DNA of 64,000 nt, from assembly GCA_044371545.1 (NCBI GenBank), contig JBILTM010000001.1, positions 30,316 through 94,315 on the forward strand, in the 5' to 3' direction. Every line of letters begins with the position of its first letter. Within the stretch, counting starts at the first letter, position 1. Shown piece after piece: positions 1 to 64,000 of the stretch. A program made the translations under genes and the position numbers. The notes beneath the pieces were generated by a model. The model made no database searches. It worked only from the letters and a program-made list of their open reading frames with translations, and had not been told where the DNA came from. The stretch is from Burkholderiaceae bacterium (lineage in GTDB: Bacteria > Pseudomonadota > Gammaproteobacteria > Burkholderiales > Burkholderiaceae_E).

Positions 1-244
1 CCGGCTCGGGCGTCGCATCGAGGTTCACCGCGAGCACCTGCAGGCCGTGCGCGCCGAAGCGCGACTGCATCGCGTCCATCCACGGGAAGGACAGCCGGCA
101 CGGGCCGCACCAGTACGCCCAGAAGTCGAGCCAGACCACGCGGCCGCGCGGCGCGTCGAGCGCCGCGCACGTGGTCGCCGGCCGCAGCGCGGCCGGGCGC
201 GACGGCAGGGCCGGTGCGCAGGAGGGCGTGGCGAGGCGCAGCAC
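1..244 (-). CDS. TlpA/ResA-family thioredoxin-fold thiol:disulfide oxidoreductase, partial (C-terminus runs off the left window edge)
   Basis: My own minus-strand translation gives ...APRGRVVWLDFWAYWCGPCRLSFPWMDAMQSRFGAHGLQVLAVNLDATPEP, with a WCGPC redox motif. It is absent from the ORF track because it is open at the edge. The start (GTG near 244) is a guess. Confidence 0.55.
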   Translation of the reverse strand, partial: MLRLATPSCAPALPSRPAALRPATTCAALDAPRGRVVWLDFWAYWCGPCRLSFPWMDAMQSRFGAHGLQVLAVNLDATPEP

Positions 245-365
245 GGACGGGGCGTTGGGACGTCGCGGGATCGGAGGAGGGAGCCGGGCGGTGGACGGTC
301 GATGTTCGTCCGGGGGGCGGCGGCAGGGGCGGGCACGCCGATGGGCGGCCGCTGGGGGGGCGGGT

Positions 366-382
366 GGCGGGCAGTGCCCGCC
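366..382 (-). terminator. GC hairpin (7-bp stem, 3-nt loop) just downstream of the ruvA stop; possible terminator, no U-tract
   Basis: GGCGGGC-agt-GCCCGCC inverted repeat 12 nt after the ruvA stop codon. Confidence 0.25.
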
Positions 383-393
383 GAGACTTCGGA

Positions 394-975
394 TCAGCCC
401 TTCGCCAGCGACTTCAGCGCGTGCTTGATGCCCTCGGACACGCCCGCGTCCGGCGGCACCTGCTTCGCGGCGACCGTCGCCTCGCGCTCGGAGTAGCCGA
501 GCGACAGCAGCGCACGCAGCACGTCGGCCGCATGGTCGGCCGGCGCGGGCGCGCCGCCGCCCGCGGGCAGCTCGGGCCCGAGCTTGCCCTTGAGCTCGAG
601 CAGCAGGCGCTCCGCGGTCTTCTTGCCGATGCCCGGCACCTTGACCAGGCGCCCGGCCTCCTGCAGCGTCACCGCCAGCGCGAGGTCCGCGACCGACAGG
701 CCGGACAGCACCGCGAGCGCGGTGCGCGGGCCGACGCCCGAGATGCGGATCAGCGCACGGAACGCGGCGCGCTCGCCCTCGGTGAGGAAGCCGTAGAGCA
801 GCTGCGCGTCCTCGCGCACGACGAAGTGGGTCAGCAGCGCGACCTTCTCGCCGGTCGCGGGCAGGTCGTAGAACGTGCTCATCGGCACGTCCACCTCGTA
901 GCCGACGCCGTGCACGTCGACCAGCACCTGCGGCGGCGCCTTCGACAGCAGCGTGCCGGACAGTCGACCGATCAT
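394..975 (-). CDS. ruvA: Holliday junction branch migration complex subunit RuvA
   Basis: [10 protein letters not shown]...[13 protein letters not shown]-terminus, HhH motifs ([30 protein letters not shown]), 193 aa, adjacent to ruvC. Confidence 0.95.
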
Positions 976-1045
976 GAGGCCCCCACGGCCCTGCGGCCCT
1001 GCCCCCCGAGGGAGCGCGAGCGTCTCCGATGCGATCGTCCGACGC

Positions 1046-1615
1046 TCACGAGGCCACCAGCCGTCCGCGGCGGACCCGGACCCCGCGCCGCGCCAGCACG
1101 GTCGGCACCGGCAGCGCCGCTGCGCCGCCGAGCAGCGCGCCGACCATCGAGCCGCCGTGCGCGTGGCACGCCGCGCAGGCGAGCGCGTCGGCCGCGTCCT
1201 TCGACGGCGTGCCCGGCAGCGCGAGCAGCCGCACCACCATCGCCTGCACCTGCTCCTTGGTCGCGCGGCCGTAGCCCACCACCGCCTGCTTGACCTGCAG
1301 CGCGGTGTACTCGGCCACCGGCAGCCCCGCGGTCGCGGCCGCGCAGATCGCGGCGCCGCGCGCCTGGCCGAGCAGCAGCGTGGAGTTGGGGTTCACGTTG
1401 ACGAAGACCTTCTCGACGGCGGCCGCGTCCGGGCGGTACTCGGCGATCACCTCGCGCAGCTGCGCGAAGATCGCCGCGAGGCGCACCGGCAGCTCGCCGT
1501 CGGGCACGCGGATCACGCCGCTCGCGACATAGGCGAGCCGGCCCGCGCCGCGCCGCTCGACGACGCCGAAGCCGGTCAGCCGCAGGCCGGGGTCGATGCC
1601 GAGGATCCGTTCCAT
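1046..1615 (-). CDS. ruvC: Crossover junction endodeoxyribonuclease RuvC
   Basis: The ORF 1046..1828 was trimmed to the internal ATG at 1615 ([19 protein letters not shown]...), which gives the typical RuvC N-terminus and length (189 aa). Confidence 0.93.
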
Positions 1616-1664
1616 CGGCCCGGATGATACGCGCCGCCGCCCGATCGGGGCCGCGGCGGGCCGG

Positions 1665-3224
<1,560 letters not shown>

Positions 3225-3260
3225 GGCGATTCCCTGGTCGTGGTCGTTGGAGGCGGGCGC

Positions 3261-3503
3261 TCAGAGCAGCCCGTAGTGCTGCAGCTTCTTGCGCAGGGTG
3301 TTGCGGTTGATGCCGAGCATCTCGCTCGCGCGCAGCTGGTTGCCGTGTGCCTGCCTCATGACCACCTCGAGCATCGGCCGCTCGACGGACGCGAGCACCA
3401 TGTCGTAGATCGCGCTCGGTCGGGCGCCCTCGAGGTCCCGGAAGTACTGCTCGAGGTTGCGCGTCACCGCCTGGTCAATGGACTGCGATTCGGTCGTCTG
3501 CAT
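3261..3503 (-). CDS. fis: Fis-family DNA-binding protein
   Basis: 80 aa with C-terminal HTH ...GNQLRASEMLGINRNTLRKKLQHYGLL. Overlaps the end of dusB, as in other proteobacteria. Confidence 0.9.
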   Translation of the reverse strand: MQTTESQSIDQAVTRNLEQYFRDLEGARPSAIYDMVLASVERPMLEVVMRQAHGNQLRASEMLGINRNTLRKKLQHYGLL

Positions 3504-4530
3504 GGTCGAGATAGTCGTCGAGCAGGGCGAGCTGGTCCTCGGGGCGCTCGGCGCGGTTGATCGCGTCGCGCAGCCGCGCCGCGTCGTCGCGGGCGGAGCC
3601 AGGGGCCTGCATGGGGTCGGAGGCGCCGGTGCGCGCCGCGCCGAAGCGCCGGTCCTCGCACCAGCCGTCGATGTACCAGCCGATGTGCTTGCGGGCGATG
3701 CGGGGACCCGCGTGCTCGCCGTAGAACGCGTAGTGGTCGACGAGGTGGCCGCGCAGCACCTCGCGGATCTCGTCGAGCGAGGGCGGCGCGAGCAGCTCGC
3801 CCGTGCGCAGGAAGTGGTCGATCTCGCGGAAGATCCACGGCCGGCCCTGCGCGGCCCGCCCGATCATCACCGCGTCGGCGCCGGTGCGCGCGAGCACGAA
3901 CGCGGCCTTCGCCGGCGAATCGACGTCGCCGTTGGCGACCACCGGCACGCGTACCGCCCGCACGACCTCGGCGATGGTGTCGTACTCCGCGTGGCCGAGG
4001 AAGGCGTCGGCGCGGCTGCGCCCGTGCACCGCGATCATCGCGGCCCCGGCCGACTCGAAGTCGCGTGCGAGCGCCACCGCGTTGCGCGCGTCGCGGCTCG
4101 GACCGGTGCGCATCTTCACCGTCACCGGCACGTCGACGGCGCCCGCCACCGCCTCGACGATCGCGAGCGCGAGCGCGGGCTGCGCCATCAGCGCCGAGCC
4201 GGCCGCCACGTCGCAGACCTTCTTCGCCGGGCAGCCCATGTTGATGTCGATCACCTGCGCGCCGCGGTCGACGTTGAACCGCGCGGCCTCGGCCATCATC
4301 GAGGGATCGGCGCCGGCGATCTGCACCGCCTTCGGCGCCGGCTCGCCGTCGTGGTTCAGCCGGCGCGAGGTCTTGACCGTCGCCCAGAGCTTCGGGTTCG
4401 ACGCCGCCATCTCCGAGACCGCGTAGCCGGCGCCCAGCCGCCGGCAGAGCTGCCGGAACGGGCGATCGGTGACGCCCGCCATCGGCGCGACGAACACGTT
4501 GTTGGGCAACCGGTACGGGCCGAGGTTCAT
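3475..4530 (-). CDS. dusB: tRNA-dihydrouridine synthase B
   Basis: 351 aa. VFVAPMAGVTDRPFRQLCRRLGA, IDINMGCPAKKV motifs. Lies upstream of fis. Confidence 0.95.
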   Translation of the reverse strand: MNLGPYRLPNNVFVAPMAGVTDRPFRQLCRRLGAGYAVSEMAASNPKLWATVKTSRRLNHDGEPAPKAVQIAGADPSMMAEAARFNVDRGAQVIDINMGCPAKKVCDVAAGSALMAQPALALAIVEAVAGAVDVPVTVKMRTGPSRDARNAVALARDFESAGAAMIAVHGRSRADAFLGHAEYDTIAEVVRAVRVPVVANGDVDSPAKAAFVLARTGADAVMIGRAAQGRPWIFREIDHFLRTGELLAPPSLDEIREVLRGHLVDHYAFYGEHAGPRIARKHIGWYIDGWCEDRRFGAARTGASDPMQAPGSARDDAARLRDAINRAERPEDQLALLDDYLDHADDRIAVH

Positions 4531-4769
4531 GGCGGATCTCGCTCGGGCGCGCGGGGCGCGGAGCGACGCGTCGATCGGGGGTGGCCAGGCGGGGAGCGGA
4601 TTCTAGCGAAAATCCGGCTGCACAAGAAGCAGGCAATCCGACCCCGTTCCGATCGCCGGAACCGGTGAGCGGGCGCTCCCGCCGAGACCCGCCATGGCAC
4701 TCGATGGGCGGTGCGCGGGCAGCCTGCGGCGCCGCCCTGCCGGATGGCGTCCGGACTGCGCCGGTCGGA

Positions 4770-5894
4770 TCAGCGCAGGCCGAACATCAGCTGCGCGGCC
4801 AGCGGGCGGCGCAGCGGTTCGATCGCGTCGAGCGCGGCGAGAACCGGCGACTGCAGCGGGCGGGCGAGCGGCCAGGTGAAGCTCGCCGCCATCAGGTCGG
4901 TCAGCGCGATCGTGAGCCCGCGGTCGGCGCGGCGGCCGCGCCGCCACGCGGCGAGCGCGCCCGCGAGCGGCGCGCCGCGCACCCTCACCGGCGCGAGCGC
5001 GTCGGCGAGCTCGAACGCGTCGCGCACGCCGAGGTTCAGGCCCTGGCCGGCGACCGGGTGCAGCGACTGCGCGGCGTTGCCGATCCAGACCTCGCCGTCG
5101 GCGACGGTCTCGCGCCGCGCGCGGCGCGCGAGCGGCGCGACCGCGAGCGCACTGTCGACCCGCAGCGGCCCGAGCGCGTCTCCGAAGCGCGCCTGCAGCT
5201 CGGCCGACAGCGCCGTCGGGTCGGCCGCGCGGCGCTCGGCGCAACGCTCGGCGCGGTCGCACCAGACGAGCGCCCAGCGTCCGGCCTCGGGCAACGGCAG
5301 CAGCGCGAGCGGGCCCTCGGGCGTGAAGCGCTCGAACGCGGTCGCGTGCAGCGCCGGCGCGGCGCGCGGCGCATGCACCTCGCCGAGCAGCGCGCTCTGG
5401 TCGAACTCGCGCACGTTCGCGTCGTCGCCGGCGTCGCCCTCGGCGTGCACGACGAGCGGCGCGGGTGCGTCGCCGGCCTCGGCCCATCGGTGCGCCCGGG
5501 CCGCGTCGCGCAGCGCACCGACCAGCGGCCCGTAGCGCACCACGTGGCCGAGCGCCGGCACGCGCAGGTCGGCCGCGACGATCCGCGTGCGGCCCGCGTG
5601 CCCGCGCAGCGACACTTCGACGCGCTCGATCGTGCCGGCCGCGGGCGGCGTCGCGATGCGCTCGAGCAGCTGGCGCGTGCCGTGCGACAGCGCGAGCGTG
5701 CGCGCGGCGAGCGCCGGCGGGAGCGGTGCGTCGGCCGCCGGCGACGGGTCGAGTGCGATCGTGCGGGCGGGCACGCCGCGGCGCACGAGGAAGAGCGCGA
5801 AGGCGAGCGCGACCGGACCCGCGCCGACGACGCGCCATGGCGCGTCGGCCGCCGGCAGCGGGGAGGCAGGGACCGGGACGGGCAGGGCGCTCAC
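4770..5894 (-). CDS. ubiH: FAD-dependent ubiquinone-biosynthesis hydroxylase, UbiH/UbiI/UbiF family
   Basis: GAGPVALAFAL dinucleotide fold, GNAAQSLHPVAGQGLNLGVRDA fingerprint. Directly downstream of pepP, as in the E. coli pepP-ubiH arrangement. Confidence 0.8.
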   Translation of the reverse strand: MSALPVPVPASPLPAADAPWRVVGAGPVALAFALFLVRRGVPARTIALDPSPAADAPLPPALAARTLALSHGTRQLLERIATPPAAGTIERVEVSLRGHAGRTRIVAADLRVPALGHVVRYGPLVGALRDAARAHRWAEAGDAPAPLVVHAEGDAGDDANVREFDQSALLGEVHAPRAAPALHATAFERFTPEGPLALLPLPEAGRWALVWCDRAERCAERRAADPTALSAELQARFGDALGPLRVDSALAVAPLARRARRETVADGEVWIGNAAQSLHPVAGQGLNLGVRDAFELADALAPVRVRGAPLAGALAAWRRGRRADRGLTIALTDLMAASFTWPLARPLQSPVLAALDAIEPLRRPLAAQLMFGLR

Positions 5895-5904
5895 GACGAC
5901 GCGC

Positions 5905-7254
5905 TCACCCCGCGCGCATCAGCGCCTCGATGTCGGCCGCGGCCTTCGGCACGTCGACGGTCAGGATCTCGCAGCCGCCCTCGACGACCAGCGCATCGTC
6001 CTCGATCCGGATGCCGATGTCGCGGTACGCCTCGGGCACGTCGTCGGCCGCGCGCACGTAGATCCCCGGCTCGACCGTCAGCACCATGCCCGGGCGAAGC
6101 ACGCGCCACGGCTTGTCGCCGCCGGCGGGCGCGGCCTCGCCGGGCTCGCGGTAGTCGCCGCAGTCGTGCACGTCCATGCCGAGCCAGTGGCCGGTGCGGT
6201 GCATGTAGAAGCGGCGGTAGGCGCCGCTCTCGATCGCGCCGTCGACCGTGCCCTGCACGAGCCCGCAGTCGACCATGCCCTGGGCGAGCACGCGCACGGC
6301 CGCGTCGTGCGGGTCGGTGAACCGCGCGCCCGGCTTGGTCGCCGCGATCGCGGCGGCCTGCGATGCGAGCACGATGTCGTAGAGCTCGCGCTGCGGGCCG
6401 CTGAAGCGGCCGCCGACCGGCCAGGTGCGGGTGATGTCCGACGCGTAGCCGTCGAGCTCGCAGCCGGCGTCGATCAGCAGCAGTTCGCCGTCGCGCATCG
6501 TCGCGTCGTTCTCGCGGTAGTGCAGCACGCAGGCGTTCGCGCCCGCCGCGACGATCGAGCCGTAGGCCGGGAACGGCGAGCCCTGCCGGCGGAACTCGTG
6601 CAGCAGCTCGGCCTCGATCTCGTACTCGCGCCGCCCGGGGGCGGTCGCCTTCATCGCGCGCACGTGGGCCTGCGCCGAGATCCGCGCGGCGCGCCGCATG
6701 ATGTCGACCTCGTACGCGTCCTTGACCAGCCGCATCTCGTCGAGCAGCGCACGCACGTCCCAGGCCGCGGACGGCGCCGACACGCCGGCGCGGGCCTGGC
6801 CGCGCACCGTCGCGAGCCAGCGCTGCATCGCGGCGTCGGCCTCGGGCGAGGCGGCGAGCGGGTGGTAGACCGCGGGCGCGTCGGCCAGCAGCTTCGGCAA
6901 CGCCTCGTCGAGGCTGCCGATCGACTTCGCCTCGTCGAAGCCGAAGCGCTCGGCCGCCGCCGCGGGGCCGAAGCGCAAGCCGTCCCAGATCTCGCGCTCC
7001 TCGTTCTTGTCGCGGCAGAAGAGGATCGAGCGCGGCTCGGCGCCGCGTGCGTCGACGACGACGACCGCCTCCGGCTCGGGGAAGCCGCTCAGGTACCAGA
7101 AGTAGCTGTCGGCCCGGAACGGGTAGGTGGTGTCGCGGTTGCGCGGCACCTCGGGGGCGGTCGCGACGACGGCGACGCCGCCGCCTCGTGCGCGCATCTG
7201 CTCGGCCAGCTTCAGCCGTCGGTTCCGGAAGGGCGTCATCGTGGGCTCGGTCAT
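5905..7254 (-). CDS. pepP: Xaa-Pro aminopeptidase PepP
   Basis: The ORF 5905..7779 was trimmed to the ATG at 7254 (MTEPTMTPFRNRRLKLAE...). Has FRADSYFWYLSGF, HRTGHWLGMDVHD and VLTVEPGIY motifs. ATGA overlap with the murU stop. Confidence 0.9.
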   Translation of the reverse strand: MTEPTMTPFRNRRLKLAEQMRARGGGVAVVATAPEVPRNRDTTYPFRADSYFWYLSGFPEPEAVVVVDARGAEPRSILFCRDKNEEREIWDGLRFGPAAAAERFGFDEAKSIGSLDEALPKLLADAPAVYHPLAASPEADAAMQRWLATVRGQARAGVSAPSAAWDVRALLDEMRLVKDAYEVDIMRRAARISAQAHVRAMKATAPGRREYEIEAELLHEFRRQGSPFPAYGSIVAAGANACVLHYRENDATMRDGELLLIDAGCELDGYASDITRTWPVGGRFSGPQRELYDIVLASQAAAIAATKPGARFTDPHDAAVRVLAQGMVDCGLVQGTVDGAIESGAYRRFYMHRTGHWLGMDVHDCGDYREPGEAAPAGGDKPWRVLRPGMVLTVEPGIYVRAADDVPEAYRDIGIRIEDDALVVEGGCEILTVDVPKAAADIEALMRAG

Positions 7255-7940
7255 CCGTGGGATCCCAATTGTGCGTCGAGTTCGGCCAGGCGCTGCGGCG
7301 TGCCCACGTCGACCCATCGGCCGGGGTGACGCTCGGCGCCCGCGCGGCCTCCGGCGGCGGCCTCGCGCAGCAGCGGCGCGAGCGGCGCCCGGCCACCGGG
7401 CGGCACCGCGGCGAAGAGCTCGGGCCGGTATACGCCGATGCCGGCGAAGGTGAGGCGCTCGCCGGCGTCGTCGGTGCGCAGCCGGCCGTGGTCCAGCGCG
7501 AAGTCGCCCCGCGGATGGTGTTCCGGGTTGGCCACCAGCACGCACCAGGCGAGCCAGCCGAGCGCATCGAGCCGGTCCGCGATCGAGCGCGCCCGGCCCG
7601 GATCCCAGTCGCACCAGACGTCGCCGTTCACGACCAGGAACGGCCCGTCGCCGAGCAGCGGCAGCGCCTTCGCGATGCCGCCGGCGGTCTCGAGTGCCTC
7701 GGTCTCGGCCGAGTAGCGGATCCGCAGACCGTACGATCCGCCGTCGCCGAGCGCGGCCTCGATCCGCTCGCCGAGCCACGCGTGGTTGATCACCACGTCG
7801 CGGAACCCGGCGGCGGCGAGCCGCTGCAGGTGCCAGCCGATCAGCGACCGGCCCCCGACCGGCAGCAGCGGCTTCGGGCAGGTGTCGGTCAGCGGCCGCA
7901 TCCGCTCGCCGCGGCCCGCGGCCAGGATCATCGCCCGCAT
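7251..7940 (-). CDS. murU: N-acetylmuramate alpha-1-phosphate uridylyltransferase MurU (nucleotidyltransferase)
   Basis: MRAMILAAGRGERMRPLTDTCPKPLLPV...VINHAWLG...LETAGGI...VVNGDVW. Closely resembles my recollection of Pseudomonas MurU, and sits downstream of an amgK-like gene next to lptD. Confidence 0.82.
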   Translation of the reverse strand: MRAMILAAGRGERMRPLTDTCPKPLLPVGGRSLIGWHLQRLAAAGFRDVVINHAWLGERIEAALGDGGSYGLRIRYSAETEALETAGGIAKALPLLGDGPFLVVNGDVWCDWDPGRARSIADRLDALGWLAWCVLVANPEHHPRGDFALDHGRLRTDDAGERLTFAGIGVYRPELFAAVPPGGRAPLAPLLREAAAGGRAGAERHPGRWVDVGTPQRLAELDAQLGSHG

Positions 7941-7965
7941 CGTGTCGTCGGGGCGCGCGGCCCGC

Positions 7966-8988
7966 TCAGAAGGTGTAGCCGACCGCGGGCGCGCCGTCGC
8001 CCTCGACGCGGTCGATCAGCGCGGCGAGCGGCCTGAGCGCGCCGTAGCGCCGCACGACGTCGCGCACGTAGCCGAGCACCAGCGGCACGTCGGCGAGATA
8101 GCGGTCCTTGCCGTCGCGGTGGTACAGCCTCGCGAAGATGCCGAGCACCTTCAGGTGGCGCTGCAGGCCCATCCACTCGAAGTCGCGGTAGAAGTCGCCG
8201 AACTCGGCCGGCATCGGCAGGCCGGCGGCGCGCGCGCGTTCCCAGTAGCGGATCGCCCAGTCGAGCACCTGATCCTCCTCCCACTTCACGTAGGCATCGC
8301 GCAGCAGCGAGACCAGGTCGTAGGTGATCGGGCCGTGGACCGCGTCCTGGAAGTCGAGGATGCCCGGGTTGCGCTCGCCGGGCAGCAGCATCAGGTTGCG
8401 CGAGTGGTAGTCGCGGTGCACGGTCACGGCGGGCTGGGCGAGCACGTTCGAGAGGATCGTCTCGAACGCCGCCTCGAGCGTCGTGCGCTCGGCGTCGGTC
8501 AGCGCGACGCCCTTGTGCTTCGCGACGTACCAGTCGGGATACAGCCGCAGCTCGCGCAGCAGCAGCTCGCGGTCATAGGGCGGGAACGCGGCCGCGTCGC
8601 TCGCGAGCTGCATCGCCACCAGCGCGCGGCTCGCGTCGGCATAGAGCGCCGGGGCGCTCGAGGCGTCGAGCACCGACAGGTAGGTGGTCGAGCCGAAGTC
8701 GTCGAGCAGCAGGAAGCCCCGCGCGAGGTCGGCCTCCAGCACCCGGGGCACGCTGACGCCCGAGCGCGCGAGCACCTCGGCCGCGTGCACGAAGGGGCGG
8801 CAGTCCTCCATCGGGGGCGGCGCGTCCATCGCGATCAGCGCGCCGCCGCGCGCGGCGGCCGCATCCACGCGGAAATAGCGGCGGAAGCTGGCGTCGTTCG
8901 ATGCGGGGCGCAGCGTCGCCGGCTGCAGGCCGTGGGCGGCGGGCAGCGCGTCGAGCCACGTGCGGAGCTGGTCGAGTCTGAGGTCCAT
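7966..8988 (-). CDS. amgK: Anomeric MurNAc/GlcNAc kinase AmgK (aminoglycoside-phosphotransferase fold)
   Basis: ASNDASFRRYFRV...LIAMDAPPPMEDCRPFVHAAEVL...GFLLLDDFG...HRDYHSRNLM...ILDFQDA. Divergent from lptD, as in Pseudomonas. Confidence 0.82.
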   Translation of the reverse strand: MDLRLDQLRTWLDALPAAHGLQPATLRPASNDASFRRYFRVDAAAARGGALIAMDAPPPMEDCRPFVHAAEVLARSGVSVPRVLEADLARGFLLLDDFGSTTYLSVLDASSAPALYADASRALVAMQLASDAAAFPPYDRELLLRELRLYPDWYVAKHKGVALTDAERTTLEAAFETILSNVLAQPAVTVHRDYHSRNLMLLPGERNPGILDFQDAVHGPITYDLVSLLRDAYVKWEEDQVLDWAIRYWERARAAGLPMPAEFGDFYRDFEWMGLQRHLKVLGIFARLYHRDGKDRYLADVPLVLGYVRDVVRRYGALRPLAALIDRVEGDGAPAVGYTF

Positions 8989-8995
8989 GCGGGTC

Positions 8996-9028
8996 GGGGG
9001 CGGCTCCCCGGGGGCGGCTCCCTATAAT
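8996..9028 (+). promoter_or_regulatory. Candidate lptD promoter: tandem 13-mer GGGGGCGGCTCCC x2 abutting a perfect TATAAT (9023..9028)
   Basis: Read directly from the sequence. TATAAT lies 52 nt upstream of the proposed lptD ATG (9080), in the amgK/lptD divergent intergenic region. No clear -35. Confidence 0.3.
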
Positions 9029-9079
9029 ACCGGTCGTCGAACCGTCGCGCCCCGGGGCGCCGCCCGCAGCCGCCCTCGA

Positions 9080-11371
9080 ATGCGCCGCCCATCCCCCGCC
9101 CATGCATCCCGTGCCGCCCTCGCGGCCGCGCTGCTCGGCTGCTCGGGCGCCGCCGGCGCGCAGGCGGCCGACCATGCGGGGCGCATCGCGCTGCGGCTGG
9201 AGACCGAGCTGCGCGAGTCCAACCTCGCGTCGGACGCGCCGCGGCCGACCTTCGCGCGCGGCGACACCGTCAGCGGCCGGCAGGGCCGCGAGACGACGCT
9301 CGAGGGCGAGGCCGAGATCCGCCGCGCGGGCACGGTGATCCGCGCCGACCGGCTGACGCTGTACGAGGCCGACGACGAGGTCGTCGCGATCGGCAACGTC
9401 CGCGTGGCGCGCGAGGGCATCGTGTTCACCGGGCCGCAGCTGCAGCTCAAGCTCGACGCCAACGAGGGCAGCTTCGCGTCGCCGCGCTTCTACCTGCCGC
9501 TCACCGGCGGCAGCGGCCGGGCCGAGCGCATCGACTTCCTCGGGCGCGGCGAGGTCGAGATGCACGACGCGACCTACACCACCTGCAAGCCCGACGACCC
9601 CGACTGGTACCTGCGCGCCGAGAGCCTGTCGCTCGACCGGACCACCGACGAGGGCAACGCGCGCTGGGCGACGCTGTACTTCAAGGACCTGCCGATCGCG
9701 AAGGCGCCGTTCTTCGGCTTCCCGCTCGGCGACGAGCGCCGCAGCGGCTTCCTCGCGCCGACGCTGTCGCTGTCCTCGACGCTCGGCGCCGAGGTCCGCG
9801 TCCCCTACTACTGGAACATCGCCCCGAACCGCGACCTGACCTTCTTCACGAACCTCAACGCGCGCCGCGGCCTGCAGCTCGCCGGCATCGCGCGCTACCT
9901 CGAGCCGACGACCATCGGCACGACGCGCTTCGAGTACAACCCGGCCGACCAGGAGGCCAACCGGTCGCGCTGGCTGTTCGACAGCGTCCACACCTCGACG
10001 AACATCGGCGGCTGGCAGGCGGGCTGGATCCTGCGCGGCGTCTCCGACGACCGCTACTTCATCGACTACGCGCGCAGCATCGCGCAGAGCGCCGAGCGCA
10101 GCCTGCCGCGCGACGCGTTCGTCTTCCGCGCGTTCGGCGACTGGACTGTGCGCGCCCGCGTGCTGCAGTACCAGAACATCCTGGAGGCGAGGGCGGCGCC
10201 GCCCTACAACCGCCTGCCGCAGCTGACCGTCACGAACAACCAGCGCGACCTGCGCGGCTTCGACTTCGGCCTGATCGCGGATGCGACGGAGTTCAGCCGC
10301 GACCTGCCGGGCTCCGCGCAGGGCGGCCGGATGATCGTCAACCCGTCGATCGCCTATCCGTTCGGCGGGCCGTCGTGGTTCGTGACCCCGAAGGCCTCGC
10401 TGCACGCGACCTCGTACCGGCTCGGCGCCAACCCCTCCGGGCCGCTCGACATCGACCGTGCGGTGCCCACCTTCTCGCTCGACTCGGGGCTGGTGTTCGA
10501 GCGCTCGACCACGCTCGGCGGACGCGACGTCGTGCAGACGCTCGAGCCTCGGCTGCTCTACGTGTACACGCCGTACCGCGACCAGAGCTCGATCCCGGTG
10601 TTCGACTCCGCGGTCGCGAACCTCAGCTTCGCGACGCTGTTCGCCGAGCAGCTCTTCGTCGGCGGCGACCGGATCGCCGACGCGAACCAGCTGACCGCGG
10701 GCGCGGTCTCGCGCTTCATCGACCCGTCGACCGGCGTCGAGTCGCTGCGCCTCGGCGTCGCGCAGCGCGCCTACTTCACCGAGCAGCGCGTGACCATCCC
10801 CGGCGTGCCGTCGCGCAACGACTCGCGTTCGGACGTGCTGTTCGTCGCCTCGGGCAACCTCGGCGGCGGCCACACGCTCGACGCCGGCGTGCAGGTCTCG
10901 GTCGCCGACGGCTCGGTGCCGCGCTTCGGCGTCTCGTGGCGCTGGTGGCCCGCGGCCGACCGGATCCTGAACGTCGCGCTGCGCTACCAGGAGCTCGACT
11001 ACGCGCAGATCGACACCTCGTGGCGCTGGCCGGTGTCGCGCCGCTGGGCCGCGCTCGGCCGCGTCAACTACTCGGTGCTGCGCGAGCAGCTCAGCCCGGT
11101 CACCGGCACGGTCCAGGAGGTCAAGCCGCAGCTGCTCGAGGGCGTCTTCGGCCTCGAGTACCACGCCGACTGCTGGACCACCCGCTTCGTCGCGCAGCGC
11201 TACGTGACCGCGACCGCGCAGCGCACCAGCGCGTTCTTCGTGCAGCTCGAGCTCAACGGGCTCGCCCGGATCGGCGTCGACCCGTTCGATATACTGACGC
11301 GCAACATCCCGGGCTACCGGGCCCCCTCGCAGCGCCCGGTCACGCCGTCGCGCTTCTACGGATACGAATGA
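9080..11371 (+). CDS. lptD: LPS-assembly outer-membrane protein LptD
   Basis: The ORF 8960..11371 was trimmed to the ATG at 9080 (signal peptide MRRPSPAHASRAALAAALLGCSGAAGAQA). OstA-like N-domain followed by a large beta-barrel. ATGA overlap with surA. Confidence 0.92.
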   Translation: MRRPSPAHASRAALAAALLGCSGAAGAQAADHAGRIALRLETELRESNLASDAPRPTFARGDTVSGRQGRETTLEGEAEIRRAGTVIRADRLTLYEADDEVVAIGNVRVAREGIVFTGPQLQLKLDANEGSFASPRFYLPLTGGSGRAERIDFLGRGEVEMHDATYTTCKPDDPDWYLRAESLSLDRTTDEGNARWATLYFKDLPIAKAPFFGFPLGDERRSGFLAPTLSLSSTLGAEVRVPYYWNIAPNRDLTFFTNLNARRGLQLAGIARYLEPTTIGTTRFEYNPADQEANRSRWLFDSVHTSTNIGGWQAGWILRGVSDDRYFIDYARSIAQSAERSLPRDAFVFRAFGDWTVRARVLQYQNILEARAAPPYNRLPQLTVTNNQRDLRGFDFGLIADATEFSRDLPGSAQGGRMIVNPSIAYPFGGPSWFVTPKASLHATSYRLGANPSGPLDIDRAVPTFSLDSGLVFERSTTLGGRDVVQTLEPRLLYVYTPYRDQSSIPVFDSAVANLSFATLFAEQLFVGGDRIADANQLTAGAVSRFIDPSTGVESLRLGVAQRAYFTEQRVTIPGVPSRNDSRSDVLFVASGNLGGGHTLDAGVQVSVADGSVPRFGVSWRWWPAADRILNVALRYQELDYAQIDTSWRWPVSRRWAALGRVNYSVLREQLSPVTGTVQEVKPQLLEGVFGLEYHADCWTTRFVAQRYVTATAQRTSAFFVQLELNGLARIGVDPFDILTRNIPGYRAPSQRPVTPSRFYGYE

Positions 11372-12810
11372 ACACTCGCCGCCCGCTCCCGTGGACGCTC
11401 GCGCTGCTGACGCTGCTGCTCGCGGCCGTGCCGCCTGCGTCCGCCCAGCTCCGCGTGCCGCAGGGGGGACTGCCGGGGCAGGCCGCGCCGGCCGGCATGC
11501 CCGGGTTCTCGACGCCGGGCGGGTTCGTCGCGCCGGCCGCCGCGCCGCCCGTGGCCGTCGCCGCGCGGCGCGACGAGCCGCAGCTCGTCGACCGGGTCGT
11601 GGCGGTCGTCAACACCGACGCGATCACCGAGCGCGAGCTGCAGTCGCGCACCCGCGCGATCGAGCGGCGCCTGCGCGGCCAGAACGTCGCGCTGCCGCCG
11701 CCGGCCGAGCTGCAGCGCCAGGTGCTCGAGCGGATGATCACCGAGCGGGCCGCGCTGCAGGCCGCCCGAGACGCCGGCATCCGGATCGACGACGCGGCGA
11801 TCGACCGCGCGATCGGCCGCATCGCGCAGGAACAGAAGCTGAGCGTGCCGCAGCTGCGCCAGCGCATCGAGGGCGACGGCATGGGCTTCTCGATGTTCCG
11901 CGCCGAGCTCGCGGGGGACATGGCGATCAACCGGATGCGCGAGCGCGAGATCGAATCGCGGGTGCAGGTCTCCGAGGCCGAGATCGACACATACCTCGCC
12001 GAGCAGGCGGGTGGGCCGGTCGAGATGAACCTCGCGCAGATCCTGGTCGGCGTGCCCGACGGCGCATCGCCCGAGGTCGTCGAGCGCGCGCGCCGTCGTG
12101 CCGAGTCGATCGCCGGCGAGGCCCGCGCCGGCGCCGACCTCGCGCGCCTCGTTCAGGCCGCGGCGAGCGGCCCCGACCCGGTCAGCGGCGGCGTGCTCGG
12201 CATGCGTCCGCCCGACCGGCTGCCGCCGGTGTTCGTCCAGGCGGTGGAGTCGCTCAATCCGGGCGAGATCGCGCCGGTGGTGCGCACGCCGGCCGGCTTT
12301 CACGTGGTCAAGCTGCTCGAGCGGCGCGAAGGCGGCGCGATCGCGGCGCTCGCCGCGACGCCGGTGCGCCAGACCAAGGCCCGCCACATCCTCGTGCGCG
12401 TCAACGAGCTGAACCCGGAGGCCGAGGTCGTGCGCCGGCTGACCGAGATCCGCGAGCGCATCGAGGCGGGCACCGTGACCTTCGAGGAGATGGCGCGGCA
12501 GTACTCGGGCGACGGCAGCGCCTCGCAGGGCGGCGACCTCGGCTGGATCTATCCGGGCGACACCGTGCCCGAGTTCGAGCGCGCGATGGATGCGCTGCCG
12601 CCCGGCCGGATCGCCGGTCCGGTGCAGACGCCGTTCGGCTACCACCTGATCCGGGTCGACGAGCGCCGCACCGACGGCGCGTCGCGCGAGCGGGTGCGTG
12701 CCGCGGCGCGCAACGCGATCTGCGAGCGCAAGGCCGCCGAGGCGTACCAGGAGTGGATCCTGCAGGTCCGCGACCGCGCCTACGTCGACGTCCGCCTCGA
12801 CGACCGTTGA
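11368..12810 (+). CDS. surA: Periplasmic chaperone / peptidyl-prolyl isomerase SurA
   Basis: The ORF 10375..12810 was trimmed to the ATG at 11368 (MNTRRPLPWTLALLTLLLAAVPPASAQ). Two parvulin domains (GGDLGW..., PFGYHLIRV). lptD-surA synteny. Confidence 0.92.
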   Translation: MNTRRPLPWTLALLTLLLAAVPPASAQLRVPQGGLPGQAAPAGMPGFSTPGGFVAPAAAPPVAVAARRDEPQLVDRVVAVVNTDAITERELQSRTRAIERRLRGQNVALPPPAELQRQVLERMITERAALQAARDAGIRIDDAAIDRAIGRIAQEQKLSVPQLRQRIEGDGMGFSMFRAELAGDMAINRMREREIESRVQVSEAEIDTYLAEQAGGPVEMNLAQILVGVPDGASPEVVERARRRAESIAGEARAGADLARLVQAAASGPDPVSGGVLGMRPPDRLPPVFVQAVESLNPGEIAPVVRTPAGFHVVKLLERREGGAIAALAATPVRQTKARHILVRVNELNPEAEVVRRLTEIRERIEAGTVTFEEMARQYSGDGSASQGGDLGWIYPGDTVPEFERAMDALPPGRIAGPVQTPFGYHLIRVDERRTDGASRERVRAAARNAICERKAAEAYQEWILQVRDRAYVDVRLDDR

Positions 12811-12817
12811 ACGCCCG

Positions 12818-13639
12818 TTGAAGCCGCACGCGCCGCGCAAGCGCTTCGGGCAGCACTTCCTCGTCGACGCCTCGGTGCTCGCGCGGATCGCCGACGCGGT
12901 CGCGCCGCGGGACGGCGATCGCCTCGTCGAGATCGGACCCGGCCTCGGCGCGCTGACCGCCGTGCTGCTCGATCGGGTCGCGACGCTCGAGGCGGTCGAG
13001 ATCGACCGCGACCTGGTCGCGCGGCTGCGCCGGCGCTGGCCCGAGCCGCGGCTCGTCGTGCACGAGGCGGACGCGCTCGCATTCGACTTCGGCGCGCTCG
13101 CCGCGGGCGGGCGGCTGCGGCTGGTCGGCAACCTGCCGTACAACATCTCGAGCCCGCTGCTGATCGGCCTGCTCGCGCATCGCGGGTCGATCGTCGACGC
13201 GCACTTCATGCTGCAGAAGGAGGTGGTCGACCGGATCGTCGCGCCGCACGGCGGGGCCGACTACGGACGCCTCGGGGTGATGATGCAGGCGTTCCATCGC
13301 GTCGAGCGGCTGTTCGACGTGCCGCCGCAGGCGTTCGACCCGCCGCCGCGCGTCGACTCCTCGGTGATGCGGATGCGCCCGCGCGCCGAGCCGCTGGTGC
13401 GCGATGCAGCCACGCTCGAGGGGCTGCTCGCGGTCGCGTTCAACCAGCGGCGCAAGATGCTGCGGGGCACGCTGCTGCCCTGGCTGCGCACGCAGGGCCT
13501 CGATCCGTCGGAGCCGGCCTTCGCGCTCGAGCCCACCGCCCGCCCGGAGGAGATCCCGGTCGAGGGGTGGGCCCGGCTCGCCGACGCGCTGCTCGACGCA
13601 CGCGCCGCGCGCCCTCAGCCGCCCGACGGCGAACCGTAG
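12818..13639 (+). CDS. rsmA: 16S rRNA (adenine1518/1519-N6)-dimethyltransferase RsmA/KsgA
   Basis: PRKRFGQHFLVD, EIGPGLGALT, GNLPYNISSPLL motifs. The ATG at 12698 lies inside surA, so a TTG at 12818 (7 nt after the surA stop) is proposed as the start. Confidence 0.88.
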   Translation: MKPHAPRKRFGQHFLVDASVLARIADAVAPRDGDRLVEIGPGLGALTAVLLDRVATLEAVEIDRDLVARLRRRWPEPRLVVHEADALAFDFGALAAGGRLRLVGNLPYNISSPLLIGLLAHRGSIVDAHFMLQKEVVDRIVAPHGGADYGRLGVMMQAFHRVERLFDVPPQAFDPPPRVDSSVMRMRPRAEPLVRDAATLEGLLAVAFNQRRKMLRGTLLPWLRTQGLDPSEPAFALEPTARPEEIPVEGWARLADALLDARAARPQPPDGEP

Positions 13640-14172
13640 CGCACCTGCCGGGTCGCGGGCGCCGCGGCCTCGGCGTCGACGAGGCGACCGTCCATCACGC
13701 GCACGCGCTCACCGGGGTGCATCGGCCACGCGGCCTCGCGCACGAAGGTGCGCGTGCTGCCGTCGTCGAGCCGCACGACGGCCTCGTGGCGGACCTCGCC
13801 GCGCACCCGCTGCTCGACCTGGTGGCCGAGCAGGCCGCCGCCGACCGCGCCGAGGCCGTTCGCGTCGCCGCCGGTGCGCACCGTGCGGACCGACTCGACG
13901 GTCGCCCACGAGCGCGGGTCTTCGGCCTGCGCGACCGGGCGCGGCGCTTCGATCCACGGCGGGGTGGCGGGCTGCGGCGCGAGCGCGACCGGTTGCGCGG
14001 CCGGGCGGCCGATCAGGCCGGTCATCGACGCGACGCCGGTCGCGGACAGCACGATCACCGACACCGCGGCGGCGGCGAACAGCGGGTGCTGCGCGGTGCG
14101 GCGGGCGGGGATCGCGGGCAGGATCGTCGGGGTGCTCATGCGGAAGGCCCCAGGTTCGGGCGACATCGCCAC
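13615..14172 (-). CDS. Membrane-anchored glycine-zipper (Rick_17kDa/SlyB-like) protein, hypothetical
   Basis: N-terminal TM (LFAAAAVSVIVLSATGV), then VESVRTV...GLGAVGGGLLGHQV glycine zipper and a C-terminal VRLDDG...GERVRV segment. The 3' end overlaps the rsmA 3' end by 25 nt. The start may instead be 14139. Confidence 0.5.
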   Translation of the reverse strand: MAMSPEPGAFRMSTPTILPAIPARRTAQHPLFAAAAVSVIVLSATGVASMTGLIGRPAAQPVALAPQPATPPWIEAPRPVAQAEDPRSWATVESVRTVRTGGDANGLGAVGGGLLGHQVEQRVRGEVRHEAVVRLDDGSTRTFVREAAWPMHPGERVRVMDGRLVDAEAAAPATRQVRYGSPSGG

Positions 14173-14265
14173 GTACCCCTTCCAACGAGCCGCGCCGGGC
14201 GGGCGCGCATCGCGGGCGCGTAACGCGCCGCAACCGGTGTACCGGCGCGGGCCCCGCGACCCCCT

Positions 14266-14646
14266 TCAGCGCTGGATCAGCTCGATCTTGTAGCCGTCCG
14301 GGTCCTGCACGAACGCGATCACCGTCGAGCCGCCCTTCACCGGGCCGGCCTCGCGGGTGACCGTGCCGCCGGCCGCCTTGATCCGCGCGCACGCGGCGGC
14401 GGCGTCCTCGACCTGCAGCGCGATGTGGCCGTAGGCCGAGCCGAGTTCGTACTTCTCGACCCCGTAGTTGTAGGTCAGCTCGATCTCGGCCTGCTCCGGG
14501 TTCGACGCGTAGCCGACGAAGGCCAGCGAATACTTCTGGTCGGGGCGGTCGGTCGTGCGCAGCAGGGTCATGCCCAGCACGCGGGTGTAGAAGTCGATCG
14601 AGCGCTGCAGGTCGCCGACCCTCAGCATGGTGTGCAGGATGCGCAT
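14266..14646 (-). CDS. gloA: Lactoylglutathione lyase (glyoxalase I)
   Basis: [26 protein letters not shown]...ELTYNYG...YGHIAL...[14 protein letters not shown], 126 aa. Confidence 0.95.
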
Positions 14647-14656
14647 CTCGGTTGTC

Positions 14657-15565
14657 TCAGCTGAGGGTGAGGTCGTCGGGGAAGTCCTTGAGCTGGCGGC
14701 GCGCCGCCTCGAACCCGGGCAGGATCGCCTGCACCGTGGCCCAGAAGCGCGGGCCGTGGTTCATCTCCTCAAGGTGTGCGAGCTCGTGGGCGATCACGTA
14801 GTCGACGATCTCGAGCGGAAAGTGCACCAGTCGCCAGTTCAGGCGGATCGAGCCGTCGGGCGCGCAGCTGCCCCAGCGCGTGCGCGCAGACGACAGCCGC
14901 CAGCGCGTCGGGCCTCGGCCGAGCCGCTCGACGTAGATCGGCAGGCGCCGCTCGAACAGCGCGCGGGCCTCGCGCTGCAACCACGCCTGCACCGCGTCGC
15001 GCAGCTGCTCGGTGCCGGCGCCGGGCGGCAGCGCGACGCGCAGCGTGTCACCGTCGAGCGAGACCGAGGCCGCGCCGGCGTGCAGCCGCATCGTCAGCTC
15101 GCGGCCGACGAACGCGACGCGTCCGCCATCCTCCCAGCGCACGGTGAGCCGCTCGCGCCGCTCCGCGTGGTCGCGCCACTCGACGAGCTTGCGCAGGATC
15201 CAGCCCTGCTTGTCGGCGATCGCCGCGTCGATCTCGGAGACGGTGACCCAGCGCGGCGCAGTCACGCGCAGCCCGGTGTCGTCGACGAAGAAGCCGATCG
15301 TGCGCCGGCGCGAGCGGCGCAGCTCGTACTCGACCGCGTGCGGGCCGAGCTTCGCGACGCGGCGGCCGCGACCGGGCGGCGTCGTGCGCGGCTCGACGGG
15401 CGGCAGGGTGCGTGCCACAGGGCCGCGCGGCGGCGGCGCCTCGGGGCGCGGCGGCCGTGCGACCGGCGCGCGCGGCGGCAACGCCGGCGGCGCCTCGAAG
15501 AGCGGCAGGGTCAGCTGCAGCGCGGCATCGCCGGCCGCGCGGACGAGTTCACGAAGTCGCTTCAT
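14657..15565 (-). CDS. M48-family (YgjP/DUF45-like) zinc metallohydrolase
   Basis: C-terminal [16 protein letters not shown] HExxH motif, preceded by RWGSC. Confidence 0.8.
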
Positions 15566-16307
15566 GCAGCACGGGTTCGGGGGTGGAGCGGTAGGCGTGC
15601 GGGCTGATCCGGCGCATCTCCGCCTCGATCCAGCGCTCGACCTCCGCGTTGACCTCGTCGGGCTCGCGGCCGACGGTCGGGATCGGCGGGCCGATCGAGA
15701 CCGTCACCAGGCCCGGCGTCTTGACGAAGCGCTTCTTCGCCCATCGCTCGCCCGCGTTGACCGCGATCGGCACCACCGGCGCCGAGGTGCGGATCGCGAG
15801 CCGCGCGCCGCCGCTCTTGTACTTGCCCTGCGAGCCCACCGGCGTGCGCGTGCCCTCGGGGAACATGATGATCCAGCGGCCCTGCTCGAGGCTGCGCAGG
15901 CCCTGCCGCACCACCGACTCGAACGCATCGCGGCCGCGGCGGCGGTCGATGTGGATCATCTGCAGCAGGCCGATGCCCCAGCCGAAGAACGGGATCCACA
16001 GCAGCTCGCGCTTGAACACATAGCACAGCTCGCGCGGCATGTAGGTGGGGTAGAAGAACGTCTCCCAGGTCGACTGGTGCTTCGAGAGCAGCACCGCGGG
16101 GCCGTCGGGCAGGTGCTCGCGGCCCTTGACCTGCCAGCGGATGCCGCAGAGCACGCGGGCCGCCCAGATCACCATGCGCGGCCAGCCCATCGTGAAGCGG
16201 TAGCGCACGCGCAGCGGGAACGGTGCGAGCGCGAGGCACACCAGCGCCCACGGCACGACCGTGACGAACTGGAACAGCAGGAAGAGCGCGCTGCGCACCG
16301 TGTGCAT
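15549..16307 (-). CDS. plsC: 1-acyl-sn-glycerol-3-phosphate acyltransferase
   Basis: SKHQSTWETF (HX4D/E-type block), MFPEGTRT block, N-terminal TM. Confidence 0.88.
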   Translation of the reverse strand: MHTVRSALFLLFQFVTVVPWALVCLALAPFPLRVRYRFTMGWPRMVIWAARVLCGIRWQVKGREHLPDGPAVLLSKHQSTWETFFYPTYMPRELCYVFKRELLWIPFFGWGIGLLQMIHIDRRRGRDAFESVVRQGLRSLEQGRWIIMFPEGTRTPVGSQGKYKSGGARLAIRTSAPVVPIAVNAGERWAKKRFVKTPGLVTVSIGPPIPTVGREPDEVNAEVERWIEAEMRRISPHAYRSTPEPVLHEATS

Positions 16308-16314
16308 CGTGGCC

Positions 16315-16863
16315 TCAGGGCGCGAGCTCGGCGGCGATCGCCGAGAGGTCGACGCGCACCACGGTGCCCGGCGGCAGCGTCGCCGAGCAGAAGGTGTCGC
16401 GGCCGTGGCCGCTCAGCACGAGCATCGGCCGGCAGCCCGCGGCGTGCGCGGCGTCGAGGTCGGCCGCGCGGTCGGCGACCACGACGGTCGACTCGGGTGC
16501 GACCTGCATCCGCGACAGCGTCTCCTCGATCGAGGCGGCCGCCTCGGCGGTGCGCGCGGGCGCGTCGGGGGCGGGCACGAAGAGCACCGCGTCGACGCGA
16601 CCGCCGGCGAGGTCGATCTCGTCGATCAGGCGCGCATGCATCGACACCAGCCCGGACATGTCGGAGGCGCCCCGCGCGAGCGGGCCGCGGTCGGCCATCA
16701 TCGCGACGCGCCAGCCGCCGTGCACGAGACGTGCGATCGCGGCCGCGCTGCCGGGCATGCAGCGCCAGTCCTCCGCGCGCGCGGCACGGCCGTCGGGGTC
16801 GCGGGAGACCACGCCGTCGCGGTCGACGATGAGCAGCTTCACGTCGCGCAGTGTAGCGGTCAC
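16315..16863 (-). CDS. gmhB: HAD-IIIA phosphatase, D-glycero-D-manno-heptose 1,7-bisphosphate phosphatase-like
   Basis: The 3' part of ORF 16315..18693 reads VTATLRDVKLLIVDRDGVV...LVLSGHG. The GTG start at 16863 overlaps the glyS stop (GTGA). glyQS-gmhB-plsC synteny is typical of Burkholderiales. Confidence 0.78.
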   Translation of the reverse strand: MTATLRDVKLLIVDRDGVVSRDPDGRAARAEDWRCMPGSAAAIARLVHGGWRVAMMADRGPLARGASDMSGLVSMHARLIDEIDLAGGRVDAVLFVPAPDAPARTAEAAASIEETLSRMQVAPESTVVVADRAADLDAAHAAGCRPMLVLSGHGRDTFCSATLPPGTVVRVDLSAIAAELAP

Positions 16864-18974
16864 GCGGCGAGTTTCGACAGGTCCGCGACGCGATTCATGA
16901 GACGGTGCAGGCCGTCGAGGAGCGCGAGCCGGTTGGCGCGCAGCCCGGCGTCGTCGGCATTGACCATCACGCCTTCGAAGAACGCGTCGACCGGCTCGCG
17001 CAGCGACGCGAGCACCGTCAGCGCGCCCGCGTAGTCGAGCGCGGCGAGCCGTCGCTCGGCCTGCGGCGCGACGCGTGCGATCGCTTCGTCGAGCGCGTGC
17101 TCGGCAGGCTCGACGAGCCGGTCGCGGTCGACGGCGACGCCGGACACGAGGCCCTCGGCCTTGCGCAGGATGTTGCCGATCCGCTTGTTCGCGGCCGCGA
17201 GGCTCTGCGCCTCGGGCAGCGCGCGGAACGCGGCGATCGCCTCGAGCCTCGGCAGCACGCGGTCGAGCCGGTCGGCGTCGACCGCGAGCACCGCGTCGAC
17301 GTCGGCGGCCGGCTGACCGCGCTCGCGCAGCCAGCCGCGCAGCCTGTCCACGACGAACGCGTGCAGCGCGTCGACCGCGGGGGTGACCGCAGGCACCTGC
17401 GCGAACGTCGCGAAGGCCGCCTCGAGCAGCGTGCGCAGCGCGGGCGCGTCGCCGCCGCCGGGCATCGGGCGCTCGACCAGCATCCGGACCACGCCGAGCG
17501 CGTGGCGGCGCAGCGCGAACGGGTCGCGGTCGCCGGTCGGCTGCGCGCCGATGCCCCAGATGCCGGCGAGCGTCTCGAGCTTGTCGGCGAGCGCGACCGC
17601 GGTCCCGGTGCCCGAGGCGGGCAGCGCGTCGCCGGCGAACCGCGGCTGGTAGTGCTCGGCGATCGCCTGCGCGATCTCGGCGGGCTCGCCGTCGTGCGTC
17701 GCGTAGTGCCGACCCATCGTGCCCTGCAGCTCGGGGAACTCGCCGACCATGCCGGTCAGCAGGTCGGCCTTCGCGAGCAGCGCCGCGCGGTCGGCGAGCG
17801 CGGGGTCGGAACCGATCGCGCGGGCGACCTGCATCGCGAGCGAGCGGACGCGGTCGGTGCGCTGCGCCTGCGTGCCGAGCTTCGCGTGGTAGACGACCGC
17901 GCCCAGCCGCGGGGTGCGGTCGACGAGGCGCGTCTTCTTGTCCTGCTCGAAGAAGAAGCGCGCGTCCGCGAGGCGCGGACGCACGACGCGCTGGTTGCCG
18001 TCGACGATCAGCGAGGGGTCGGCGACCTCCATGTTGGAGACGATCAGGAATCGGTGGTCGAGCCGGCCCTGCGCGTCGAACAGAGGGAAGTATTTCTGGT
18101 TGGTGCGCATCGTCAGGATCAGGCACTCCTGCGGCACCGCGAGGAACTCGCGCTCGAACGCGCCGACGTAGACCGCCGGCCACTCGACCAGCGCCGTCAC
18201 CTCGTCGAGCAGGGGCGCCACCTGCGCCTCGTCGCCGAGCGAGACGCCGAGCGCGGCGGCCTTCGCACGCAGCTGCGCATCGATCCGCGCGCGGCGCTCG
18301 TCGAACGACGCGACGACGCGCCCGCGCTCGGAGAGCAGCCGCTCGTAGTCGCGCGCGTGCGGCAGCTCGATGTCGGCCCCGCCCTGGAAGCGGTGGCCGT
18401 GCGTCAGACCGCCCGACTGCAGCCCGAGCACCGAGGCCGGCACCACGTGCTCGCCGTGCAGCACCACCAGTCCGTGCGCGGGGCGCACGAAGCTCACGTT
18501 GGTGCGGCCGTCGGCGAGCTGGTACTGCATGACCTTCGGGATCGGCAGCTTCGCGAGCGCCTGCTCGACGAGCGGCTGCACCGCCTGCGCGAGCGTCGCG
18601 CCCGGCGCGGTGCTGCGGAAGAAGAAGCACTCCTGCTTGCCGTCCGACGCGCGCACCAGGTCCTCGATGCGTGCGCCCTGCTTCTCGGCCCACTTGCGCA
18701 GCGCCATCGTCGGCTGGCCCGACGCGTCCAGGCCCACCGACGCCGACGGGCCCTTGGCCTCGACCGGGCGGTCCTCGGCCCGCTCGCGGACCTCGGCGAC
18801 GCGGACCGCGAGCCGGCGCGGCGTCGCGAAGACGTCGACCGCCGCGCCCGCTGGGGCGAGGCCCTGGGCGCGCAGCCCCTCGGCGATCGTCGCGGCGAAG
18901 GACTCGCCGAGCCGCGACAGCGCCTTCGGCGGCAGCTCCTCGGTGAACAGCTCGATCAGCAGCGGCGCGGTCAT
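16860..18974 (-). CDS. glyS: Glycine--tRNA ligase beta subunit
   Basis: 704 aa. MTAPLLIELFTEELPPKAL N-terminus. Lies downstream of glyQ. Confidence 0.97.
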   Translation of the reverse strand: MTAPLLIELFTEELPPKALSRLGESFAATIAEGLRAQGLAPAGAAVDVFATPRRLAVRVAEVRERAEDRPVEAKGPSASVGLDASGQPTMALRKWAEKQGARIEDLVRASDGKQECFFFRSTAPGATLAQAVQPLVEQALAKLPIPKVMQYQLADGRTNVSFVRPAHGLVVLHGEHVVPASVLGLQSGGLTHGHRFQGGADIELPHARDYERLLSERGRVVASFDERRARIDAQLRAKAAALGVSLGDEAQVAPLLDEVTALVEWPAVYVGAFEREFLAVPQECLILTMRTNQKYFPLFDAQGRLDHRFLIVSNMEVADPSLIVDGNQRVVRPRLADARFFFEQDKKTRLVDRTPRLGAVVYHAKLGTQAQRTDRVRSLAMQVARAIGSDPALADRAALLAKADLLTGMVGEFPELQGTMGRHYATHDGEPAEIAQAIAEHYQPRFAGDALPASGTGTAVALADKLETLAGIWGIGAQPTGDRDPFALRRHALGVVRMLVERPMPGGGDAPALRTLLEAAFATFAQVPAVTPAVDALHAFVVDRLRGWLRERGQPAADVDAVLAVDADRLDRVLPRLEAIAAFRALPEAQSLAAANKRIGNILRKAEGLVSGVAVDRDRLVEPAEHALDEAIARVAPQAERRLAALDYAGALTVLASLREPVDAFFEGVMVNADDAGLRANRLALLDGLHRLMNRVADLSKLAA

Positions 18975-18984
18975 GTCATGGCCC

Positions 18985-19872
<888 letters not shown>

Positions 19873-19905
19873 CGTCGATGGGGCCGGCGACGGCCGGCGG
19901 CGGAA

Positions 19906-19938
19906 GGGACGAACCCGCGATTCTAGCGGGTTCGTCCC
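19906..19938 (-). terminator. Perfect 13-bp stem / 7-nt loop hairpin spanning the lnt stop codon; intercistronic terminator or processing/stability element
   Basis: GGGACGAACCCGC-gattcta-GCGGGTTCGTCCC read directly. The lnt TAG lies in the loop. No U-tract. Sits 34 nt upstream of the glyQ ATG. Confidence 0.4.
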
Positions 19939-21485
19939 GCGCGTCCCGTGCGCGAGGCGAGCGCGCAGGCGGCGACGAGCGCCAGCGCGCCGATCCATGC
20001 GGTCGCATCGCCGGCGCGCGCGAACGGCGTGAGGCCGGTGCGGCCCTGCACGCGCACGTCGAGCGACGCCGCGACGTGATCGGGCAGCCGCGCGAGCACG
20101 CGGCCGTCGGCGTCGATCGCCGCGGTCACGCCGGTGTTCGTCGCGCGCAGCATCGGGCGGCCGGTCTCGAGCGTGCGCATCCGCGCGATCGCGAGGTGCT
20201 GCGGCAGCGCGTGCGAGCGGCCGAACCAGGCGATGTTGCTGACGTTGGCGAGCACCGTCGCGCCGCGCTCGCCGCCGAGCGAGGTGCGCAACTCGTCGCC
20301 GAAGAGGTCCTCGTAGCAGACGTTGAAGGCGACCCGCTGCCCGCCGACCTCGAACGGCGGCTGGCGCGCGTCGCCGCGCGCGAAGTCGCCGAGCGGGATC
20401 TCCATCATCCGGACGAACCAGCCGAAGCCCCAGGGCACGAACTCGCCGAAGGGCACGAGGTGGCGCTTGTCGTAGCGCGGCGCGGGCGCGCCGGCGGGGT
20501 CGGCGCGCAGCAGCAGCACGCTGTTGGCGAGCGCGGGATCGCCGCCGCCCGCGGGCACGACGAACGCCGGCAGCCCGATCGCGATCGCGTGGCCGCGCGC
20601 GACGTGCGCGAGGATCCGCTCGGCGATCGGCGCGGGCGTACGGTCCCAGGGCAGCGTCCATGCGGTCTCCGGCAGCACGGTCAGCGTCGCGCGGCCGGCC
20701 TCGAAGCGGTCGGCGTAGTCCTGCATCGCGGCGACGGTGCGCTCCGGGCGGAACTTCATGTCCTGCGCGACGTTGCCCTGCACGAGGCGCACGTCGAGCG
20801 GCGGGCCCTCGGGCCGCGTCCAGGCGTCGCGCGGGACCGCGAGCGGCGCGAGCACGATCGCCGCGGCGAGGGCCGCGGCGAGGCCGCGCGTGCGCACCGC
20901 GTCGCGCGTGCCACCGCCCGCCGCGACCGCCGCGAGCGCGGCGACCGCGACCGCCGCGGCGCCGACGCCGAAGACGCCGGCAAGCGGCGCGAGCCGGTCG
21001 AGCGGCCCGTCGAGCTGCGCGTAGCCGATCGCGAGCCACGGAAAGCCGGTGAACACCGTGCCGCGGGCGAGCTCGGCGAGCGTCGTCGCGCCCGCGAGCC
21101 CGAGCGCGTGAACGATCGGGCCGCGCCCCGAGCAGGCGCGCGCGGCGAGCCACGCGGCGGCGGCCGGGTAGAGCGACAGGTAGGCCGCGAACAGCACGAC
21201 CGCGGCGGCGGCCATCGGCGCCGGCATGCCGCCGTAGTGGTGCATGCTGACGTAGAGCCACGCGAGCCCTGCGCCGAACCAGCCGAGCCCGAAGGCGAAC
21301 GCGAGGCCGCCCTGCGCGAGCGGGGTCGCGCCGCGCGCGGCCCGCGCGCGCAGCAGCGCGAACAGCGCGGCGAGCACCGCGAGCGCCCAGGCCCAGTGCG
21401 ACAGCGGCGCGAACGCGCTCGCGTGCGCGAGGCCGAGACCGAAGGCGAGCGCGACCGGTCCGAGGCGGGCGCGCATCGGCGTCAC
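19923..21485 (-). CDS. lnt: Apolipoprotein N-acyltransferase
   Basis: 520 aa. Polytopic N-terminal membrane domain plus a CN-hydrolase domain ([18 protein letters not shown]). lnt-corC-ybeY-ybeZ synteny. Confidence 0.93.
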
Positions 21486-21509
21486 GCGGACGCCCCGGCC
21501 GCGGGACGG

Positions 21510-22388
21510 TCAGCCTTCATCGGCCCCATCGTCCCTGTCGTCACCCTCGGGCGCCCGGCGCTCGACGCGCAGCAGCCTGACCGCGCGCGGGTCCGCGCGC
21601 AGCACCTCGACGCGCAGCGGCCCGAGCTCGACGCGATCGCCGCGGCGCGGCATCCGGCCGAGCCGCTCGGCGAGCAGCCCGCCGACGGTCTCGCTCGCGG
21701 CGTCGTCGAGCGCGGTGCCGAAGTGCGCGTCGAACTGCACGAGCGGCGTCAGCGCGCGCACCCGCCAGCGCGGGCCTTCGGGCCCGGGCGCCTCGACGAT
21801 GTTGGCGGCCGACTCGTCGAGGTCGAACTCGTCCTCGATGTCGCCGACGATCTGCTCGAGCACGTCCTCGATCGTGATCAGGCCCGCGACGCCGCCGTAC
21901 TCGTCGACGACGATCGCGAGGTGGTGCCGGTTCTGGCGGAAGTCGCGCAGCAGCACGTTGAGTCGCTTGGTCTCGGGGATGAACACCGGCGGGCGCAGCA
22001 GCTCGCGCACCGAGCCGGCGCGGCCGGACCACAGCCGCAGCAGGTCCTTCGCGTGCAGGATGCCGATCACGTTGTCGCGCTCGCCGTCGACGACCGGGAA
22101 GCGCGAGTGCGCGGTGCGGATCGCGAACGCGGCGATCGCCTCGACCGGGTCGGACACGTCGACGACGTCCATCTGCGGGCGGGGCACCATGATGTCGCCG
22201 GCCGACTGCTCGGCGACCTGCAGCACGCCCTCGATCATCGACATCGCCTCGGCATCGAGGAGGTCGCGCTCCTGCGACTGCCGCAGCAGCTGCAGCAGCT
22301 GGTCTCGGTCGTCGGGCGTGCGCAGCAGCATCGCCGACATGCGCTCGAGCAGGGACGGTCTCGTCCGGCTCGGCGGGGCGTCGGACAT
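21510..22388 (-). CDS. corC: CBS-domain Mg/Co efflux-associated protein CorC/YbeX
   Basis: [22 protein letters not shown] pair, C-terminal CorC_HlyC-type domain. Confidence 0.9.
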
Positions 22389-22462
22389 CGGAGGGGGTGG
22401 GGAGTCGGGACCGGCGGAGGATACCGGACTCGCCGCCCCGGTCCAAGCACGGCCCGGCGGGC

Positions 22463-22912
22463 TCAGCGGTAGGGGTCGGCGATGCGGAAGCGGCGCAGCA
22501 CCTCGACCTCGCGCGCCTCCATCTCGCGCGCTTCGCGCTCGTCCTCATGGTCCAGCCCCTGCGCGTGCAGCACGCCGTGCACGACCAGGTGCGCGAGATG
22601 GTCGCGCGGCGTCTTGCGCTGCGCGCGCGCCTCGCGACGCACGACCGGCAGGCACACGACGATGTCGGCCTGCACCGGCCCGTCGGTCGCGGGCGCCTCG
22701 TCGTACGCGAAGGTCAGCACGTTGGTCGCGTAGTCCTTGCCTCGGTAGTCGCGGTTGAGCGCGCGGCCCTCGGCCGCGCCGACGAAGCGCAGCGCGAGCG
22801 CGGCGTCGCGCGTGAGCGCGGCGCGGGCCCAGCGGCGCAGCTGCGCGCGGTCGGCGGGGCAGTCTCCGGCGCCGGGCTCGAACTGGATCGACAGCGCGAG
22901 GCGCGGGGGCAC
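22463..22912 (-). CDS. ybeY: Endoribonuclease YbeY (rRNA maturation factor)
   Basis: NRDYRGKDYATNVLTF and HLVVHGVLHAQGLDHE zinc motif. The ORF extends to the ATG at 23017 (which would overlap ybeZ by 38 nt). The GTG at 22912 gives a typical 149-aa YbeY. Start uncertain. Confidence 0.85.
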   Translation of the reverse strand: MPPRLALSIQFEPGAGDCPADRAQLRRWARAALTRDAALALRFVGAAEGRALNRDYRGKDYATNVLTFAYDEAPATDGPVQADIVVCLPVVRREARAQRKTPRDHLAHLVVHGVLHAQGLDHEDEREAREMEAREVEVLRRFRIADPYR

Positions 22913-22979
22913 GGGCGGGGTCGGCGGCGAAGCGCGCCGGCGGGCCGGATCCGGGGCCGGGCGCGACGTCCGCGCCGGC

Positions 22980-24032
22980 TCAGCCCGGGTCGCGCGGCGC
23001 GTGGCGCTCGTAGGCATCGACGATGCGGGCGACCAGCGGGTGACGGACGACGTCGCTGCTGTCGAACTCGGTGAACGCGATGCCGCGCACCTCGCGCAGG
23101 ACGCGGCGCGCCTCGATCAGCCCCGAGGGCTGGCCGCGCGGCAGGTCCATCTGCGTCATGTCGCCGGTGACCACCGCGCGCGAGCCGAATCCGATCCGCG
23201 TGAGGAACATCTTCATCTGCTCGGGCGTGGTGTTCTGCGCCTCGTCGAGGATGATGAAGGCACCGTTCAGCGTGCGCCCGCGCATGTAGGCGAGCGGCGC
23301 GATCTCGATCGCCTGCCGCTCGAACATCTTGGCGACGCGCTCGAAGCCCATCAGGTCGTACAGCGCGTCGTACAGCGGGCGCAGGTACGGGTCGACCTTC
23401 TGCGCGAGGTCGCCGGGCAGGAAGCCGAGCCGCTCGCCGGCCTCGACCGCGGGCCGGGTCAGCACGATCTTCTTGATCGCGTCGCGCTCGAGCGCGTCGA
23501 CCGCGCAGGCCACCGCGAGGTAGGTCTTGCCGGTGCCGGCCGGGCCGATGCCGAAGGTGATGTCGTGAGACAGGATGTTGCGCAGGTACTCGCGCTGGCG
23601 AGGCGTGCGGCCCTGCAGGTCTGCGCGGCGGGTGTGGAGCACCGGCGCGTCGTCGGCCGGCGCCGCCTCGGCCGCGGGGGCGGCGTCCCGCGGGCCCGCG
23701 TCGCGCGATGCGGGACGGCGCTCGCCGGGCGTGCGCAGCTCGACCAGGCCGAGCTGGATGTCCTCGATCGACAGCGGCGCGTCGGCGCGACGGTAGAAGT
23801 GCTCGAGCGCGCGGACCGCGTGCTTCGACTGCGAGCCGGGGCCCTCGACCGAGAAGGTGTCGGCGCGACGCGCGATGCGCACGTCGTAGGCCTCCTCGAT
23901 CTGGCGCAGGTTGTCGTCGACCGCGCCGCACAGGTTCGCGAGACGGCGGTTGTCGGCCTCGGCGGGCCGGTACTGGAGGACGCTGCTCTTCAAGTGGGGA
24001 CGGTCCCGGGTGTCCCGCGAGTGTACCGGCAA
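22980..24032 (-). CDS. ybeZ: PhoH-like ATPase YbeZ
   Basis: GIGPAGTGKTYLAVACAV Walker A, IILDEAQNTT, TGDMTQMDLP motifs. Confidence 0.93.
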   Translation of the reverse strand: MPVHSRDTRDRPHLKSSVLQYRPAEADNRRLANLCGAVDDNLRQIEEAYDVRIARRADTFSVEGPGSQSKHAVRALEHFYRRADAPLSIEDIQLGLVELRTPGERRPASRDAGPRDAAPAAEAAPADDAPVLHTRRADLQGRTPRQREYLRNILSHDITFGIGPAGTGKTYLAVACAVDALERDAIKKIVLTRPAVEAGERLGFLPGDLAQKVDPYLRPLYDALYDLMGFERVAKMFERQAIEIAPLAYMRGRTLNGAFIILDEAQNTTPEQMKMFLTRIGFGSRAVVTGDMTQMDLPRGQPSGLIEARRVLREVRGIAFTEFDSSDVVRHPLVARIVDAYERHAPRDPG

Positions 24033-24045
24033 CCGCTGCGCGCCC

Positions 24046-26235
24046 TCACGGATTGCGACGCAGGATCCCGACCCCGTTGACGGCGGGGCCGCCGCCGGGG
24101 CCGGAGATCGTGTAGCCCAGGCCCATGCGGGCCGCCTCCGGACCGAGGAAGGCGCCCGAGACCGCGGCCCGGCAGCCGCCCGAAGGCGCGCAGCCGAGCG
24201 CGCCGGGCGCGTCCGCCTGCACCGCCAGGTTGCCGCGGAAGGCGTTCGGGGCGGTCATCGTCAGGTTCGAGGCGGCCGGGTCGGCGAGGCCGCCGGTCGT
24301 CGCGAAGCGGTAGCGCGTGTCATCGGCGAAGCGGACCGCGGCCTCCAGGCCGATGCGCGTGTCGCGGCCCGCGCCGAAACGCACGACCGCGTCGGCGTTG
24401 AAGCTGCCGGGCGCCGACGAGCCGTCGGAGAAGGTCGGCGAGGTCGCGCCGGCGAGCGAATAGCGTGCGGAGCCCTCGGTCGGCATCGTCAGCGTCGGGA
24501 TGCCGACCAGATAGTGCATCCCGTCGCCCGAGCGCTGTACGTGCGCGCTCTCGCGTCCGAGCACCGCGAGCCGGGCCGTGCCGTCGATCCAGCGGCCCCA
24601 GACGGCGATGCCGTCGCCGCCGACGTCGGCGGTGCCCGCCTTGCCGCGCGACAGGCACAGCACCCCGGGGCACAACCCGACCGAAACGAGCTTCGCGCCG
24701 TCGAGCGCGACGCGCGCCGACGAGGTCGCGAGCACGGCGGTGTCGATCACCGGCGCCTGACGCAGGTGGACGTACAGCAGGCTCGCGTCGAGCGCGATCG
24801 GGCCGGTCTGGCTGGGGACGGGGAGGGAGGGGGAGGTGGGGAAGCCCGCCGAGGAGCCGGAGGAACCGGACGAAGCGGACGAACCGGACGAACCGGACGA
24901 ACCGGACGAAGCGGACGAACCGGACGCTACCGAAGAGCCCGAAGAGCCCGAGGCACCTGAATTTCCCGAAGACCCGCTCGTCCCCGAATTGCCGGTGCCC
25001 GTCGGGCCCGACGACGCCGTCGGCGCGGGGGAGTCCGTCCCGCTCGGACCCGCGCTGCCGCCGGTCCGGGCAGGGGCCGCGGTCCCCGCCGTGCTGCCCG
25101 CACCCGTGCCCGCGGCGCCGCCCGTCGCGACACCGCTGCTGTCCTGCGGACCCGCACTGCCCGCCAGCGCGAGCGTCGCGAGCGTCGGCGCCCCGTCCGC
25201 GTCGCGCTGCGCGCTCGGCGCGATCGCCGCCGCCGTCGGCCCCGTTCCCGTGCCCACGGGCAGCGCGGTCACGCCCGACGGCTCGTCGTCGACGCGGCCC
25301 GCGCCCGCCGAGCGCGCCGGCGCATCGCTGCCGTCGGTGCGCCCGTCGTCGTCCTTCGCGAGGGTCGGCGCCTCGGCGGGCGCGCGGCCGGCGCTCGTCG
25401 CCCGGCGCGTGCCGCCGGCGAGCGTGCCCGTGGCAGCCGGCGCGCCCGCCGTGGCGAGCGTCGCGGCCTGCGCCGACAGCACCGCGAAGCGCGCCCCCGC
25501 GCTCGCGCCGGCGTCCGCGTCGACGCGCCCCGCGCGTGCGATCGCATCGGCGACGGTGCCGCTGCTCCCGGGCATCGTCGACGACAGCACCGGCCGCTCC
25601 GTGGTCGGCGCCGCGGGCCGGTCGGCCGAGGGCGCATGCACCGTCCTGCCGGCGTCGACCTCGACCGTACCGCCGCGCGTGGTCACCGCGACCCGGCCCT
25701 GCGACACCATCACGCGTGTCCCGGCGCTGCGTCCCGGTCGGCATTGCGGATCGCACGCGGTCTCCTCGACGACGAACTCGGTGCCGCGCACCCCGACCGT
25801 CGCCGTCGGCGTGATCAGCTTGTAGTCCTCGTGCCGGCGCTTGCCGATCGCACCGGTCACCGTGCGCAGCGTGCCCCGCGTCAGCAGGTAGACCGCGCGC
25901 TGCGCGTCGCCCTCGAAGCGGTAGGCGTCGATCGTGAAGCGCGAGCCCGGCTGCAGCGATACGACCGAGCCGTCACTGAAGCGCATCTGGACGCGGCCGT
26001 CCGAACCGGTCTCGATGCGGTCGCCCGCCGAGACCGCGTCGCCGGTGATCGGGCGCCGCGTCGCGTCGCCGGCGGGTCCGGGCCGCACGACGACGACGTC
26101 GCCGGCGACGAGCCACAGCCGGGCGTCCTGGGCGAGCGCGGGTGCGGCGCACGCGAGCGCGACGGCAGCCGACGCCGCGCGCAGCGCCGTCGCCAGCCGC
26201 CGGAGCAGGCCGGCGCGGCAGCGTGTGCGGCGCAT
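24046..26235 (-). CDS. Secreted/surface protein with an N-terminal FecR domain, a ~300-aa disordered Ala/Gly/Ser/Thr linker and a C-terminal TbpB-like beta-barrel domain; candidate T11SS (Slam) cargo
   Basis: The ORF 24046..27042 was trimmed to the ATG at 26235 (MRRTRCRAGLLRRLATALRAASAAVALACAAPALAQD signal peptide). FecR-like GDRIETGSDGRVQMRFSDGSVVSLQPGSRFTID...VGVRGTEFVV. C-terminus WGRW...HYLVGIPT..MPTEGSARYSLAGAT...FNADAVVRFG...FRGNLAV...VSGAFLGPEAARMGLGYTI matches the TbpB/fHbp-type barrel pattern. The start lies 2 nt after the stop of the Slam-like gene. Confidence 0.7.
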   Translation of the reverse strand: MRRTRCRAGLLRRLATALRAASAAVALACAAPALAQDARLWLVAGDVVVVRPGPAGDATRRPITGDAVSAGDRIETGSDGRVQMRFSDGSVVSLQPGSRFTIDAYRFEGDAQRAVYLLTRGTLRTVTGAIGKRRHEDYKLITPTATVGVRGTEFVVEETACDPQCRPGRSAGTRVMVSQGRVAVTTRGGTVEVDAGRTVHAPSADRPAAPTTERPVLSSTMPGSSGTVADAIARAGRVDADAGASAGARFAVLSAQAATLATAGAPAATGTLAGGTRRATSAGRAPAEAPTLAKDDDGRTDGSDAPARSAGAGRVDDEPSGVTALPVGTGTGPTAAAIAPSAQRDADGAPTLATLALAGSAGPQDSSGVATGGAAGTGAGSTAGTAAPARTGGSAGPSGTDSPAPTASSGPTGTGNSGTSGSSGNSGASGSSGSSVASGSSASSGSSGSSGSSASSGSSGSSAGFPTSPSLPVPSQTGPIALDASLLYVHLRQAPVIDTAVLATSSARVALDGAKLVSVGLCPGVLCLSRGKAGTADVGGDGIAVWGRWIDGTARLAVLGRESAHVQRSGDGMHYLVGIPTLTMPTEGSARYSLAGATSPTFSDGSSAPGSFNADAVVRFGAGRDTRIGLEAAVRFADDTRYRFATTGGLADPAASNLTMTAPNAFRGNLAVQADAPGALGCAPSGGCRAAVSGAFLGPEAARMGLGYTISGPGGGPAVNGVGILRRNP
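24845..24960. repeat. In-frame 9-bp tandem repeat tract (core CGAACCGGA/CGAAGCGGA units) encoding (Ser-Ser-Gly)n in the cargo linker
   Basis: Read directly: ...ggaaccgga cgaagcgga cgaaccgga cgaaccgga cgaaccgga cgaagcgga cgaaccgga cgctaccga agagcccga agagcccga... The minus-strand translation is SGSSGNSGASGSSGSSVASGSSASSGSSGSSGSSASSGSSGSS. Confidence 0.85.
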
Positions 26236-26237
26236 GC

Positions 26238-27611
26238 TCAGAACCGGTAGCGGGCGTAGACGAAGGCCTGCGTGCGGCGGAAGTCGTTCGGCGCGAGCGT
26301 CGACGCGCTGTGCGTCCACGCGAGGCCCGGCATCAGCGTCAGCGATCGGCCGACGTCGTGCTCGAGGCCGATCCGCAGGTCGTGCTGATGGTCCAAGCGC
26401 ACGACGCCGAACAGCGGCTCGATCGCGTCGAACGTGCGTCGCTCGAACGACCAGCCCGCGTTCGCGCGCCAGCCCGGCGCCAGCGTCGCGCCGAGCGCGG
26501 TGCGCAGGCCGACGAAGCCGAACGACAGCTGCGGCAGGTCGGCGTGCACGGTCTCGTCGCCGCCGTGCAGCGCCGCGGCGAACGTCGGGGCGCGAGGGCC
26601 GCCCCAGCCGTGCGCGAGCGTCAGGCCCGCGGCGATGCGTCGCGCGTCGCGCACCGGCTGGTCGGGGAAGGTCAGGTCGAACGCCTGCGCGTAGGCGCCG
26701 AGCTGCGTGCGCGGCCCGCTGTCCCACTGCCACTGGGCGATCGCGCCGGCCGCGTCGCGGAACGCCGTGCCGTCGAGTCGCAGGTGCTGGTACTGCAGGC
26801 TCATGGAGTATCGATGCGCTCCGAACGCGGACGACAGGCCGGCGGACGCCTCCGCCGAACCGGTATCGATATTGTGCTGGCTCGCATTCGTGCGTTGGGC
26901 GATCTGAAGACCGGTAGTCCAGTCGAGCCAACCGTTGATCGGTGCGACGTACGTGATGCCCGCGGACAGCGCCGCGAACGCGCTCTCGCGCGGCCGGCTC
27001 GCGGGCAGCGGCACCAGCGCCTGCCCGTCCGACAGCACCCACTCGCCGAAGGAGCTGCCGAAGTTGACGTTGCTGTCCCAGCCCGCGCCGGCCTCGAGCA
27101 GCACGATCCAGCGCGGCGTGCGACCGTCGCCGAGCCGCGCGACGGTGTCGAGGTAGCGCTGCACCGTGTCGCGCACAGCGGGTGGCAGCTCGCCGCGCGC
27201 GACCGCCTCGAGCTCGCGGCGCGCGGCCTCGAGCTCGCGCAGCTGCAGGTGCGCGCGGCCGATCTCCGCACGTGCGGGCAGGTTCGACGGGTCGGCGGCG
27301 AGCACGCGCTCGAGCGCGAGCACCGCGATGCCGGGCCGGCCGGAGTCGAGCGCCGCGAGGCCGAGCAGGTAGTCGAAGTCGGGCGCGCCGGCGAAGCGCA
27401 CGGCCTGCGCGTCGAGCAGCCGGAACGCGTCGTCGGGCCGCTTCGCGTCGAGCGCGGCGCGCGCGTCGGCGAGCAGCCGCGACAGCACCGCGGCGTCGGA
27501 CGTCGCCGCCGGCGACTGCGCGCCGCCCGGCACGACCGCGCCGGGCGCGAGGACCGTCAGTGCGAGCGCCACGGCGAACGCACGCACGGCGAGCGCGGCC
27601 GCTCGCGGCAT
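26238..27611 (-). CDS. Outer-membrane TPR + beta-barrel protein, Slam/DUF560-like (type XI secretion system component)
   Basis: The ORF 26238..27677 was trimmed to the ATG at 27611 (signal peptide MPRAAALAVRAFAVALALTVLAPGAVVPGGAQS). TPR-like helices (DFDYLLGLAALDSGRPGIAVLALERVLAADPSNLPARAEIGRAHLQL), then GAGWDSNVN and alternating beta-strand sequence. The C-terminus ends in the OMP beta-signal ...FVYARYRF. 457 aa, similar in size and layout to Neisseria Slam. No HMM was run. Confidence 0.62.
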   Translation of the reverse strand: MPRAAALAVRAFAVALALTVLAPGAVVPGGAQSPAATSDAAVLSRLLADARAALDAKRPDDAFRLLDAQAVRFAGAPDFDYLLGLAALDSGRPGIAVLALERVLAADPSNLPARAEIGRAHLQLRELEAARRELEAVARGELPPAVRDTVQRYLDTVARLGDGRTPRWIVLLEAGAGWDSNVNFGSSFGEWVLSDGQALVPLPASRPRESAFAALSAGITYVAPINGWLDWTTGLQIAQRTNASQHNIDTGSAEASAGLSSAFGAHRYSMSLQYQHLRLDGTAFRDAAGAIAQWQWDSGPRTQLGAYAQAFDLTFPDQPVRDARRIAAGLTLAHGWGGPRAPTFAAALHGGDETVHADLPQLSFGFVGLRTALGATLAPGWRANAGWSFERRTFDAIEPLFGVVRLDHQHDLRIGLEHDVGRSLTLMPGLAWTHSASTLAPNDFRRTQAFVYARYRF

Positions 27612-27669
27612 CGAAAGCAGGGTCTCGACGTCCCGCGTCGCCGGGGTTCCGCGCGCGCTGGCGCGGGGC

Positions 27670-29010
27670 TCAGTCACGGATCGGGAGTTCGCCGCGCAAC
27701 GAGTGCGGCAGCGCCGAGGTGATGGCGAGATCGACCAGGTGCCCGACCAGGCGCGGCGCGCCGGCGAAGTTGACGACCCGGTTGTTCTCGGTGCGCCCCG
27801 AGAGCTCGTTCGGGTCCTTGCGCGACGGGCCCTCGACCAGCACGCGCTGTGTCGTGCCGACCATCGCCTCGGAGATCCGCCGCGCGTGCCCGTCGGTCGC
27901 GGCCTGCAGCCGCTGCAGCCGCGCGAGCTTGGTCGCCTGCGGCGTGTCGTCGGCGAGGTCCGCCGCCGGCGTGCCGGGGCGCGGGCTGTAGACGAACGAG
28001 AACGAGCCGTCGAAGCCGACGTCCTCGATCAGCGCCATCGTGCGCTGGAAGTCCTGCTCGGTCTCGCCGGGGAAGCCGACGATGAAGTCCGAGGTGATCG
28101 AGACGTCCGGCCGCGCGGCGCGAAGCCTGCGGATGATCGACTTGTACTCGAGCACGGTGTAGCCGCGCTTCATCGCCGCGAGCACGCGGTCCGAACCCGA
28201 CTGCACCGGCAGGTGCACGTGCGCGGCGAGCTTCGCGATCGTGCCGTGCGCGTCGACGAGCCGCTGAGAGAACTCGCGCGGATGCGACGTGGTGTAGCGG
28301 ATGCGCTCGATGCCGGGCATCTCGGCGACGTAGTCGAGCAGCATCGCGAAGTCGGCGCGCTCCTCGCCCGCGCCGGTCGCGCCGAGGTAGGCGTTGACGT
28401 TCTGCCCGAGCAGCGTCACCTCGCGCACGCCCTGCTCGGCGAGCCCCGCGACCTCGGTCAGCACGTCCTCGAACGGGCGCGAGACTTCCTCGCCGCGCGT
28501 GTAGGGCACCACGCAGAAGCTGCAGTACTTGCTGCACCCCTCCATGATCGACACGAACGCGCTCGCGCCCTCGACGCGGGCCGGCGGCAGGTGGTCGAAC
28601 TTCTCGATCTCGGGGAAGCTGATGTCGACCTGCGGCCGGCCGGTGCGCCTGCGCGCTGCGATCAGCTGAGGCAGTCGGTGCAGCGTCTGCGGCCCGAACA
28701 CCACGTCGACGTACGGTGCGCGGCTGACGATGTTCGCGCCCTCCTGGCTCGCGACGCAGCCGCCCACGCCGATCACCATGTCCGGGCGCTCGCGCTTGAG
28801 CGCGCGCAGCCGGCCGAGGTCGGAGAACACCTTCTCCTGCGCCTTCTCGCGCACCGAGCAGGTGTTGAACAGCACGATGTCGGCCTGGGCGGGATCGTCG
28901 GTCGCCTCGACGCCGTCGGCCTGTGCCTGGCCGAGCACGTCGGCCATCTTGGCCGAGTCGTACTCGTTCATCTGGCAGCCGAACGTGCGGATGTAGAGCT
29001 TCACGGGCAT
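27670..29010 (-). CDS. miaB: tRNA-2-methylthio-N6-dimethylallyladenosine synthase MiaB
   Basis: The ORF 27670..29082 was trimmed to the ATG at 29010 ([19 protein letters not shown]...). Radical-SAM CSKYCSFC motif and TRAM domain. Confidence 0.96.
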
Positions 29011-29024
29011 GGGGCGGCTCCGGC

Positions 29025-29405
29025 TCAGCGCTGCTGGGCGGCGCGTCGCGCGGCCGCGATCCGGGCCGAGATCGTGCGCCACTCCTCGTCGGTCACCAGC
29101 CAGACCTGGACGACCTCGCCGAGGCTGCCGCGCTGGTAGGCGACGCGCCGCTCGCCCTCGACGGTCGACGGCGGCCGGATGATGTTCGACTCGTCGCGGA
29201 TCCGCGTGCCCGGGCCGAGCAGCACCGGCTTGCCGTCGATCGTCGCCTCGGGGAACACGCCGATGCGCAGCCGACCGAGCTCGACGCCTTCGGGGATCGC
29301 GCGCTGCAGCGGCATCTGCTGCGCGAGCGCCGGCGCGCCCGCGACCGCGGCGAGGGCCAGGGCGGCGCAGACGAGGCGCGGACGGAGGCGGGCGGGCAGG
29401 TGCAT
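29025..29405 (-). CDS. Hypothetical secreted protein (signal peptide, 126 aa)
   Basis: [30 protein letters not shown] signal peptide. Lies 14 nt upstream of miaB on the same strand. I do not recognise a family. Confidence 0.45.
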
Positions 29406-29476
29406 GGTGCGGCGGATGATACCGCGCTGGCCTGCGGCCCCCGCGCCGGACGGCGGACCGCGGGTCGCGCCGGTCG

Positions 29477-29507
29477 GCCGAGGCGCCGCGCCCCGGGCCG
29501 CCTCGGC
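29477..29507 (-). terminator. GC hairpin (9-bp stem GCCGAGGCG/CGCCTCGGC) immediately downstream of the leuA stop; possible terminator, no U-tract
   Basis: Inverted repeat read directly, ending 1-2 nt from the leuA stop codon (29509..29511). Confidence 0.3.
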
Positions 29508-29508
29508 G

Positions 29509-31194
29509 TCAGGCCGCGCGCCGCGCCTGCGTGGCCCCGGCCGGCACGAGGCCGAGCCGGTTCGCCGCGCAGATCACCGCGCGCAGCGATGCGACGACGA
29601 TGCTGCGGTCGATGCCGACGCCGAAGCGCGTGCCGACCACGCCGTCGCCCGCCGCCTCGATGAACGCGACCGCGCGCGCGTCCGAGCCCGCATCGATCGA
29701 GCGCTCCTCGTAGGCGTCGATCCGCAGCGGCAGCCCGAGCGCACGCACCGCGGCGTCGATCGGACCGTTGCCTTCGCCGCGCAGCGTGCGCCGCTCGCCG
29801 TCGACCGACACGTCGAGCTCGACCTCGTGGCCGCGGTCGCTGCCGCTCATCCGATGCGCGATCAGCCGGATCCGCGCGTCGTCGCGCAGGTAGGCGTCCG
29901 AGAACAGCGTCCACAGGTCGTCGGCGGTCACCTCGGTGCCGTGCGCGTCGGTGTGCCGCTGCACGATCGCGCTGAACTCGACCTGCAACCGGCGCGGCAT
30001 CACCATCCCGTGGTGGCGCTCGAGCAGGAACGCGATGCCGCCCTTGCCCGACTGGCTGTTGACCCGGATCACCGACTCGTAGCTGCGGCCGACGTCGGCC
30101 GGGTCGATCGGCAGGTAGGGCACCTCCCACGGCGCGTCCGGGCGCTGTGCGGCGAAGCCCTTCTTGATCGCGTCCTGGTGCGAGCCCGAGAACGCGGTGA
30201 ACACCAGGTCGCCGACGTACGGGTGGCGCGGATGGATCGGCAGCTGGTTGCACTGCTCGACGGTACGGGCCACCGCGTTGATGTCGGAGAAGTCGAGCTC
30301 CGGGTCCACGCCCTGCGAATAGAGGTTCAGCGCGAGCGTGACGAGGTCCACGTTGCCGGTGCGCTCGCCGTTGCCGAAGAGGCAGCCCTCGATGCGCTGC
30401 GCCCCCGCCATCACCGACAGCTCGGCCGCGGCCACCGCGGTGCCCCGGTCGTTGTGCGGGTGGACCGAGATCACCGCCGCCTCGCGGTTCGGCAGGTTGC
30501 GATGCATCCACTCGATCTGGTCGGCGTAGACGTTCGGCGTCGCGCACTCGACGGTCGCCGGCAGGTTCAGGATCACCGGCCGCTCGGGCGTCGCGCCCCA
30601 GGCGTGCATCACCGCCGCGCAGACGTCGCGCGCGAACGGCAGCTCGGTCGAGGAGAACACCTCCGGGCTGTACTCGAAGCCCCACACGGTACCGGGCCGC
30701 GCGTCGAGCTGCGCGCGCACGAATCGCGTCATCCGCACCGCGAGGTCGAGCACCTCGTCCTGGCTCAGGCCGAACACCACGCGGCGGAACACCGGGGCGG
30801 TCGCGTTGTAGAGGTGCACGGTCGCGCGCTTCGCGCCGGCGAGCGAGTCGATCGAGCGCGCGATCAGGTCCTCGCGCGCCTGCGTGAGCACGCTGATCGT
30901 CACGTCGTCGGGCACGAGACCCGTCTCGATCACGTGCCGCACGAAATCGAAGTCGGTCTGCGACGCGGCCGGGAAGCCGACCTCGATCTCCTTCACGCCG
31001 ATCTTCACCAGCGTCTCGAACATCCGCAGCTTGCGCGTCGTGTCCATCGGCTCGAACAGCGCCTGGTTGCCGTCGCGCAGGTCGGTGGACAGCCAGCGCG
31101 GCGCGCGGTCGATGGTGCGCGACGGCCAGCGGCGATCGGGCAGGTCGATGGTCGGGAACGGTCGGTACTTTCCGGCGGCGGGCTTCGTGATCAT
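29509..31194 (-). CDS. leuA: 2-isopropylmalate synthase (long LeuA type)
   Basis: 561 aa. [29 protein letters not shown]-terminal regulatory domain. Confidence 0.95.
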
Positions 31195-31327
31195 CGGTCG
31201 GGCTCCAAGGGGTCGGTGGACGACCGGAGCGTGGGGGCAGGAGAAGCGTCGGCGGGTGCGCGCAGCCTCCCGTGGCCCCGAGCTTCGGTCGGGGTACGGG
31301 TGGGCCGGGGAGGCGTGCTGGACTGGC

Positions 31328-31417
31328 TCAGGCGCCCAGGACGGGCAGCATGCGACCCCGGCCCGGCGCTAGTAGCAGCGCGGGCAGCGAAAGCAGGGTG
31401 GGGCGCACGAAGAGCAT
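31328..31417 (-). promoter_or_regulatory. Candidate leucine leader peptide (29 aa, [29 protein letters not shown]) for attenuation control of leuA
   Basis: My own translation of the 3' end of ORF 31328..31819. 9 of 29 codons are Leu, including the run CTG-CTA-CTA (31370..31375), with CTA being a very rare codon type at this GC content. The stop lies 133 nt upstream of the leuA ATG, and nested hairpins lie between them. No obvious SD. Confidence 0.4.
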
Positions 31418-31598
31418 CCGTGGAGGGTAGCCGTGCCCGTCGGGGGCTGTCAAACCGACGGCGGACGGCCGGCGGGGCGCGGACCCGTTACCGACGCTTA
31501 CGAACCGTTGCACTCCGAGGTTCCGCTGGCGTGAACGCGGCCCGCAGCGCCGCCGTTGAGACGTCATGGACACCGACACCCGTTCCACGGAGACCCTC

Positions 31599-32288
31599 AT
31601 GCGCACCCCCCGCGCCGTCGCCGCCGGCGGCACCGGCTTCGCCCGCACGATCCTCACCGCGGCCTGCACGGCCGCGCTCGCGATCGCCGCGTCGGACCCC
31701 GCCGGCGCGGCCGAGCGCGCGCTGCGCGGCGAGGCGACGTTCAAGGCGCCCACCGAGGCGGCGATCATGCGGCTGCCCGCGTCGTCGCCGATCCCGGCGG
31801 CCGACCTGCGCAGCGGCACGCTGTCGTTCGAGATCGTCTACGACGACGCCGCGCCCGACGCGGAGCCCGACGTCTACGGCGGCCGCTACCCGAGCGCGAT
31901 CCGTGCCTACCGCGTGCGGATCGGCGCGACCACGGTCGAGATGCCGCCGGCCGGCGCCGAGCTGCGGGTGTCCGACGGCGGCTTCGGCCTCGCGCACCGC
32001 GAGTCGCTGCAGCTGCTCGCCGCCGCCCGTTACGGCGACCACGACCTGCGCGTCGGCTGGGTCCGGATCAACCAGCGCGCCCCGACCGAGGACCTGCGCG
32101 GCGCCCCCGGCGCGATCGCCGGCGACGCGATCCCCGATGCGCGCACGCTGGTCGCGTTCCCGACCTCCGGGGAGTTCGACCGGGTGTTCTTCGTGCGGCT
32201 CGACCCGGTCGCCGACCCGCGCCGTCCGGCGCTGTACCTGAGCACGTCGACGATGACGGTCGCGCCCGCGCCCGTCGGGTCGCGCTGA
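31599..32288 (+). CDS. Hypothetical secreted protein
   Basis: The ORF 31566..32288 was trimmed to the ATG at 31599, which is preceded by GGAGA. Signal-peptide-like ARTILTAACTAALAIAASDPAGA. Family not recognised. Confidence 0.5.
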   Translation: MRTPRAVAAGGTGFARTILTAACTAALAIAASDPAGAAERALRGEATFKAPTEAAIMRLPASSPIPAADLRSGTLSFEIVYDDAAPDAEPDVYGGRYPSAIRAYRVRIGATTVEMPPAGAELRVSDGGFGLAHRESLQLLAAARYGDHDLRVGWVRINQRAPTEDLRGAPGAIAGDAIPDARTLVAFPTSGEFDRVFFVRLDPVADPRRPALYLSTSTMTVAPAPVGSR

Positions 32289-32299
32289 AGGAGGCGGGG

Positions 32300-32689
32300 G
32301 TGATCCGCGCCACGAAGCTCGCCGCGACCGCGTTCGCCGCGCTCGCGCTGGCCGCCTGCGGCCACGGCGGCTACTACGACCCGGTGCCGGTGCCGGTCTC
32401 GGTCGACGTCGGCGTCGCGGTGCCCGTCGGGCCGCCGCCGGTCTCGGGCCTCGGCCTGCAGCTGACCCGGGTGGGGCCCGAGTCGATCCAGCTCGACTGG
32501 TCGTTCGACCCGTACGCGGCGGCCTACGAGGTGTCGCGCGACGGCTTCCCGCTCGCGAGCGTGCGCGCCAACTCGCTGATCGACGCGAGCGGCCTGATCG
32601 GCGACCGCTACTGCTACCGGGTCGTCGGCCGCGACGGCCGCGGCGTCGTGGTGTCGACCAGCTCGGTCGGCTGCCTGACGCTGTTCTGA
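32300..32689 (+). CDS. Small lipoprotein with an FN3-like domain, hypothetical
   Basis: GTG at 32300 preceded by GAAGGAGG. Lipobox AALALAAC-G. LQLTRVGPESIQLDWSF...YEVSRDG...YCYRVVG resembles a fibronectin-III repeat. This is the 3' part of ORF 31556..32689. Confidence 0.55.
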   Translation: MIRATKLAATAFAALALAACGHGGYYDPVPVPVSVDVGVAVPVGPPPVSGLGLQLTRVGPESIQLDWSFDPYAAAYEVSRDGFPLASVRANSLIDASGLIGDRYCYRVVGRDGRGVVVSTSSVGCLTLF

Positions 32690-32778
32690 CCGGGGCGCGC
32701 CGCCGGCGCGCGCGATCTTGGTACCCTCGGCACGACCGCGCGGCCCCTGCCGCGCCGCACCGGACACGAGACCGCGCC

Positions 32779-34518
32779 ATGGACCGCATCGGACCCTTCG
32801 AGTACGTCGAGCACCCGGCCGCGCCGCCGCCGCTCGTCGACGGCGCGGACCCCGCGCGGCACCGCGTCGCGATCGCCGGCGGTGGGCCGGTCGGCCTCGC
32901 GCTCGCGCTGTCGCTCGCGGTGCGAGGCGTGCCCTCGGTGGTGCTCGAGGCCGACACCACGGTCTGCGTCGGTAGCCGCGCGATCTGCATCTCGCGCCGC
33001 AGCCTGGAGATCCTCGGCGAGCTCGGCGCGCTGGAGGCGCACCTCGCCGCCGGCCTGCCCTGGCAGGGCGGGCGCACGTTCCACGGCACCGACGAGATCC
33101 TGCGCTTCGCGATGCCCGATGATGCGTTCCAGCGCCTGCCGCCGATGATCAACATCCCGCAGTACCGGATCGAGCAGTGCCTGGTCGATGGGGCGAGCGC
33201 GTACCCGGACCTGATCGAGATCCGGTGGGGCACCGAGCTCGCGGCCTTCTCGCAGGACGACGAGGGCGTGTCGCTGCGCGTGCGCTGCGCCGGCACCGAC
33301 TACGCGATGCGCGCCGACCGGTTGGTCGCCTGCGACGGCGGGCAGAGCCTCGTGCGGCGCGCGATGGGCCTGAAGCTCGAAGGCGCGGCCTTCGAGGGCA
33401 AGTACGTGATCGTCGACATCGAGCTGCCGAGCGCGTACCCGACCGAGCGCCGCGCATGGTTCGACCCGCCGTCGAACCCTGGCTCGACCGTGCTGATGCA
33501 CAAGCAGCCCGACGACCTCTGGCGCATCGACTACCAGATCCCCGACGACGCCGACCTCGACGCCGCGCTGCGGCCCGAATCGGTCGAGCCCTTCGTGCGC
33601 CGCCACCTCGAGATGATCGGCGAGGCGCACCTGCCGTGGCGGATCGTCTGGATCAGCGCTTACCGCGCCGGCGCGATGACGCTCGATCGCTACCGGCACG
33701 GCCGGGTGCTGTTCGCCGGCAACGCGGCGCACGCGATGCCGATCTTCGGCGTGCGCGGGCTCAACTCGGGCTTCGAGGACGCGCACGACCTCGGCTGGCG
33801 GCTCGCGTCGGTGGCGCTCGGGCTCGGCGGCGAGGCACTGCTCGACGGCTACGACGACGAGCGCCGCCACGCGTTCCGCGTCAACGCGGCGAGCGCGATC
33901 AAGAGCACCGAGTTCATGGCCCCGCCGTCGCGCGGCTTCTCGCTGATGCGCGAGGCGGCGCTCACGCTCGCGCACTGCCACCCGTCGATCGCCCAACTCG
34001 CGAACCCGAGGCAGAGCACCGCGATCGGCTATCCGCCGCCGCCCGGCGCGGTGCTGTCCGACCCGTCGGCCGGCCCGGATCCCGGCGACCCGCCGGCCGA
34101 GGCGCCGCTGCGCGGGCCGGGTGGCGCGACGCACCTCACCGCGCTGCTCGGCCCGTGGTGGACGGTCGCGGTGTTCCTTCCCGATCCGGCCGCCGACGGC
34201 CTCGCGCCGCCGCTCGACGCCGCGCTCGCCGCGCTCGAGCGCGGGCCGCTGCCGCTGCGCACGCTGGTCGTCGCCGCGTGCGGCGAGCCCTCGGCGTCGG
34301 CGACGCGCCTGCGAGCGGTGGACGATGCGCGCCCGGCCGGCTTGCCCGCCGACCGGCACGCGGCGCGGCGCTGGGACGCGCTCGACGGCGCGGTCGTGCT
34401 GCTGCGCCCCGACGGGCACGTCGCCGGCCGCTGGCGCGCGCCCGACGCCGTGACGCTGCGCGCCGCGCTCGACGCGGCCGCCTGCCGCACCGTCACCGCC
34501 GACGAGGTTCACCGATGA
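32779..34518 (+). CDS. FAD-dependent aromatic-ring monooxygenase (PheA/TfdB/MhpA family)
   Basis: VAIAGGGPVGLALAL, CDGGQSLVRR, FAGNAAHAMPIFGVRGLNSGFEDAHDLGW fingerprints, 579 aa. Confidence 0.85.
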   Translation: MDRIGPFEYVEHPAAPPPLVDGADPARHRVAIAGGGPVGLALALSLAVRGVPSVVLEADTTVCVGSRAICISRRSLEILGELGALEAHLAAGLPWQGGRTFHGTDEILRFAMPDDAFQRLPPMINIPQYRIEQCLVDGASAYPDLIEIRWGTELAAFSQDDEGVSLRVRCAGTDYAMRADRLVACDGGQSLVRRAMGLKLEGAAFEGKYVIVDIELPSAYPTERRAWFDPPSNPGSTVLMHKQPDDLWRIDYQIPDDADLDAALRPESVEPFVRRHLEMIGEAHLPWRIVWISAYRAGAMTLDRYRHGRVLFAGNAAHAMPIFGVRGLNSGFEDAHDLGWRLASVALGLGGEALLDGYDDERRHAFRVNAASAIKSTEFMAPPSRGFSLMREAALTLAHCHPSIAQLANPRQSTAIGYPPPPGAVLSDPSAGPDPGDPPAEAPLRGPGGATHLTALLGPWWTVAVFLPDPAADGLAPPLDAALAALERGPLPLRTLVVAACGEPSASATRLRAVDDARPAGLPADRHAARRWDALDGAVVLLRPDGHVAGRWRAPDAVTLRAALDAAACRTVTADEVHR

Positions 34519-34736
34519 TCACCGCCCTGAGCCCCGACGCGCGCGACGCGCTGTACCGCGACTGCGCGCTCGCGGTCACCGCGGTCGGCCGCGACCGCGA
34601 GAGCCTGTTCCTCGCTCGGCTCGCGCTGCTGCTGATGGAGGCGGTCGGCGACGAGGCGCGCTGCCGCGAGGCGATCGAAGCGGCCGCGCGCGAGGTGCCG
34701 GCGCCGAGCCTGTCGCGCGAGTCGCCGCGCGGCTGA
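34515..34736 (+). CDS. Small DUF2783-like protein translationally coupled to the monooxygenase
   Basis: ATGA overlap with the upstream stop. 73 aa, MITALSPDARDALYRDCALAV...LARLALLLMEAVGD. The family assignment is from memory of small proteins that follow such monooxygenases. Confidence 0.5.
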   Translation: MITALSPDARDALYRDCALAVTAVGRDRESLFLARLALLLMEAVGDEARCREAIEAAAREVPAPSLSRESPRG

Positions 34737-34771
34737 CCGAGGGCGGCCGCCCGCGTGGCGGTCAATCGCGG

Positions 34772-35512
34772 TCAGTCGCGGTAGGACGGGTCGATCCGGT
34801 CGAGCCGCCGCACCAGCGCGTCGAAGCCGTCCTGCCCGCCACCGTAGCGCGGGTCGAACTGCAGCGCATCCGCGCTCGCGCGCCGGCGCACCGCCTCGGG
34901 CACGGCACGCGTGGCCCCGAGCGCGGCGCCGGCGACCTGGATCTCGCAGGCGCGCTGCAGTGTCCACAGCACCGCGAACGCGACCGGGATGGTCGGCCCC
35001 CACGACAGGAGACCGTGGTTGCGCAGGATCACCGCGGGCCGGTCGCCGATCGAGCGCAGCACGCGCGGCCCCTCGTCGGCGTGCACGGTGATGCCCTCGA
35101 AGTCGTGGTACGCGATGCGCTCGTGCAGCATCGCCGAGTAGAAGTTGTCGAACGACAGGCCGGCCTCGCTGCTCGCGACCGCGCTGCCCGCGGTGGTGTG
35201 CGTGTGCATCACGCAGTGGGCCGCGTCGATGCCGGCGTGGATCGTCGAATGCAGCACGAAGCCGGCCGGGTTCACGCGGTGAGGCGAGCCGTCGACGATG
35301 CGGCCGTCGAGGTCGATGCGCACCAGGTTCGACGCGCTCACCTCGTCGTAGCGCAGCCCGAACGGGTTGATCAGGAAGTGCCGGTCCGGACCGGGCACGC
35401 GCACCGTCACGTGGTTGTAGATCAGCTCGTCCCAGCCGAGCAGCGCGAAGATCCGGTAGCAGGCGGCGAGCTGCACGCGCAGCACGCGTTCGTCGGCGCA
35501 GGCCCCGCTCAT
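34772..35512 (-). CDS. Class II aldolase/adducin-family protein
   Basis: NHVTVRVPG...INPFG, HCVMHTHT, ILRNHGLLSWG motifs. Confidence 0.88.
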   Translation of the reverse strand: MSGACADERVLRVQLAACYRIFALLGWDELIYNHVTVRVPGPDRHFLINPFGLRYDEVSASNLVRIDLDGRIVDGSPHRVNPAGFVLHSTIHAGIDAAHCVMHTHTTAGSAVASSEAGLSFDNFYSAMLHERIAYHDFEGITVHADEGPRVLRSIGDRPAVILRNHGLLSWGPTIPVAFAVLWTLQRACEIQVAGAALGATRAVPEAVRRRASADALQFDPRYGGGQDGFDALVRRLDRIDPSYRD

Positions 35513-35549
35513 CGTCGTCGTCCTCGGGTCGGCGCGCGGCCGGCGGAGC

Positions 35550-36632
35550 TCAGGCCGTGCGGTACCAGGCGACGCCGGCGTCGTCGACGGTCATCGTCGC
35601 CTCGCCGGTCGCGAGCAGCCGGTTCAGGTGCGCGACCGTCTCCCCGGTGGCCATGGACAGCAGCCCGGGCGAGTCGATCGGCCGGCGGAACAGCGCGCCG
35701 AACACGTCGATGGCTCGCCGCGGCTCGGCGAGCCGCTCGTGCAGCGCCGCGAGCCCGCGCGCGTGGCCGGCGGCCAGCTCGTCGAGCCGCGCGTGCAGGC
35801 CGCGGAAGGGCAGGTTGTGCGCCGGCAGCACCAGCACGTCGTCGGGCACCTGCGCCTTCAGCTTGGCGATCGATGCGAGCCAGTCGCCGAGCGGGTCGGC
35901 GTCGGGCTCGGTCGGGAACACCGACACGTTCGAGGAGATCCGCGGCAGCACCTGGTCGCCGGACACCAGCAGCTTCAGCTCGGGACAGTGCAGGCAGGCG
36001 TGCTCCGGCGAGTGGCCGCTGCCGGTGATCACGCGCCAGTCGTGCGCGCCGATGCGGATCGTCTCGCCGTCGACGATGCGACGGTAGCTGTCGGGCAGCG
36101 CGTAGGTGTGCTTGCCGAACTCGCCGAAGCGCGCGCGGTAGTGCTCGAGCGCGTCGTCGTCCCAGCCGGCGCGGCGGTAGAAGCGCGTGCCGTCCTCGGG
36201 CGCGTCGCGGCCGGTGTCGGCGACCAGCACACGGCAGGTCAGGTACTCCAGCCGCGTCATCCACAGCCGGCAGCCGGTGCGCCGGGTGATCCAGCCGGCC
36301 ATGCCGACGTGGTCCGGGTGCATGTGCGTGACGATCACGCGCTCCACGCCCCGGCCGCCGAGCGCGCCGTCGCGCAGCATCCGCCACGCGGACGCGGTGT
36401 CGGGCGAGCGCAGCCCGCTGTCGACCAGCGTCCAGCGCTCGCCGTCGGCGATCGCCCACAGGTTGATGTGCGCGAGCGTGAACGGCAGCGGCATCCGGAT
36501 CCACAGCACGCCCGGCGCGACCTCGACCGCCGCGCCGGTCTCGGGCGGCGTCTCGAACGGGTAGACGAGCGTGCTCGGGGCGCGGGGCGCGTCGGTCAGG
36601 GACGTGTCGGAGCTCACCCGCCGATCGTACAC
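35550..36632 (-). CDS. MBL-fold metallo-hydrolase
   Basis: VIVTHMHPDHVGMAG (HxHxDH), GHSPEH, 360 aa. Confidence 0.85.
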   Translation of the reverse strand: MYDRRVSSDTSLTDAPRAPSTLVYPFETPPETGAAVEVAPGVLWIRMPLPFTLAHINLWAIADGERWTLVDSGLRSPDTASAWRMLRDGALGGRGVERVIVTHMHPDHVGMAGWITRRTGCRLWMTRLEYLTCRVLVADTGRDAPEDGTRFYRRAGWDDDALEHYRARFGEFGKHTYALPDSYRRIVDGETIRIGAHDWRVITGSGHSPEHACLHCPELKLLVSGDQVLPRISSNVSVFPTEPDADPLGDWLASIAKLKAQVPDDVLVLPAHNLPFRGLHARLDELAAGHARGLAALHERLAEPRRAIDVFGALFRRPIDSPGLLSMATGETVAHLNRLLATGEATMTVDDAGVAWYRTA

Positions 36633-36706
36633 GCAAGCCGCGCGGGCCGCCCGTCGGCGCGTTTCCCGTATGCTGTCGGAAAGAGGAGCGTCGGGGAGGC
36701 GCCCGC

Positions 36707-37438
36707 GTGCCCATGGACGACATCGATTTCCTGTTCCGCAACAACCGCGCGTGGGCGCAGCGGATGTGCGACGACGACCCGGCGTTCTTCAGCCGCCTCG
36801 CCGAGCAGCAGGCGCCGCGCTACCTGTGGATCGGCTGCTCCGACAGCCGCGTGCCGGCCAACCAGATCATCGGCCTCGCGCCCGGCGAGATCTTCGTCCA
36901 CCGCAACGTCGCGAACCTCGTCGTCTTCACCGACCTGAACTGCCTGTCGGTGATCCAGTACGCGGTCGACGTCCTCAAGGTCGAGCACGTCATGGTGGTC
37001 GGCCACTACGGCTGCGGCGGCGTGACCGCCGTGCTCGAGCGGCGCAAGCTCGGGCTCGTCGACAGCTGGCTGCACCACGTCGAGGACCTGATGGTCACCC
37101 ACGCGCGGCGGCTCGACACGATCTCCGATCCGCGCGAGCGCCACGACCGCCTGTGCGAGATCAACGTGCTCGAGCAGGTCGGTCACGTCGGCCGGCTGCC
37201 GATGGTCGAGGACGCGTGGCGACGTGGCCAGCAGCTCGCGCTGCACGGCCTGATCTATGGCATCCACGACGGGCTGCTGCGCGAGCTGTGCGCGCCGGTC
37301 GTCTCGCCGGTCGATCCGGCCGCGTGGCGGCGCGACGTGCTGCGCGCGCTGTGGGACGGCCCCGGTCGCCGCGACGCAGCCGCCGGCACGCGCGTGGCCG
37401 GGCCGTCCGACCCGGTCGACGAGCCCGGCACCGCGTGA
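36707..37438 (+). CDS. can: Beta-class carbonic anhydrase
   Basis: PRYLWIGCSDSRVP, VHRNVAN, VVGHYGCGGV motifs. The start may instead be 36713. Confidence 0.92.
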   Translation: MPMDDIDFLFRNNRAWAQRMCDDDPAFFSRLAEQQAPRYLWIGCSDSRVPANQIIGLAPGEIFVHRNVANLVVFTDLNCLSVIQYAVDVLKVEHVMVVGHYGCGGVTAVLERRKLGLVDSWLHHVEDLMVTHARRLDTISDPRERHDRLCEINVLEQVGHVGRLPMVEDAWRRGQQLALHGLIYGIHDGLLRELCAPVVSPVDPAAWRRDVLRALWDGPGRRDAAAGTRVAGPSDPVDEPGTA

Positions 37439-37675
37439 GCCGGCGGCCCGGCCCCGGGGCCGGACGCGCCGCTGCGCGGCCCCGGTCCGGGGACCGGTGC
37501 GGCGCACCGCCCGACCGCTCGTCGGCCCCGGCCGTCCGCCTGAGGCGCGATGGCCGAAGTGCCGAGCTCCGCTGCCGTTGAAGACCCGATCGCTGGCGTG
37601 GAAATAGCCCACGATGGCGACATCCGGCGTCCCGCGGCCGCCTCCGTCCGCGTCCTTCCCCCCGATCCGCCGACG

Positions 37676-39220
37676 ATGAGACAGAACCTGCCCGTCACCG
37701 ACCGCGAGCGGCTGCTCGGCCCGCGCGACACCCTGGTGTCGACCACGGACACCAAGGGCCGCATCACCTACTGCAACCCCGCGTTCGTCGCGATCAGCGG
37801 GTTCTCGGAAGACGAGCTGATCGGCAAGGCGCACAACGTCGTGCGCCATCCCGAGATGCCGCCCGAGGCCTTCGAGGACATGTGGCGGACGATCGAGTCC
37901 GGGCGCCCGTGGACCGCGCTCGTCAAGAACCGCTGCAAGAACGGCGACTTCTACTGGGTCCGCGCGAACGCCACGCCGATGGTCGAGGACGGCCGCATCG
38001 TCGGCTACATGTCGGTGCGTACCTGCCCGGGCCGCGACGAGGTGAAGGCCGCGGACACGCTGTACGCGGCGATGCGCGAGAAGCGCGCGCGGGTACGGAT
38101 CGTCCGCGGTCAGCTCGTGCCGGTCGGTCCGTCGCGCTGGCTCCACCGGCTTCGCGCGATGCCGCTGCCGGCGCGCTTCGCCGCCGCGGCGCTGCTGCCG
38201 GCGTCGGCCGCGGCCGGCACTGCGCTGGCGCTCTCGGGCCCGGGCTGGACCGCCGTCGCCACGCTCGGCGCCGGCCTTGCCGGTGCCGTGCTCGCCGCGG
38301 CCTGGCTGTCGGCGAGCGTCGCCGCGCCGCTCGGCACCGTGGTCGCCGCGGCACGCCGGATCGCCGGCGGCCAGATGGACGAGCCGGTGCCGACCGAGCG
38401 CGCCGACGCGATCGGCGACCTGCAGCGCGACATCGGGCAGGTCGGCGTCAACGTGCTCGCGCTGGTCGCCGACGTGCGGATGCAGGTCGCCGGGCTCGAG
38501 ACCGCGACCGGCGAGATCGCGCAGGGCAACCTCGATCTCAGTGCGCGCACGGAGCAGTCGGCCTCGAGCCTGCAGGAGACCGCGGCCAGCATGGAGCAGA
38601 TCGCGGGCACGGTGCGCAACGCCGAGGGCAGCGCGAAGGCGGCGACCGCGCTCGCGGCGACGACGCTCGAGGTCGCCCGCGAAGGCGACGCCGCGACCGC
38701 GCGGGTCGACGCGACGATGATCGAGATCGCCGACAGCGCGCGAAGGATCGCCGAGCGCACCGGCGTCATCGACTCGATCGCGTTCCAGACGAACATCCTC
38801 GCGCTCAACGCGGCGGTCGAGGCGGCGCGCGCAGGCGAACAGGGCCGCGGCTTCGCGGTGGTGGCCGCGGAGGTCCGCTCGCTCGCCCAGCGCAGCGCCG
38901 AGGCGGCCCGCGACATCAAGCGCCTGACCGCGGAGAGCTCCGCGAAGGTCGACGCGGGCGCGGCGAGCGCGAAGCAGGCCGCGGGAACGATGTCGCAGAT
39001 CACCGCATCGGTGCAGCGCGTGAACGGGCTGATCGACGAGATCGCCACCGGCGCGGCCGAGCAGACCCGCGGCATCGAGCAGGTCGGCATCGCGGTCGCC
39101 GACCTCGATCGGTCGACGACGCAGAATGCGGCGCTGGTCGAGCAGGGCGCGGCGGCTGCCGCGAGCCTCAGGGATCAGGCGCAGCGCCTGTCGCAGGCGA
39201 TCTCGGTGTTCCGGATCTGA
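37676..39220 (+). CDS. aer: Aer-like PAS-domain methyl-accepting chemotaxis (aerotaxis/energy taxis) receptor
   Basis: The ORF 37550..39220 was trimmed to the ATG at 37676. [24 protein letters not shown]...[10 protein letters not shown]...[19 protein letters not shown] closely parallels the E. coli Aer PAS domain. Followed by 2 TM, HAMP and an MCP signalling domain ([30 protein letters not shown]). Confidence 0.88.
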
Positions 39221-40136
39221 CGGTGGGCCCGAGCAGCCCCACCAGCTCGGCGAGGCTGCGCGCGACGCTGCGGCCGCCGGTGTCGAGGGTCAGGTCGGCC
39301 TTCGAGTAGAGCGGCTCGCGCGCGGCGAGCATCGTCCTGATGTTCGCCATCGCGACCCGCTCGAGCGCGGGAGCGGCGATCCGCGCGTCCTGTTGGCGGC
39401 GTACCCGGTCGAAGTGGTCCTCGGGGCTCGCCCGCAGCCAGACGGTGCGGAACGCGCCGCGCAGCAGCGCGTAGGTGCCGGCCTCGGTGACCAGGCCGCC
39501 GCCGGTCGCGAGCACGACCGCGGCATGCCGCTCGATCACCTGCTTCAGGCAGCTGCGCTCGAGCGTGCGGTAGCCCGACGCGCCGTACAGCGTGAAGACC
39601 TCGGGCACGGCCACGCCGCCGGCGCGCTCGATCTCGCGGTTGAGCTCGACGAAGGGCACGCCGAGGCGGCGCGCGAGCCGCGCCCCGAGGGTCGACTTGC
39701 CCGCGCCGCGCAGGCCGATCAGCGCGATGCGTGCCGACGCAGGGCGATGCGCGCCACCGGGGCCGCCGCGCGCGCGCAGCGCCGACCAGACCTCGGCCTG
39801 CACGGCCGGCGTCTGGCCGCGCAGCCAGGCGACGATCAGTTCGAGGTCCGAGCCCGCCTCGACCGGCTCGGCGAGCAGCCACTGTGCCGGCACTCCGAGC
39901 GCGCGGGCGAGCTGCTCGAGCACGCCGAGCGAGATGTTCGCGGCGCCCGCCTCGAGCCGCGCGAGGTAGGCGACCGACACGCCCGATCGCTCCGAGAGCT
40001 GCGCGCGCGTCAGCGACGAAGACTCGCGCAGCGCGCGCACCTGCCGCGACACCACGTCGCCGAGGGCGCCGCCGCCGTCGCGCGTCGAGAGCGCCGGCCT
40101 GGCCGCCGCCGGGGGGGTGGGAGCACGACGCGACAT
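39168..40136 (-). CDS. BzdR/BoxR-type transcriptional regulator: N-terminal XRE HTH fused to a shikimate-kinase-like domain
   Basis: [45 protein letters not shown]-terminal [34 protein letters not shown]...TGGG shikimate-kinase fold. Divergent from an acyl-CoA synthetase. Confidence 0.8.
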
Positions 40137-40213
40137 CGCGGGTTTCGGGTGGGTCTCTGTCGGGGACGGCCACGCGGCCGGATTGCCGCGGGCCCATCGA
40201 ACCTATACGATAG

Positions 40214-40250
40214 TCGATATCGAGGACAGGAATCTACTATAGTGGATTCC
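40214..40250. promoter_or_regulatory. AT-rich operator candidates in the divergent promoter region: 10-bp palindrome TCGATATCGA (40214..40223) and 22-bp near-perfect palindrome GGAATCTACTATAGTGGATTCC (40229..40250)
   Basis: Read directly. This is the only AT-rich island between the regulator (start 40136) and the acyl-CoA synthetase (start 40290). Confidence 0.35.
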
Positions 40251-40289
40251 ATCGCGGCGCCCCCGTCGCGCCCCCGAGGAGACCGCCCG

Positions 40290-42191
40290 ATGAGGACCGA
40301 CCCGCCCGCCGCGGACCCCCGTGACGTTCCGCACGCCGTCCCGCGCGCCGTCGAGCGCGACCCCGCGGTGCTGTTCGCGCCGCCGCGCGTCGAGCGCGTC
40401 GCCCGCGCCGACGGCTGCGTGCTGCTGCGTTCCCCCGATCCGCTCGGCGCATCGGCCCGAAGTGTCGGCGAGTGGCTCGAGGCCTGGGCGGCGCGCGCCC
40501 CCGACCGCACGTTCCTCGCCGAGCGCGACCCGGCCGGCGCGTGGCGCACGGTGGGCTACGCCGATGCGCTCGCACGCGTGCGTGCGCTCGGGACCTGGCT
40601 GCTCGAGCGCGGGCTCGGCCCGGAGCGCCCGCTCGCGATCCTGTCGGACAACGGCGTCGACCACGCGCTGCTCTCGCTCGCCGCGATGCATGTCGGCGTG
40701 CCCGCCGCGTCGGTGTCGGTCGCCTACTCGCTGATGTCGGCCGACCACGCGAAGCTGCGCGCGATCGTCTCGACGCTGACGCCGGGCGCTCTGTTCGTGT
40801 CGGCCGCCGCGCCGTTCGCCGCGGCGCTGCGCGCGATCGCGCCGCTGCACGACGCGACCGTCGTGGCTGCCGATCCCACCGGCGGGCCGGACGGCGTCGT
40901 GCCGCTCGAGCGTCTCCTCGAGCGCACCGACGAGGCGGCGGTCGCGTGCGCGTTCGCCGCGGTCGGCCCCGATACCGTCGCGAAGGTGCTGTTCACCTCG
41001 GGCTCGACCGGCACGCCGAAGGGCGTGGTCAACACGCAGCGCATGCTGTGCTCGAACCAGCAGGCCAAGGCGCAGGTCTGGCCCTTCCTCGAGCGCACGC
41101 CGCCGGTGATCGTCGACTGGCTGCCGTGGAGCCACACCTTCGGGGCGAACCACAACTTCAACCTGGTGCTGCGCAACGGCGGCACGCTGTACGTCGACGC
41201 CGGCAAGGCCGCGCCCGGCCCGTTCGACCGCACGCTCGCGAACCTGCGCGAGGTGTCGCCGACCGTCTACTTCAACGTGCCGCGCGGCTACGACCTCCTC
41301 GTGCCCGCGCTGCGCGCCGACGCCGCGCTGCGTCGGACCTTCTTCGCGCGGCTGCAGGTCGTGTTCTACGCCGCCGCCGCGCTGCCGCAGCACCTGTGGG
41401 ACGCGCTCATCGAGCTGTCGGTCGCCGAGCTCGGCCGCCCGGTGCCGATGGTGTCGGCCTGGGGCTCGACCGAGACCGCGCCGCTGTCGACCGACTGCCA
41501 CTTCCAGGCCTCGCGCGCCGGCGTCATCGGCCTGCCGGTGCCGGGCACCGAACTGAAGCTGGTGCCCGCGGCCGGCAAGCTCGAGATCCGTGTGCGCGGC
41601 GCGAACGTGACGCCCGGCTACTGGCGCGCGCCCGAGGCCACCGCGGCGGCGTTCGACGACGAGGGCTTCTACCGGATCGGCGACGCGGTGCGCTTCGCCG
41701 ACGCCGAGCACCCCGAGCGCGGACTGGTCTTCGACGGCCGCATCGCCGAGGACTTCAAGCTGTCCTCGGGCACCTGGGTCAGCGTCGGCGGCCTGCGCGT
41801 CAAGGGCATCGAGGCGCTCGCGCCGCTCGCGCAGGACGTGGTGGTCGCGGGCCACGACCGAGACGCGGTCGGCTTCCTCGTCGTGCCCAACGCGCCCGCG
41901 TGCCGCGCGCTCGCCGGCCTGCCCGCGGACGCGCCGCTCGCCGACGCGCTCGGCGCGGCCGCGGTCCGGAACGCGCTTCGCGACGGGCTGCGCCGGCTGC
42001 ACGCGGCCTCGGGCGGCGCGGGCTCGATGCACGCGACGCGCGCGCTGCTGCTCGACGAGCCGCCGTCGATCGACGCCGGCGAGATCACCGACAAGGGCTA
42101 CCTGAACCAGCGCGCGATCCTCGCTCGCCGCGCCGCGCAGGTGGACCGGCTCTATGCCGCCCGACCCGACGACCGGGTCGCCACGCTCTGA
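40290..42191 (+). CDS. AMP-dependent acyl-CoA synthetase (long, feruloyl-CoA-synthase-like subgroup)
   Basis: The ORF 39126..42191 was trimmed to the ATG at 40290, preceded by GAGGAG. FTSGSTGTPKGV AMP-binding motif, WGSTET, YRIGD, 633 aa. Confidence 0.88.
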   Translation: MRTDPPAADPRDVPHAVPRAVERDPAVLFAPPRVERVARADGCVLLRSPDPLGASARSVGEWLEAWAARAPDRTFLAERDPAGAWRTVGYADALARVRALGTWLLERGLGPERPLAILSDNGVDHALLSLAAMHVGVPAASVSVAYSLMSADHAKLRAIVSTLTPGALFVSAAAPFAAALRAIAPLHDATVVAADPTGGPDGVVPLERLLERTDEAAVACAFAAVGPDTVAKVLFTSGSTGTPKGVVNTQRMLCSNQQAKAQVWPFLERTPPVIVDWLPWSHTFGANHNFNLVLRNGGTLYVDAGKAAPGPFDRTLANLREVSPTVYFNVPRGYDLLVPALRADAALRRTFFARLQVVFYAAAALPQHLWDALIELSVAELGRPVPMVSAWGSTETAPLSTDCHFQASRAGVIGLPVPGTELKLVPAAGKLEIRVRGANVTPGYWRAPEATAAAFDDEGFYRIGDAVRFADAEHPERGLVFDGRIAEDFKLSSGTWVSVGGLRVKGIEALAPLAQDVVVAGHDRDAVGFLVVPNAPACRALAGLPADAPLADALGAAAVRNALRDGLRRLHAASGGAGSMHATRALLLDEPPSIDAGEITDKGYLNQRAILARRAAQVDRLYAARPDDRVATL

Positions 42192-42214
42192 ACCCACCAG
42201 CGCGATCGCAGATC

Positions 42215-42895
42215 ATGTACTACGAACCTGGAAAGACCACCCATGGCCTGCGCCACGACCCGTTCAAGTCGTGCGTCGTGCCCCGGCCGATCGGCTGGAT
42301 ATCGACCGTCGACGCGCAGGGCCGCGACAACCTGGCGCCCTACAGCCAGTTCCAGAACGTCACCTTCGATCCGCCGATCGTGATGTTCTCGGCGAACCAG
42401 GCGAGCGACGGATGCCGCAAGGACAGCGTGCGAAACGCCGAGCAGACCGGCGAGTTCGTGTGGAACATGGCGACCTGGGACCTCCGGGAGGCCGTCAACG
42501 CGAGCGCGCAGGAGCTCCCTCCCGATGTCGACGAGTTCCAGCTCGCGGGACTCGAGAAGGCGCCGTCCAGGCTCGTGAGGCCGAAGCGGGTGGCCCGCTC
42601 GCCGATCCAGTTCGAGTGCGTCTACCTGAACACGCTCCGGTTCCCCGGCAACGGCCCGATGGGCAGCGCCGACGTGGTGTTCGGCCGGGTGGTCGCGGTG
42701 CACATCGCCGACGAGGTGATCGACGCGAACGGCATGGTCGACGTGCTGAAGATCCGGCCGATCGCACGGATGGGCTACTTCGAGTACACCTCGGTCGAGT
42801 CGAAGTTCAGCATGGTGATCCCGGGCGACCAGCGGGCGCTGCTCGGCGGGCTCGAGGGCTCGGCGAGCAAGGTGGCGGACGCCCTCGGACGGTGA
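42215..42895 (+). CDS. Flavin reductase-like (FMN-binding split-barrel) protein
   Basis: The ORF 40472..42895 was trimmed to the ATG at 42215. VVPRPIGWISTVD...NLAPYSQF pattern, 226 aa. Confidence 0.82.
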   Translation: MYYEPGKTTHGLRHDPFKSCVVPRPIGWISTVDAQGRDNLAPYSQFQNVTFDPPIVMFSANQASDGCRKDSVRNAEQTGEFVWNMATWDLREAVNASAQELPPDVDEFQLAGLEKAPSRLVRPKRVARSPIQFECVYLNTLRFPGNGPMGSADVVFGRVVAVHIADEVIDANGMVDVLKIRPIARMGYFEYTSVESKFSMVIPGDQRALLGGLEGSASKVADALGR

Positions 42896-42931
42896 CGCAC
42901 GCGCGGTGCGCCACGCCGAGGGCCTCCCGGC

Positions 42932-44449
42932 TCAGGCGCGGTGCGCGGCGCCCGACTGCTCGTACGCGTACGCGACCCGGTACAGCGAGGCCTCGTCGAA
43001 GCGGCGCCCCACGAGCATCATCCCGACCGGCAGGCCTTCGGACAGGCCGCAGGGCAGGGTCAGCCCGGGGTGGTGCGTGACGTCGAACGGGCAGGTGTTG
43101 CCGAACATCTCGCTCGCGCGCTGCCACGATTCGGCGAGCGGCGCGTCGGGCGCCGGCAGCGGCGTCGCCTTCATCGGCGTGGTCGGCATCAGCAGCATGT
43201 CGACGCGCTCGAGCGCCGCGTCGTAGCGCCCGCGCAGCCAGCGGGCGAGGTTGACCGCCTTGCCGTAGAGCGAGTGACCGCGCTTGAGCCGCGCGATCTC
43301 GCCCGTGAGCAGCATCAGCAGGATGTGCGGCGGCAGCGCCGGCAACTGGTCGCGTCGCTCGAAGAGGTGCTGCATGAACCGCGTCGGATAGACGTCGCTG
43401 CGGCCGATGCCGAAGCCCGAGCCCTCGACCAGCGTGTGCGTCAGGCCCTCGAGCGCGATCGGCGCCCAGATCGCCGGGCCGACGAGGTGCTCGGGCACGC
43501 TGACCTCGACGACCTCGGCGCCCAGCCGGCGCAGCGTATCCGCGGCCGCGCGCACCATCGCGTCGACGTCGGGCTCCGAGTTCGGGTGGCCGAATCCCTC
43601 CTTCAGCACGCCGATCCGCAGACCGGCGATGCCGCGCTCCATCTCGGCGACGTAGGGCTGCGTGCGCGCGCCCAGTTGTCGCGGGTCGAGCCCGTCGGGA
43701 CCGGCGATCACCTCGAGCAGCAACGCATTGTCGCGCACCGTGCCCGTCATCGGGCCGACGTGGTCGAAGTAGGGTTCGATCGGCGCGATGCCGGTGTAGG
43801 GCACGAGGCCCCAGGTCGGCTTCATGCCGACGATGCCGCTGTAGGACGAGGGCATCCGGATCGAGCCCGCCTGGTCCGCGCCGATCGCCATCGGCACCTC
43901 GCCGGTCGCGACGACCACCGCCGAGCCCGACGACGAGCCGCCCGCCGACCGGTCCGGGCGGTGCGGGTGGCGGACCACGCCGGTCACGTTCGTGTGACTG
44001 CCGCCGGACAGGCAGAAATACTCGCAGTGCGTCTTGCCGGCGATCTCGCCGCCGGCCTCGAGGATCCGCGTGACCACGGTCGCGTCGAATTCGGGCACGA
44101 AGCCCTCGAGTTCGCGCGAGCCGTTGATCATCGGCAGGCCCGCGACCATCACGCTGTCCTTGATCGCGACGCGCCGGCCGGCGAGCGGGCCATCGGCGTG
44201 CGTGCGGATCGACGCGCGGACGAACCAGGCGTTGTGCGGGTCGGAGCCCGGCGCGGGCGAGCTCCAGGCGCGCGGCGCGGCGGGCGAAGGCGGCAGGTGA
44301 TCGGGCGCGGACTCGACGAAGCCGTACGCGCCGAGCAGGCCTTCGACCAGCGGGCGGTACTCGGCGAGGGTCTTCGCGTCGAGCGGCGGCAGGCCGAGCG
44401 AGGCGGCGGCGGCAGGCAGGTCGTCGGGACCGAAGGGCTCGAGGGGCAT
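42932..44449 (-). CDS. Amidase (amidase-signature family)
   Basis: The ORF 42932..45874 was trimmed to the ATG at 44449. GGSSSGSAVVVATGEVPMAIGADQAGSIRMPSSYSG signature, 505 aa. Confidence 0.9.
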   Translation of the reverse strand: MPLEPFGPDDLPAAAASLGLPPLDAKTLAEYRPLVEGLLGAYGFVESAPDHLPPSPAAPRAWSSPAPGSDPHNAWFVRASIRTHADGPLAGRRVAIKDSVMVAGLPMINGSRELEGFVPEFDATVVTRILEAGGEIAGKTHCEYFCLSGGSHTNVTGVVRHPHRPDRSAGGSSSGSAVVVATGEVPMAIGADQAGSIRMPSSYSGIVGMKPTWGLVPYTGIAPIEPYFDHVGPMTGTVRDNALLLEVIAGPDGLDPRQLGARTQPYVAEMERGIAGLRIGVLKEGFGHPNSEPDVDAMVRAAADTLRRLGAEVVEVSVPEHLVGPAIWAPIALEGLTHTLVEGSGFGIGRSDVYPTRFMQHLFERRDQLPALPPHILLMLLTGEIARLKRGHSLYGKAVNLARWLRGRYDAALERVDMLLMPTTPMKATPLPAPDAPLAESWQRASEMFGNTCPFDVTHHPGLTLPCGLSEGLPVGMMLVGRRFDEASLYRVAYAYEQSGAAHRA

Positions 44450-44553
44450 CGCGGGGCTCCTGGACGGGATACGGTTCGCGACGAGTCTAGGTCGGCGGCG
44501 TCCGGGTGCCTTGGACGACGTTGCGGTTCGTGCCCGCCGTTGCGGTCGGAGGT

Positions 44554-45468
44554 TCAGCGCACCGCGCGCCGGTACGCCGACGGCGGCAAGCCGACCTCGC
44601 GCGCGAAGCTGCGCGAGAAGTGCGCGGCATCCGCGAAGCCCGTGCGGTGCGCGACCTCCTCGACCGATCCCGCGCCTGCGGCGAGCAGCGTGCGCGCGCG
44701 CTCGATGCGCCTGCGCATCAGGTAGCGGTACGGCGTGTGGCCGGTGGCCGCCCGGAACGCGCGCAGGAAGTGCCAGCGGCTCAGCCCGCAGGCCGCGGCG
44801 AGGTCGTCGAGCCCGAGGTCCTCGTGGAGCCGTGCCTCGATCGTGTCGAGGACCGCGCGCAGGCGGGCGGGGGCGAGGCCCGCGCCGCCCTCGCGCGGCA
44901 CCGGGCGCGCGGCCGCGCGCGACGCGAGCGCGTGCAGCGCGGTCACGAGCCAGCCCTGCACCAGCAGCGGCGCGCAGTCCGGATCGAGGCGCGCCTGCGC
45001 CCACGCCCGCATCACGAGCTCGTGCACCACCGGCTCGACGAAGCCGCGATCGGTCAGCCGGTTCAGCCGCGCGAGCGGCCGGTCGATCGCGAGCTCGTCG
45101 AGGATCGCGCTCACCTCGGCGGACGGCACCGCGAGCATCACCGTCACCGACGCACCGTTCACCGTCCACCGGTACGGCGTGTCGGCCGGCAGCAGGTGCA
45201 CCGGCCGGGGATCGGGGCAGAAGTGGTCCCGCGGTCCGTCGCCGAGGTCGAACAGCGCCTGGGTCAGGCGGTAGTCGGGCACCGCCATGATCAGCAGGTC
45301 GGGCGTGCCGGGGTTCACGAATTCGTGCGCGCGCGCGAGTCGATGCGCCACCGTGACGAGCCGCCCCGAGCCCGCGCGCAGCGTCGCGTGCCGGCTGCCG
45401 GGGGCCTGCCGGTCGAGCATCGACGCGAACCGGGTCGGCGGACGCGTGTCGTGTGGGCGGGGCTGCAT
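44554..45468 (-). CDS. AraC-family transcriptional regulator
   Basis: C-terminal [40 protein letters not shown]...[12 protein letters not shown]. The ORF 44554..45843 was trimmed to the ATG at 45468 (alternative 45420). Confidence 0.85.
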
Positions 45469-45737
45469 CGGGTGCGACGCGGGACGCGGAGACCTGTGTG
45501 CGCGACCGTCGGAGACGCGGCCGGTGGCGGGCCCGGGCCGCGCTGCGCGATCGGATCCGCGCGACGATTCTAGCCCGGCCCCGGGGCCCGGCCGATCCCC
45601 GTCCCCGCGGGCGGTATGATCGACCGGCCCCGCGCCCGGCCGTGGCACGAAGCTTGCGTCGCCTGGCGTGGCGCGTCGGCCGGCCGCGATTCCGCACCCG
45701 GGCAGTGCGCGACCGAAGATCCGAGGCCCCCACGCCC

Positions 45738-48584
45738 GTGCCCGCCGCCCCCGCCGCTCCCCGATCCGCAGCACGCGCCTCGTCCCGCGGCACGCGCGCC
45801 GCGCCCCGCCGCGCGCGCGCGGGCGCCCCCGACGAGTCGGCACTGCTCGAGGACATCCGCTTCCTCGGCCGCATCCTCGGCGACGTGATCCGCGAGCAGG
45901 AGGGGCGCGAGGCCTACGAGCTGGTCGAGCGGATCCGCCAGCTCTCGGTCGCCTACCGGCACAAGCGCGACGCGGCGGCCGGCAAGACCCTCGACCGGCT
46001 GCTGAAGAACCTGACGATCGACCAGACGGTCTCGGTCGTGCGGGCGTTCAGCTACTTCTCGCACCTCGCCAACATCGCCGAGGACCGGCAGACCCTGCGC
46101 GTGCGCGAGGCGCACGAGCGCCGCGGCGACCTGCTCGAGGGCTCGCTCGCGATGGCGCTCGAGCGGCTCGCGGCGAAGGACCTGCGCGCTGCCGACGTCG
46201 CGCGCACGCTGCGCGGCGCCTACATCTCGCCGGTGCTCACCGCGCACCCGACCGAGGTGCAGCGAAAGAGCATCCTCGATGCCGAGCGCGCGATCGCCGA
46301 GCTGATCGCGCAGCGCGACGCCCTCGCGACGGACCGCGAGCGGCGCGCCAACGAGCAGCTGCTGCGCGCGCGGGTCACGCAGCTCTGGCAGACGCGGATG
46401 CTGCGCTACACGAAGCTCACCGTCGCCGACGAGATCGAGAACGCGCTCAGCTACTACCGGACCACGTTCCTGCGGCAGGTGCCGCGGATGTACGCCGAGC
46501 TCGAGGAGGCGCTGCGCGGCCACGAGGTCGGCACGTTCTTCCGGATGGGCAACTGGATCGGCGGCGACCGCGACGGCAACCCGAACGTGACCGCCGGCAC
46601 GCTCGAGACGGCGCTCGCGCGACAGAGCGAGACCGCGCTGCGCTTCTACCTGACCGAGGTCCACGAGCTCGGCGCCGAGCTGTCGATCTCGGCGTTGCTC
46701 GCGCCGGTGACCGACGCGATGCGCGCGCTCGCCGAGCGCTCGCCCGACCGCAACGAGCACCGGATGGACGAGCCGTACCGGCGCGCGCTGACCGGCGTCT
46801 ACGCGCGGCTCGCGGCGACCCTGCACGCGCTGACCGGCACCGAGGCGCTGCGCCACGCGGTCGCGCCGCAGGATCCCTACCCCGACGCGGAGGCGTTCCT
46901 CGCGGACCTGGAGACGATCTCGGCGTCGCTGGCCTCGCACCACGCGCAGGCGCTGATCGCGCCGCGGCTCTCGCCGCTGATCCGCGCGGTGAAGGTGTTC
47001 GGCTTCCATCTCGCGACGGTGGACCTGCGGCAGAGCTCCGACAAGCACGAGGCGACGGTCGCCGAGCTGCTCGCGGTCGCGCGCGTCGAGCCCGGCTACG
47101 CGGCGTTGCCCGAGCCCGACCGGCGCGCGCTGCTCGCCCGGCTGCTCGCCGACCCGCGGCCGCTGCGCGTGCACGGCGCGGAGTACTCGGCGCATGCGCT
47201 GTCCGAACTCGCGATCTTCGACCTCGCCGGCGAGATGCTGCGCCGCTACGGGCGCGCCGCGATCCGCCACTACATCATCTCCCACACCGAGGACGTCAGC
47301 GACCTGCTCGAGGTGCTGCTGCTGCAGAAGGAAGCGGGGCTGATGCGCGGCACGCTCGACGACGTCGGGACGGCCGCGCTGGTCGTCGTGCCGCTCTTCG
47401 AGACGATCGGCGACCTGCGCAACGCGCCGGCGATCATGCGTGAATTCTACGAGGTGCCGGGCGTGCTCGACCTGGTCGTGCGCTCCGGCGCCGAGCAGGA
47501 CGTGATGCTCGGCTACAGCGACAGCAACAAGGACGGCGGCTTCTTCACGAGCAACTGGGAGCTCTACCGCGCCGAGACCGAGCTGCTGCGCCTCTTCGAG
47601 CCGCTGCGCGAGCGGCGCGGGCTGGTGCTTCGGCTCTTCCACGGCCGCGGCGGCACCGTGGGGCGCGGTGGCGGCCCGAGCTACCAGGCGATCCTCGCGC
47701 AGCCGCCGGGCACGGTGAACGGGCAGATCCGGCTGACCGAGCAGGGCGAGGTGATCGCCTCGAAGTACGCGAACCCGGAGATCGGCCGGCGCAACCTCGA
47801 GATGCTGGTCGCGGCGACGCTGGAGGCGACGCTGCTGCACCCGGCGAAGACCGCGCCGCGCGCGTTCCTCGAGGCCGCGCAGGCGCTGTCGGACGCGAGC
47901 ATGGCGGCCTACCGCGCGCTGGTCTACGGCACGCCCGGCTTCGTAGACTACTTCTTCGACACCACGCCGATCCGCGAGATCGCCGAGCTCAACATCGGCT
48001 CGCGCCCCGCCTCGCGAAAGGCCACCCGCGCGATCGAGGACCTGCGCGCGATCCCGTGGTCGTTCAGCTGGGGCCAGTGCCGCGTCGCGCTGCCGGGCTG
48101 GTACGGCTTCGGCTCGGCGGTGAACGCGTTCCTCGGCGAGGCCGGCACTCCGGGCGATGGGCGCGAGGCGCGGCTCGAGCTGCTCCGGAAGATGCACCGC
48201 GGCTGGCCGTTCTTCCGCACGCTGATGTCGAACATGGACATGGTGCTCGCCAAGAGCGACCTGGGGCTCGCCGCGCGCTACCTCGAGCTGTGCACCGACC
48301 GCCGGCTCGCGAAGCGGGTGTTCGCCGCGATCGAGGCCGAGTGGCGCGCGGCGGACGCGGCGCTGTCGGCGATCACCGGCGAGACGCGGCGGCTCGCGTC
48401 GAATCCGGCGCTCGCGCGCTCGATCGCGCACCGCTTCCCGTACCTCGACCCGCTGAACCACCTGCAGGTCGAGCTGATGCGCCGCTACCGGGGCGAGGCC
48501 GGCGCCGAGCCCCACGAGCGCGTGCGCCGCGGCATCCACATCTCGATCAACGGGCTCGCCGCGGGCCTTCGAAACACGGGATGA
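45738..48584 (+). CDS. ppc: Phosphoenolpyruvate carboxylase
   Basis: [30 protein letters not shown]-terminal [17 protein letters not shown]. There is no ATG between 45453 and the conserved core, so a GTG at 45738 (or 45705) is proposed. Start uncertain. Confidence 0.92.
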
Positions 48585-48612
48585 GCGGCGAGCGCGCGAG
48601 GACCCGACGACG

Positions 48613-49968
48613 ATGACCGCACAAGGCACCCCGCACGGCGACGGCGCGCTGTCCGCCGACGACGTCGCGATCGAGACCCTCGGCCCGGCGCGCCTCGCCT
48701 CGCCGGTCGCCACCCACCTCGGCGCGTCGGCGGTCCACTACGTCGGCGCGGCCGACCGCGTGCTGATCGACGACTCGCTGTCGGCGCTGCGCGCCGCGCG
48801 CGGCGCGATCGACGCGCTGCCCTCGTTCGAGCTCGCCGGCCCGCGCGACCGGATCTTCTTCGATCCGCGCACGCTGCGCTGCGGGATCGTGACCTGCGGC
48901 GGGCTCGCCCCGGGCCTGAACAACGTGATCCGCGGCATCGTGCTCGAGCTGTGGCACGGCTACGGCGTGCGTCGCATCACCGGGTTCCGCTACGGCTTCG
49001 AGGGGCTGATCGCGCGCCACGGGCACGAGCCGATGGTGCTCACGCCCGAGTCGGTCGCGCACATCCACCACCACGGCGGCACGGTGCTCGGCACCTCGCG
49101 CGGCTCGCAGGACCCGGCCGAGCTGGTCGACCACCTCGAGGCGAACGGCGTCGGCGTGCTGTTCGTCGTCGGCGGCGACGGCACGCTCGCCGGCGCGCTG
49201 CGGATCGCCGACGAGGTGCGCCGCCGCGGCGCACGGATCGCGGTGATCGGGGTGCCCAAGACGATCGACAACGACATCGGCTTCATCGACCGCAGCTTCG
49301 GCTACCTGTCGGCGTACTCTGCCGCGGTCGATGCGATCCGCGGCGCGCGGGTCGAGGCGATGGCCGCGCGCGACGGCATCGGTCTCGTCAAGCTGATGGG
49401 CCGGCACTCGGGCTTCCTCGCGTGCCAGGCGGCGCTCGCCTCGACCGAGGTCGACCTGGTGCTGATCCCGGAGGTGCCGCTGCGCATGGAGGGCGAGGGC
49501 GGCGTGCTCGCCTGCATCGACCGCGTGATCGCGCGCAAGGGCCATGCGGTGATCGTCGTCGCCGAAGGTGCCGCGCAGGACCTGATCGACGCGCCGCCGG
49601 GCGCCGATCCGCTCGATCGCAGCGGCAACCTCAAGCTCAAGGACGTCGGCCCCTTCCTGCGCGACGCGCTGGTCGCCCACCGCAAGGCGATCGGCCGCGA
49701 GCCGACCGTCAAGTACATCGACCCGAGCTACACCATCCGCAGCGTGCCGGCCTGCCCGTCCGACAGCGTCTATTGCTGGGACATGGCTCGCCACGCGGTG
49801 CACGCGGCGATGGCCGGCAACACCGCGATCTTGATCGGGCGCTGGCACGGCCGCTTCGTGCACGTGCCGATCGCGCTCGCGATCCGGCGGCGTCGCCACG
49901 TCGACACCGACGGCGACCTGTGGATGTCGGTGATCGAGTCGACCGGGCAGCCGCGCCGGTTCGCCTGA
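48613..49968 (+). CDS. pfkA: ATP-dependent 6-phosphofructokinase (long, plant/group-III-like PfkA)
   Basis: GIVTCGGLAPGLNNVIR, VVGGDGTLAG, GVPKTIDNDI, KLMGRHSGF motifs. Lies 28 nt downstream of ppc. Confidence 0.88.
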   Translation: MTAQGTPHGDGALSADDVAIETLGPARLASPVATHLGASAVHYVGAADRVLIDDSLSALRAARGAIDALPSFELAGPRDRIFFDPRTLRCGIVTCGGLAPGLNNVIRGIVLELWHGYGVRRITGFRYGFEGLIARHGHEPMVLTPESVAHIHHHGGTVLGTSRGSQDPAELVDHLEANGVGVLFVVGGDGTLAGALRIADEVRRRGARIAVIGVPKTIDNDIGFIDRSFGYLSAYSAAVDAIRGARVEAMAARDGIGLVKLMGRHSGFLACQAALASTEVDLVLIPEVPLRMEGEGGVLACIDRVIARKGHAVIVVAEGAAQDLIDAPPGADPLDRSGNLKLKDVGPFLRDALVAHRKAIGREPTVKYIDPSYTIRSVPACPSDSVYCWDMARHAVHAAMAGNTAILIGRWHGRFVHVPIALAIRRRRHVDTDGDLWMSVIESTGQPRRFA

Positions 49969-50007
49969 GGCGCGCGGGCAGGGCGGCCGGACGGCCCGAC
50001 GCGCGCC
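49969..50007. terminator. GC-rich hairpin (GGCGCGCG ... CGCGCGCC) between convergent pfk and glgP; possible bidirectional terminator
   Basis: An 8-bp inverted repeat read directly, starting 1 nt after the pfk stop. No U-tract. Confidence 0.3.
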
Positions 50008-50022
50008 GCCCGCCGCGGCGCG

Positions 50023-52563
50023 CTACTGCAGCACGCCCGCCCGCACGTCCGAGCGGCTGAGCAGACGGATCGGCACCCGCTTGACCCGCCAGATGTCGGC
50101 CGCGTACTCGTTGATCGTCCGGTCAGACGAGAAGCTGCCCGAGCGCGCGCTGTTCAGGATCGACATCCGCGTCCAGCGCTCCGGGTCGCGGTAGGTCGCG
50201 TCGACGCGCGCCTGGCACTCGACGTAGTCGTCGAAGTCGGCGAGCAGCAGGTACGGGTCGTGGTGCAGCAGGTTGTCGAGCAGCGGCCGGAAGAGCCACG
50301 GGTCGCCGGCGCTGAAGTGCCCGCTGCCGATCAGGTCGAGCGCGGCGCGCAGCCGCGGGTTCGACTCGTACAGGTCCATCGGCCGGTAGCCGGCGCGCCA
50401 CAGCGCGTCGACCTCCTCGACGGTCTTGCCGAACAGGAAGAAGTTCTCCGCGCCGACCGCCTCGCGGATCTCGATGTTCGCGCCGTCGAGCGTGCCGACC
50501 GTCAGCGCGCCGTTCATCGTGAACTTCATGTTGCCGGTGCCGGAGGCCTCCTTGCCGGCCGTCGAGATCTGCTCGGAGACGTCGGCGGCCGGATAGACGC
50601 GGTGGCCGATGCTGACGTTGAAGTTCGGCAGGAACACCACCTTCAGCAACCCGCGGGTCGCCGGGTCGTCGTTGACCATGGTCGCCACCGAGTTGATCAG
50701 CTTGATGATCAGCTTCGCCATCCGGTAGCCGGGCGCCGCCTTGCCGCCGAACACGAAGGTGCGCGGCGCCACCTCGAGCGTCGGGTCCTCGCGCAGCTGG
50801 CGATACAGGTCGACGATGTTCAGCACCGCGAGGTGCTGGCGCTTGTATTCGTGGATCCGCTTGACCTGGATGTCGAAGATCGATCGCGGGTCGGTGACGA
50901 TCCCGGTGCGCCGGCGAAGCTGCGCGGCGAGCACCCGCTTGTTCTCGAGCTTCACCTCGCGCCACTCGGCGCGGAACGCCGCATCGTCGGCCATCGGCTC
51001 GAGCCAGCGCAGCTGCTCGAGCTCGCGGACCCAGCCGTCGCCGATCGCCTCGGTGACCAGCGCCGCGAGCCGCGGGTTGCTGAGCGCGACGAAGCGCCGC
51101 GGCGTCACGCCGTTGGTCTTGTTGCTGAACTTCTCCGGCCACATCGCATGGAAGTCGTGCAGCACGTCGCGCTCGAGCAGCTGCGTGTGCAGCTTCGCGA
51201 CGCCGTTGATCGCGTGGCTGCCGACGCAGGCGAGGTGCGCCATCCGCACCGCGCGGCCGTGCTGCTCGTCGATCAGCGACATCCGGGCGATGGCCTCGTG
51301 GTCGCCGGGGAAGCGACGCCGCACCTCGTCGAGGAAGGCGGCGTTGACGTCGTAGATGATCTCGAGGTGGCGCGGCAGCACGCGGCCGAAGAGGTCCAGC
51401 GGCCAGCGCTCGAGCGCCTCGGGCAGCAGCGTGTGGTTGGTGTAGGACAGGCTGCGGCGCGTGATCTCCCAGGCCTCGGTCCACGGCATGTCCTGCTCGT
51501 CGACCAGCAGCCGCATCAGCTCGGCGACCGCGATCGCGGGGTGCGTGTCGTTCAGCTGGATCGCGAACTTCTCGTGGAACGACGACAGCGGCAGCTTCTG
51601 CGTGCGCATGATCCGCAGCATGTCCTGCAGCGCGCAGGACACGAAGAAGAACTGCTGCTCGAGCCGCAGCTCCTTGCCCTGGACCGACTCGTCGTTCGGG
51701 TAGAGCACCTTGGTCAGGTTCTCGGCGACGATCTTCAGGTTCACCGCGCCCCAGTAGTCGCCGCGGTTGAAGCGCTCGAGGTCGAAGCCCTCGGGCGCCT
51801 CGGCACGGAACAGGCGCAGCGTGTTGCAGGTGTGGGTGCGGTAGCCGAGGATCGGCGTGTCGTAGGGCACGCCGTTGGCGACCTTCGCCGGCACCCAGCG
51901 CACGCGCTCGCGCCCGGAGGCATCCCGGGCGCGCTCGGTGTGGCCGCCGAAGCCGACCTGCAGCGTCCACTCCGGCCGCACGATCTCCCACGGGTTGCCG
52001 TGGCGCAGCCAGCGGTCGGTCTTCTCGACCTGCCAGCCGTCCTCGATCGCCTGGTGAAGGATGCCGAACTCGTAGCGGATGCCGTAGCCGAGCGAGGGCA
52101 ACTCGAGCGTCGCCATCGAGTCGAGGAAACACGCGGCGAGCCGCCCCAGGCCGCCGTTGCCGAGGCCCGGCTCGACCTCCTCGTCGAGCAGGTCGTCGAA
52201 GTCGAGCCCGAGCTCGGTCATCGCCTGCCGGGCCTGCTTCTGGATCCCGAGGTTGACCAGGTTGTTGCCGAGGTGCGGCCCCATCAGGAACTCGGCCGAC
52301 AGGTAGGCGACGGTGCGCGCGCCGCTCTTCGTGTACTCGGCGGCGGTGCTGATCCAGCGCTGCAGCAGCCGGTCGCGGACGACGTGCGCGAGCGCGAGGT
52401 AGTAGTCGGTCCGGGTCGCGAGCGCGGGGAACTTGCCCTGCACGTAGAACAGGTTGTCGAGGAAGGCGCGCTTGAGCGCCTCCTTGCTGAGTCCGGTGCG
52501 GTGGTCTTCGGCGTCGCGTCGGGCGCTGTCGCCCGGGCCGTCGCCCGCGGTCCGCTGGTCCAA
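50023..52563 (-). CDS. glgP: Glycogen/maltodextrin phosphorylase
   Basis: 846 aa. NGGLGRLAACFLDS, TNHTLLPEALE, EASGTGNMKFTMNGALTVGTLDGANIEI (PLP site). Confidence 0.96.
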   Translation of the reverse strand: MDQRTAGDGPGDSARRDAEDHRTGLSKEALKRAFLDNLFYVQGKFPALATRTDYYLALAHVVRDRLLQRWISTAAEYTKSGARTVAYLSAEFLMGPHLGNNLVNLGIQKQARQAMTELGLDFDDLLDEEVEPGLGNGGLGRLAACFLDSMATLELPSLGYGIRYEFGILHQAIEDGWQVEKTDRWLRHGNPWEIVRPEWTLQVGFGGHTERARDASGRERVRWVPAKVANGVPYDTPILGYRTHTCNTLRLFRAEAPEGFDLERFNRGDYWGAVNLKIVAENLTKVLYPNDESVQGKELRLEQQFFFVSCALQDMLRIMRTQKLPLSSFHEKFAIQLNDTHPAIAVAELMRLLVDEQDMPWTEAWEITRRSLSYTNHTLLPEALERWPLDLFGRVLPRHLEIIYDVNAAFLDEVRRRFPGDHEAIARMSLIDEQHGRAVRMAHLACVGSHAINGVAKLHTQLLERDVLHDFHAMWPEKFSNKTNGVTPRRFVALSNPRLAALVTEAIGDGWVRELEQLRWLEPMADDAAFRAEWREVKLENKRVLAAQLRRRTGIVTDPRSIFDIQVKRIHEYKRQHLAVLNIVDLYRQLREDPTLEVAPRTFVFGGKAAPGYRMAKLIIKLINSVATMVNDDPATRGLLKVVFLPNFNVSIGHRVYPAADVSEQISTAGKEASGTGNMKFTMNGALTVGTLDGANIEIREAVGAENFFLFGKTVEEVDALWRAGYRPMDLYESNPRLRAALDLIGSGHFSAGDPWLFRPLLDNLLHHDPYLLLADFDDYVECQARVDATYRDPERWTRMSILNSARSGSFSSDRTINEYAADIWRVKRVPIRLLSRSDVRAGVLQ

Positions 52564-52815
52564 GGTACGCTCTCCGAGGTTCGTTCCCCGTCACGCTAGC
52601 AAGAACTGCGCTAGTGATGAATCGTGGATATGCACAAGGGCGGTGCGCGGTGCCGTGCCGCTGCCGAACGGCCCGTCTCCTGGAACGGTCGAGGCGGCGG
52701 CGCGACGGCGCCGGACGGGGCGCCTCGACAGCGTGGCCTTGCGCGGTCAGACTCCGCGCGGCGCCGGGGTGGGGGCGGGCCGCCACGCTCCGGCCGGGCG
52801 TCGGCGCCCGCCGAG

Positions 52816-55101
52816 ATGCCTGCCGTGCCGTTCGCCCACCCGTTCCCGCACCGACCCGCACCGACCCGCACCGTGCCCCCGATCGATCCCGCCACGCCGG
52901 CCCCGGCCGCCGGCCCCAGCCGCTCCCCCGCAGACCGCCGGGCAGCGGTCGGCTTCGCCGCGGTGATCCTCGCGAGCGCGTTCCTGCTGTTCCAGGTCCA
53001 GCCGATGGCCGGCAAGGCGATCCTGCCGTGGTTCGGCGGCACGCCGGCGGTGTGGACCACGGCGATGCTGTTCTTCCAGTGCGTGCTGTTCGGCGGCTAC
53101 GTCTACGCGCACCTGCTCGCGCGCCACGCCGCGCCGCGCACCCAGGTCGCGGTCCACGTCGCGCTGCTCGCGCTCGCCGCGTGGCTCGCCGCCGGCGTGC
53201 TGCCCGACGCGGCGCTCAAGCCCGCCGGCGACGACGCGCCGGTCGCGACGATCCTGTGGATCCTCGCGGCGAGCGTCGGCCTGCCGTACTTCTGCCTCGC
53301 CACCACCGGCCCGCTGCTGCAGCACTGGTTCGCGCAGGCGGGCCTGGGCGGCGCGGTGTTCCGGCTCTACGCGCTGTCGAACCTCGGTTCCTTCGCCGCG
53401 CTGCTGTCGTTCCCCTACCTGTTCGAGCCGCGGTTCGAGCTGCCGACGATCGCGCGACTCTGGACCGCGGGCTTCTGGGCGTTCGCCGCGGGCTGCGCGA
53501 CCGTCGCGATCACGGTGGTGGCGGCGCGTGCGCGCACCCCGGCCGCGACATCGCCCGGCGCGAGCATCGCCGCGCCGGGCGGGGTCGAGGGTCCGCCGAC
53601 CTGGCGCACGCGCGCCGTGTGGCTCGCGCTGCCGGCGCTCGCGTCGCTCGCATTCGTCGCGACCACCGACCACGTCAGCCACGACATCGCGCCCGAGCCG
53701 CGGCTGTGGATCACGACGCTCGCGCTGTACCTGCTCACCTTCATCCTGGCCTTCGACCATCCGCGCTGGTACCGGCCGGCGCTGACCGCGGCGGCGTGCG
53801 TCGCCGGGGTGCTCGCGCTCGCCGGGCGCGAGGCGATCGTCGAGGCGCTCGGGCTGTCGTGGAGCCTCGGCGTCGACGGCCTGCGCACGCTGCACTACGC
53901 GGCGATGTTCGCCGCCTGCCTGCTGTGCCACGGCGAGCTGTACCGGCGCCGGCCGCGCGACGTGCGGCACCTGACCGGGTTCTACCTGTGGATGTCGGCG
54001 GGCGGCGCCTGCGGCGGGCTGTTCGTCGCGCTGGTCGCGACGAACCTCTTCGACGACTACCACGAGTGGCCGCTGCTGCTGGTCGCGATGCTCGCGCTCG
54101 CGTTCGCGGTGCTCGCGCGCGAAGCGGGCGGCACCGGCACGCGCCGTCGCCCGGTGCGCGCGGTGGCCGCGCTCGCCGCGCTCGCACTCGGCCTCGCGGT
54201 GCTGCGCTGGGAGGATCCGTTCGGCTGGCGCGACCCGTCGACGCCCGAGCGCATCGAGGTCCGGCTCGACCAGACGCGCAACTTCTACGGCACGGTGTCG
54301 GTCGCCGAGCGCCGCCATCCGGGCGACCCGTCGCGCGACCACCGCGTGTTCTTCAGCGGCCAGATCACGCACGGCATCCAGTACCTCGACCCGGCGCTCA
54401 AGCGCGCGCCCGTCACCTACTACTCAGAGGACAGCGGCATCGGCGAGACGCTGCGCTGGGTGGCGGCCCGCCAGCCGGCCGCGCGCGTCGCGCTGGTCGG
54501 GCTGGGCGCCGGCACGCTCGCGACCTACGCGCGCGAGGCCGACACCTACGACTTCTACGAGATCAACCCCGAGGCGGTGCGCGTCGCCAACGCGTTCTTC
54601 GACAACCTCGCCACCTGCCGGGCGCGCACCACGTCGACCTTCGTCGGCGACGCGCGGCTGAGCTTCGAGCGGCTGCCCGCCGACGTCCGCTACGACGTGA
54701 TCGTGCTCGACGCGTTCACCGGCGGCTCGGTGCCGACGCACCTGCTGACGCGCGAGGCCTTCGAGACCTGGCACCGTCACCTCGCGCCCGGCGGCTTCAT
54801 CGCGATCAACATCACCAACGGCTACCTGAACCTGTATCCGGTGGTGCGCGCGCAGGCCGAGGCGCTCGGCCTCGGTTTCCGCAACAAGTGGCTCGCGGCC
54901 GACCGCGCGCGCCTCGTGCGGCAGAACCAGCACTTCGTGATGACGCGCGACGAGTCGTACCTGCGCGCGCATCCCTCGGTGAACCGGCCGATCCGCGACG
55001 CCTCGGGCGCGATCGTGGGCCGCGAGCAGCTCGACGTGCCCGGGCTGCGGACCTGGACCGACCACTACGGCAGCATCGGCGCGATCGAGTGGCGCGACTG
55101 A
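52816..55101 (+). CDS. Fused polytopic membrane domain / spermidine-synthase-like methyltransferase-fold protein
   Basis: The ORF 52624..55101 was trimmed to the ATG at 52816. N-terminal multi-TM region (FLLFQVQPMAGKAILPWFGGTPAVWTTAMLFFQ...). C-terminal [12 protein letters not shown]...YDVIVLDAF...LAPGGFIAINI SpeE-like fold. Start uncertain. Confidence 0.72.
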   Translation: MPAVPFAHPFPHRPAPTRTVPPIDPATPAPAAGPSRSPADRRAAVGFAAVILASAFLLFQVQPMAGKAILPWFGGTPAVWTTAMLFFQCVLFGGYVYAHLLARHAAPRTQVAVHVALLALAAWLAAGVLPDAALKPAGDDAPVATILWILAASVGLPYFCLATTGPLLQHWFAQAGLGGAVFRLYALSNLGSFAALLSFPYLFEPRFELPTIARLWTAGFWAFAAGCATVAITVVAARARTPAATSPGASIAAPGGVEGPPTWRTRAVWLALPALASLAFVATTDHVSHDIAPEPRLWITTLALYLLTFILAFDHPRWYRPALTAAACVAGVLALAGREAIVEALGLSWSLGVDGLRTLHYAAMFAACLLCHGELYRRRPRDVRHLTGFYLWMSAGGACGGLFVALVATNLFDDYHEWPLLLVAMLALAFAVLAREAGGTGTRRRPVRAVAALAALALGLAVLRWEDPFGWRDPSTPERIEVRLDQTRNFYGTVSVAERRHPGDPSRDHRVFFSGQITHGIQYLDPALKRAPVTYYSEDSGIGETLRWVAARQPAARVALVGLGAGTLATYAREADTYDFYEINPEAVRVANAFFDNLATCRARTTSTFVGDARLSFERLPADVRYDVIVLDAFTGGSVPTHLLTREAFETWHRHLAPGGFIAINITNGYLNLYPVVRAQAEALGLGFRNKWLAADRARLVRQNQHFVMTRDESYLRAHPSVNRPIRDASGAIVGREQLDVPGLRTWTDHYGSIGAIEWRD

Positions 55102-55151
55102 GCGCGGCCGGCGCCCGGTCGCGGCCGCCCGCCCGCACTACACTCCTCCCG

Positions 55152-55745
55152 ATGAGACGCGACGTCGACCTCGCCCACGCCAGCCGGCTCGTGAACCACG
55201 GCCCGACGGTGCTCGTCGGCAGCGCGCACGGCGGGCGCCGCAACCTGATGGCGGCCGCGTGGTCGATGCCGGTCGAGTTCACGCCGCCGCGGATCGCGGT
55301 CGTGATCGACAAGGCCACGTACACGCGCGAGCTCGTCGAGGCGAGCGGCGCCTTCTCGCTGTCGCTGCCGTGCCCGGCGCTCGCCGACCTGACCTGGACG
55401 GTCGGCTCGGTCAGCGGCCGCGATCCGGCCGAGGACAAGTTCGCGCGCTATGCGATCGACGCGTTCGACGGGCCGGTGCTCGGGTTGCCGTGGATCGCCG
55501 GCTGCGTCGCCTGGCTCGAGTGCCGCGTGATCCCCGAGCCGCACGCGCAGCAGGCCTACGACACCTTCTTCGGCGAGGTGCTCGCCGCGCAGGCCGACGC
55601 GCGCGTGTTCGACGCCGGCCGCTGGACGATGACCGCCGACAACGCCGCGCTGCACACGATCCACCACCTGGGCGCGGGGCGCTTCGTGCCCGCCGGGCCG
55701 ATGATGCAGGCCGACCGGCTCGCACCGCGCGGCCCGGCGCCCTGA
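55152..55745 (+). CDS. Flavin reductase-like domain protein
   Basis: The 3' part of ORF 52614..55745 from the ATG at 55152. HGPTVLVGS...NLMAAAWSMPV pattern, 197 aa. Confidence 0.8.
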   Translation: MRRDVDLAHASRLVNHGPTVLVGSAHGGRRNLMAAAWSMPVEFTPPRIAVVIDKATYTRELVEASGAFSLSLPCPALADLTWTVGSVSGRDPAEDKFARYAIDAFDGPVLGLPWIAGCVAWLECRVIPEPHAQQAYDTFFGEVLAAQADARVFDAGRWTMTADNAALHTIHHLGAGRFVPAGPMMQADRLAPRGPAP

Positions 55746-55771
55746 GACGCACGACGACCGAGGAGACGACG

Positions 55772-56527
55772 ATGGACGACCTGGTGCTGCGCACCGACCG
55801 CGACGGCGCGGCGACGCTGACGCTGAACCGCCCCGACAAGCTGAACGCGCTGAACGTCGCGCTCTTCGAGGCGCTCGACGCGCACCTCGACGCGATCGAG
55901 CGCAGCACCGACACCGTGGGCCTGGTGATCGTCCGCGGCGCCGGGCGCTGCTTCTCGGCCGGCCACGACCTCGGCGACATCTCGACCGGCGAGGCGCTGC
56001 CGCGGCCGCATTTCCAGGCCTCGGTGATCGAGCGGCTCGCGAACCTGCCGCAGCCGGTGATCTCGGCGGTGCACGGCCACTGCTACACCGGCGCGCTCGA
56101 GCTCGCGCTGGCCGGCGACATCGTGTTCGCGGCCGAGGGCGCGAAGTTCGCCGACACCCACGCGAAATGGGCGCTGACGCCGGTCTGGGGGCTCTCCCAG
56201 CGGCTGCCGCGCCGCGTCGGTACCTACGTCGCGCGCGAGCTGATGATGACCTGCCGCGTGGTGGGCGGCCGCGAGGCCGAGCGGATCGGGCTCGCCAACG
56301 CCTGCGTGCCCGATGCCGGGTTCGACGACGCGCTCGCGCGGTTCGCCGACGGCATCCTCGCGCAGAGCTGGTTCAGCCACCGCGCGAACAAGCGACTGCT
56401 GCGCGAGACCGACGGGCTGTCGCTCGGGGCCGGCCTCGCGCACGAGGCGTACCGCACCGAGGGCCGCGGGCCGGACATGGACGTGCGCATCGCCGCGTTC
56501 AAGGCGAAGACCGCGAAGGTCGGCTGA
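55772..56527 (+). CDS. Enoyl-CoA hydratase/isomerase (crotonase) family protein
   Basis: ATG at 55772, preceded by GAGGAG. LTLNRPDKLNAL, FSAGHDL, GHCYTGALELALAGD motifs. Confidence 0.88.
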   Translation: MDDLVLRTDRDGAATLTLNRPDKLNALNVALFEALDAHLDAIERSTDTVGLVIVRGAGRCFSAGHDLGDISTGEALPRPHFQASVIERLANLPQPVISAVHGHCYTGALELALAGDIVFAAEGAKFADTHAKWALTPVWGLSQRLPRRVGTYVARELMMTCRVVGGREAERIGLANACVPDAGFDDALARFADGILAQSWFSHRANKRLLRETDGLSLGAGLAHEAYRTEGRGPDMDVRIAAFKAKTAKVG

Positions 56528-56543
56528 GCGCGCGCGCCGCGCG

Positions 56544-57410
56544 TCAGGCCATGAACGCCTCGATCAGCCGGGAGAGCCGCTCCGGCTGGTCGTGGTGCAC
56601 GTTGTGCCCGGCGTCCTCGACGTGCTCGATCCGCAGGTCCGCGTACGCGCCCGCGCGCGCCTCGAAGGCCTGCGGGTCGGCGGCGAGGCGGGCCCACAGG
56701 CCCGACTGCGCGCCGTCGACCCAGAGCACCGCCGCGCGGGTCTGCCGCCAGCAGTCGATCACCTCGTCCTGCGGCAGCGCGAGCGGGCTCGTGCGCTTCA
56801 ACGCCGGGTCGGCGCGGCGCACCACCGTGCCGTCGGGCGCGAGCTCGCCCCACTGCTCGGCGAGGAAGCGGGCACGCGCCTCGTCGAGGCGCGGGTTCTC
56901 CGAGCGCATCCGCAGCGCGAACTCGTCGAAGCTCTCGTAGGGGCGCTGCGTGGTGTCGTCGCCGAGCTGCGCGAGCCACTTCGCGTAGCGCCGCGGCGCC
57001 GGGTCGTGGCGCCCGCCGGGCGGCCCGAAGCCGTCGACGTTGACCAGCCGCGCGACCCGGTCCGGCCGCACGCCCGCGTACAGCGCGGCGACCTGTGCGC
57101 CCATGCTGTGCCCGACGAGGCGGGCCGGCGCGTCCGGCGTGACCTGCTCCAGCAGCGCGTCCAGGTCGGCGACGTAGTCGGGGAACCAGTAGGTGTCGGC
57201 GCCGCTGCGCCCCGACAGGCCGTGGCCGCGCCAGTCGGGCGCGACGACCTGCCAGTCGCGCTCGAGCGCGTCGACGACGAACTGCCACGACGCCGACACG
57301 TCCTGCGAGCCGTGCAGCAGCACCAGCGGCGGGGCGTGCCCCGGGCCCCAGCGGCGCAGGTGGTAGTCGACGCCCCGGATCGGCACGGTCTCCGAACGGC
57401 TCGCTCTCAT
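56544..57410 (-). CDS. Alpha/beta-fold hydrolase
   Basis: LVLLHGSQD, nucleophile elbow GHSMGA, C-terminal DAGHNVHHD. Confidence 0.85.
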   Translation of the reverse strand: MRASRSETVPIRGVDYHLRRWGPGHAPPLVLLHGSQDVSASWQFVVDALERDWQVVAPDWRGHGLSGRSGADTYWFPDYVADLDALLEQVTPDAPARLVGHSMGAQVAALYAGVRPDRVARLVNVDGFGPPGGRHDPAPRRYAKWLAQLGDDTTQRPYESFDEFALRMRSENPRLDEARARFLAEQWGELAPDGTVVRRADPALKRTSPLALPQDEVIDCWRQTRAAVLWVDGAQSGLWARLAADPQAFEARAGAYADLRIEHVEDAGHNVHHDQPERLSRLIEAFMA

Positions 57411-57571
57411 GCGGGTCTCCTCGCGGCCGCCGGCGGCCGATGTCCGATGGTACCCACCCGCCGTGCGGCCGCGGTCCGCGTCCGGCGCGACGGCGTTCCG
57501 CGCGCGCGTGTTCCGGCACCGCCGGCGGGCGCCGCTGCGCTAGCATCGATTCGCCCCTCAGGAGACCGCCG

Positions 57572-58681
57572 ATGTCGATCGATTCGCTGTTCCACCCGCT
57601 GAAGGTGGGCCCGCTGACGCTGTCGCACCGCGTCGTGATGGCGCCGCTCACCCGGATGCGCGCGACCGTGCCCGGCTGCGTGCCCAACGCGCTGAACGCC
57701 CGCTACTACGCGCAGCGCGCGACCCCGGGCGGGCTGATCGTCGCCGAGGCCTCGCAGGTCGACCCGGGCGGGCGCACCGCGCCGTCGACCCCGGGCATCC
57801 ACTCGGACGAGCAGGTCGAGGGCTGGTCGCAGGTGGTGCGCGCGATCCACGAGCGGGGCGGCCACGTGTTCCTGCAGCTGTGGCACGTGGGCCGCCTGTC
57901 GCACTCGTCCTACCAGTCCGACGGCGGCCCGCCGGTCGCGCCGTCCGAGGTCCGGGCCGAAGGCATGGTGCGCACCGCCGACGGCGGGCGCGAGCCGTAC
58001 CAGACGCCGCGCGCGCTGCGCACCGACGAGCTCCCCGGCCTCCTGGAGGCCTACGCGCGCGCCGCGCGCAACGCGATGCGCGCCGGCTTCGACGGCGTCG
58101 AGGTGCACGGCGCGAACGGCTACCTGCTCGAGCAGTTCCTGCAGTCGCGCACCAACCTGCGCACCGACGCGTACGGCGGCTCGATCGAGGGCCGCGCGCG
58201 CCTGCTGCTCGAGGTGACGCGCGCGGTCGCATCGGTGTGCGGCGCCGAGCGCGTCGGGGTTCGCCTGTCGCCGTTCGGCGTCGCCAACGGCAGCGGCGAG
58301 GACGACCCCGAGCCGCTGTACCGCCACGTGATCCGTGCGCTCGACGCGCTCGGCCTCGCCTACCTGCACCTGATCGAGCCGCGCGCCAGCGGCGCCGGCC
58401 AGGCCGAGGTCGACCGGCAGGGCGTGCCCTCGGCGGCCGCGATGTTCCGGCCCGACTGGCACGGCGTGCTGATCGCGGCCGGCAACTTCCGCGGCGACGG
58501 CGCCGCCGCGATGGTCGAGGCGGGCCACGCCGACGCGATCGCGTTCGGCCGGCTCTTCATCTCCAACCCCGACCTGCCGGCGCGGCTGCGCGCGGGCGCG
58601 CCGCTGACGCCGTACGACCGCGCGACCTTCTACACGCAGGGCGAGGCGGGCTACGTCGACTATCCGACGATGGCGGGCTGA
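57572..58681 (+). CDS. nemA: Old-Yellow-Enzyme family NADH:flavin oxidoreductase (N-ethylmaleimide reductase-like)
   Basis: ATG at 57572, preceded by AGGAGA. VMAPLTRMRA, LQLWHVGR, HGANGYLLEQFL, AFGRLFISNPDLP motifs. Confidence 0.9.
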   Translation: MSIDSLFHPLKVGPLTLSHRVVMAPLTRMRATVPGCVPNALNARYYAQRATPGGLIVAEASQVDPGGRTAPSTPGIHSDEQVEGWSQVVRAIHERGGHVFLQLWHVGRLSHSSYQSDGGPPVAPSEVRAEGMVRTADGGREPYQTPRALRTDELPGLLEAYARAARNAMRAGFDGVEVHGANGYLLEQFLQSRTNLRTDAYGGSIEGRARLLLEVTRAVASVCGAERVGVRLSPFGVANGSGEDDPEPLYRHVIRALDALGLAYLHLIEPRASGAGQAEVDRQGVPSAAAMFRPDWHGVLIAAGNFRGDGAAAMVEAGHADAIAFGRLFISNPDLPARLRAGAPLTPYDRATFYTQGEAGYVDYPTMAG

Positions 58682-58738
58682 TCGGCGACGCGGCCGGCCG
58701 GTCGCCGGGTGTCGGCGACCGCAGGCCGGGCGCGCGCG

Positions 58739-59641
58739 TCAGCCGCGTGCGCCCGGCGCCGGCCCGAGGCCCCGGCTGTGCACGACGAAGCCGGCCGCCA
58801 GCGTGTTGATCTGCGCGCCGGTGATCTCGCTCAGCACCCGGCCGCGCTCTGACGGGATCGCCGCGTTCAGGTGCTGCACCGGCCGGCCCTCGAGGTCGTG
58901 GATCAGCCGCACCAGCGTCAGCAGCGGCGCGCCGACCTCGGTGTCGAGCAGCGCCGCCTCGCGCGCGTCGGCGGTCTTCGCGCCGATCTCCTGCACGACG
59001 CGGCCGAAGCGCACGCCCTGCGCCATCAGGATCTCGTAGAGCGGGCGGCGCGCGAGCGCGGCCGCGGTGATGCGCCCACCGAGCCGCTCGGGTACCCAGG
59101 CGCCGGTGGCCATCACCGGCACGCCGTCGAGGCTGCGGCATCGCACCGCGTGCAGCGCGCGCTCGCCGGCACCGAGCGCCATCGTCGCGGCCACCTCGGG
59201 CGGCGGTACCGCGTGCGAGACCGAGATGACGCGCACGGTGGTCGACTCGGCGTAGCGGCGCAGCCCGTCGACGAACGACAGCGTCGGCGCGGGCAGCGGC
59301 GCGGGCGCACGTTCGGTGACGAAGGTGCCGAGCCCGTGGCGGCGCTGCACCAGGCCCTGCGCCTGCAGGTCGGACAGCGCGCGCCGCACGGTGATGCGCG
59401 AGACGCCGAAGCGTGCACACAGCGCCTCCTCGGTCGGGAGCGCGTCGCCCGGGCGCCAGGCGCCGCGCACGATCCGGTCGCGCAGCAGCAGGTACAGCTG
59501 CCGGTGCAGCGCGACGCCGCTCGAGCGCGGCAGTCCGACCGCCGGATCGGCGGCGCCGGCCTCGTCCGGCGGCCCGGCCGGAGGGCGACTCGGGCGGGCG
59601 GCTCGGCCGCCGTGGGCGGGTCCGGAGACGGCAGGGCGCAT
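58739..59641 (-). CDS. GntR-family (HutC/UTRA subfamily) transcriptional regulator
   Basis: The ORF 58739..60739 was trimmed to the ATG at 59641. LPTEEALCARFGVSRITVRRALSDLQAQGLVQRRHGLGTFV wHTH plus a UTRA-like C-terminal domain. Confidence 0.85.
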   Translation of the reverse strand: MRPAVSGPAHGGRAARPSRPPAGPPDEAGAADPAVGLPRSSGVALHRQLYLLLRDRIVRGAWRPGDALPTEEALCARFGVSRITVRRALSDLQAQGLVQRRHGLGTFVTERAPAPLPAPTLSFVDGLRRYAESTTVRVISVSHAVPPPEVAATMALGAGERALHAVRCRSLDGVPVMATGAWVPERLGGRITAAALARRPLYEILMAQGVRFGRVVQEIGAKTADAREAALLDTEVGAPLLTLVRLIHDLEGRPVQHLNAAIPSERGRVLSEITGAQINTLAAGFVVHSRGLGPAPGARG

Positions 59642-59686
59642 TTGACAGGGGATGGGTTGTATTGTGACTATGATAACCGGACAACC
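59642..59686. promoter_or_regulatory. Divergent promoter/operator candidate: TTGACA (59642..59647), TATGAT (59669..59674) and inverted repeat GGTTGT-N20-ACAACC (59655..59686)
   Basis: Read directly. This is the only AT-rich island between the GntR gene and the Bug-family gene. The spacing of the hexamers is not canonical (21 nt). Confidence 0.3.
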
Positions 59687-59737
59687 GCCCCGGCACGACC
59701 TCGCCGCGGCCGCGGGGAACAGGGAGGAGACGCATCG

Positions 59738-60730
59738 ATGGACCCGCTCCGAACACTGCGCCGGTGCGCCGTCGCGGTCGCGCTGGCGCTCGCGGCCGGC
59801 GGCGCCGCCGCGCAGGCGGGCACGCAGGCCGCGCCCGCCGCCGGCTGGAAGCCCGAACGCCCGGTCACGCTGGTCGTGCCCTACAGCCCCGGCGGCGGCA
59901 CCGACGTGATGGCGCGCCAGGTCGCCAAGGAGCTGTCGCGCCGCTGGGGCCAGGCGGTCAACGTCGAGAACACGCCCGGCGCCGACGGGCTGCTGGGCAC
60001 GCGCCGCGTGATCGAGTCGAAGCCCGACGGCTACACCTACCTCGTGCAGCTGCCCTCGCTGGTGCTGAACAAGCACCTGCCCGGCTTCAAGGGCGCGGAC
60101 CCGACGACCCAGCTGATCCCGGTGGTCGCCTACTCGGTGCTGGCCGGCGTCTACGTCGTCAACACCGCGATCCCCGGGAAGACGCTGCCCGAGGTGCTCG
60201 CGTACTGCCGCACCGCGCCGCAGCCGTGCACCTTCGGCACGACCGAGAACACCGCGCGGCTGCGGCTGCAGATGCTGCAGTCGACCGAGCTGCCGTCGAT
60301 GATCGTCGTCAACTACAAGGGCGGCGGCCAGCTGATCACCGACCTCGTCGGCAACTCGATCAACGTCGGCTCGATGGGCTACACCGCAGTGATCCCGCAC
60401 ATGGCCTCGGGCAAGCTGAAGGTGGTGATGTCCTCCGGCAGGGAGCGCTCGCCGGTGCTGCCCGACGTGCAGTCGGCGATCGAGGCGGGGTACCCGCAGC
60501 TGCTCGGCGAGACCTGGTACGGCCTCTTCGCGCCGCTCGGCACGCCCAAGCCGATCGTCGACGCGGTGTCGGCCGCGGTGCGCGAGGCGATCAAGGACGA
60601 AGCGGTGCTGAAGGCGTTCGCCACGCTCGGCGCCTCGCCGATCGGCAACACGCCCGAGCAGTTCGCGCAGCTGGTGCGCGAGGAGGCCGAGCGCCTCGAG
60701 GCGCTGGTCAGGCGCTTCCCGATCCAGTGA
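59738..60730 (+). CDS. Bug-family (TctC-like) periplasmic tripartite tricarboxylate transporter substrate-binding protein
   Basis: ATG at 59738, preceded by GGGAGGAGA. Signal peptide. PVTLVVPYSPGGGTDVMAR, ENTPGADG, WYGLFAPLGTP motifs. Confidence 0.9.
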   Translation: MDPLRTLRRCAVAVALALAAGGAAAQAGTQAAPAAGWKPERPVTLVVPYSPGGGTDVMARQVAKELSRRWGQAVNVENTPGADGLLGTRRVIESKPDGYTYLVQLPSLVLNKHLPGFKGADPTTQLIPVVAYSVLAGVYVVNTAIPGKTLPEVLAYCRTAPQPCTFGTTENTARLRLQMLQSTELPSMIVVNYKGGGQLITDLVGNSINVGSMGYTAVIPHMASGKLKVVMSSGRERSPVLPDVQSAIEAGYPQLLGETWYGLFAPLGTPKPIVDAVSAAVREAIKDEAVLKAFATLGASPIGNTPEQFAQLVREEAERLEALVRRFPIQ

Positions 60731-60743
60731 ACGGAGCACGACG

Positions 60744-61883
60744 ATGAACGCCGCGACCGCCGCCCCCGTGTCTTCCGCCCCCGTGTCACCCTCCGTCGAT
60801 CCGCGCGCCGGCCGCGACGCGTCCGCCTGGACCGTCGCCGACCTCGAGCGCGACCGGGGCTGGATCGTCCGCCTCGACGACGCCGACCGCGCCGACCTGC
60901 TGTCGGTGCTCGCCGTCGGCCGCGTCCCCGGCCGCGCGCTGCTCGACTACCGGCGCGAGGACTTCCCGTTCGGCGCGCGGGTGCTCGGCAAGCTCGCGGC
61001 GGCGGTGCGCGACGCGCAGCACGGGCGCGGCCTCGCGCTGGTCAAGGGGCTCCCACGCGAAGGCGTCGACGCGGCGTCCTTCGAGCTGCTCACCTGGGCG
61101 ATCGGGCTGCACTTCGGCGTGGCGCGCCCTCAGGACCGCTTCACCCGCTACATGAACGCGGTGAAGGACGTCGGCGTCGACTACCGCAGCCCGACCGGCC
61201 GCGGCTACTCGTCGCGCGCCGAGCTCGACTTCCACGCCGACAGCGGCGACGTCGTGATGCTGACCTGCTACAACCAGGCGCCGGTCGGCGGCGACAGCCT
61301 GGTGAGCAGCGGCGTCGCCGCGTGGCGCGCGCTCGCCGCCGAGCGTCCCGACCTCGCGCACGTGCTCGAGACCCGGCCGGTGCCGTTCAGTCGCCAGGGC
61401 GAGCAGAGCGAGGGCGAGGCGCCGTTCACGCGGATCACCGTGTTCGCGCGGACCGCGACCGACGTCTTCTGCGCGTGGAACCGCAACCGGATCGTCAACG
61501 GCATGAAGCTCGAGGGCGCGCCGCCGGTCGACGACGCGCAACGCGAAGGCGTCGAGCTGCTCGACTCGATCCTGCGCCGGCCCGCGCACCTCTTCGAGAT
61601 GCGCCTGGAGCCCGGCGACCTGCAGATCCTGTCGAACTTCACGACGCTGCACGCGCGTACGGCGTTCACCGACGACCCCGACGAGTCGCGCAAGCGCACG
61701 CTGTTCCGCCTGTGGCTCGCCACGCCCGACGGCCTCGCCCTGCCGCCCGACTGGCGCGACAAGTGGGGCGCGGTCGAGCCCGGCGTCGTCAAGGGCGGCA
61801 TGCGCGGGCACCACTACGACGAAGCCTGCCGCGCGTTCGAGGCGAGGCAGGCCGAGACCCTGGGCATGCGGCTGCCGTCCTGA
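60744..61883 (+). CDS. TauD/TfdA-family Fe(II)/2-oxoglutarate-dependent dioxygenase
   Basis: LDFHADSGD (HxD), FTTLHARTAF (distal His), RKRTLFRLW (2OG Arg), 379 aa. Confidence 0.83.
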   Translation: MNAATAAPVSSAPVSPSVDPRAGRDASAWTVADLERDRGWIVRLDDADRADLLSVLAVGRVPGRALLDYRREDFPFGARVLGKLAAAVRDAQHGRGLALVKGLPREGVDAASFELLTWAIGLHFGVARPQDRFTRYMNAVKDVGVDYRSPTGRGYSSRAELDFHADSGDVVMLTCYNQAPVGGDSLVSSGVAAWRALAAERPDLAHVLETRPVPFSRQGEQSEGEAPFTRITVFARTATDVFCAWNRNRIVNGMKLEGAPPVDDAQREGVELLDSILRRPAHLFEMRLEPGDLQILSNFTTLHARTAFTDDPDESRKRTLFRLWLATPDGLALPPDWRDKWGAVEPGVVKGGMRGHHYDEACRAFEARQAETLGMRLPS

Positions 61884-61929
61884 CGCGCCGCACCGCCCGC
61901 CCACCCGTCACACCTAAGGAAGGACCGCC

Positions 61930-62838
61930 ATGACCCCCGCTTCCCGCCTCGCCGAGATGTTCCGCAGCGGCCGCATGATCGTCGCCCCGGGCGCGATCGA
62001 CGGCATCACCGGCCGCGCGATCGAGCGCGCCGGCTTCCAGGCCGCCTACATGACCGGCGCCGGGACCTCGGCGACGCTCGGCTACCCCGACTACGGGCTG
62101 CTGACCGCGACCGAGATGATCGCGAACGCCACGCGGATCGTGAACGCGGTCTCGATCCCCCTGATCAGCGACGCCGACACCGGCTACGGCAACGAGCTCA
62201 ACGTGTTCCGCACGGTGCAGGACTTCGAGCGCGCCGGCGTCGCCGCGATCCACATCGAGGACCAGGTGTTCCCGAAGCGCTGCGGCCACCTCGACAACAA
62301 GGAGGTGACCTCGCGCGAGGACTGGATCGCGAAGATCCGCGCGGCCGCCGCGGCGCGCCGCTCGCGCGACTTCACGATCATCGCCCGCACCGACTCGCGC
62401 GCGGTGCTCGGCTTCGACGAGGCGATCGAGCGCGCGAACCTCGCGCTCGCCAACGGCGCGGACGTCGCCTTCGTCGAGGCGCCGCAGTCGCTGGAGGAGG
62501 TGGCCGCGGTGCCGAAGCGCGTGAAGGGCCGCTGCCTGCTCAACGTGGTGCGCGGCGGCAAGACCCCCGAGGTGCCGCTCGTCGAGGCCGAGGCGATGGG
62601 CTACGCGATCGCGATCCTGCCGGGCCTGCTGCTCGGCGCGGTGATCGCGGCCTGCGACGAGGCGCTCGACGCGGTCAAGACCACCGGCTGCTATCCGGCC
62701 TCGAAGACCGACAGCTCGCCGGCGAAGACCTTCGCGCGCTTCGGCTCGGCCGACTGGGACGCGCGCCGCACCGCGTTCCGCGGGCCGCTCGCGCCCGCCG
62801 CGGCGCCGGCGCCGTCCGAAGCGGTCCCCGCGAAGTGA
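61930..62838 (+). CDS. Isocitrate lyase/PEP mutase superfamily enzyme (methylisocitrate/dimethylmalate-lyase or oxaloacetate-decarboxylase-like)
   Basis: PGAIDGITGRAIERAGFQAAYMTGAG, ISDADTGYGN, IHIEDQVFPKRCGH, IIARTDS motifs. Confidence 0.88.
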   Translation: MTPASRLAEMFRSGRMIVAPGAIDGITGRAIERAGFQAAYMTGAGTSATLGYPDYGLLTATEMIANATRIVNAVSIPLISDADTGYGNELNVFRTVQDFERAGVAAIHIEDQVFPKRCGHLDNKEVTSREDWIAKIRAAAAARRSRDFTIIARTDSRAVLGFDEAIERANLALANGADVAFVEAPQSLEEVAAVPKRVKGRCLLNVVRGGKTPEVPLVEAEAMGYAIAILPGLLLGAVIAACDEALDAVKTTGCYPASKTDSSPAKTFARFGSADWDARRTAFRGPLAPAAAPAPSEAVPAK

Positions 62839-62857
62839 CGCGACGCCGGAGCCCCCG

Positions 62858-64000
62858 ATGAACGCCCCCCGGACCCTGTTCGACAAGATCTGGCAGCGGC
62901 ACGTCGTCGTCGACCGCGGCGACGGCCACCAGCTGATCTACGTCGACCGCCACCTGCTGCACGACGGCTCGTCGACCGCGTTCGAGACGCTGCGCCAGCG
63001 GGGGCTGCCGGTGCGGCGGCCCGAGCTCGCGCTGGCGACGCCCGACCACTTCACGTCGACCGCGAGCCGCGACCCGGCGGCGATCGCCGACCCGATGCAC
63101 CGCCGTCACTTCGACGCGATCCGCAGCAACGCGGCCGGCGCGGGGATCCGGCTGTTCCACGTCGAGGACGTGCGGCAGGGCATCGCGCACGTGGTGGGCC
63201 CCGAGCAGGGCTTCACGCGGCCGGGCATCACGCTGGTGTGCGGCGACTCGCACACCGCGACGCACGGCGCGGTCGGCGCGCTCGCCTTCGGCATCGGCGC
63301 CTCCGAGGTCGCGCACGTGATGGCCACGCAGTGCCTGTGGCAGAAGAAGCCCAAGGCGATGCGGGTGCGCGTCGACGGCGCGCTCGCGCCCGGCGTCACC
63401 GCGAAGGACGTGGTGCTCGCGATCATCGCGCGCATCGGCGCGGCGGGCGGCGTCGGCCACGTGATCGAGTACGCGGGCAGCACGATCCGCGCGCTGTCGA
63501 TCGAGGGGCGCCTCACGGTGTGCAACATGTCGATCGAGGCCGGCGCGCGCGCCGGCATGGTCGCGCCCGACGACGCGACCTATGCGTACCTGCACGGCCG
63601 GCCGATGTCGCCGCAGGGCGAGGCCTGGGACCGCGCGCTCGCGTTCTGGCGCACGCTGCCCTCCGACGACGGGGCCGCGTTCGACCGCGACGTGTCGATC
63701 GACGGCACCGCGATCGTGCCGATGGTGACCTGGGGCACCAGCCCCGAGGACGCGCTGCCGATCGACGGCCGCGTGCCCGACCCGGCCGACGCGCCCGACG
63801 CGGCGCGGCGCGACGCGATCCGCAGCGCGCTCGACTACATGGGCCTCGTGCCCGGCACGCCGATGGAGGCGGTCGCGGTCGACCGCGTGTTCATCGGCTC
63901 GTGCACGAACAGCCGCATCGAGGACCTGCGCGACGCGGCGCGCGTCGCACGCGGCCGGCGCGCGATCGTGCCGTCGTGGGTCGTGCCCGGCTCGGGGCTG
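62858..64000 (+). CDS. Aconitase-family dehydratase large subunit (LeuC-like), partial, continues past the right window edge
   Basis: My own translation from the ATG at 62858: MNAPRTLFDKIWQRHVV...GIAHVVGPEQGFTRPGITLVCGDSHTATHGAVGALAFGIGASEVAHVMATQ...CNMSIEAGARAG...FIGSCTNSRIEDL. Open to position 64000, so it is missing from the ORF track. Not adjacent to leuA, so probably a paralogue. Confidence 0.88.
   Translation, partial: MNAPRTLFDKIWQRHVVVDRGDGHQLIYVDRHLLHDGSSTAFETLRQRGLPVRRPELALATPDHFTSTASRDPAAIADPMHRRHFDAIRSNAAGAGIRLFHVEDVRQGIAHVVGPEQGFTRPGITLVCGDSHTATHGAVGALAFGIGASEVAHVMATQCLWQKKPKAMRVRVDGALAPGVTAKDVVLAIIARIGAAGGVGHVIEYAGSTIRALSIEGRLTVCNMSIEAGARAGMVAPDDATYAYLHGRPMSPQGEAWDRALAFWRTLPSDDGAAFDRDVSIDGTAIVPMVTWGTSPEDALPIDGRVPDPADAPDAARRDAIRSALDYMGLVPGTPMEAVAVDRVFIGSCTNSRIEDLRDAARVARGRRAIVPSWVVPGSGL

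Follow-up and report, generated by a model that had tools for sequence, protein, structure and literature searches.

Organization of the locus

The window, by which the whole analysed stretch of 64,000 nucleotides from a Burkholderiaceae bacterium is meant, carries on its minus strand leuA, a 126-aa secreted protein, miaB, an outer-membrane protein (OMP) with TPR and barrel domains, a 729-aa candidate cargo protein, ybeZ, ybeY, corC and lnt, with glyS farther downstream (Table 1). The OMP gene runs from an ATG at 27611 to a TGA at 26238-26240 and is separated by 2 nt ('GC') from the cargo gene with its ATG at 26235 and TGA at 24046-24048; the TTG start of ybeZ at 24032 follows after 13 nt. In E. 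coli K-12 the order miaB-ybeZ-ybeY-ybeX-lnt is uninterrupted, as had been stated for miaB, ybeZ, ybeY, ybeX/corC and lnt in a first-pass annotation of this DNA, and equally the gene order and the gaps of 58, 2 and 13 nt reported there agree with the ORF coordinates. Among the high-GC3 ORFs scanned in the window neither a TonB-dependent receptor nor a mobility gene was found, and apart from the G/A/S/P-rich linker of the cargo no GC shift is seen at the locus, in line with what had been noted before. The 126-aa protein is without Pfam or NCBIfam match; its gene is kept upstream of miaB within the clade described below (tblastn matches at 52 loci, median identity 40%).

Table 1. Features of the miaB-ybeZ region, with positions in the window
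Feature	Position	Strand	Evidence or comment
leuA	upstream of miaB	minus	
126-aa hypothetical protein with signal peptide	29025..29405	minus	first gene in same-strand run
miaB, tRNA methylthiotransferase	27670..29010	minus	upstream housekeeping flank; TIGR01574 E 9.3e-173; UPF0004, Radical_SAM, TRAM
miaB-OMP spacer, 58 nt	27612..27669	minus	79% GC
T11SS/Slam-type OMP (candidate), 457 aa	26238..27611	minus	signal peptide, TPR domain, 14-strand barrel, C-terminal YARYRF
OMP periplasmic TPR domain, aa 39-162	27126..27497	minus	Pfam TPR_19 E 1e-6; AF2 helices 39-162
OMP 14-strand beta-barrel, aa 167-457	26241..27113	minus	divergent DUF560/SlipAM barrel; AF2, PF04575 in orthologs, Foldseek
Candidate cargo, 729 aa	24046..26235	minus	
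Cargo Sec-type signal peptide, aa 1-35, ...APALA|QD	26131..26235	minus	predicted by reading the sequence
Cargo N-terminal FecR-superfamily beta domain, aa 36-225	25561..26130	minus	PF04773 E 3.5e-14; LipL45/Lsa33-like
Cargo low-complexity A/G/S/T/P linker, ~254 aa	24799..25560	minus	composition; coincides with GC peak
In-frame 9-bp tandem repeat, 7.8 copies, Ser-Ser-Gly	24857..24926	minus	inside linker
Cargo handle ('pedestal') beta-sheet subdomain, WGRW motif	24502..24798	minus	AF2 strands 2-99; invariant W67 G68 R69
Cargo 8-strand TbpB-type barrel	24052..24471	minus	presumed T11SS targeting domain; AF2, Foldseek, PF01298 in orthologs, PDB profile
ybeZ, PhoH-like ATPase	22980..24032	minus	downstream housekeeping flank; PF02562 E 1.4e-96
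ybeY	22463-23017	minus	Pfam YbeY
corC	21510-22388	minus	Pfam CBS and CorC_HlyC
lnt	19923-21485	minus	Pfam LNT_N and CN_hydrolase

The candidate translocator and its neighbour

The AF2 model of the OMP (pLDDT 90.6) consists of the TPR domain and exactly 14 strands, the strands at pLDDT above 90, which is the fold that had been anticipated. In the Pfam search the window OMP alone stayed below every threshold against PF04575 (DUF560/SlipAM), so that the proposed DUF560 HMM check, taken literally, is negative for this protein. On the other hand, 23 of 34 orthologs (41-85% identity) match PF04575 (best E 3e-9), 11 of the 34 match PF24575 (TPR_Slam) and relatives are annotated by NCBI as 'DUF560 domain-containing protein'. 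Membership of the OMP in the T11SS/Slam family, as originally suggested, is supported through its orthologs and the predicted structure, though not through a match of its own. Foldseek against the PDB aligned the barrel with the 14-strand barrels OmpG, FadL and CymA and with TPR-porins; as no Slam structure is among the PDB entries searched, the comparison extends only to such generic barrels.

As read from the sequence, no canonical lipobox is present in the signal region of the cargo, where the majority of orthologs lack a Cys; on these features the cargo is predicted to be an unlipidated, Sec-exported protein. An extracytoplasmic fate of both proteins is indicated by their signal peptides, the ...YRF C-terminus of the OMP and the short-range Cys pairs of the cargo.

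The FecR domain proposed before was recovered at the N-terminus of the cargo by Pfam. Its best NCBIfam matches are LipL45 and Lsa33 (E 1e-13 and 1e-11), both found in 28/28 N-domain orthologs, and the true FecR model PRK09774 is touched by one of the 28 only. Equally, 25/28 match retention_LapA (best E 3.5e-9, model positions 8-68), all below the curated cut-off of 50 bits. The first ~60 residues resemble the LapA/MpIBP retention module, with the best match of the PDB profile search being 5ix9 (E 0.003), the MpIBP retention module that served as template for modelling the LapA retention module. The same ~60 residues also belong to the generic FecR fold. The subsequent linker is hypervariable in length, spanning 162-799 aa in the miaB clade and 26-97 aa in single-domain relatives; a Pfam RTX-repeat match is absent from the window cargo.

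For the C-terminal domain, which ends with the tail GAFLGPEAARMGLGY...GVGILRR, AF2 returned the handle and 8-strand barrel that had been expected (pLDDT 90.7, pTM 0.88). The top 30 Foldseek matches in the PDB are TbpB, hemophilin/HphA, fHbp and NHBA (TbpB E 8e-7), at moderate TM-scores of 0.46-0.53 of the query. These proteins are mostly established Slam cargo. In a profile search against PDB sequences 13 of 14 matches are TbpB, LbpB or hemophilin (TbpB E 8.9e-5). While the window cargo alone was below every Pfam threshold against PF01298 (TbpB_B_D), 15 of 41 C-domain orthologs match it, and the TbpB-type assignment is thus carried by orthologs and predicted structure, which support it, and not by an HMM match of the window protein. 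The C-domain family is large, with ~2,100 clusters when grouped at 50% identity, and in most cases the domain is fused to FecR; relatives of the window cargo carry 2-6 tandem handle-barrel units.

Conservation and expression context

The order miaB-OMP-cargo-ybeZ is kept in ~60 species-level Burkholderiaceae genomes, a recurrence that argues against a chance arrangement. The clade with the pair at this site consists of soil and water bacteria. Since 60/72 loci have miaB upstream of the pair and 35/48 have ybeZ downstream of it, with no GC shift, the residence of the pair appears ancient, vertically kept across the clade; the description of the pair as inserted holds for its place between miaB and ybeZ but not in the sense of a recent event. 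Equally, of universal presence at the locus with an already assigned function, which had been named as a counterargument, the former was found clade-wide and the latter was not found. Median identities of 47% for the OMP, 52% for the cargo N-domain and 42% for the C-domain, versus 75-76% for MiaB and YbeZ, suggest a fast-evolving pair, as is typical of exposed proteins. The cargo gene is directly downstream of the OMP gene in 72 of 74 informative loci, in at least three genomic contexts. The pair also occurs in Gallionellaceae, where it adjoins thrC and a GT41 gene, and elsewhere lies by a type I restriction-modification system and chemotaxis genes or near a PEP-CTERM gene; at L046 it is located away from miaB.

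A Fur-box-like site was not found in the region (best match with 8/19 mismatches), and consensus promoter, terminator and Fur box were not found in the 58-nt spacer, although promoter and terminator scans in DNA of 74% GC are uninformative. An internal promoter may reside in this spacer; in some relatives the miaB-OMP distance is ~330-440 nt between tblastn match boundaries. As intervals of 2 and 13 nt are too short to accommodate a terminator or promoter ahead of ybeZ, any transcript of ybeZ-ybeY-corC-lnt must either traverse the pair or begin within it, and the spacing suggests that the pair is probably co-transcribed constitutively with the housekeeping genes. With neither a TonB-dependent receptor in the window ORFs scanned nor a Fur box, a link to iron uptake is not indicated.

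Proposed function and alternatives

The two genes are considered, with a probability of about 0.78, to constitute a self-contained type XI (Slam/DUF560-type) secretion module, inherited by the clade at miaB-ybeZ and serving a constitutive role in the envelope or in adhesion. A functional linkage of the two proteins is suggested by their adjacency in nearly all loci and several contexts and by the 2-nt gap. The OMP would be inserted by BAM as a translocator with periplasmic TPR domain and 14-strand barrel, and the 729-aa protein, exported by Sec, would be its cognate non-lipidated cargo. Recognized by the OMP through its TbpB-lobe-like handle and 8-strand barrel, the cargo chain would cross the outer membrane unfolded and become surface-placed or released, with the FecR-superfamily (LipL45/Lsa33-like) domain on the long, flexible, length-variable linker as the putative binding effector. 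The arrival of the module between miaB and ybeZ would date to the ancestor of a clade within the Burkholderiaceae (Lautropia, Zeimonas, Quisquiliibacterium, Limnobacter and many MAGs), with inheritance in place since then. Transcription probably continues through it from the housekeeping genes, which would point to a function in the envelope or in adhesion that is constitutive and not regulated by iron, and not to metal piracy. Precedents are the effector-pedestal-barrel plan and the unlipidated soluble cargo of T11SS (PMC12282271) and the autonomous translocon Slam1 (PMC9090332). As all characterized T11SS belong to SSN cluster 1 (PMC8406197), the present OMP lineage is uncharacterized and cluster 3 OMPs were found to pair with non-TbpB cargo, the same behaviour is not guaranteed outside cluster 1.

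Whether the entire cargo crosses the outer membrane can be seen in a different light. Passage might be limited to the TbpB-like C-terminal domain and a portion of the linker, with the N-domain folding in the periplasm as a stopper too large for the 14-strand barrel and the cargo displayed on the surface without lipid anchor, threaded in its own translocator like LapA in LapE. The matches to retention_LapA and 5ix9 and the absent lipobox are consistent with such a display, as are a build parallel to that of LapA, with a plug at the N-terminus, then a flexible Gly-rich linker and an export signal at the C-terminus (bioRxiv 10.1101/198937), the movement of only unfolded TbpB by Slam1 (PMC9090332), the higher identity of the N-domain than of the C-domain, expected if the former is shielded, and the shortest linker of 26 aa, still long enough for a membrane span. 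This is nevertheless judged rather unlikely, given that the retention matches are sub-threshold, short and shared with the generic FecR fold, that the better matches LipL45 and Lsa33 are described as surface proteins, that the known T11SS cargo proteins without lipid, hemophilin and HrpC, are released in their entirety and that LapG/LapD-like genes are absent from the neighbourhood of the pair. Somewhat less doubtful, but still tentative, is a genuine T11SS module whose position is a neutral hitch-hike with its own promoter and regulation, the housekeeping context then being uninformative on expression and function. The unrelated contexts of the same pair, its location at L046 and a spacer after miaB, longer in some relatives, that could house a promoter would fit; however, order and short gaps are kept over a clade in which MiaB identity fell to 65-80%, and neither a terminator nor a promoter would fit into the 2-nt and 13-nt gaps that precede ybeZ.

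Two further readings question the family assignments themselves. For the OMP, a role as exopolysaccharide porin of the synthase-dependent PgaA/BcsC/PelB type (TPR and barrel), beside a functionally unrelated FecR protein, is very improbable: the model has 14 strands and the BcsC, PelB and PgaA barrels are larger, with 16 strands, and although BcsC, PelBC and PgaA are the top whole-OMP Foldseek matches (E 1e-14 to 1e-8), the TM-scores to them are low (0.35-0.43). Against the GT41 glycosyltransferase after the pair in Gallionellaceae and the PgaA homologs once swept in by PF04575 (PMC8406197) stand the short OMP TPR domain (~120 aa), the polysaccharide synthase or deacetylase genes not found nearby and the TbpB-fold downstream partner in 72/74 loci. 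Hardly credible, finally, is a cell-surface-signalling regulator, that is, a true FecR/PupR-type anti-sigma factor with the OMP as sensor partner, despite the Pfam FecR domain (E 3.5e-14), as a cleavable signal peptide is present where a cytoplasmic anti-sigma domain and transmembrane helix are expected, PRK09774 is touched by a single ortholog, the window ORFs scanned contain no ECF sigma factor or TonB-dependent transducer, and the PDB profile search of the N-domain returned no FecR/PupR-type entry.

Comparison with known systems

The proposed secretion module shares with Neisseria Slam1/Slam2 and their cargo TbpB, LbpB, fHbp and HpuA (SSN cluster 1) an OMP with periplasmic TPR and predicted 14-strand DUF560 barrel, a cargo ending in a handle and 8-strand TbpB-type barrel with the tail GxFxGPxAxxxG...GVxxxxK/R, and adjoining translocator and cargo genes. 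In contrast, the window cargo is not a lipoprotein and has as its putative N-terminal effector a FecR-superfamily domain, borne on an about 160-800-aa disordered linker, the OMP is too divergent for PF04575 alone, and the pair lies within a housekeeping operon without TonB-dependent receptor, Fur box or sign of host association. In the unlipidated T11SS pairs HrpB/HrpC (Xenorhabdus) and HsmA/hemophilin and in the HphA hemophores the cargo is, as predicted here, soluble, Sec-dependent, without lipobox and built of a single handle-barrel unit, and the top structural matches of the C-domain include hemophilin and HphA; these cargo proteins, however, bind heme through loops of the handle and the barrel and have a link to TonB-dependent receptors, whereas the window locus has no heme/iron genes nearby and its cargo a separate FecR-like domain and long linker before the handle.

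The T1SS adhesins LapA, with its TolC-like LapE, and MpIBP resemble the cargo in the sub-threshold matches over the first ~60 N-domain residues and, for LapA, in the order of N-terminal folded domain, Gly-rich linker and C-terminal export determinant. LapA, however, leaves the cytoplasm by T1SS and the window cargo is predicted to use Sec and T11SS, has no RTX-repeat match and is encoded without LapG or LapD in the ORFs scanned. With FecR/PupR anti-sigma factors and Leptospira LipL45/Lsa33 the PF04773 beta domain is common to all, but LipL45 is a lipoprotein and the FecR/PupR hallmarks of anti-sigma domain, transmembrane helix, STN-like C-terminal subdomain and ECF sigma factor or transducer partner are missing here.

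The impression of the first-pass annotation that the cargo architecture is unlike described Slam systems is borne out, since FecR is not mentioned in the two main T11SS surveys; the FecR-fused passenger is thus a type without report in the T11SS literature compared. Grossman et al. 2025 (PMC12282271), whose study covers OMP clusters 1 and 3 only, list ~ten predicted cargo architectures, of which none has a FecR domain, and 'FecR' occurs 0 times in the paper. The effector-pedestal-barrel plan and the long disordered Pro/Thr-type spacers of these architectures ('disordered N-terminus', Sphingomonas and Psychrobacter multi-TbpBBD surface proteins) are nevertheless shared by the window cargo, and the multi-TbpBBD proteins are matched by its relatives with tandem handle-barrel units.

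Gene order and composition of the miaB region

The gene order on the minus strand put forward in the first-pass annotation, with a gene pair placed inside a housekeeping operon, has been confirmed from open reading frames, family matches and spacing (see table). As miaB-ybeZ-ybeY-ybeX-lnt are contiguous in Escherichia coli K-12, the genome of which was checked, the genes for the 457-aa outer membrane protein (OMP) and the 729-aa cargo, the presumed translocator and substrate of a type XI secretion system (T11SS; Slam/DUF560), do interrupt the classical housekeeping run. The GC content of the window is around 74%, and the uniform composition noticed at first reading is borne out with the Gly/Ala/Ser/Pro-rich cargo linker as the sole exception. 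Equally, neither mobility genes nor a TonB-dependent receptor, both already reported missing, were seen among the scanned high-GC3 open reading frames of the 64-kb window. The best site in a Fur box scan still carried 7-8 mismatches over 19 positions, and consensus scans for promoters and terminators, which are uninformative in DNA of 74% GC, returned 0 sites in 11.5 kb. The spacing is tight and leaves no place for a terminator or promoter ahead of ybeZ, which suggests that the pair is read through with the housekeeping genes; together with the absent Fur and TonB signals, this spacing points to a constitutive, non-iron role of OMP and cargo.

Upstream of miaB, the 126-aa protein encoded at a distance of 14 nt has counterparts at the corresponding site of 52 related loci, with 33-91% identity and a median of 40%, and its gene may belong to the same transcription unit as miaB. 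The 103-nt spacer separating it from leuA holds the only AT-containing motif of the region, GGTATCAT, which may be a candidate -10 element of a promoter for the whole gene run. Elsewhere in the window, an 826-aa open reading frame of coding-type composition (GC3 0.95) adjoins glycogen phosphorylase and matches no Pfam family at E<=1e-5.

Coordinates of features in the window and at loci of other genomes that encode OMP relatives (L numbers) or of cargo-relative proteins (P numbers)
Feature	Position or extent	Strand	Remark
leuA	29509-31194	-	upstream end of the confirmed gene order
leuA to 126-aa ORF spacer	29406-29508		contains GGTATCAT
126-aa secreted hypothetical protein	29025-29405	-	signal peptide, no family match
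miaB	27670-29010	-	TIGR01574, E 9e-173
miaB-OMP spacer	58 nt	-	between miaB and the 457-aa ORF
OMP, 457-aa ORF	26238-27611	-	followed by a 2-nt gap (TGA-GC-ATG)
cargo, 729-aa ORF	24046-26235	-	followed by a 13-nt gap
9-bp tandem repeat in the cargo linker	24857-24926	-	in frame, 7.8 copies
ybeZ	22980-24032	-	PhoH, E 1e-96
ybeY, corC, lnt, glyS	downstream of ybeZ in this order	-	
826-aa ORF	52621-55101	+	
GT41 gene next to the cargo	L066-L080, L083-L085		e.g. L085:8749-10911; L084:4439-6601
tandem-unit cargo relatives	P0166-P0299; L075:9441-13349; L079:1586-3778		
synteny exceptions	L046:7933-9801; L061:8001-15668		
Lautropia cargos	L045:10129-12858; L056:11438-14665		

The outer membrane protein

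When the two window proteins were scanned directly against Pfam and NCBIfam, with the barrel halves included at E<=10, only TPR and FecR were recovered. Thus, from the families proposed for both proteins at first reading, TPR and FecR were matched, but DUF560 and TbpB_B_D were not with the window sequences. In the OMP, the matches were to TPR_19 (E 1e-6) and TPR_16 (E 3e-6), and PF04575 (DUF560/SlipAM) failed to match even at E<=10 with the barrel half alone. The first-pass annotation had named such a lack of a DUF560/Slam match as evidence against its own proposal; this holds literally for the window OMP, but its orthologs do match PF04575. The OMP has hundreds of full-length relatives, several of them named 'DUF560 domain-containing protein' by NCBI. 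Among 34 aligned full-length orthologs (41-85% identity, E down to 1e-100), 23 match PF04575 SlipAM (best E 3.1e-9) and 11 match PF24575 TPR_Slam, and PF04575 is also present in the neighbouring OMPs of the loci L081-L085. The OMP barrel can therefore be considered homologous to DUF560/SlipAM only transitively, via its orthologs.

The AlphaFold2 model calculated with the ortholog alignment (pLDDT 90.6) predicts the anticipated architecture, with a signal helix, TPR helical repeats (aa 39-162) and exactly 14 beta-strands (aa 167-456) that end in ...YARYRF, in agreement with the published definition of Slam as a TPR N-terminal domain joined to a predicted 14-strand DUF560 barrel (PMC5449769). 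A search of PDB sequences with the OMP profile found TPR proteins only. Foldseek with the model found no Slam structure in the PDB copy; as this copy contains none, the fold is without a solved Slam counterpart for comparison. The Foldseek matches included the 14-strand barrels OmpG, FadL and CymA next to the TPR-porins BcsC, PelBC and PgaA, the latter with low TM-scores of 0.35-0.43, which brings into view a synthase-dependent exopolysaccharide porin of the PgaA/BcsC/PelB type. The barrels of these porins are larger, with 16 strands, and the 14 strands of the model, the low scores and the lack of synthase genes nearby led us to reject this assignment.

The putative cargo protein

The C-terminal domain of the cargo comprises 250 aa without a direct Pfam match. 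Since a word-index homolog search with this domain alone yielded just 8 relatives, further comparison required an alignment gathered from syntenic loci. PF01298 TbpB_B_D is matched by 15 of 41 C-domain orthologs (best E 6.5e-6), with no match by the window domain itself. Against PDB sequences, the profile of this alignment's C-domain orthologs found Neisseria meningitidis TbpB at E 8.9e-5 and 13 other matches, all but one of which are TbpB, LbpB or hemophilin; in the resulting alignment, the cargo tail GAFLGPEAARMGLGY…GVGILRR corresponds to the TbpB motif 'GGFYGPxAxExGG…'. Homology to TbpB_B_D is thus likewise reached transitively through the orthologs. AlphaFold2 predicts a beta handle followed by an 8-strand barrel (pLDDT 90.7, pTM 0.88), the TbpB-like fold expected by the first-pass annotation, and the Foldseek top 30 in the PDB consist of TbpB, hemophilin/HphA, fHbp and the NHBA C-domain (best E 8.4e-7); of these, TbpB, hemophilin and fHbp are known to be Slam/T11SS cargo.

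The cargo begins with a Sec-type signal (MRRTR...AAPALA, with cleavage before QD, read by eye) lacking a canonical lipobox, and Cys is absent at this site in most orthologs, which places the cargo in the soluble class. The N-terminal domain belongs to the FecR superfamily (PF04773, E 3.5e-14), a family that raises the question of a FecR/PupR anti-sigma regulator. This role was rejected: the FecR domain directly follows the cleavable signal peptide, with no cytoplasmic anti-sigma domain and transmembrane helix ahead; LipL45 and Lsa33 models are matched by all 28 N-domain orthologs and PRK09774 is touched by only one of them; and neither an ECF sigma factor nor a TonB-dependent transducer was found among the scanned window open reading frames or the neighbours at L081-L085. 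A second relationship leads to the LapA retention module. With NF033682, the window N-domain scores 30.8 bits, below the curated cut-off of 50 bits, and 25/28 orthologs match below threshold (best E 3.5e-9), the matches covering model positions 8-68 of 145. In the PDB, the N-domain profile matched best with 5ix9, the MpIBP retention module on which LapA has been modelled, and a search with the single N-domain sequence was without result. RTX/T1SS domains (RTX signal, LapEBC, LapG/LapD context) are absent from the cargo and from the scanned neighbouring open reading frames.

The two domains are joined by a linker of approximately 254 aa rich in Ala, Gly, Ser, Thr and Pro, which includes a tandem repeat encoding Ser-Ser-Gly. 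Across the Burkholderiaceae that carry the pair between miaB and ybeZ (the miaB clade), the linker measures 162 to 799 aa, and the 95%-related locus L001 already diverges at the repeat; this several-fold difference between species, together with the divergence of L001, points to slippage-driven length variation. At L025, an in-frame stop codon was observed.

Distribution and genomic context

In a scan of one genome per species, 358 genomes encode an OMP relative, and the best 80 of these 358 were analysed. Of 74 informative loci, 72 have a FecR/TbpB-barrel gene immediately after the OMP; miaB precedes the OMP in 60/72, and the gene after the cargo is ybeZ in 35/48. The miaB-embedded form occurs in Lautropia, Zeimonas, Quisquiliibacterium, Limnobacter and many Burkholderiaceae metagenome-assembled genomes, with a median identity of 75% for MiaB, 76% for YbeZ, 47% for the OMP and 52% and 42% for the N- and C-domain of the cargo. 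To judge from the sequences compared, the miaB-OMP-cargo-ybeZ arrangement is old and vertically inherited. While the pair, initially described as inserted, indeed resides between miaB and ybeZ, its recent horizontal insertion was rejected on account of clade-wide synteny and uniform composition.

Deviations from this synteny were also seen. At L046, the OMP-cargo pair is present, but the 7.9 kb upstream of it contain no miaB; L061 has kept miaB-OMP, with a FecR match 5.8 kb further on past a 1,082-aa open reading frame on the opposite strand; and at L038 there is no cargo match within 2.4 kb. Lautropia cargos begin 0.5-2.4 kb after the OMP and, close to where the FecR domain begins, contain an insertion rich in Ser, Thr and Pro; the linker at L045 is Pro-rich (35% P).

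More distant pairs (35-38% identity) are found in other contexts in Gallionella, Sideroxydans, Sideroxyarcus and other betaproteobacterial metagenome-assembled genomes, one adjoining a type I restriction-modification system and chemotaxis genes and another near a PEP-CTERM gene. Among the 15 loci L066-L080, 11 have a TPR-GT41 glycosyltransferase gene after the cargo, as do L084/L085; in 9 of those 11 loci, the pair lies between thrC upstream and GT41. Recurrence in such differing contexts identifies OMP and cargo as a conserved unit. Outside the miaB clade, the gene after the cargo encodes a protein of about 720 aa (TPR plus Glyco_transf_41), usually with a Mem_trans gene next to it, and it persists in the distant L075, L079 and L080 (38-43% identity). 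This neighbour recalls HMW1C-type adhesin glycosylation; N-glycosylation of the cargo by it was rejected, as NxS/T sequons are no richer than in shuffled sequences in both clades.

An exhaustive profile search with the C-domain retrieved 2,102 clusters at 50% identity, 538 of them at E<=1e-30, and an N-terminal FecR domain is present in 42 of 57 sampled proteins. In many relatives, which reach 1,000-2,462 aa, the FecR domain is followed by 2-6 handle-barrel units in tandem; they look like an outsized, multi-lobed form of the TbpB bilobe plan.

Discussion

The T11SS tested so far fall into one animal-associated sequence cluster and handle metal- or host-binding lipoproteins or hemophores; the remaining clusters stem mostly from soil and water bacteria and have no known cargo. 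All characterised systems belong to cluster 1 of the sequence similarity network, whose nine further, environmental clusters are uncharacterised (PMC8406197). A 2025 cargo survey covering OMP clusters 1 and 3 describes around ten architectures, none with a FecR domain (PMC12282271), and the words 'FecR' and 'miaB' occur 0 times each in this survey and in the 2021 paper (PMC8406197). In one further paper that mentions both FecR and surface lipoprotein assembly, FecR serves only as a gene-neighbourhood filter. Given this absence of FecR and miaB from the T11SS surveys, the pair can be recognised as a T11SS whose cargo architecture and genomic context are new, as its mode of anchoring may be too. 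One environmental T11SS lineage thereby gains a concrete candidate cargo with a FecR-superfamily domain, a long flexible linker and a TbpB-type targeting barrel, relatives of which are counted in thousands, some with up to six tandem barrel units. Furthermore, one clade has the pair fixed within miaB-ybeZ-ybeY-corC-lnt and another beside thrC, a constancy of position that speaks for steady, not iron-regulated, expression; this, if so, would widen the presumed purpose of T11SS.

The pair also reveals an annotation blind spot, as in a genome of 74% GC the defining Pfam models of T11SS miss both proteins. The window OMP and cargo remain below every DUF560 and TbpB_B_D threshold, while many orthologs at 41-50% identity pass; we suspect extreme GC content and amino acid bias as a candidate cause. 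T11SS surveys resting on PF04575 are affected. With Zeimonas arvi, Quisquiliibacterium transsilvanicum and Lautropia dentalis, cultured carriers exist in which the predictions are open to test.

As to the mechanism, both OMP and cargo would be exported by Sec and the OMP inserted by BAM, upon which its TPR domain and barrel might recognise the C-terminal TbpB-type barrel of the cargo. The cargo chain would then be passed unfolded over the outer membrane on the model of Slam1 and TbpB, for which such unfolded passage has been shown (PMC9090332). By default, the outcome would be a secreted or surface-associated cargo with its LipL45/Lsa33-like binding domain displayed at the end of an extended, flexible spacer. 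In an alternative that we regard as unlikely, the retention-module-like N-domain would fold in the periplasm and stall export, leaving the TbpB-like domain outside and the linker plugging the T11SS barrel, an anchoring independent of lipid. If true, a surface protein would be anchored lipid-free through its own type XI translocator, in a large (>2,000 clusters at 50% identity) constitutive non-iron T11SS class of environmental Betaproteobacteria, and such a threaded tether would be the convergent counterpart of LapA-LapE (bioRxiv 10.1101/198937). The system class itself is already known, and the layout of the secreted or surface-associated cargo, the outcome that we prefer, agrees with the 'effector-pedestal-barrel' organisation reported for cargo of T11SS (PMC12282271).

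Follow-up and report, generated by a model that had tools for sequence, protein, structure and literature searches.

The catalogue of cargo of the type 11 secretion system (T11SS) has been built from lipoproteins and haemophores, and to our knowledge, the system has been verified for seven outer-membrane proteins (OMPs) only, all from animal-associated bacteria. In TbpB, LbpB and fHbp, the Slam lipoproteins of Neisseria and Pasteurellaceae, a lipid and an anchor peptide occupy the N-terminal position ahead of the lobes, and the C-terminal lobe is the presumed element of Slam recognition. Hemophilin and HphA (7re4 from A. baumannii; 8gm3/8gmm from Vibrio and Stenotrophomonas; 6om5 from H. haemolyticus) have a Sec signal peptide, carry no lipid anchor, hold one handle and one 8-strand-barrel lobe in whole chains of 218-252 aa, and are encoded next to a DUF560-type OMP. 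Both soluble T11SS cargo of this kind and cargo with a long disordered N-terminus are established (PMC12282271). In the 'Disordered N-terminus' class of that work, a long disordered region is followed by a C-terminal barrel, and several handle-barrel pairs occur in its multi-lobe 'Sphingomonas/Psychrobacter surface protein' class; members of both classes are mostly lipoproteins and lack a folded N-terminal domain.

The gene pair described here lies within a window of 64,000 nt (the whole stretch of DNA that was analysed) from a Burkholderiaceae bacterium. It is probably a pair dedicated to type 11 (Slam-type) secretion, in which a cargo headed by a FecR-like domain would be secreted via the OMP encoded directly upstream. 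The features of the pair are as follows:

26238..27677, minus strand: Slam-like (T11SS/DUF560-type) OMP, made up of TPR domain and 14-stranded barrel
27126-27506, minus strand: periplasmic TPR domain of the OMP (residues 58-184), helical repeats in the AF2 model
about 26241-27113, minus strand: 14-stranded barrel of the OMP (residues 189-478) in the AF2 model, C-terminal end YARYRF
24046..26235, minus strand: cargo gene, a 729-aa protein plus stop codon
26131..26235, minus strand: signal peptide of the cargo (residues 1-35), from direct sequence reading and homologue comparison
25591..26130, minus strand: N-terminal FecR-like beta-rich domain (residues 36-215)
25690-26022, minus strand: Pfam FecR match PF04773 within this head (residues 72-182)
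25780..25785, minus strand: Gly151-Thr152 in VGVRGTEF, provisionally aligned by hhalign with the self-cleaving bond of E. coli FecR
24796..25590, minus strand: low-complexity linker, presumably disordered (residues 216-480, 265 aa)
25168..25227, minus strand: short conserved linker motif IAPSAQRDADGAPTLATLA (residues 337-356)
24857-24926, minus strand: 9-nt tandem array of 7.8 copies encoding Ser/Gly repeats, inside the linker
24049..24795, minus strand: TbpB/hemophilin-type lobe (residues 481-729, 249 aa)
residues 481-505, minus strand: low-confidence lead-in of the lobe in the AF2 model
24502-24714, minus strand: beta-rich handle of the lobe (about residues 508-578) in the AF2 model
24049-24471, minus strand: 8-stranded barrel of the lobe (about residues 589-729) in the AF2 model

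Like hemophilin and HphA, the cargo carries a Sec signal peptide and is predicted to be lipid-free, has one handle-plus-barrel lobe, about as large as their whole chains, and is encoded beside a DUF560-type OMP; unlike them, it holds an extra 445 aa in front (the FecR domain and the spacer), shares 12-15% sequence identity only with no sequence-model match, and has no TonB-dependent receptor or haem genes nearby. With TbpB, LbpB and fHbp it has in common the lobe fold, the presumed recognition element at the C-terminus and an N-terminal position ahead of the lobe where an anchor would sit, and relatives of the cargo with 2-6 tandem lobes recall the two-lobed TbpB. It differs from these lipoproteins in being most likely not lipidated, in having a folded FecR-like domain instead of lipid and anchor peptide, and in its occurrence in environmental Burkholderiales MAGs and in a housekeeping operon, not in host-restricted pathogens and iron-uptake loci. 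The long disordered region before a C-terminal barrel, and the several handle-barrel pairs of some relatives, resemble the two classes mentioned above, from which the folded N-terminal domain sets the cargo apart.

An earlier sequence-only reading had proposed the ORF at 24046..26235 and its three-part architecture of FecR domain, disordered linker and TbpB-type lobe. The ORF exists on the minus strand, with a signal peptide, the FecR domain, the linker and the C-terminal lobe in this order, and the architecture is real according to the PF04773 match, the composition and the AF2/Foldseek results. All strings quoted in that reading were located: GDRIETGSDGRVQMRFSDGSVVSLQPGSRFTI and VGVRGTEFVV (within residues 71-156), WGRW (546-549), HYLVGIPT (574-581), MPTEGSARYSL (584-594), VSGAFLGPEAARMGLGY (692-708), and, in the signal peptide, VALAC with Cys29 and ALA/QD after residue 35. 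The ATG of the cargo lies 2 nt past the stop codon of the OMP gene, a junction that suggests translational coupling. A 998-aa ORF starting from GTG 27042 was rejected as a gene: it overlaps the OMP gene in another frame, homologues begin at the cargo ATG and not at this GTG, and it is a typical artefact of the 75% G+C content. Within the 64,000-nt window, neither a second copy of the cargo nor tRNA genes were found. The neighbours of the pair are miaB, phoH, ybeY, corC and lnt, and in all loci with gene tables examined the pair is placed between miaB and phoH; this is a housekeeping arrangement, unrelated to the OMP/cargo insert.

In regard to the C-terminal part, a TbpB barrel had been read in the last ~200 aa, and the structural match bears this out, although no sequence model does so and the unit extends to ~249 aa when its handle is included. 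The AF2 model of the lobe (pLDDT 83.4, pTM 0.83) shows a soluble 8-stranded barrel with a handle, as in T11SS cargo, and all of its top 30 Foldseek matches in the PDB belong to TbpB, hemophilin, HphA or the C-domain of NHBA; fHbp comes next, and all these proteins are known Slam/T11SS cargo. The best match is TbpB 4qq1 (E 5.7e-06, probability 1.00), and the others include hemophilin 7re4, HphA 8gm3/8gmm, hemophilin 6om5, NHBA 6cuj and fHbp 2w81 (E 3e-5 to 4e-4 for HphA/7re4 and 1.6e-3 for 6om5), all at moderate TM-scores of 0.35-0.53. On the sequence level, residues 481-729 gave no Pfam or NCBIfam match at E <= 1, TbpB-type and fHbp families included, and no meaningful match in a PDB search, where a Gly/Ser-rich stretch gave only weak matches to TcdA1 (E 0.002-0.02) that were judged to be due to chance. 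Two short-range Cys pairs, 522/527 and 682/688, are conserved. Since the cargo ends with ILRRNP, devoid of the aromatic C-terminal signal of OMPs, and no integral 8-strand OMP is among the top fold matches, the lobe is not a membrane barrel.

The barrel of Slam-type OMPs has 14 strands, and the same number is present in the AF2 model of the upstream OMP (pLDDT 89.6 overall, ~95 in the barrel), whose true start is probably Met23 (nt 27611), opening a signal peptide. The 14-strand term itself was not found in PMC9090332. The OMP matches TPR_19 (E 1.2e-6) and TPR_16 in Pfam. A DUF560 neighbour, anticipated by the sequence-only reading, is found here in an indirect form: the OMP itself has no match to PF04575 (DUF560/SlipAM) at E <= 1, yet 46 of its 60 full-length homologues (41-83% identity) match this family, with a best E of 2.4e-18, and 15 of the 60 match TPR_Slam, which would place it in DUF560/SlipAM/Slam by transitivity. 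The missing PF04575 score, together with the lobe's lack of a TbpB-type sequence-model match and its moderate TM-scores, counts against the interpretation as a secretion pair. A PDB sequence search with the OMP gave designed TPR proteins and MamA only, and these were set aside. The fold search with its model yielded generic TPR-barrel or 14-strand porin matches (BcsC, PelBC, CymA, OmpG, and also FadL) and was not discriminating, as no Slam structure is among the PDB matches. BcsC and PelBC being the best of these, and PF04575 being assigned to PgaA-like proteins too (PMC8406197), the OMP could also export a polysaccharide, in the manner of BcsC, PelB and PgaA, or else the lobe could be an OmpA/PagP-type membrane anchor of a periplasmic FecR domain. 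Such a non-secretory function is already disfavoured, and we give it hardly any credence, because polysaccharide synthase genes are present in none of the loci with gene tables examined, the OMP model has 14 strands and not 16, and the lobe, besides its non-aromatic end, matches soluble TbpB-type barrels and not OmpA, OmpX or PagP.

The lobe belongs to a separate sequence family, for which an exhaustive profile search returned 1081 representative proteins with 1-6 tandem lobes and lengths up to 2462 aa. A search with the full-length cargo, on the other hand, retrieved 9 proteins only, probably because the linker dominates the word index, and the family size was taken from the exhaustive profile search and from the neighbours of OMP homologues. 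All retrieved relatives come from metagenome assemblies or MAGs. Seven homologues in the full-length set share the FecR-linker-lobe architecture, and more were added through OMP neighbours and the profile search; the FecR-headed design recurs and is frequent in environmental Burkholderiales as well as in related Betaproteobacteria. The sequence-only reading had suggested looking for this architecture beside DUF560 genes in other genomes, where it was indeed found, with a Slam/DUF560-type OMP adjoining in every testable case: the order OMP, FecR, lobe on one strand is kept in 14 of the 14 other GTDB species loci whose upstream flank is long enough, as well as in further loci with gene tables examined. 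Distant relatives in other genomic contexts (P0136, P0142 and P0134) directly follow a Slam-type OMP as well; the OMP before P0136, which has a FecR domain and 4 lobes, shows an unmarked PF04575 match, and the one before the five-lobed P0142 shows a weak TPR_Slam match. The impression that such a cargo class had not been seen before agrees with the T11SS literature checked, in which neither FecR as T11SS cargo nor a description of the FecR-headed design was found. In Grossman 2025 (PMC12282271), PF04773 is absent as cargo in the main text, and its only mention is in the co-occurrence tables of Pfam families in the supplement, next to those of sigma-70.

In the signal peptide, an n-region rich in Arg and an h-region rich in Ala are accompanied by the ALA/QD site for signal peptidase I (SPase I), and by sequence this peptide is the N-terminal Sec signal expected of T11SS cargo; Tat export, considered for the RR pairs of the n-region, was rejected, as homologues lack these pairs. 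The ambiguity seen earlier between this site and a lipobox is largely settled in favour of the former, since the AXA/[AQ]DG site is conserved among homologues and Cys29 is missing from most of them, which favours a soluble, non-lipidated protein and makes SPase I cleavage after Ala35 the likelier route. Still, Cys29 ends the hydrophobic stretch VALAC in an atypical, ALAC lipobox-like context that fits the permissive PROSITE-type rule, and better lipoboxes are found at the same place in three close relatives (P0002 LLAC, P0162 LAAC and P0200 LTGC), so that lipidation may occur in the sub-clade formed by these and the cargo. In that case, Cys29 would be acylated via Lgt, signal peptidase II and Lnt, the FecR domain would stand 7 residues from the lipid anchor, and Slam would flip the protein as it does TbpB, in accordance with canonical Slam cargo being lipoproteins and with the presence of lnt in the same gene cluster. 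We regard a surface lipoprotein as rather unlikely, however, as position -3 is Ala instead of Leu, Val or Ile, a Cys is missing from the signal peptide of most homologues while all retain the AXA site directly before the FecR domain, and the lnt cluster is the housekeeping arrangement unrelated to the insert. Moreover, the clear lipoproteins of the lobe family form another, two-lobe group without FecR, in comparison with which the FecR domain takes the position of the lipid anchor of TbpB-type proteins.

The FecR-type sensor domain recognised in the sequence-only reading is statistically supported: PF04773 matches with E 3.5e-14 (53 bits versus a cutoff of 24) and is the only Pfam match in the cargo. 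The domain includes a conserved CDPxCxPG Cys pair at residues 161/165, and in family members it is always single and located at the extreme N-terminus, less than ~10 residues after the AXA site. Models of the FecR-type lipoproteins LipL45 and Lsa33 of Leptospira (NCBIfam) also match the head (E 2.4e-12 and 2e-10), but far under their equivalog cutoffs (47 versus 350 bits); these are likewise exported, non-regulatory envelope proteins with a FecR-type domain, but they are spirochaete lipoproteins without a TbpB-type lobe or a Slam partner. In the hhalign alignment of the N-domain profile, Gly151-Thr152 falls on the self-cleaving Gly181-Thr182 of E. coli K-12 FecR, in a register that is provisional given the low significance of the alignment (probability 3.4%, E 0.013), and Gly-Thr is invariant in 20 of 20 aligned N-domains. 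Self-cleavage at the Gly-Thr bond has been described for FecR and FoxR (PMC9249621). The PF04773 match and the conserved bond, shared with the anti-sigma regulators FecR, FoxR and PupR, as well as the co-occurrence of FecR with T11SS OMP genes in neighbourhood statistics (PMC12282271 supplement), could indicate a periplasmic sensor for a TonB-dependent transducer or sigma factor, in which the downstream domain is incidental. Such signalling is already contradicted by the absence of its defining parts, and its probability is very low: the signal peptide directly precedes FecR with no cytoplasmic anti-sigma domain or transmembrane helix, the Pfam search found no DUF4974/STN-type C-terminal part, the gene calls in the flanks (6-8 kb) of the loci with gene tables examined include neither an ECF sigma factor nor a TonB-dependent receptor, and the constant partner is an OMP of the Slam type. 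The FecR-like head is not an anti-sigma factor.

Between head and lobe, the low-complexity stretch described earlier as residues ~200-500 is real, but narrower (216-480) and, with 83% A/G/S/T/P/D and 10% hydrophobic residues, less than almost pure. Its sequence is not conserved among homologues, and its length ranges from 90 to 516 aa (median 263) across 39 distinct family members; a 3-aa indel in the linker repeat already distinguishes the 99%-identical relative P0001. The exception is the short motif listed above, with the family consensus [VI][SA]PN.(R/Q)R..G.LL.V, which is present in most family members searched and whose R344 and G348 never vary across the full-length alignment.

Taken as a secretion pair, the two proteins could function in the following way. 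Sec would export the 729-aa cargo, and signal peptidase I would most likely cut it after Ala35, leaving no lipid anchor. The upstream OMP, with its TPR domain and 14-strand barrel, would then recognise the C-terminal handle-plus-barrel lobe and carry the cargo across the outer membrane, and the lobe would finish outside the cell. The domain identities, the fold of the lobe, the 14 strands of the OMP model, the strict pairing of the genes and the conserved AXA site are results of the analysis; secretion as such, its direction, the final place of the FecR module and any ligand are inferred. The Ala/Gly/Ser/Thr/Pro-rich linker would serve as a flexible spacer whose length evolves freely, and by default the FecR-like module, one per protein, would trail the lobe through the channel and end up surface-exposed or released. 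Counting against free release, a long spacer would have no obvious purpose there.

It is also possible that the head does not pass at all, and the evidence allows equally a FecR module that is displayed or released and one that acts as a periplasmic stopper or anchor with the lobe outside. Slam passes unfolded substrate only, as shown with TbpB (PMC9090332), so a FecR domain folded and disulfide-bonded in the periplasm might not pass it. With the CDPxC pair oxidised and the head unable to enter the 14-strand channel, only the lobe and part of the spacer would exit and the cargo would remain threaded in its own Slam, with FecR as a non-lipid anchor, by analogy with the N-terminal retention module that holds LapA/MpIBP in a TolC-like pore. 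Like these adhesins, the cargo has a small beta domain at its N-terminal extreme, a flexible Gly-rich segment behind it and its export signal at the C-terminus. The head matches the NCBIfam LapA retention-module model NF033682 (E 8e-5, 22.8 bits, under the cutoff of 50), and although a single N-domain sequence found no match in the PDB, the best match of a 20-sequence N-domain profile is 5ix9 (E 2.6e-4), the N-terminal domain of MpIBP, on which the LapA retention module was modelled (10.1101/198937). Both matches are borderline, under curated cutoffs, and represent resemblance only, which may merely reflect a fold shared with FecR. Further support for retention could be seen in the single, extreme N-terminal FecR while the lobes range from 1 to 6, in its place at the lipid-anchor position, in a spacer whose variability suits a tethered protein, and in the translational coupling, which could favour comparable amounts of OMP and cargo. 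FecR domains are otherwise periplasmic as well. On the other hand, LapA/MpIBP use one-step T1SS in place of T11SS after Sec, the cargo has no RTX-repeat match in Pfam or NCBIfam, neither LapG/LapD-type genes nearby nor a TAAG site are present, it is not settled in which direction T11SS substrates are translocated, and the FecR-domain proteins of Leptospira bear the NCBIfam names lipoprotein (LipL45) and surface adhesin (Lsa33). Nor do we know of any other T11SS substrate that stalls. Altogether, we consider this retention topology possible but doubtful. The invariant Gly-Thr, aligned to the self-cleavage bond of FecR, could in addition provide a release step, and the combination of a periplasmic stopper, a lobe on a leash and a built-in release switch at Gly151-Thr152, suggested by the resemblance to the retention module and by the kept bond, is put forward as a speculative possibility.

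As a secretion pair, the locus adds to T11SS a cargo design in which a FecR-like head is joined through a spacer of free length to a lobe of a divergent family that current sequence models miss, and it shows a FecR domain in a setting other than regulation. It also extends the reach of T11SS into environmental Burkholderiales and related Betaproteobacteria, in a housekeeping cluster instead of an iron locus, and the lobe profile with its 1081 representatives is a tool for finding further cargo. If the head is indeed a stopper, it would explain how a non-lipidated T11SS substrate stays on the cell, and such lipid-free anchoring, whether it arose convergently with the LapA retention module or shares its ancestry, would link FecR domains to the retention modules of adhesins.

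The open reading frame at 24046..26235 of the window, on the minus strand, is a real gene coding for a protein of 729 aa, with its ATG placed two bases 3′ of the TGA of the upstream outer-membrane protein (OMP) gene (ttc tga gc atg cgc). All sequence strings quoted in the sequence-only reading are present in its translation, and the three-part architecture proposed there, a FecR domain followed by a linker and a TbpB-like barrel, was upheld by Pfam matches, residue composition and a structure model of the C-terminal lobe. The parts of this candidate cargo protein are the following:

Residues 1-35: signal peptide
Residues 36-215 (window 25591-26130, minus strand): beta-rich N-domain, the FecR-like head
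Residues 216-480: low-complexity linker of 265 aa, 83% Ala/Gly/Ser/Thr/Pro/Asp and 10% hydrophobic
Residues 337-356 (window 25168-25227, minus strand): conserved linker motif, reading IAPSAQRDADGAPTLATLA
Residues 481-729: C-terminal domain (lobe), 249 aa

Due to the G+C content of about 74-75%, spurious long ORFs are plentiful in the window. The 998-aa ORF overlying the OMP gene (24046-27042, minus strand), as well as very long overlapping ORFs in several frames at 16-32 kb, were rejected as composition artefacts.

The lobe had no match in Pfam, and a sequence search of the PDB gave no useful match. The AlphaFold model built from an alignment of the lobe with six homologues (pLDDT 83.4, pTM 0.83; confident except for the first 25 residues) presents several short strands and, after them, eight long ones. 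In a Foldseek search against the PDB, the first 30 matches were solely TbpB, hemophilin (A. baumannii and H. haemolyticus), HphA (Vibrio and Stenotrophomonas) and the NHBA C-domain, with fHbp next (best E 5.7e-06, probability 1.00, TM-scores 0.35-0.53), so the leading fold matches are exactly the known substrates of Slam-type (type 11) secretion, T11SS. The TbpB-like barrel, on which Pfam is silent, is therefore borne out by the structure model and Foldseek. As no integral 8-strand membrane barrel appeared among the top PDB fold matches, and the C-terminus (...ILRRNP) has no aromatic terminal residue, the lobe is best regarded as a single soluble handle-plus-barrel unit, about the size of one entire hemophilin.

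A lobe profile searched against 1.84 billion representative proteins retrieved 1081 proteins at E <= 0.001 and 180 at E <= 1e-30, known publicly as 'FecR domain-containing protein' or 'hypothetical protein'; judged from these profile matches, the lobe is a large family outside Pfam coverage. Among the best 150 of the 1081 together with the first hits, FecR was combined with one lobe in 24 proteins and with two to four lobes in 11, and about 95 proteins held two to six lobes without a match to the FecR profile. Several multi-lobe proteins missed by the FecR profile have sub-threshold Pfam FecR matches directly after the signal peptide, and many lobe proteins open with a similar A-[AD]-[VI]-LF-S-S motif past it. 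Up to six tandem lobes and a maximum of 2462 aa were found (P0130-P0278; loci L030, L032, L033), and FecR, wherever present, occurs in one copy at the extreme N-terminus. A small group of two-lobe proteins of about 580 aa has clear lipoboxes and no FecR, and by sequence its members resemble the classical surface lipoproteins of TbpB type.

In regard to the OMP encoded directly upstream (26238..27677, minus strand), Pfam matched TPR models only, with no match to PF04575 (DUF560/SlipAM) at E <= 1. It has hundreds of homologues, and when 60 full-length ones (41-83% identical) were scanned one by one, PF04575 was matched by 46 (best E 2.4e-18) and TPR_Slam by 15, so that the OMP of the window counts as a divergent family member, lying at the margin of what the model captures. 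In its AlphaFold model (pLDDT 89.6), a TPR domain (residues 58-184) precedes 14 strands (residues 189-478), and YARYRF forms the terminus; a TPR domain with 14 strands is the topology predicted for Slam. A PDB fold search with this model was not discriminating, returning BcsC, PelBC, CymA and OmpG, with no Slam structure among the matches. The listed GTG start overlaps miaB by 8 nt. Met23 (nt 27611), where the signal peptide starts, is the likelier initiation site, and residues 1-22 of the listed ORF (window 27611-27677) are probably left untranslated.

The pair is inserted in the otherwise widely conserved cluster miaB-phoH(ybeZ)-ybeY-corC-lnt-glyQ-glyS (window 19923-29082, minus strand; likewise loci L001, L004, L007 and L008). 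Six independent contigs share the order miaB, OMP, FecR-linker-lobe gene, phoH, ybeY, corC, lnt, the longer of them continuing to glyQ/glyS, and the proteins downstream of the OMP there consist of the same three parts. Intergenic gaps at the miaB-OMP-cargo-phoH insertion are minimal, and all related loci with examined gene tables keep the arrangement. Because the pair lies inside a housekeeping operon and adjoins phoH, 13 nt beyond the cargo gene in the window, co-transcription with the housekeeping genes rather than iron regulation is suggested. Scanning one genome per species, we found 20 lobe loci, all in Burkholderiales or Betaproteobacteria MAGs, including Lautropia, Limnobacter and Zeimonas. 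OMP, FecR domain and lobe follow in the same order on one strand in all 14 loci with sufficient upstream DNA, and the remaining six end at contig edges. Furthermore, three distant relatives lie outside the miaB-phoH context, each with a Slam-type OMP gene directly upstream: the OMP preceding P0136 (FecR and four lobes, 1302 aa) has an unmarked PF04575 match, that preceding P0142 (five lobes, 2462 aa) has a weak TPR_Slam match, and P0134 comes after an OMP homologue. The link between lobe and Slam-type OMP is thus independent of miaB-phoH synteny, and the DUF560-type neighbour anticipated earlier held in every testable locus. The OMP and the cargo protein probably form a dedicated T11SS pair.

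The signal peptide had been considered ambiguous, offering both a lipobox Cys (Cys29) and an AXA site. The single sequence indeed permits both readings, but the homologues favour signal peptidase I (SPase I). Since the AXA site is kept in all of them, immediately ahead of [AQ]DG and of the strand that opens the FecR domain, the Cys is missing from most, and the putative lipobox has Ala at -3, cleavage by SPase I after Ala35, giving a non-lipidated protein, appears considerably more plausible from these comparisons. Three near relatives carry better lipoboxes at this position (P0002 LLAC, P0162 LAAC, P0200 LTGC), so lipidation at the Cys keeps a lesser but real probability in the sub-clade of the cargo protein. 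After SPase I cleavage, the protein exported by Sec would have its C-terminal lobe recognised by the cognate Slam-type OMP and would then be translocated outside, by analogy with the soluble T11SS cargo hemophilin and HphA. T11SS is known to carry soluble cargo, and also cargo whose N-terminal part is long and disordered (PMC12282271). By default, and in line with the sequence-only reading, the entire protein is taken to exit the periplasm, and the FecR module would be displayed or released; that reading is supported in part, for its architecture, pairing and novelty.

The FecR assignment itself was confirmed by PF04773 at residues 72-182 (E 3.5e-14, well over the gathering score), and NCBIfam gave partial matches of the N-domain to the Leptospira FecR-type proteins LipL45 and Lsa33. 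An anti-sigma factor was rejected: the cytoplasmic domain, membrane helix and STN-like C-terminal part are all absent, and no sigma or transducer genes were found nearby. Gly151-Thr152 (VGVRGTEF) is kept without exception across 20 diverse N-domains and falls on Gly181-Thr182 of E. coli K-12 FecR in a statistically weak hhalign alignment (probability 3.4%, E 0.013); in FecR and FoxR, the Gly-Thr bond is broken by a non-enzymatic N-O acyl shift (PMC9249621). The profile of these 20 N-domains had only one significant match in the PDB, 5ix9 (E 2.6e-4), over the N-terminal half of the domain. The 5ix9 structure shows the N-terminal domain of an ice-binding RTX adhesin from Marinomonas (MpIBP) and served as template for modelling the LapA retention module, a plug on the periplasmic side of a TolC-like pore by which the adhesin is held on the cell (10.1101/198937). 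The NCBIfam LapA retention-module model also matched residues 42-105, sub-threshold (E 8e-5). At the sequence level, the N-terminal half of the FecR-type domain thus resembles the N-terminal domains of these RTX adhesins, consistently but at the borderline, and no mention of this link was found in the literature searched.

Alternatively, the FecR-like head could fold in the periplasm and act there as a stopper or anchor, with the spacer threading the channel and the lobe outside. Besides the resemblance to the retention module, this would agree with the usual periplasmic location of FecR domains, their fixed position at the N-terminus, where relatives bear a lipid anchor, the finding that only unfolded TbpB passes Slam (PMC9090332), and a long spacer, useful only with one end fixed. 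On the other hand, precedent is lacking, the direction of T11SS translocation is not known and the similarity scores are weak, and we consider such retention rather improbable compared with the default exit of the entire protein.

The linker measures 90-516 aa (median 263) in 39 distinct single-lobe members, and its sequence is unconserved among them except for one short motif, [VI][SA]PN.(R/Q)R..G.LL.V. Standing 40-190 aa N-terminal of the lobe and present also in L001, L007, L008, L023, L024, L028, L029, P0006, P0140 and others, this motif could serve for docking or processing, or contribute a strand to the handle. A 9-nt tandem array (window 24857-24926, 7.8 copies) codes for Ser/Gly repeats, in which P0001, 99% identical to the cargo protein, is shorter by a 3-aa indel, so linker length differs among close strains. 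In locus L006 (7443-10056 of a 500-kb contig), the cargo gene is broken into ORFs of 615 and 245 aa within a GGT-repeat tract, which is explained either by a frameshift introduced in assembly or sequencing or by a tract genuinely prone to slippage.

FecR as cargo is not discussed in Grossman et al. 2021, Grossman et al. 2025 or Hooda et al. 2017. The supplement of Grossman et al. 2025 lists PF04773, beside sigma-70 families, among the domains that co-occur with genes for T11SS OMPs (PMC12282271), and in the Slam-hemophore preprint FecR serves only as a marker of iron loci. As the sequence-only reading had supposed, the FecR-linker-lobe architecture is undescribed in the literature searched and, in terms of mechanism, belongs as a variant to an already known system. 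These proteins represent a solid, widespread and unannotated class of putative T11SS cargo, for which periplasmic retention of the FecR-like head, if true, would be a potentially more surprising anchoring mechanism.
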